Shown: positions 1 to 19,346 of the stretch, piece by piece
Layout: each line of letters begins with the position of its first letter
Numbering within the stretch: position 1 is the first letter of the stretch
DNA from: Candidatus Hadarchaeales archaeon
Lineage (GTDB): Archaea > Hadarchaeota > Hadarchaeia > Hadarchaeales > JAWBSP01
Direction of reading: 5' to 3'
DNA: 19,346 nt
NCBI GenBank assembly: GCA_038842485.1
Contig: JAWBSP010000019.1
Location: 1-19,346 of the forward strand
The notes under the pieces: generated by a model
What the model saw: only the letters and a program-made list of their open reading frames with translations
What the model was told of the DNA's origin: nothing
Databases searched by the model: none
Program-made: the position numbers and the translations under genes

Positions 1-222
1 CAACTTCAAGAGAGCATGTACCAACTCCTGAGGGGTACGCACCAACTTCAGCTGGACATGGCAACATGCCTCAGAAAGATAGATCTTGGGATGCGAGCCA
101 ACGCCCTGATGCACGGATGGCAAAGGGTGGATGGAATCTCGCCGGAAGAGGCCGAGAGACTCCCAGAGCCCAAGCTCTACGACGGGAAACTCAGGGTCTG
201 TTATTACAGGCCTCCATCCTGA
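1..222 (+). CDS. Hypothetical protein, C-terminal part (5'-truncated by window edge)
   Basis: Frame 1 is open from base 1 (QLQESMYQLLRG...CYYRPPS) to TGA at 220-222. Codon style resembles the neighbouring genes. No family recognised. Confidence 0.55.
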   Translation, partial: QLQESMYQLLRGTHQLQLDMATCLRKIDLGMRANALMHGWQRVDGISPEEAERLPEPKLYDGKLRVCYYRPPS

Positions 223-232
223 GCCCTGTCAC

Positions 233-811
233 ACTACGAATATTCGTAGTCAGTCGGCAACGTCTACGATTGTTCGGTCAGGTTTTGGCTTTCAAGGGCC
301 CCTACAAATATTCGTAGTTTTATCCACTGTTTTACAAGTTTGCAATTTGATTTTCGCTACGAATATTCGTAGTCAGCCCTTAAGGTTCGTTAATTGCACC
401 ACGATATTCGGAGCTTGGAAGACCAAATCTGGTTGATTTTGCGAGCGCCAAGCCTTACGCTCAATTAACCGAGTGGGAAGCCGAGAGCGGGTTGCTGGTA
501 ATTCAACGATAAAGCAAAGGTCGGCAGAGAGTGGCCCGAATAAGTTCGCCCTTCTGAAAAAAATTGGACAGAATGGTGCCAACCAGTGCCCGGGAGAAGA
601 TTTCCCCCGGGAATTTGTCCGACCGATTTCAACTACGAATATTTGTAGTCGGTTCAATTCTGACTTTGAAGTTTGGCCCTGCGTTTACGAATGTTTAATC
701 CGATTTTAAACTCCGAAGAGTCGTAATGCACTTCGAATATTCGTAGTTCTCCGTTTCTGAGAGATAGGCCTACTTTTGGCGTAAAGCCTGTTGTTTGCGA
801 ATATTCGTAGT
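233..811. repeat. Dispersed array of an 18-bp palindrome, consensus ACTACGAATATTCGTAGT
   Basis: Copies at 233-250 (18/18), 301-318 (16/18), 356-373 (17/18), 632-649 (17/18), 730-747 (17/18) and 794-811 (15/18). Degenerate copies at 710-727 (14/18), 398-414 (1-bp deletion) and 263-280. Spacing is irregular. Confidence 0.95.
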
Positions 812-966
812 TGGGGCCGGGCCATATGTCGGCCGATTTTCTCTTCGATCAAAGGAACTCACCCGCTCGAGGCTGATGATGAAGTGATTATTGGACGGTT
901 CCAATGTATATCCTCCTACCTTCCCACACTCCAAAATCTGGAGGCCATAGAGAGCAAGAATACAAA

Positions 967-1000
967 CATCCGGGTGACCGACCAAGGATGCCGACTTTTT
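967..1000 (+). terminator. Possible hairpin plus oligo-T terminator-like element
   Basis: CATCC(967-971)/GGATG(986-990) stem with inner GGT/ACC pairing, followed by TTTTT at 996-1000, just before the pheT stop on the opposite strand. Confidence 0.25.
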
Positions 1001-1009
1001 AAAGGCAGA

Positions 1010-2623
1010 TCAGACCCGCTCCCCCAGCCTTATTTCGAGGGAGGCAACCGGGTGGTTCAGCTTGAAGTTCGAAAGTACCCTCGGGTGGATTTCCCCGATG
1101 ATCCCAACTCTCTCCCCACCGAGGAGGTATTCAAGCACCCTCCCCTCTAGGAAGCTTGGGTGCTCCCCGGCCCTCTGTTCGGGTTTGAGGCCCACCTCTC
1201 TCAGCAGGGCCTCCGCAACCGCCTTCATCTGGGTGAAGTTTCCCCCGACGTGAACCGCCCCGACGGACCTGATGGTTCTAACGCTCTCGCCCCTCGGCTC
1301 TGGGAGGACGACATCCCCAACCTCGAAGAACTTCTGGGGAAGCTCGTAAATTTTGTTCCTCTGGCAGGTGAGCAGGAGGGAGGGGAGGAGCCACGTCCGG
1401 AGGATGGTGTACTCCTCTGAAACCGGATTTGCGATCTCCACCGCCTCCCCGCCCGTTCCCGTGAGCTCGAAGTTCACGCGGGGTGAGGTAAGGATGTAGT
1501 TCATGACCTCCGTGAAACCCAGACCGATCATGGTTAGCCTGACTCGCCCGCAAAGCCTCTCGAGCGGATGGATCTCCCCTATGGTGTGGACCCTCGGCGG
1601 GAGCGGCTCTAGCCTGTCGTAACCGTACCCGACGGCGAGCTCCTCGATGAGGTCGACCTCGTGAAGCAGGTCCGTGCGGTAGGGTGGGGCCAGAACAGTT
1701 TCCCCGGCGACCTCGAATCTCATCCTCCTAAGGATTCGGGCGGCCTCCTTTCTGCTGAATCTGATTCCCACATACTCAGAGGCCTTTTCCACATCAACCC
1801 TCATGCGTATGGGACTCAGATCGGGTGTGATTCCTCCAGGCACCATCCTTACAGCCTCCAGCTTGAACCCCCTCTCCGCCAGGGCGCACATCATGATGTT
1901 GAGGGAATCGGTGACCGCCCGCTCGTCCAGTCCCGTGACATCCACGAACAGGTTCTTGGTTTGGGTGGTCACCTTGGTTTCCTCGCTGTTCACGATTGGC
2001 GGCATGGAGAGAACCCTCCCCTTGGAATCCTGCAGGAGGGGAAAGAGCTCGAGCCCCTCGAGCAGGTGCGCAAAGGCAATCCCCTTCGGGTGTTTTTTCA
2101 GGATTTCGCTCAGTTTGAGTTCTGTGTCCCACTCTAGGGGAACGAAGCTCACCTCGTCCGGCTTCACCGCGCGGTAGTAGATGGGGGGTTGGAGGGTATC
2201 GAGATCGTAGACCCCGATGGATGCCTTTCTCCTGCGTCTGCAGACGGTTTCGTGCAGCCTCTCCTGCAGTTGCATGATTGAAACCAAGGCCTCCTCGTCG
2301 AGTTGCACGTTCCTGACCACCCCCGCCTTTATAATAGGTCTCACCCCGCTCACCGACCGGTCAACCCTGAGTGTGAGGCAGGGTTTCGCAACCTTGTACC
2401 TGGGCAGGCCCGTTTCGATTCCCAGCATTCCCTTCAGCACCCTCGCCAGACCCTCAACCGAGAGCAGGTCGGGTCGGTTGTGGGTTACCTCCACCTCGAG
2501 TTTTTCCCCCTCCAGTCTGGTGTCCAAACCCAGCTGATCGAGACACCTCAGAATCGAAGGGAGTTCCACCTTCCTTCCCAGCAGCCTTTCCAGCTCGCTC
2601 TGACTGACATCAATTACGGGCAT
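1010..2623 (-). CDS. pheT: Phenylalanine--tRNA ligase beta subunit (archaeal type)
   Basis: 537 aa. Motifs NRPDLLSVEGLAR, QERLH..RRRRKASIGVYDLD (B3/4), PPYRTDLLHEVDLIEE (B5) and IANPVSEEYTILRTWLLPSLL. Directly follows pheS (TGA-ATG junction). Confidence 0.98.
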   Translation of the reverse strand: MPVIDVSQSELERLLGRKVELPSILRCLDQLGLDTRLEGEKLEVEVTHNRPDLLSVEGLARVLKGMLGIETGLPRYKVAKPCLTLRVDRSVSGVRPIIKAGVVRNVQLDEEALVSIMQLQERLHETVCRRRRKASIGVYDLDTLQPPIYYRAVKPDEVSFVPLEWDTELKLSEILKKHPKGIAFAHLLEGLELFPLLQDSKGRVLSMPPIVNSEETKVTTQTKNLFVDVTGLDERAVTDSLNIMMCALAERGFKLEAVRMVPGGITPDLSPIRMRVDVEKASEYVGIRFSRKEAARILRRMRFEVAGETVLAPPYRTDLLHEVDLIEELAVGYGYDRLEPLPPRVHTIGEIHPLERLCGRVRLTMIGLGFTEVMNYILTSPRVNFELTGTGGEAVEIANPVSEEYTILRTWLLPSLLLTCQRNKIYELPQKFFEVGDVVLPEPRGESVRTIRSVGAVHVGGNFTQMKAVAEALLREVGLKPEQRAGEHPSFLEGRVLEYLLGGERVGIIGEIHPRVLSNFKLNHPVASLEIRLGERV

Positions 2624-4081
2624 TCAACTCCCCCCGAGCCACTTTAGGTCGTTGGAGAACAGCATGCGAATGTCCTCCAACCCCAACTTCAGCATGATCA
2701 GCCTGCTCAACCCTATGCCCCAAGCTAGAACCGGGTACCGGATCCCCAGTGGGACCAGCAGCTCGGGTCTGAACATCCCTGCCCCCGCGATCTCAAGCCA
2801 CTCCCCCCTGCCCTCGTGGTAAATCAGCGCCTCCGCGGAGGGCTCGGTGAAGGGGAAGTAGGAGGGCCTAAACCGAATCTTTTCGAACCCGAGTCTCGTC
2901 ACGATTTCCTTCAGGTAGCCGAACATGTCCCTCAGGGTCAGCCCCCGGTCCATCACGATTCCCTCGCACTGGTAGAACTCGGCTAGGTGCTTGTAGTCTA
3001 TCCGCTCGTGCCTGAAGACCCTCTCTATGGCAAAGACCTTCACGGGTGGGCTGGGACAGGTGGAGAGGTACCGGACGGTTGCAGCCGTGGTCTGGGAGCA
3101 GAGGATGAGTCTTTTGCTTATTTCAAAGTTGAATCGATACCCCCAGCCCTTTGACCCCGCCATTCTCCCCTCGTGAGCCTTGGCCACCCTCTTCGCTATT
3201 TCGCTCGGAATCTTACCTTCAGAGGGCTTGCTGATGGAGAGGGAGTCGTGCACCTCTCTGGCCGGGTGATCCTGGGCTTGGAAGAGGGCATCAAAGTTCC
3301 AGAACTCGGTTTCCACAATTCGGCTCGGTATCTCCCTGAAACCCATCCCCACCAAGATTTCCCTCACCTCCTCTATCACGCGCTGTTGGGGGTGGAGCTT
3401 GGCCGGGTAGAGGGGCCGAACCTCTGCCAGAACATCGTACCTCCTGAATCTGACCTCCCTCCACCTTCCCGTCGAGAGAAGCTCGGGTGTAAGCTCGGAA
3501 ATTTCCTCCTCGGGAGGTTCCACCCTCATCCCCCACGCCGCTTCTTTTAGCAGGAGGGTCCTCCTCTTCTCCTCTCTCGCTTCCACCAGCCCCCTCCTTC
3601 TCAACAACTCCAAGACTTCGTCGAGTTTCCTCACCACGGTCCCGTCCACCCTCTGCAGGGCCTCCTCCTCGGGAAGCGGGAGGTTGATGAATTTCTTTCC
3701 TTCCTCGGTGAGCCTGAGCACCCCTTCTTCCAACCTCACGAGCCCCTTCCTCTTGAGCCAGCCCAGTGCCACCTCTGCCTCCCTAGTTTCGAGCCATGCC
3801 CTGCTGGCCAGCTCAGTCGGCGGTACGCCATCGGCCGCTTTGAGGGCCCTCCGCTCCGGCAGGCCGAGCTTCAGGTATCTTCTCCCCTCTTGGGTTAGGG
3901 AGAGTTTGAGATAGGACTCCTCTAGGATCTCGGCGAGTCCAGCCTCCTTGAGTGCCAGCATGCCTCTCATCGCGGCGGACTGGTCCATTCCCCATCTCTG
4001 GCAGAATTCTGAGAGTTCCGCCCTCCCCCCCATCTCGCGCAGCCCGAGGAGAACCCTCTTAGCCTCTCTTGAGAGCTCCAT
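2624..4081 (-). CDS. pheS: Phenylalanine--tRNA ligase alpha subunit (archaeal type, long N-terminal extension)
   Basis: 485 aa. Motifs FWNFDALFQAQDHPARE, motif 2 VFRHERIDYKHLAEFYQ, YFPFTEPS, GAGMFRPE and motif 3 AWGIGLSRL. Confidence 0.98.
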   Translation of the reverse strand: MELSREAKRVLLGLREMGGRAELSEFCQRWGMDQSAAMRGMLALKEAGLAEILEESYLKLSLTQEGRRYLKLGLPERRALKAADGVPPTELASRAWLETREAEVALGWLKRKGLVRLEEGVLRLTEEGKKFINLPLPEEEALQRVDGTVVRKLDEVLELLRRRGLVEAREEKRRTLLLKEAAWGMRVEPPEEEISELTPELLSTGRWREVRFRRYDVLAEVRPLYPAKLHPQQRVIEEVREILVGMGFREIPSRIVETEFWNFDALFQAQDHPAREVHDSLSISKPSEGKIPSEIAKRVAKAHEGRMAGSKGWGYRFNFEISKRLILCSQTTAATVRYLSTCPSPPVKVFAIERVFRHERIDYKHLAEFYQCEGIVMDRGLTLRDMFGYLKEIVTRLGFEKIRFRPSYFPFTEPSAEALIYHEGRGEWLEIAGAGMFRPELLVPLGIRYPVLAWGIGLSRLIMLKLGLEDIRMLFSNDLKWLGGS

Positions 4082-4124
4082 CCTACTTTACTTTCGCCTG
4101 CTTTTCACGAGATTTCTCGAGCGC

Positions 4125-5090
4125 TCAGCGGAAGTGCTCGTACCCCCGCTCGGGGAGGGGTACCAGCTTTCCTTCCCTCTCCCACACCACCCCTCTTCCT
4201 TTTTCCACCCTTCCTATCACGGTCAGGCTGCTACCCACTTTCCTCAATTCCTTCTCCAGCTTCTCTCTCAAATCGGGCGGGAAGGTGAAGAGCAATTCAT
4301 AATCCTCCCCCCCGAAGAGCGAGAACTCTAATGGGTCAAGCCCGTGCTCCACCGCGAAACGCTCAATGAGCGGGTGTGTGGGAACCCTCTCGAGCACCAT
4401 TCTAACCCCGCTTTCCACCGCCAGCTGCCAGAGGTTGAGGGCCAAGCCGTCCGAGAGGTCGATGGCCGAGGTCGCCCCTCCGCTGGCTAGGATTTTCCCC
4501 TCCTTCACGCGTGCCTCGGGTTCGAGCAAGGCCTTCAGCAGCTCCCCGTACCGCCCCACCGGAAGGGAGCGGGTTAGGAGGTAAAGTCCCGCCGAAGCCC
4601 TTCCCATCCTGTTCGTGACTGCTAGGAGATCCCCCGGTCTGGCACCGCATCTTCTTAGAACCCTTTCCGCCCTTCCTACCGCCGAGCCCGAAATTACCAC
4701 CTCCTCGTCCTCGTTCAGGTCGCCACCCACCACCGAAACCCCGTACTTTTTGGCAGCCCTCTTCATCCCGTCCGCAATTTTTTCCAGCTCCCGAACCTCG
4801 GCGGTGGGCGGAAGACCGACGGAGAAGGTCACGGCGATAGGCTCCGCCCCCATGGCCGCCAGATCGCTTATCGTCACCACCAAGGCCTTCCACCCCATCT
4901 GCTCGGGTGTGGTTTTGGGGGGAAAGTGGGTGCTCTGGAAGAGGATGTCGGTGGTCAGAACCATGAGTTCCCCACCGATCCTCAGCACGGCGGCATCGTC
5001 ACCAATCCCAACCTCCACCCCCCTCCCCTTCCCGAATTTCCTCCTGAGGAGTTCAACGAGTCTCCTCTCCCCCAGCTCGGCGAGTTTCAT
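4125..5090 (-). CDS. thiL: Thiamine-monophosphate kinase
   Basis: 321 aa. Motifs GIGDDAA, TTD..THF, SDLAAMGAEP, VVGGD, R.GARPGD, AIDLSDGL, GGEDYELLFT and C-terminal GYEHF. Confidence 0.96.
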   Translation of the reverse strand: MKLAELGERRLVELLRRKFGKGRGVEVGIGDDAAVLRIGGELMVLTTDILFQSTHFPPKTTPEQMGWKALVVTISDLAAMGAEPIAVTFSVGLPPTAEVRELEKIADGMKRAAKKYGVSVVGGDLNEDEEVVISGSAVGRAERVLRRCGARPGDLLAVTNRMGRASAGLYLLTRSLPVGRYGELLKALLEPEARVKEGKILASGGATSAIDLSDGLALNLWQLAVESGVRMVLERVPTHPLIERFAVEHGLDPLEFSLFGGEDYELLFTFPPDLREKLEKELRKVGSSLTVIGRVEKGRGVVWEREGKLVPLPERGYEHFR

Positions 5091-5452
5091 TGGTAAAGCG
5101 GAAGCTTTCCGGTCACCTTGTCCAGAGTCTCGGAGAGGTCTGGTCCCAGAGCCAGCACCGTGACCGTTCCGGGGGGGAGCTCGGTTAGTCCAGCGTCGGT
5201 TATGAGTTCGGTTTCAATTCCCAGTTCCTTGGCTCGCTGTTGAAGTTCCCTCAGCTCGCTTTCTCTCCCTCCCCTCAGCACCACCTTTTTCTGCCCCTCC
5301 TTCAGCCACTCCTTGAACACCTGCAGCTTCTTCCTCCTCACCCGCTCCGCCGCAGCCACGGCTCCGTGGGCCACCTGTGCGGCCAGCTTTCCAGGGCTCA
5401 TCCTGAGGTCCCCCCTGACCACCACCACCTGTTTATACTTGAACTGTTTCAT
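5087..5452 (-). CDS. pth2: Peptidyl-tRNA hydrolase Pth2
   Basis: 121 aa. Motifs KQVVVVRGDLRMSPGKLAAQVAHG, GQKKVVL, ITDAGLTELPPGTVTVLALGP and DKVTGKLPL. ATGA overlaps with both neighbours. Confidence 0.97.
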   Translation of the reverse strand: MKQFKYKQVVVVRGDLRMSPGKLAAQVAHGAVAAAERVRRKKLQVFKEWLKEGQKKVVLRGGRESELRELQQRAKELGIETELITDAGLTELPPGTVTVLALGPDLSETLDKVTGKLPLYQ

Positions 5453-6087
5453 CCCACCTTTTTCAGCTCCACTATCAGGGTTTTTGGAGGTTGGAGGGGA
5501 AGAAAGGTGGTTTCCCTCTGGTAGCCCTCCTTCTCGATTTCGATGAGGCTCCCACCAGCAGCTCTGATCTCAAATTTTCCCTCCGCATCGCTCAAGATTG
5601 AGGTGGAACCGGTTCGGATCCTCGCCCCGCTGATGGAGAGTTTGGTAACCGCGTCCACGACCCTGCCTTGGAAGGCGGGGAGGCTTACGAGTCCGGGTGC
5701 GGCGGTCGTGGGTATGGGTTTCGCGGGCGCAGCTGTGGGAGGAGGCGCGGGTGGCCGCTCGGCAGGGGGAGCCTCTGCTCTGGGCTTCTTCGGTTTTAGG
5801 AATCCCAAGTAGTAGCTCACGACCTCAAAACCGCCTCTCAGGAAGGCGATGAGCCCTAGGATTCCGCAGGAGAGCAGGAGGTAGCCCAGAAAGGGCCGCG
5901 GGAGGAGCAGGTGTTGGTGTGCGAGGATGAACCCTAGGTAGACTAAGACGAGGAGGCCCAAGCCGAAGCTCACCCCAACACGCTTCCAGAAGTCCAGATC
6001 CCCTGGTCTCGGGAAGAGGGTGAGGGAGGCCAGAAAGCCCGGGCCCAGGACGACCAGAGCACCCACCAGCACTAGGTGAACTTCCAT
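5449..6087 (-). CDS. Membrane protein: DUF1616-like N-terminal TM region, Pro/Ala linker, C-terminal carboxypeptidase-regulatory-like beta-sandwich
   Basis: PGF...LFP...LD..KRVGVSFGLG resembles the DUF1616 N-terminus, with about 3 hydrophobic helices. Then a PA-rich linker and GRVVD...ISGARI...SDAEGKFEI...IEKEGY (CarboxypepD_reg pattern). Stop overlaps the pth2 start. Confidence 0.75.
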   Translation of the reverse strand: MEVHLVLVGALVVLGPGFLASLTLFPRPGDLDFWKRVGVSFGLGLLVLVYLGFILAHQHLLLPRPFLGYLLLSCGILGLIAFLRGGFEVVSYYLGFLKPKKPRAEAPPAERPPAPPPTAAPAKPIPTTAAPGLVSLPAFQGRVVDAVTKLSISGARIRTGSTSILSDAEGKFEIRAAGGSLIEIEKEGYQRETTFLPLQPPKTLIVELKKVG

Positions 6088-6111
6088 CTAAAGTTGGGCG
6101 TGAAGTTAAGG

Positions 6112-7233
6112 ATGAATTTTGATGCCGTGGTGGTGGGAGGGGGTCCGTCCGGATGCTTTTTCGCAGCGAATCTGGCGAGGGACGGCTGGAGGGTTGGGAT
6201 TTTCGAGGAGCACAGGGAGGTGGGGCTACCCTGGTGCTGTGCGGGGGTGGTGGGCGTGGGAGGGATGCGCGAGCTTGGTTTGGAACTCCGGGGACTGGTT
6301 CTTGAGGAGCTGAGGGGGGCCATCCTGTATTCCCCCTCTGGTAAACGGGTCGAGCTCACTCGTGGGAGGGCCGAGGCGTGGGTCATTGATAGGCCAGCCT
6401 TTGACCAGAATGTGGCGGATCTCGCCCTGAAAGCCGGTGCTGAACTTCATCTTGGTAAGAGGTGCAGGCTGAGGGAGGGGCTCGAGGTCGGCGGGAGGTC
6501 TGTGGGGGGAAAGGTTATAGTGGGGGCGGATGGGCCGCTCTCCCCAGTTGCGAGGGCCTCGGGTCTCTTTGGGAGGCGGAGATTTCTCAGGTTCGCGCAG
6601 GTGGAGGCACGGGTGGAGACGGACGAGGGGTTTGCGGAACTCTATCTGGGCAGGGAGGTGGCGCCAGGGTTTTTCGGGTGGGTGGTTCCAGCTGGGGAGA
6701 GGGCAAGGGTTGGGGTGGGAACCTGGGAAAACCCGCTCCCCTTCCTGCGCTCCCTCCTCAGGAGGCTGGGGGGGAGGGTTAGGGGAAGGATCCCAAGGCC
6801 CTCCCTAGATGTGCTTCCCGCCAGCCGGTCCGAGAGGATGGTCAGGGGGAACATCCTTCTGGTTGGCGACGCGGCTGGACAGGTCAAGCCGCTCACGAAG
6901 GGGGGTCTCTACATGGGGCTCTCCTGTTCCAAGCTCGCTGCTCAGGTCGCTTCCAAACATCTGGAGCGCGGGGTGCCCCTAACAGAATACGAAAGGGAGG
7001 TGGAGCAGAGGTTCGGGGAGGAGTTCAGGCTGGGGGGGCTTGCCTTTTCCCTTTTCTCCAAGATGGGAAACCGCGGGCTGGAGTTTTCGCTGGCCATATT
7101 GGGCCGCTGGCTGAGGGAAGGGGTTTTGGCGGAGGCGGATTTTGACCACCATTCCAGGCTGCTGAAACGTCTCCCGCTCCTTCCCCTCCGCCGTCCGCGT
7201 TTTGGGAGGGAAACGGATGATTTCTCCCCGTAG
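6112..7233 (+). CDS. Geranylgeranyl reductase family FAD-dependent oxidoreductase (digeranylgeranylglycerophospholipid reductase-like)
   Basis: ATG at 6112 (MNFDAVVVGGGPSG) preferred over the track's 6076. Motifs GxGxxG, CAG, IDRPAFDQ, VGADG..S.VAR, APGFFGWVVP (variant of PxxYxWxFP) and LLVGDAAGQVKPLTKGG. Confidence 0.9.
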   Translation: MNFDAVVVGGGPSGCFFAANLARDGWRVGIFEEHREVGLPWCCAGVVGVGGMRELGLELRGLVLEELRGAILYSPSGKRVELTRGRAEAWVIDRPAFDQNVADLALKAGAELHLGKRCRLREGLEVGGRSVGGKVIVGADGPLSPVARASGLFGRRRFLRFAQVEARVETDEGFAELYLGREVAPGFFGWVVPAGERARVGVGTWENPLPFLRSLLRRLGGRVRGRIPRPSLDVLPASRSERMVRGNILLVGDAAGQVKPLTKGGLYMGLSCSKLAAQVASKHLERGVPLTEYEREVEQRFGEEFRLGGLAFSLFSKMGNRGLEFSLAILGRWLREGVLAEADFDHHSRLLKRLPLLPLRRPRFGRETDDFSP

Positions 7234-7894
7234 GTTTCTTCCCCTGCTGTTTTTCCTGGCGGTGGTCCTGTTTTTCGACTTCGCGCCCAGGCTGTTTCCC
7301 AGACCCGAAACTCCAAACTCTCTCGACGGTGAGGAGGTGCTGTTTCTCCAGCGCCATCTCTCCAACAGGCCCCTCGACTACTTCTTTGTGGCTTTTTACA
7401 GCGTGGGATACTCGGTTTCGATTTGCGGGGCCGCCATGCTTCTTGTCTTCACGGGAAGGTCAAGAGAATCCTGGCTGTATCTTTTGGTTTTCTTCATCTC
7501 CCAAGTTCTTGCACAGCTCACTTGGTTACTCTTTCCCGTCGCCCCTCCCAGGCTGGCGGTGGTCGGGGTCAGAGGTGTGAGGGAGGAAATCTTCGGGCTG
7601 TCCGAGCGGTTTAACCCCTTTCCTTGGGGGGCTTTCCCATCCATGCATGTTGGCAACGGGCTCACCGCTCTTCTCTTCGCGCGCAGGTGCGGGAGGAGGG
7701 CAGAACTCGTCTGGGCCTTTCTCCTGTTTGTTTCGGCCTTCTCCGCGCTGTATCTCGGGGAGCACTACCTGATAGATCTCATTGCGGGGTGCGCCTACTC
7801 CTTGGGTCCCTACACTCTGGTGACTCGCTCAAAAATTGGTGCACGCCTCAGCTCCTACCTTTCCGGCGTTCCATCCTCTCCCGCAGTTTCTTGA
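7217..7894 (+). CDS. PAP2-superfamily membrane phosphoesterase, Aur1/IPC-synthase-like (PAP2_3)
   Basis: Multiple TM helices. Motifs WLLFPVAPP, GAFPSMH and LYLGEHYLIDLIAG match the Aur1-type catalytic His/His-Asp motifs. Start taken at ATG 7217, overlapping the reductase stop. Confidence 0.88.
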   Translation: MISPRRFLPLLFFLAVVLFFDFAPRLFPRPETPNSLDGEEVLFLQRHLSNRPLDYFFVAFYSVGYSVSICGAAMLLVFTGRSRESWLYLLVFFISQVLAQLTWLLFPVAPPRLAVVGVRGVREEIFGLSERFNPFPWGAFPSMHVGNGLTALLFARRCGRRAELVWAFLLFVSAFSALYLGEHYLIDLIAGCAYSLGPYTLVTRSKIGARLSSYLSGVPSSPAVS

Positions 7895-10800
7895 GTTCTT
7901 CTACCTCCCTCTTCTTCAGAGGTATTTCCCTCCTTCTTTCTCTTATGAAGCGCTCAAGGGTTTCTACTGCGACCAGCTCTGGTTTGGTTAGCTTCTCCAA
8001 AACTGGTATCACTCTGGGCGGCGGTGGGGTAGGGGTGATCAGCTCCTCCGCTAGGCGGGCCAAATCCGTTCTCTCCCTCCTGTGCAGTTTCCTGCCGTAT
8101 GATCTGAGCCTGCGATCTATCTCCTCGGGGGGAGCTTCTATGATTCTCATCAGTTTTCTCTGGGTTCTTCTCGCCCAGAACTCCGAGGCTGCAGGGTACA
8201 TCATGACGCAGCTGATGGTCCCGATGATTCCAAGCCAGACCCAGAATATCACCCACGTTGGGAAGGTGGGAGCTCTTTTGGCTGTGACTGCGAAGCAGCT
8301 GTACCCGCTGGGCTCGAACTCGAGGTAGAGGGATCTCCCATCCTCGCCGGCGAGGCTGTAGGAGAGCTCGGCCCAGTCCCCCCTGTACCCCCAGACCTTC
8401 AGGGTATCCCTGTTCATCTGCTGCAGCCAGCTCTTCTCCACTTCGATTCTCATCCTCAAGGGCACGCCGTTCTCGAGAATCAGATCCAGATAGACGTAGA
8501 GTTCGGCGGGCAACTTGGGGAGCCAGGGTGGGAGATATCTGGATTCGGCAACGGAAACCCTTGCGGAGGGGGGGAGGGATCTGTACCAGAACCTGTTCAG
8601 GGAGGGGGAGAGATTGGTGAGCTCCACCACCTGCGAGGTGAGGGCCTCAACGGTCCGTGTCACTCTCTCCTCCAGGAATCTGGGGGCAAAGATGGAGCCA
8701 CCCCAGCTTTCCAACCCGAACCAGCCGAACTTCGGGAGGTAGGCGCTTTGGATAATTGTTTTCCAGCGGATGGGGGAGGAGACGGACCCGCCCATGCTCT
8801 CTAGGAAAGTCCAGATGTGGGGGGCAGATATTCTCCCGGAGCAACTGTCAAGCTGAAGGTATCCAATGCTCGGTCCTTCCAAGGTCAGTGACCTGTTGTC
8901 AATTTTCCTCCAGCAAGCAGTTGTCTGGATTCTTCCCGCGGCAGACTCGAGGATCCTCCAGCGGGCTGGCAGCGACCTAGCGGTCAGGGCTTCTAGGGTT
9001 TTCCAGCTACCGAGCGTTCCCCTTCCGCCCGCGCGTAAGCTCTCGCAGAGGCTCCACTCCGAGGGCGGAACTCCCACCGACCACGAGAGGGATTCGAGCG
9101 GTTTGAAGGAGGCTGGGGCTCTCACCTTGGGTTTCCAGCTCTCCAAGGTACGCCACTGCCTGTTCACCACGCTACCCGTCCAGCTCTCAAGCGTCACCCA
9201 GTAGTGCACTCCAGTACAAGTGGCGGTGAGGACATCAACCTCTGCCCAACTTGCCTCGCTGTACAGTTGCCAAAGCCAGCTCTCCACGGCATCCCAAGCC
9301 ACCCAGGCACGCGAGGTAGCCGACCAACCCTCGAGTTCCCGCCAGAAGGCCTCCGGATAGGAGCGGAGCGATGAACTCCAAACCTCGATACCCCTCCACC
9401 CCGCCGCCCCTTTCACGGAGCACGTCCATCCCTCCACCACGGTCCAGTAGTGAACTCCGATGCCAGAGGCGGAGAGTTCATCCACCCAGAACCAACCGGC
9501 CACCAAGTTCTCCAACTCATAAGCCCAGGAATCGACAAAGTGCCAAGTGCTGGGAGAACTGAGAGTTAATAGCCAAGTTTCGATGGATACCCATCCCGCT
9601 CTCCCCCTGACCGTGACGGTGAAGGAGTCCAGCGGAAGCCAATCGGAGGAGTACAAGATGAAGGGATCCGACCATGGTCCCACATTTCCCACACTGTCTA
9701 TGGCTTTAACCCTCCAGTAGTATGTTCCCCAAGCCAGCCCCGGTGCGACGTGGGTGTTCTCGCTGACCGTAACATCAACCTGTGGCAGGTAGAAGTTGGG
9801 TTCATCCGAAATCTGGACGGTGTACTGAGCCACTCCCGAGCCCACATCCGAGGCCGTGTAGCAGAGGGTGAAGGGCTGCCCAGCCTGAATGTGTGCCTCA
9901 TTTTCTGGAGCCAGCAGGGTCGGTTTGGAGGGGGGGTCAATGTCCACCTTAAATCTCCAGACCGTCGACCAGGGGCCCCAGTTTCCGGCGTTGTCCCTGG
10001 CTTTCACCCTCCAGTAATAGGTGCTCACGGGGAGGGGCGGTGAAACGATCCAGTTGTCCGAGTAAATCTCCGCCACCCTGGTTAGGTTTATGAAATCGGG
10101 GAAGTCGGAAACCTCGACCCGGTAGAGGACGGGCGGTGAGTTTTCTGGGACGGGCAGCCAATCAAGATTGGGTTTAGCCGACGCCCACCCGTTATTCTCT
10201 GGGTGGAGGAGGGAGGGAGCGGATGGCAGGACCGTGTCGATCTTAAACCTCCAGGCATTTTCTTGGAAGTTCCCGACATTGCCCGCATTGTCGGCCGCGC
10301 AGACCTTCCAGTAGTAGGTCACATTCTCCTGCAGGCCGGAGACCTCATGTGCATTGTCGGAGACCCATGTCTCGATTACGATGTTCTCGGGCTCGAAGTA
10401 GGGTGAGTTTGAAATCCTGAGGCAGTAGATTAGGGGCAGGGAGTTCTCGGGGGGAACCGTCCAGCGCAGCAGTGGTGTCGGGTCATTCACGTCCTGGCCA
10501 TCTGAGGGTGAGAGCAGTTCTGGGGGTGCAGGTTTTAGGGTGTCGATCCTGAAGGTTCTTACCGACCACCCACTAGGCGTTCCAGTCCGGTAGCATCTGA
10601 CTCTCCACCAGTACAGATTGTCAGGTAAGGGGAAAGTGGTGTAGGAGGTCTGGGTTCCGGGCAGGGTTACAGAGATTTCGAGGGAGGAGAAGCTCTCGTC
10701 GTTGTCCACCTGCAGTTCAAAGTAGTCGACCGGTTGCAGATTTTCCCAGCTCAGGGTCGGGGTGTTGTCGCTGGTGTTGAGGCCGTTCTCGGGTGAGAGG

Positions 10801-13800
10801 TTGGCTGGAGGATAGAGCGGGGCTTGGACCTGGACGGACCTGAGTTCCAAGAGCCGCCACCACGCCGGGAAGAGGAGGGTTGAGGAGAGGGAATCCGTCT
10901 GGAGCCAGCAGACTCTGCTCGGGCAAGAAGCCGACCAGCTTTCGGCGATCGCCCACGCCGGGATTGTTCCGGCTCCCCCGGACCGTTCCTCCAGCCGATA
11001 CCAAACACATATCGTGGGCGCGAGTCCATCAGACCAAACTTCGGTTAGGTTCCAAGAGGCCGGGAATCGAACTTGCGCAAGCCGACTCTCAACCAGGAAC
11101 CAAGAAACCGGCATCCTGATTCCACAGGTCCATTCCCCAAGCAAGAACCATGTGGCGGGAGTGGGTGTTGTGGAGCTGAAGGATTCCAACTGTTTCCACA
11201 CAACGGGGGCAGGTAACCAAATTATCCAGCTCTCAAGTGCAATCCAGCGGGCGCCGGCTGAAATCTCACCGACCAGGTTCTCGAGCGCGAGCCACTCCGC
11301 CATCGTGGCGACACCGCACTGCCAGCTCTCTGCACGTGTCCAGCATGGCAGGTTCGTGAGACCCCCAGTCCAGCCTTGAAGGAGGAACCAGCCCGCAGGG
11401 GATGACGCACTCCCCGCCCACTCTTCCAGTCCCCTCCACAGGCAGATGCAGCCGAGGGCTGCATCCAAGGAGTCCGCCTTCCTCCAAAGGGCGGGGGAGG
11501 TCACAAGGATGGTGGAGGCTTCCAGCATGGCCCAACCGACCGTTGTCCGTGCCCGGCCTGTCCAGGATTCCGCCTCCCTCCACCTGCAGGCATCCAGAAG
11601 CCAGCTGTCCGACCACTGTCCGAGATTTCCCGCCACATCCACCGACCTCACCCTCCACCGGTAGGATCCAGCCTCGATCTGGACCGTCAGCGAATTTTCG
11701 ACAACCTCTTGATTCTCATAGGCGAGCAACTCCCCTCTCCAGAGCTGGAACCAGTAGTGCGATACTCCCGATCCCTCATCGGTTGCGCTCTGCCACTTGA
11801 AGGTTATGGATCCCTCAGGAAGGAAGGAGAGGTTCTCGGGGGAAACAAGCTGCACTTTGGAGGGGGGCGTGTTGTCGCACCTGAATCTCCATATCTGGGA
11901 CCACCCGCTCGAGTTGCCGGCGTTGTCGCAGGCTCTGACTTTCCACCAGTAGGTCCCTTCCTCGAGGGTGACATCCAGCCGGTTCTCTAGGATCCAGACG
12001 TTCTCAACGATCAGAGTGAAGGACGGGTCGTAAGCTATGAGGACGTTGTACCGAACGGGGAGGGAATTTTCGGGGACGTCCGACCATCTTAAAGTCAGGG
12101 AGGATGTCACCCAAGAATCGTTTTCAGGCGAACTCAACTGAGGTGCAGCTGGCGGGAGAGTGTCGACTCTGAACTTCCGGACGGCGGAGTAAAGACCATT
12201 GTTCCCAGCATTGTCGCGTGCGAGGACCCTCCAGTGGTAGACATTGTCTGGAAGGAAGGGAGTCTCGATCTGGTTTTCCGAAACCCAACTGGCCCACACG
12301 ATGTTCTCTTCCTCGAAGTACTTTGAAACCGAGATTTCCACCCGATAAGTTAGCGGGAAGGAGTTTTCGGGTGGAGTGGTCCAGCGGAGGAGGGGGGTTG
12401 GATCGTTCAGGTTTTCACCGTCTCCGGGGTAGAGAGGTGAAGGCTCTGCCGGGGCGATCGTGTCAACCCTGAAGCGCCAGACCGCCGACCAGCCTGAGAA
12501 AGCCCCCGTTCTCCACTGGCGGACCCTCCAGTTGTACAGGTTGTCGCTGAGTCCGCTCGGCTGGTACTGATTGGAAGTGACGGTTAATGAAACCTCGGGC
12601 GAGCTGAAGTCGGGGTCGTTGTCGATTTGAAGATCGAAGTAGTCAGCCGGTAGGAGATTCTCCCATTGCAGGATGAGCGGGGTCGTGTTCGGGTTTATAT
12701 TCAGACCGTCGGGTGGGGAGGCGAGTGTTGGGGTGGGAACCGGGGAGGCAACCAAATCGTGGAAAATGTCCAGTTCCCTCCACTTGCAGGGGGCATGAAC
12801 GAGAGTGGAGAGAGCCTCCACATGTAACCAGGCGGGGGGGGTGCCAATACCGCTGCTAAAAGTTTCGAGCCCCTCCCATGTTCCAATCGTTCCAGTCCCA
12901 CCGCCCCACGAATCGAGCCCATGCCATGAAGTCGGCCATGTGATTTGCGCTGATGCGGAATCAACAGCATGCCAGTTTGCTTGACTCCTCAGATCTCCCG
13001 TCCAAAAATCTGCCTCCCTCCAGCTCGGGACGGTTCTGACAAGTGCCAGCCAGGCGTCAAGCGAGACCCAGAGGGTTACCGCCTCACCGGTGCATGCCAG
13101 CTGATCAAGCGAGAACCAACTCGAAGGAAAGTTGAGAGACCCAACAACTGACTCAATCTGGCTCCATTGGGCTGGGCACGAAACCGTTGTTTCCCAAGTT
13201 TCGAGCATACGGTGGAAGGAAATGGTTTGAGCGCGCCCACCGAAGCTTTCAATCTCAGTCCACTCGGGCAGGGTTAGAGAGGCCGCACCCCAGCTCTCGA
13301 TTGGTCTCCAGGAGGGAACGGTAAGGGAGGTGAAGCCCCACGAGTCAAGGGCAATCCATCCCGGGACGTTCCTGATGGATTCTGTCCAATTCTCAACTAC
13401 CCTCCAGCCGTATGTAACTTGGATGGAGACCGTCCATTCCTCAACCCTTACCCAGGTGCAGACGGTGAAACAATTTTCCTCCGACCAAGAACCGAGGTTC
13501 CCAGCTGCATCCCTAGCGCGGACCCTCCAGAGGTAAATTCCCGTCTCCAGATGCAGAAGCAGTTGGTTCTCTGGCACGAAAGTGTTTTCGTACACGAGCA
13601 CCCCACCGGAATAGATTTGGACCCAATAACTCAGCTCACCCGAACCGTCGGCTGCCGAGAAGATGAGGAGCACATCCATCGGAACAAAGGAAGAGTTCTC
13701 GGGTGAGAGCAGAGTTGGCTTACTGGGTGGGATGTTGTCCGTTCTGAAGTATTGGATCGCTGAATTTTCACCCACGTTTCCTGCATCGTCCATGGCGCAG

Positions 13801-16568
13801 ACCCTCCAGTAGAAGATCTTTCCCTCCAGCCCCAGCCCCTCTTCGAGCACTGGGGAGGTCCAGGAGTTCTCCTGAATCCAGGGGGAGGTGTAAACCGTGT
13901 AGAGGGATTCGTTAAAGCTGGAGCTCTCGCAGATCCAGACTTTATACCTGACTGGTGTGGAATTCTCTGCAACGGCCTCCCAAGTCAGGGTTGGGGTCGG
14001 GGTGGTCCACTGGCCCGAAACCGGGGAAATTGGGGTCGGGACCGGTGGTTTTACCGTGTCCACCCGGAAACTTCCCGCCGACCAAGGTCCTATCCATCCC
14101 GCATTGTCCCTGACCCTAACTCTCCAGTAATACACTCCATCCGTAAGCTCACCCGCAAGCTGGTACTGGTTCTCGGAAAGCCAGCCGACGCTCAGAAGGA
14201 AGGGTTCGTTGAAGGCTGGTTCGTTGTCGAGCTGCAGCCAGTAGGTTAGTGGAAGAGAGTTCTCGGGAACGGAGCTCCAGCGGAACGGGGGAGTGTTGTC
14301 CTTTATGCTTGACCCAGGTGCGGGGAAAATCAGGAGGGGCGCACCCGGTGGAGTCGTGTCGACGCGGAAGTACCCCACGGACCAGCTGGAGGGGACGCCT
14401 GTTCGGAACTGTCTCACCCTCCACCAGTACAGATTGTCTTGAAGCTCTGGCGTTGTGTAGGAGGTCTGGGTTCCGGGGAGGATTTCTGACACACACGGCG
14501 ACGAGAAATCTTGATCGTTGTCGACCTGAAGTTCGAATTCGTCCGCGGGTAGCAGGTTCTCCCAGCTAAGTGTTGGGGTGTTGTCCGCACTGTTGAAACC
14601 GTTCTCGGGTGAGAGGTTTGCCGGGGGAGGAACGGGGGAGGAAATGCTCCCGGTTCGAATTTCTGCCGATAGCCATCCCGCTGGGCTTGTGGTATAAGTA
14701 TCGCAAGTTTCAAGCGACCACCAAAGGGCGCTCGGTGGGACGAGCGAGGCGGTTTGAAGGTCAGTGAATTGCCAGCGGGGGGAGGTCTGAAAGATGCCAG
14801 ACCATCCCTCCACCGGATACCATCGGGAGGGAGAGCCGATGTTTGAGGCGAAAGTCTCGATCCGTATCCAGAGCGGGAGAGTTGAAACCTTGGTTTCGAT
14901 AATTTCCGTCCTTCTCCAAAAGGTCGGGGAGTTTAGTCTACTCTCGAGCGAATCCAAGGTGAACCAGAAGTAAGAGGTTCTAGGCAGGCCTAAAAACGCT
15001 TCTAACGGCCACCATCCGGCTGAAGCGGAACATGAGCCTAACCAGTGTTCCAGCGGCGACCAGTAGATTAGGCACCTGCTTGAACTGGCCCAGTGCTCTA
15101 GCGATAACCAACAGGCTAGGGAACTGCAAGTTCCTGAAAGAGCCTCCACAAAACTCCAGCCGAATCCTCCGATTACCGACCCGATGAAATCGTCTAGGTG
15201 GAGCCAGTTGCGGGGCGTGGTGATTTGTCCATTCAATTCCTCAAGCTGTTTCCAATCGGCGGCTGTGGTTAGCCCGCTCGTCCAGCCCTCCAGAGTGACC
15301 CACCCCCTCACGAAGAAGTATTGGGTCGACCAGGGACCGGTGTTCTGGGCACCGTCAACCGCTCTAACCCTCCACCAGTACCCACCAAGCTCTAATGTCA
15401 GGGTGAGCGAGTTGTCGGTCAGGGTCTCGGAGTGAATGTATGGCTCGAGGAATTCGTTCTCGTTGTCCAAGACGAATTCGTAAACCACTCCGCTGAGGTC
15501 GACGATCCCGGACCACGAGAAGCCCACGGTTGCGGTTTCCAGCTCGGCCCCGTTTTCTGGGAGCAGGTTTTCTGGCGTGGCGGGGGGCGTGTCGTCGTAA
15601 CCGCAGCAGGCGTCAGGCTCGGCCGGTGCATTTTCGTAGTTCCCCTTATCGTCCCATGCTCTCGAGTAGAACTGGTAGAAGCCGTTCGCGGGTGGTGCAA
15701 AGACCCTTGAGTAGGGAGGGGTTGAGTCGTTGTCGTAGAGGATCCAGTTGCCCCAATTTATGTTATCCGAGGAGTAGCGGTACCAGAACTCGACGTTCTC
15801 CACAAGACCATCGTTGTCCGTGGCGGTGGCGGTGAGGGTGAAGGGTGCGTTCTGCCAGTAGGGGGAAATGGGGCCGATGGAGGAGGATGGGAAGACCTTC
15901 AGGTTGAAGCGGTAGACCGCCGAGGGGTTCTCGTTTCCGGCCCCATCGATGGCGATAACCCTCCAGTAATAGGGAGAGAAGTTCTCCACAAGTTTGTTCT
16001 CAGCTTGGTGGGAGTTTTCGGTCAGGAGCTTCGAGTAGTAGGGGGAGGAAAAGTCCGGGTCGTTGTCTATCTCCAAAAGGTAGGTGATTCCGGAGGGGTC
16101 GGTTACGGTGGTCCAGGTGAACAGGGGCTGGTCAACTAGGAGATTTTCCCCATTTTCCGGTTGGAGTAAATCGGGGGCGGCAGGGGCGGTGATGTCCACC
16201 CTGAAGCGCCAAGCGCCCGACCAACCTGATGTGTCGCCGGTTGATGAATTCCTCGCTCTTACCTTCCAGTAATAGATTACCATTTCAGCCAGTTCCACGG
16301 TTGGGGTGTACTGATTTTCGAGGGGGAAATCGTTTATCTCGGGGGAGGTGAAATCGGAATCGTTGTCAACCAAGATCTGGTAGGAGTCCGCCCCCTCCAC
16401 GCTCGTCCATCTAAAGAGGGGAGTATTGTCCGCAACCCAGGAATTGTCTGGGGGGCTCAGAGGCGTGGGAGTAGGTAGAAGTGCAAGGGCGGGAGGAACA
16501 TGGACTAACATCAGCATAACGACTAATGCTATGGCTACCCCCTGCCTGAAAATGTTGATGCGAGACAC
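7848..16568 (-). CDS. Giant (2906 aa) cell-surface protein: signal peptide, 16 FN3/Ig-like domains in four blocks, four blocks of 16-aa Trp repeats, PGF-pre-PGF-like domain, TM helix, ~115-aa cytoplasmic tail
   Basis: Uninterrupted 8.7-kb ORF with N-terminal signal (AIALVVMLMLVHVPPALA). Recurring P..L.SP.N/DG....TP...W....Y....DND.DF.SP....YYWRVRA.D.AGN.G.WS domains. EVEKSWL...WAEL...GEDG...EPSGYSCFAVT resembles PGF-pre-PGF. TM TWVIFWVWLGIIGTISCVMMY at 8196-8258. Confidence 0.95.
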   Translation of the reverse strand: MSRINIFRQGVAIALVVMLMLVHVPPALALLPTPTPLSPPDNSWVADNTPLFRWTSVEGADSYQILVDNDSDFTSPEINDFPLENQYTPTVELAEMVIYYWKVRARNSSTGDTSGWSGAWRFRVDITAPAAPDLLQPENGENLLVDQPLFTWTTVTDPSGITYLLEIDNDPDFSSPYYSKLLTENSHQAENKLVENFSPYYWRVIAIDGAGNENPSAVYRFNLKVFPSSSIGPISPYWQNAPFTLTATATDNDGLVENVEFWYRYSSDNINWGNWILYDNDSTPPYSRVFAPPANGFYQFYSRAWDDKGNYENAPAEPDACCGYDDTPPATPENLLPENGAELETATVGFSWSGIVDLSGVVYEFVLDNENEFLEPYIHSETLTDNSLTLTLELGGYWWRVRAVDGAQNTGPWSTQYFFVRGWVTLEGWTSGLTTAADWKQLEELNGQITTPRNWLHLDDFIGSVIGGFGWSFVEALSGTCSSLACWLSLEHWASSSRCLIYWSPLEHWLGSCSASAGWWPLEAFLGLPRTSYFWFTLDSLESRLNSPTFWRRTEIIETKVSTLPLWIRIETFASNIGSPSRWYPVEGWSGIFQTSPRWQFTDLQTASLVPPSALWWSLETCDTYTTSPAGWLSAEIRTGSISSPVPPPANLSPENGFNSADNTPTLSWENLLPADEFELQVDNDQDFSSPCVSEILPGTQTSYTTPELQDNLYWWRVRQFRTGVPSSWSVGYFRVDTTPPGAPLLIFPAPGSSIKDNTPPFRWSSVPENSLPLTYWLQLDNEPAFNEPFLLSVGWLSENQYQLAGELTDGVYYWRVRVRDNAGWIGPWSAGSFRVDTVKPPVPTPISPVSGQWTTPTPTLTWEAVAENSTPVRYKVWICESSSFNESLYTVYTSPWIQENSWTSPVLEEGLGLEGKIFYWRVCAMDDAGNVGENSAIQYFRTDNIPPSKPTLLSPENSSFVPMDVLLIFSAADGSGELSYWVQIYSGGVLVYENTFVPENQLLLHLETGIYLWRVRARDAAGNLGSWSEENCFTVCTWVRVEEWTVSIQVTYGWRVVENWTESIRNVPGWIALDSWGFTSLTVPSWRPIESWGAASLTLPEWTEIESFGGRAQTISFHRMLETWETTVSCPAQWSQIESVVGSLNFPSSWFSLDQLACTGEAVTLWVSLDAWLALVRTVPSWREADFWTGDLRSQANWHAVDSASAQITWPTSWHGLDSWGGGTGTIGTWEGLETFSSGIGTPPAWLHVEALSTLVHAPCKWRELDIFHDLVASPVPTPTLASPPDGLNINPNTTPLILQWENLLPADYFDLQIDNDPDFSSPEVSLTVTSNQYQPSGLSDNLYNWRVRQWRTGAFSGWSAVWRFRVDTIAPAEPSPLYPGDGENLNDPTPLLRWTTPPENSFPLTYRVEISVSKYFEEENIVWASWVSENQIETPFLPDNVYHWRVLARDNAGNNGLYSAVRKFRVDTLPPAAPQLSSPENDSWVTSSLTLRWSDVPENSLPVRYNVLIAYDPSFTLIVENVWILENRLDVTLEEGTYWWKVRACDNAGNSSGWSQIWRFRCDNTPPSKVQLVSPENLSFLPEGSITFKWQSATDEGSGVSHYWFQLWRGELLAYENQEVVENSLTVQIEAGSYRWRVRSVDVAGNLGQWSDSWLLDACRWREAESWTGRARTTVGWAMLEASTILVTSPALWRKADSLDAALGCICLWRGLEEWAGSASSPAGWFLLQGWTGGLTNLPCWTRAESWQCGVATMAEWLALENLVGEISAGARWIALESWIIWLPAPVVWKQLESFSSTTPTPATWFLLGEWTCGIRMPVSWFLVESRLAQVRFPASWNLTEVWSDGLAPTICVWYRLEERSGGAGTIPAWAIAESWSASCPSRVCWLQTDSLSSTLLFPAWWRLLELRSVQVQAPLYPPANLSPENGLNTSDNTPTLSWENLQPVDYFELQVDNDESFSSLEISVTLPGTQTSYTTFPLPDNLYWWRVRCYRTGTPSGWSVRTFRIDTLKPAPPELLSPSDGQDVNDPTPLLRWTVPPENSLPLIYCLRISNSPYFEPENIVIETWVSDNAHEVSGLQENVTYYWKVCAADNAGNVGNFQENAWRFKIDTVLPSAPSLLHPENNGWASAKPNLDWLPVPENSPPVLYRVEVSDFPDFINLTRVAEIYSDNWIVSPPLPVSTYYWRVKARDNAGNWGPWSTVWRFKVDIDPPSKPTLLAPENEAHIQAGQPFTLCYTASDVGSGVAQYTVQISDEPNFYLPQVDVTVSENTHVAPGLAWGTYYWRVKAIDSVGNVGPWSDPFILYSSDWLPLDSFTVTVRGRAGWVSIETWLLTLSSPSTWHFVDSWAYELENLVAGWFWVDELSASGIGVHYWTVVEGWTCSVKGAAGWRGIEVWSSSLRSYPEAFWRELEGWSATSRAWVAWDAVESWLWQLYSEASWAEVDVLTATCTGVHYWVTLESWTGSVVNRQWRTLESWKPKVRAPASFKPLESLSWSVGVPPSEWSLCESLRAGGRGTLGSWKTLEALTARSLPARWRILESAAGRIQTTACWRKIDNRSLTLEGPSIGYLQLDSCSGRISAPHIWTFLESMGGSVSSPIRWKTIIQSAYLPKFGWFGLESWGGSIFAPRFLEERVTRTVEALTSQVVELTNLSPSLNRFWYRSLPPSARVSVAESRYLPPWLPKLPAELYVYLDLILENGVPLRMRIEVEKSWLQQMNRDTLKVWGYRGDWAELSYSLAGEDGRSLYLEFEPSGYSCFAVTAKRAPTFPTWVIFWVWLGIIGTISCVMMYPAASEFWARRTQRKLMRIIEAPPEEIDRRLRSYGRKLHRRERTDLARLAEELITPTPPPPRVIPVLEKLTKPELVAVETLERFIRERRREIPLKKREVEELKKLRERMERRKGRS
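8682..9641 (-). repeat. Trp-repeat block 4 (~20 units of ~16 aa)
   Basis: WLPLDSFTVTVRGRAG / WVSIETWLLTLSSPST / ... / WFGLESWGGSIFAP; unit length 14-18 aa. Confidence 0.9.
10818..11582 (-). repeat. Trp-repeat block 3 (16 units of 16 aa)
   Basis: WREAESWTGRARTTVG / WAMLEASTILVTSPAL / ... / WRLLELRSVQVQAP. Confidence 0.92.
12741..13454 (-). repeat. Trp-repeat block 2 (15 units of 16 aa)
   Basis: WVRVEEWTVSIQVTYG / WRVVENWTESIRNVPG / ... / WRELDIFHDLVASP. Confidence 0.92.
14634..15302 (-). repeat. Trp-repeat block 1 (14 units of 16 aa)
   Basis: WVTLEGWTSGLTTAAD / WKQLEELNGQITTPRN / ... / WLSAEIRTGSISSP. Confidence 0.92.
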
Positions 16569-16616
16569 CGACTAACTATTGGGGTTGCCTTTTGTTCGAA
16601 CTTTGGAATGGGGTAA

Positions 16617-16646
16617 TGTTTCGAGCCTTTTCGAAACAAATAAATA
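16617..16646 (-). promoter_or_regulatory. Putative operator inverted repeat abutting a TATA-like element upstream of the giant gene
   Basis: Perfect inverted repeat TGTTTCGA-N6-TCGAAACA at 16617-16638. Minus-strand TATTTATTT at 16646-16638 lies immediately upstream. Confidence 0.5.
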
Positions 16647-16691
16647 GCTCTGGCAGCAGAAAACTAATTTTCCTTGACGGATTTAGGTCGA

Positions 16692-17663
16692 CTACTCCTC
16701 TCGTAGCTTAGCCAGAAAATCCTCTAGAATGTCCTCGCGCCTTCCAGCCGGTTTTCCCACCGCTTTTTTCTTGGGCTTCTCCACCCTTTCCTTCTTGGGT
16801 TTCTCTACCGGTCTCTTTTCCACTCTCTCCCCGATTTTTTTCTCGACATCTGAAATTCCCGCGTCGCACAGGTAGAAGAAAGTCGATCGTCCAGTTGGCA
16901 AATCCTTAGCTTTCACTAGGCGGGCCTCCCGAAGGGGCTCCCCCTCCTTTGGGATGGAGAGTCTGATTATTAGCCTAGAAAAGGAGAGCATCCCCTTTCC
17001 ACCAATTAAATCGATCCCCGATTTAGGCACCACCTGCTCGGCCTCCGCCCGGCTCAGCGAATGCTCTTTCATCAAACTTCTAATCTTTGCCTCCCGCGCC
17101 GTTTGGGTGATCGGGCTCGAGGGCCAGGTGGTCACAAAGGCTGGGCAGTTGTACTCCACCGCGAGCTTTCTGAGCTTCCCTACCTGAAGGTCGAGCTTTC
17201 CTCCCATTTCGAGAATCGCCGGGACCCTCTTCGGCTCTCGGAGCATCTCCCTCCTGTAAATGGCGGTCAGGGAGTCGGCAACGAGCAGGAGTGGTCTCTC
17301 CCCCTTTTCCATTCGCTCGGGAAGCCTTTTGGTGATGTACTCGTGCTGTTCCCCGAAATCGCTCACCTCCTTGAAAACAAGGTGCCGTTTGATCAGCTCT
17401 GGGTCCAATCCGTGCTGCTGCCAGACCTCGGATGCCCTTTCAATGTCCCAACCCCCGTCCCCGTCAACGACGTAAAAATTCGCACCCTCAGGAATCCCGC
17501 CCTTCTGCAACAGGTGTTTCGCTATCCTTGCGATGGTGACGTAGCCGCTGAGGGTGGTTTTCCCGCTCGTGGTGTCACCGTATAGCAAGGTGAGCGCCGC
17601 TGGCTGGATTCCCCCCGTTAGTTCATCTAGAGATTCGATGCCCCAAGAGATCGGGATCTTCAT
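16692..17663 (-). CDS. RecA/RadA-superfamily ATPase, RadB-like paralog (no N-terminal HhH domain), divergent
   Basis: 323 aa. GIESLDELTGG, Walker A GDTTSGKT, Walker B LLLVADSLTAIYR, LRKLAVEYNCPAFVT, IGG, and C-terminal REARLVK...LP.G...F.L...GISD. Confidence 0.88.
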   Translation of the reverse strand: MKIPISWGIESLDELTGGIQPAALTLLYGDTTSGKTTLSGYVTIARIAKHLLQKGGIPEGANFYVVDGDGGWDIERASEVWQQHGLDPELIKRHLVFKEVSDFGEQHEYITKRLPERMEKGERPLLLVADSLTAIYRREMLREPKRVPAILEMGGKLDLQVGKLRKLAVEYNCPAFVTTWPSSPITQTAREAKIRSLMKEHSLSRAEAEQVVPKSGIDLIGGKGMLSFSRLIIRLSIPKEGEPLREARLVKAKDLPTGRSTFFYLCDAGISDVEKKIGERVEKRPVEKPKKERVEKPKKKAVGKPAGRREDILEDFLAKLREE

Positions 17664-17666
17664 TCA

Positions 17667-17708
17667 ACCTCCTGCCTTAATTCGTGTCGAGAATTTAAAA
17701 GCCTCTTT
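17667..17708 (-). promoter_or_regulatory. BRE/TATA promoter and Shine-Dalgarno for the RadB-like gene
   Basis: Minus strand reads AAAGAGG-C-TTTTAAAT (17708-17693), then AGGAGGT (17673-17667) 3 nt before the ATG. Confidence 0.6.
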
Positions 17709-17777
17709 AACCGTTTTGTTTGGTAGGGGTTTCCCGGGCCGGCTTGAGAACCCCGAACAGAAAAGTCTTACGGAGTG

Positions 17778-17785
17778 TTTATAAT
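17778..17785 (+). promoter_or_regulatory. Putative TATA box for rightward transcription
   Basis: TTTATAAT within an AT-rich patch in the divergent intergenic region. Confidence 0.45.
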
Positions 17786-17850
17786 AAATTTGAAGGAAGG
17801 CATGCCGTTCGCGACAGCAAGCAAGTCAATTGTGACATCTGGCTACACAT

Positions 17851-17997
17851 TTGCCCCTCACCTATGGGGAGGCGCGGCGGTCTCGGCGTGCGCTTAAGGT
17901 GGTGGCATTGGTGGTGTTCGTCGTTTTCTTTCTCCTCTTTCTCTCGTTCCTCATCCGCATCCTCGCCAGCTCATTTTTCGTCGATCTGGGTGGTTAA
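17851..17997 (+). CDS. Putative small single-pass membrane protein (48 aa)
   Basis: TTG...TAA ORF not in the track: MPLTYGEARRSRRALKVVALVVFVVFFLLFLSFLIRILASSFFVDLGG. Basic patch followed by a 19-residue hydrophobic helix. Confidence 0.5.
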   Translation: MPLTYGEARRSRRALKVVALVVFVVFFLLFLSFLIRILASSFFVDLGG

Positions 17998-18076
17998 TCC
18001 CAAAATTGAGTCCACGCTGTTGACGGATGCTTTTACACAGAAGTAATTGTTTCCCCCGCGTATTTTTCTGGAGTGC

Positions 18077-19237
18077 ATGTCCGACCACTCACTGATCTTC
18101 GCGGTGCTGGTGGCGCCTATGGTAGTGCTGACCCTCACTGCACTTGCAAGCGGGGAGGTGGCGGTGATGGCGGAGCCGGTGTGGAGTTACCAGACGGGCG
18201 GAGTCGTCACGAGTGTGGCGATTTCCGCGGATGGAAGTAGGGCGGTTGCGGGCAGCGAGGATAACAGGGTTTACTTCTTCTCGACTTCCGGGCTGCTCTG
18301 GAGCAAGGACACGGGGAAGGCCCTCTTTTCGGTAGGCATCTCCTCCTCCGGCGAGCATATAGTTGCTGGTGGGTGGGATGGAAAGGTATACCTTTTCTCA
18401 AGTTCCGGGGATCTCCTGTGGACCAACCAGATTGGTGGCGCCGCCCTAGTTTCCATCTCCTTGGATGGGGGGCACATCGTAGCCAGCGACTCCGAGAATG
18501 TTTACTTCTTCTCCGGCTCGGGGGCCCTGCGGTGGAATTCCCGGATAGGGAACGTTACTTTTTCTTCGATCTCGCCGGACGGAAGGTACGCGGCCGTTGC
18601 CGGTGGGGACGGTAAGCTGTACTTCCTCTCCAGTTCTGGAAATCTTCTCTGGAGCTCTCAAACCGGTGTCTCTAGATGGATGTCTTTCTCTCCCGACAGC
18701 ACTCATCTGGCAGTCTCGAGCGAGAACAGGGTGTACTTGTTCTCCCGTGGTGGGAAGCTCCTCTGGGTGCAGGAACTCCGCGGTTCGGTCTCCTGTGTTG
18801 CCGTCTCCTCGGGAGGCGAGCGCGTTGCGGCTGCCACCCGAGAGCCTAGGATATGCCTGTTCTCTCGCTCGGGCAACCTCCTCTGGAGTTATTACACGGA
18901 TGGATACCTCAATCTGGTCTCCTTACCCTCCGCGGGGCACTGTGTGGCCGCCAGCGGTGTGGATGGCAAAATTTACCTTCTCTCGGATGCTGGAACCCTC
19001 ATCTGGGGGTATCTGTCAGAATGGCAGGTGGGACCTATCTCCATTTCCAAGGATGGGGGGTACGTCGTGGCTGGAAGCAAGGGTGGTACCGTTTATTTTT
19101 TCCGCGGGGTCCAAGAGAGAACAACGGAAGAAGTTTCCACACTCTACCCGATAGTCCTTCCAGCACTAGCAGTTGCCATGATTTCTCTACTGCTGTTGAG
19201 TTACCGACGGAGACGAACCCCAGCCAGAGCGAGATAG
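18077..19237 (+). CDS. Secreted, C-terminally anchored WD40/PQQ-like 8-bladed beta-propeller protein
   Basis: ATG at 18077 with a signal peptide (LIFAVLVAPMVVLTLTALA). Eight ~39-aa repeats LLW......V.IS.DG..VVAG..D..VYLFS.SG. C-terminal TM helix followed by RRRR. Confidence 0.9.
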   Translation: MSDHSLIFAVLVAPMVVLTLTALASGEVAVMAEPVWSYQTGGVVTSVAISADGSRAVAGSEDNRVYFFSTSGLLWSKDTGKALFSVGISSSGEHIVAGGWDGKVYLFSSSGDLLWTNQIGGAALVSISLDGGHIVASDSENVYFFSGSGALRWNSRIGNVTFSSISPDGRYAAVAGGDGKLYFLSSSGNLLWSSQTGVSRWMSFSPDSTHLAVSSENRVYLFSRGGKLLWVQELRGSVSCVAVSSGGERVAAATREPRICLFSRSGNLLWSYYTDGYLNLVSLPSAGHCVAASGVDGKIYLLSDAGTLIWGYLSEWQVGPISISKDGGYVVAGSKGGTVYFFRGVQERTTEEVSTLYPIVLPALAVAMISLLLLSYRRRRTPARAR

Positions 19238-19315
19238 ATAAGACGGTAGGCATGAAGATCAGGGGGAACGGCACACAGAGGAAACGATTAACCCACCAGC
19301 CCCGTGATGTTATGG

Positions 19316-19346
19316 ATGAGGAAAAAACTTACCCTCAAGGTAGAGG
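19316..19346 (+). CDS. Possible start of the next gene (MRKKLTLKVE...), truncated
   Basis: Ten codons open to the window end; loosely reminiscent of archaeal Cdc48 N-termini (L.LKV.EA). Too short to assign. Confidence 0.2.
   Translation, partial: MRKKLTLKVE

Follow-up and report, generated by a model that had tools for sequence, protein, structure and literature searches.

Extracellular tandem repeats of ~20 aa, aromatic and Gly-containing, with the aromatic residues conserved, characterize the CW_binding_1 and clostridial CROP families. The RTX beta-roll is built of GGxGxDxUx nonapeptides with 18 residues per coil, and the triple beta-spiral shafts of adenovirus and reovirus fibres are homotrimers of a ~15-residue strand-turn-strand-loop repeat (15 residues in adenovirus). 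The Ca2+-dependent beta-helical antifreeze domain of a Marinomonas adhesin (3p4g) is a narrow right-handed solenoid, its coils of ~19 residues including a Ca2+-binding Gly/Asp-rich turn, within a giant repeat-rich surface adhesin. The ice-nucleation protein (INP), located at the cell surface, is described in PMC9418140 as having 16-residue repeats of consensus AGYGSTQTAGEESSLT in its central domain; they number 50–80, and AlphaFold models every one of them as a single beta-solenoid coil. The Blastomyces surface adhesin BAD-1 carries 41 Trp-rich short tandem repeats (PMC3708853). They are heparin-binding loops of 17 residues, constrained by disulfides, and their WxxWxxW motif resembles that of thrombospondin.

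The window analysed here, a stretch of 19,346 nt from a Candidatus Hadarchaeales archaeon, contains one uninterrupted ORF (7848–16568, minus strand) for a protein of 2906 aa, in which four blocks of a tryptophan repeat (the W repeat) alternate with Ig-like modules. The W repeat shares with INP the long arrays of units with a 16-residue period, and the occurrence of S/T-x-T beside a small residue. It differs in having Trp twice per unit, where INP has Tyr once, and in being split into blocks between Ig-like modules, where the INP repeat forms one central domain. CW_binding_1/CROP repeats have a period of ~20, form a hairpin superhelix and belong to Gram-positive bacteria, in contrast to the 16-residue W unit and its one-coil solenoid model. 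Trp occupies positions 1 and 7 of the W unit and, unlike in BAD-1, there is no conserved Cys. Ice_nucleation was not among the Pfam families listed for six arrays at E≤10, and the AGYGSTxTAGxxSxLx unit was not matched. CW_binding_1 gave no match in the Pfam scans of the window protein or the arrays, and RTX HemolysinCabind was not listed in them; the W unit repeats every 16 residues and has a single Gly, at position 9. Nor was 3p4g retrieved when PDB sequences were searched with a profile. The features of the gene are as follows.

7848–16568 (including the stop codon), minus strand: complete gene, for a type-I anchored surface protein of 2906 aa; orthologues P0003 and P0007 align along its length
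16479–16568, minus strand: signal-peptide-like N-terminus, residues 1–30 (boundary approximate), read by eye as a basic start followed by a hydrophobic run to ALA
15303–16478, minus strand: N-terminal Ig-like module, residues 31–422; Pfam Ig_J, Big_7 and related Ig-like matches; 61–66% identity to the orthologues
14628–15302, minus strand: W-repeat block 1, 14 units, residues 423–647; unit-profile match at E 1e-21 to 1e-22
13455–14627, minus strand: Ig-like module I1, residues 648–1038; Big_13 match at residues 757–838; 46–47% identity to I2 and I3
12735–13454, minus strand: W-repeat block 2, 15 units of exactly 16 aa each, residues 1039–1278; first 12 units modelled as a beta-solenoid
11583–12734, minus strand: Ig-like module I2, residues 1279–1662, from Pfam/NCBIfam scans and comparison with I1 and I3
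10815–11582, minus strand: W-repeat block 3, 16 units, residues 1663–1918, from unit delineation
9642–10814, minus strand: Ig-like module I3, residues 1919–2309; Ig_Rha78A_N, SusE and fn3 matches; 66% identity to the orthologues
8676–9641, minus strand: W-repeat block 4, 20 units, residues 2310–2631, membrane-proximal and positionally conserved; 41–47% identity to P0003/P0007
8259–8675, minus strand: C-terminal extracellular domain, PGF-pre-PGF-like, residues 2632–2770; NCBIfam TIGR04213, 25.3 bits
8196–8258, minus strand: predicted transmembrane helix, residues 2771–2791, a 21-residue hydrophobic stretch judged by eye
7851–8195, minus strand: charged cytoplasmic tail, residues 2792–2906, with 33 K/R and 20 D/E

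The Ig-like modules exceeded the Pfam cut-offs (Ig_Rha78A_N, 95.1 bits against 27.4; Big_13, 70.4 against 27); these matches to stalk-adhesin Ig-like domains concern the regions between the blocks, not the W repeat itself. The TIGR04213 match (residues 2709–2763) lay below its cut-off of 28 bits, and for several homologues the source name is ‘PGF-pre-PGF domain-containing protein’. The window protein gave no match to a PGF-CTERM sorting signal and ends instead in the transmembrane helix and the 115-residue charged tail. A similar hydrophobic segment was present within the last 150 aa of 79 of the 150 family representatives listed.

The preliminary description of the window had reported ∼65 copies of the unit in four blocks of 14, 15, 16 and ∼20, spanning 8682–15302 with a near-strict 16-aa period. 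Delineation of the units gave 65 (14, 15, 16 and 20), and since the blocks run from 8676 to 15302, the span was correct to within 6 nt. Exactly 16 residues were found in 54 units, the others having 17 (six units), 15 (three), 18 (one) or 14 (one). The residues said to be almost invariant were indeed so: W at position 1 in 62/65 units, L/I/V/M/A at position 4 in 60/65, and D/E at position 5 in 62/65. Those called frequent, namely W/F/L at 7, G at 9 and P at 14, were counted in 50 (W itself in 29), 21 and 27 of the 65 units. Pairs of W separated by 16 residues numbered 59, against 11.4 ± 3.1 (maximum 22) when the protein was shuffled 2000 times; by block they were 13, 16, 16 and 12, with shuffle means of 1.5–2.8. 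The 16-residue period is thus far above chance. Trp made up 9.6% of the block residues but 1.36% of the residues in the open frames of at least 300 aa of the same genome. The arrays showed a hydrophobicity peak at a period of 3.2 (16/5), not 2.0, a point against the solenoid reading given below, and no higher-order periodicity, the identity between units being ∼0.25 at every lag and between blocks. Charge pairing between neighbouring units gave one weak signal, linking position 2 to position 6 in the following unit (18 observed, 9.6 expected, Z 3.8), which is too small for inferring contacts between units.

The preliminary description had recognised no named family in the blocks, and this held: Pfam and NCBIfam gave no match to them at E≤10, and the profile search of PDB sequences returned a single row at chance level (E 0.96). 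In a protein atlas, the best scores of a window block (0.80) and of the relative P0045 (0.78, to CBM96 clusters) fell under the 0.9 line. The proposed construction of a unit profile was carried out, and a family profile of 15 four-unit pieces matched 168 proteins at E≤1e-3 among 1.84 billion representatives, with 56 of them reaching E≤1e-30, indicating a real family; among the 150 matches listed, 126 had at least three consecutive units of the strict motif. The consensus of the family was W-q-L-[IVL]-E-[ST]-W-[TS]-G-T-[VI]-x-A-P-A-x, with 1351 spacings of 16 and 296 of 17, G at position 9 in 64% and P at position 14 in 45%. Blocks ranged from a few units to ∼66 (median 7), and one relative's protein contained ∼139 units. 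The homologues' source names were Hadesarchaea, Hadarchaeales or Hadarchaeota, by which the W repeat is confined to one small archaeal phylum; the unit profile also matched 33 of 66 genomes of the window's phylum. A search of genome contigs with the whole protein found only relatives of the Ig domains in unrelated MAGs, and no match to the repeat itself. The literature search found no description of the W repeat, while supplementary annotation tables might still mention these proteins. As judged from its sequences, therefore, the W repeat is a previously undescribed family, real and constrained.

In the 22 top matches, the neighbours of the repeat were Peptidase_S8, Beta_helix/NosD, F5/8 type C, Laminin_G_3, Big_1, PQQ propeller and Ig-like domains. 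The genome also encodes two paralogues with five-unit blocks between Ig-like domains, and in the paralogue named C8 one isolated unit comes after the first Ig-like domain. The blocks could be compared with those of two orthologues, P0003 of 2448 aa and P0007 of 2881 aa. Blocks 1–3 had 27–32% identity to the orthologues, as opposed to 61–66% for the Ig modules, and the block sizes of 14/15/16/20 in the window were 13/16/12/20 in an orthologue from the same genus. This variation in block size, and the fast divergence of blocks 1–3, fit the behaviour of a spacer. Block 4 aligned almost free of gaps with P0003 and P0007, the units of odd length being shared; in the three-way alignment, position 1 was identical in 19 of 20 units, positions 13 and 15 in 63–65%, and positions 2, 3, 6, 8, 10 and 12 in just 5–15%. 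Between the units of three near-canonical arrays (45 unit pairs each), pS was 0.59–0.76 and pN 0.10–0.19, with pN well under pS over nearly the whole unit. The units are, therefore, under strong purifying selection.

The deletions in units of 15, 17 and 18 residues fell mostly in columns 13–16. In 13 of 71 family proteins, 30% or more of the units had N-x-S/T sequons at position 8, position 13 or both; at positions 12 and 14 sequons were almost absent. P0081 and P0103 had sequons at both 8 and 13 in every unit (19/19 and 26/26, respectively), and in these sequon-bearing subfamilies the acidic residue at position 5 was replaced throughout (0/19 and 0/26). Two exposed turns per unit would fit both the length changes at 13–16 and the sequons at 8 and 13; together with G9 (64%) and P14 (45%), these features point to the fixed turns of a beta-solenoid. 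The subfamilies without the acidic residue weaken the idea that a Ca2+-binding Glu ladder is general in the family.

Two structure models were made with AlphaFold2, both from alignments of repeat pieces in arbitrary register without true orthologues. For window residues 1039–1230 (the first 12 units of block 2), the model was of low confidence and entirely of beta structure, its strands returning at 16-residue intervals (pLDDT 64.7, pTM 0.44; the five models spanned 64.7 to 24.0). A VIA-align structure search of 48,161 chains placed only beta-solenoids at the top. The best match was the Marinomonas domain 3p4g_A (Z 14.3, rmsd 2.7 Å, 192/192 residues aligned over 240 target residues), and TibA, pertactin, Ag43 and tailspikes also matched, at Z 10–12, in a range (Z below ∼13) that is common for repeats. 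Right-handed beta-helices superposed on the model with an rmsd of 2.7–3.5 Å. Left-handed helices, at Z ∼13, superposed poorly (rmsd ∼10.8 Å), and the model is taken to be right-handed for this reason. Foldseek gave no match of the model to the PDB at E≤1e-3. The second target, a near-canonical array of 10 units from a relative (67-row alignment), gave a pLDDT of 29.2 and no secondary structure. The monomer modelling that had been proposed thus yielded a solenoid in one case and an unfolded chain in the other, and the predictions conflict on a sequence that is strongly selected.

The reading that best accommodates these results, to which we assign a probability of about one half, is that the W repeat is a new family whose arrays build rigid rods, variable in length, within surface proteins resembling adhesins. 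The most likely fold would be a narrow, right-handed beta-solenoid with one 16-residue unit per coil, with a conserved core of W1, aliphatic 4, W7, aliphatic 11 and small residues at 13 and 15, and with two exposed turns at positions 8–10 (T-G-T) and 13–16 (A-P-A-x). The arrays would then be stiff rods of adjustable length, alternating with Ig-like modules of four domains each, in a giant surface protein that its C-terminal helix anchors in the membrane. The standard rise per solenoid coil is 4.8 Å, and by simple arithmetic 65 such coils would add ∼31 nm of reach. In this reading we infer the solenoid fold, the role as rod or spacer and, for the protein as a whole, a function like that of an adhesin; the repeat itself, the family and its range, the purifying selection, the placing of length changes and sequons, and the use of the repeat beside many other extracellular domains were observed. 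The preliminary description had spoken of a new repeat fold such as a beta-solenoid, a beta-hairpin ladder or an oligomeric beta-spiral fibre. The sequence family proved new and the solenoid gained some support from the block 2 model and its superposition on right-handed beta-helices, but the beta-solenoid is a known architecture and the newness of the fold was not borne out; the fold class, as modelled, looks known. The other folds listed gained no support. Among the roles suggested there (stalk, self-association zipper, binding track), the stalk fits the evidence best. If the rods are rigid, the copy number would set the distance of the Ig-like and enzymatic domains from the cell.

The core of such a solenoid raises the question of where the Trp residues lie. 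Two Trp and two aliphatic residues per 16-residue coil look, in our judgement, excessive for a narrow core, so that one Trp ladder or more may lie on the surface, in favour of a role in binding or as a zipper. Exposed ladders of conserved Trp and acidic residues might bind a repeating polymer, such as a glycan, EPS or the envelope of a partner, an explanation that we consider unlikely. W1, D/E5 and W7 are the most conserved residues, and two Trp per 16 residues are difficult to bury. Pairing of Trp with acidic residues is typical of sugar-binding sites, and aromatic residues bind polymers in choline-binding and glucan-binding repeats. Further, the arrays are strongly acidic (a mean of 16.1 D/E and 6.3 K/R per 10 units) and co-occur with the lectin-like and glycan-active domains mentioned above (Laminin_G_3, F5/8 type C, Beta_helix/NosD). 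These points are countered by the rapid change of the non-motif residues (the six positions with 5–15% identity), the loss of acidic 5 in P0081 and P0103, the drift of copy number among close relatives, and the lack of a match to any CBM or cell-wall-binding family.

The unfolded model of the relative's array is explained equally well by an obligate oligomer, by a fold that needs a cofactor, by disorder and by a failed prediction. The first of these would have the units fold only when assembled, into a form that present predictors could not build from one chain: a trimeric shaft resembling a beta-spiral, or solenoids of different chains or cells zipped together, with ladders of Trp and Glu joining the chains, or those of two cells, into a heat-stable fibre; we regard it as improbable. 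That a canonical array under strong selection stayed unfolded as a monomer speaks for it, as does the succession of strand, G-turn, strand and variable P-loop, which recalls the adenovirus shaft repeat. For ice-nucleation solenoids with 16-residue coils, too, pairing by way of an exposed ladder of Tyr has been proposed (PMC9418140). On the other side, the window's own block gave a monomeric solenoid model, and a single isolated unit exists in the C8 paralogue. Between the blocks, moreover, lie strings of Ig-like domains, and such strings usually form single-chain stalks. If the arrays did assemble in this manner, small-genome thermophiles could use them to grip partner cells or surfaces, and the W repeat would be a new class of assembly-dependent surface repeat, not another solenoid spacer.

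Disorder, with the arrays acting as extended glycosylated spacers without a fixed fold, would agree with the same pLDDT of 29.2, the abundance of S, T, A, G and P in the arrays, the sequons present in every unit of some subfamilies, and the variable array length. It is nevertheless highly improbable: a content of 9.6–12.5% Trp in the arrays of the window and its relatives, with conserved beta-branched aliphatics, is in our judgement atypical of disorder, the period is strict with indels limited to four columns, and pN lies far under pS nearly throughout the unit.

Binding of ice through an S-x-T-x-T face was also considered and rejected: every public run containing the sequence was a hot-spring metagenome, and ice binding is implausible because the host is a hot-spring archaeon. 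No RNA run was among these public runs, and no protein data were found for the window protein. In four hot-spring runs from other studies, contigs covered the gene in pieces, mostly at an identity of at least 99%, with one 3-nt deletion and no indels of unit size (48 nt). An apparent joint 10320→16042 in these contigs was disregarded, its short side having 21 letters.

The window's phylum is poorly studied. According to abstracts, it was uncultured until recently, enrichment cultures of it now exist, and some of its members are syntrophic with methanogens. The literature searched yielded nothing on the cell surface of the phylum, and adhesins, surface proteins and S-layers were unmentioned in the Hadarchaeota paper searched. 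Found in half of the genomes searched, in host proteins that reach several thousand residues, the W repeat is among the most prominent lineage-specific protein features of this phylum. The unit profile can be used for annotating giant proteins now called ‘hypothetical’, and a strictly periodic thermophile scaffold with ∼12% Trp may be of use for structural work and design.

One Pfam family, DUF3499 (PF12005), scored above its cut-off of 25 bits on near-canonical arrays of relatives (35.6 and 31.8 bits). It matched neither the window's blocks at E≤10 nor any other part of the genome that the window comes from. The match covered only profile positions 32–63 of 119, repeatedly and in shifted registers, and we read it as a partial resemblance that arose by chance and that repetition amplifies. 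In the precomputed Pfam annotation, DUF3499 was recorded on three of 75 homologues and PF27237 on two, and in a control search for DUF3499 its matches were in Corynebacterium glutamicum only.

The 16-residue tryptophan repeat (W repeat) is carried by the product of one unbroken open frame of 2906 residues on the minus strand (window 7848-16568). Its N-terminus is a signal-peptide-like segment (judged by eye), and next come four Ig-like modules (Pfam scores of 95.1 bits for Ig_Rha78A_N and 70.4 bits for Big_13, plus others), with a W-repeat block after each. The domain past the last block scored 25.3 bits against the PGF-pre-PGF model, slightly short of the cut-off of 28. The signal-peptide-like start, together with a C-terminal helix and a charged tail, indicates that this is probably a giant type-I anchored surface protein.

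W-repeat blocks and C-terminal features of the window protein
Residues 423-647: W block 1, 14 units
Residues 1039-1278: W block 2, 15 units
Residues 1663-1918: W block 3, 16 units
Residues 2310-2631: W block 4, 20 units
Residues 2771-2791: hydrophobic helix of 21 residues, C-terminal of the PGF-pre-PGF-like domain
115 residues after the helix: charged tail with 33 K/R and 20 D/E

Around the giant gene lie housekeeping genes of archaeal type, which code for the two PheRS subunits, PTH2, an AIR-synthase-like protein and a flavoprotein resembling geranylgeranyl reductase. No tRNA genes were found in the window. A PAP2-superfamily ORF (230 aa, window 7202-7894, plus strand) is convergent with the giant gene, the two overlapping by 47 nt at their 3′-ends. 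A 323-aa protein (window 16692-17663, minus strand), for which a weak match to Rad51/KaiC-type ATPases was the only one (E 6.7e-13), seems to be a paralogue of RadA and not RadA proper. Downstream in the window lies a WD40/PQQ-like beta-propeller protein (396 aa, window 18047-19237, plus strand); in P0024, a member of the repeat family, such a propeller is fused to W repeats.

The preliminary description had placed four blocks of 14, 15, 16 and ~20 units at 8682..15302, and both the coordinates and the count proved correct. The near-strict period it reported was borne out as well: 54 of the 65 units are exactly 16 residues long (six have 17, three have 15, and one each has 18 and 14), and 59 W-W pairs occur at lag 16, compared with 11.4 ± 3.1 in shuffled sequences (maximum 22; 2000 shuffles). 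The length changes are located in columns 13-16. The residues described as almost invariant are W at position 1 (62/65), L/I/V/M/A at position 4 (60/65) and D/E at position 5 (62/65), while those described as frequent are W/F/L at position 7 (50/65), G at position 9 (21/65) and P at position 14 (27/65).

In a search of 1.84 billion cluster representatives, a unit profile of 64 positions, built from 15 four-unit pieces of the window protein, matched 168 proteins at E<=1e-3; 107 of them passed E<=1e-10 and 56 passed E<=1e-30. Among the 150 matches listed of these 168, at least three consecutive strict-motif units were present in 126 and at least ten in 49; the remaining listed matches include at least one false positive, P0086, with a period of 101 residues. 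Compared with the consensus computed from 1351 units of exactly 16 residues, the copies in the window are a degenerate form.

Family consensus of the W repeat
Position 1: W 96%
Position 2: q
Position 3: L
Position 4: I/V/L 87%
Position 5: E 83%, D 14%
Position 6: S/T
Position 7: W 83%
Position 8: T/S
Position 9: G 64%
Position 10: T
Position 11: V/I/L 75%
Position 12: x
Position 13: A
Position 14: P 45%
Position 15: A
Position 16: x

On whole genomes, the profile matched in 26 of 41 relatives (E<=1e-3). Within the class, which comprises one order, 33 of 65 genomes had a match (E<=1e-6), and within the phylum 33 of 66 (E<=1e-8); the sole phylum genome outside the order gave no match at E<=1e-8. 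The window's own genome is 0.94 Mb (88.9% complete). The organisms named for the homologues were Hadesarchaea, Candidatus Hadarchaeales, Hadarchaeaceae and Hadarchaeum, a few being labelled just subsurface or marine-sediment metagenome. Their source names were 'hypothetical protein', 'PGF-pre-PGF domain-containing protein' and 'right-handed parallel beta-helix repeat-containing protein'. One W-repeat protein, P0055, is labelled Candidatus Zixiibacteriota; since it is partial and lies on a 1.8-kb contig, this may reflect a binning error or a transfer. Near-identical DNA was found exclusively in runs labelled hot-springs metagenome (15 runs from 6 studies, four of the runs possibly being the source).

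No Pfam or NCBIfam model was placed on the W blocks in a whole-protein scan, nor did two blocks scanned alone give any match at E<=10. The unit profile returned a single row from all PDB chain sequences (E 0.96), and two look-ups of W-repeat arrays in a protein atlas gave best scores of about 0.8 or lower. The initial statement that no named family is recognised thus stands for the window's blocks. The sole family to react was DUF3499, which scored 35.6 and 31.8 bits, above the cut-off, on two near-canonical arrays of relatives. The match covers just profile positions 32-63 of 119, and none was found on the window's blocks or in its own genome (in a control, DUF3499 was found in Corynebacterium glutamicum only); it was read as a fortuitous similarity to part of the profile that recurs with each repeat. 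PF27237.1 appears in the precomputed Pfam column for P0043 and P0162 and is unlikely to model the W repeat, because these are just 2 of 75 homologues. No description of the repeat was found in the literature searched, nor in the main text of a Hadarchaeota paper. The repeat would be a new family of an already known kind, the solenoid-type extracellular tandem repeats. The points of interest are the extreme Trp content, the strict period and the confinement to a single small phylum.

Within the window protein, identity among the three inner Ig modules (I1-I3) is 46-47%, and among the W blocks just 21-29%; unit-to-unit identity is ~0.25 at every lag, and likewise between blocks. Identity to the orthologues P0003 and P0007 is 61-66% in the Ig modules (I2 is the exception, at 47-48%), 49-55% at the C-terminus and 41-47% in the membrane-proximal block 4, which has the same 20 units, odd-length ones included. 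For blocks 1-3 the figure is 27-32%, and their best match lies elsewhere than at the equivalent position. Block sizes are 13/16/12/20 units in an orthologue from the same genus, compared with 14/15/16/20 in the window, and one relative has ~139 units spread over five blocks. No unit-sized indels were seen in the giant gene in four independent hot-spring runs, where coverage was mostly at an identity of at least 99%. Copy number therefore differs between species, with no visible change within this population. One contig of run X6 carries an in-frame 3-nt deletion at window 9500, within block 4. Contigs from three independent hot-spring runs end at window 10316 (I3) with an identical foreign continuation, and others break near 12592-12623 (I2); a variant between strains could account for these breaks, or a mix-up during assembly of Ig modules that are 46% identical.

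The unit DNA is old in relatives whose units are near-identical: just 41-56% of third-codon positions agree. Pooled over units in such relatives, pS was 0.59-0.76 compared with a pN of 0.10-0.19; thus, nearly the whole unit is under selection, which argues for a defined structure. In the orthologue comparison, positions 1, 4, 5, 11, 13 and 15 were conserved, while positions 2, 3, 6, 8, 10 and 12 were free to vary. The simplest reading is that each unit would form two short strands with packing conserved residues, joined by exposed turns at 8-10 and 13-16. Of the 71 family proteins having enough units, 13 carry N-glycosylation sequons at position 8 (N-G-S/T) and/or 13 (N-x-S/T) in at least 30% of their units; the sequons are present at both positions in P0081 (19/19 units) and P0103 (26/26), and almost absent at positions 12 and 14. 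Set beside the apparent selection for a defined structure, a role for the arrays as a flexible glycosylated linker seems very improbable. Subfamilies with sequons in nearly every unit include P0081, P0103, P0044, P0066 and P0142 (an example unit type is W-x-T-x-x-T-W-N-G-T-V-x-N-T-S-x). Sequon-rich members (e.g. P0081, P0103 and P0142) have lost the acid at position 5, an observation that counts against a role as a polymer-binding track via exposed Trp/acid ladders; such a track, for which W at position 1 and an acid at position 5 are available in most family units, is considered unlikely.

AlphaFold2 folded residues 1039-1230 (alignment of 23 rows of repeat pieces) into an all-beta model with strands every 16 residues (pLDDT 64.7, pTM 0.44; the five models scored 64.7, 62.6, 45.8, 44.7 and 24.0). 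Foldseek found no match to it at E<=1e-3. In an exhaustive VIA-align comparison with 48,161 chains, the best rows listed were all beta-solenoids: 3p4g_A, a Ca2+-dependent beta-helical antifreeze domain (Z 14.3, rmsd 2.7 Å, 192/192 residues over 240 of the target), a Dot/Icm component (Z 13.9), and TibA, pertactin, Ag43 and tailspikes (Z 10-12). Left-handed helices gave similar Z values at an rmsd of ~10.8 Å, so the model is right-handed, with one unit per coil. For the ice-nucleation proteins a solenoid model of 16 residues per coil is known (PMC9418140), which shows that such a coil is feasible. However, a near-canonical 10-unit array of a relative (67 rows) gave a pLDDT of 29.2 and no secondary structure. 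The disagreement of the two predictions is itself of interest; the beta-solenoid suggested at the outset, favoured by the window array and not by the relative's, is therefore the best available hypothesis rather than a result. An oligomeric shaft or zipper, in which folding would depend on assembly, is rather improbable: the outright failure of the relative's array as a monomer speaks for it, and the solenoid-like model of the window array against it.

Among the 22 top matches, the domains found beside the W repeat were subtilase, beta-helix/NosD, discoidin-like, LamG-like, Big_1, PQQ-propeller and Ig-like domains, and two paralogues in the window's own genome carry the repeat as short 5-unit blocks; the repeat is used modularly. 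A hydrophobic segment near the C-terminus was present in 79 of the 150 listed family representatives. Given the modular use, the variation in copy number and the rapid change at exposed positions, the arrays may best be read as structural rods or spacers within surface proteins that are adhesin-like or display enzymes (probability about 0.5). The two paralogues lie on contigs C8 (~15372-19286, plus strand; 1305 aa) and C4 (2-2821, plus strand; 940 aa), and share Ig-like modules, a C-terminal TM helix and a charged tail with the window protein. The C8 paralogue has one extra isolated W unit past its first Ig-like domain.
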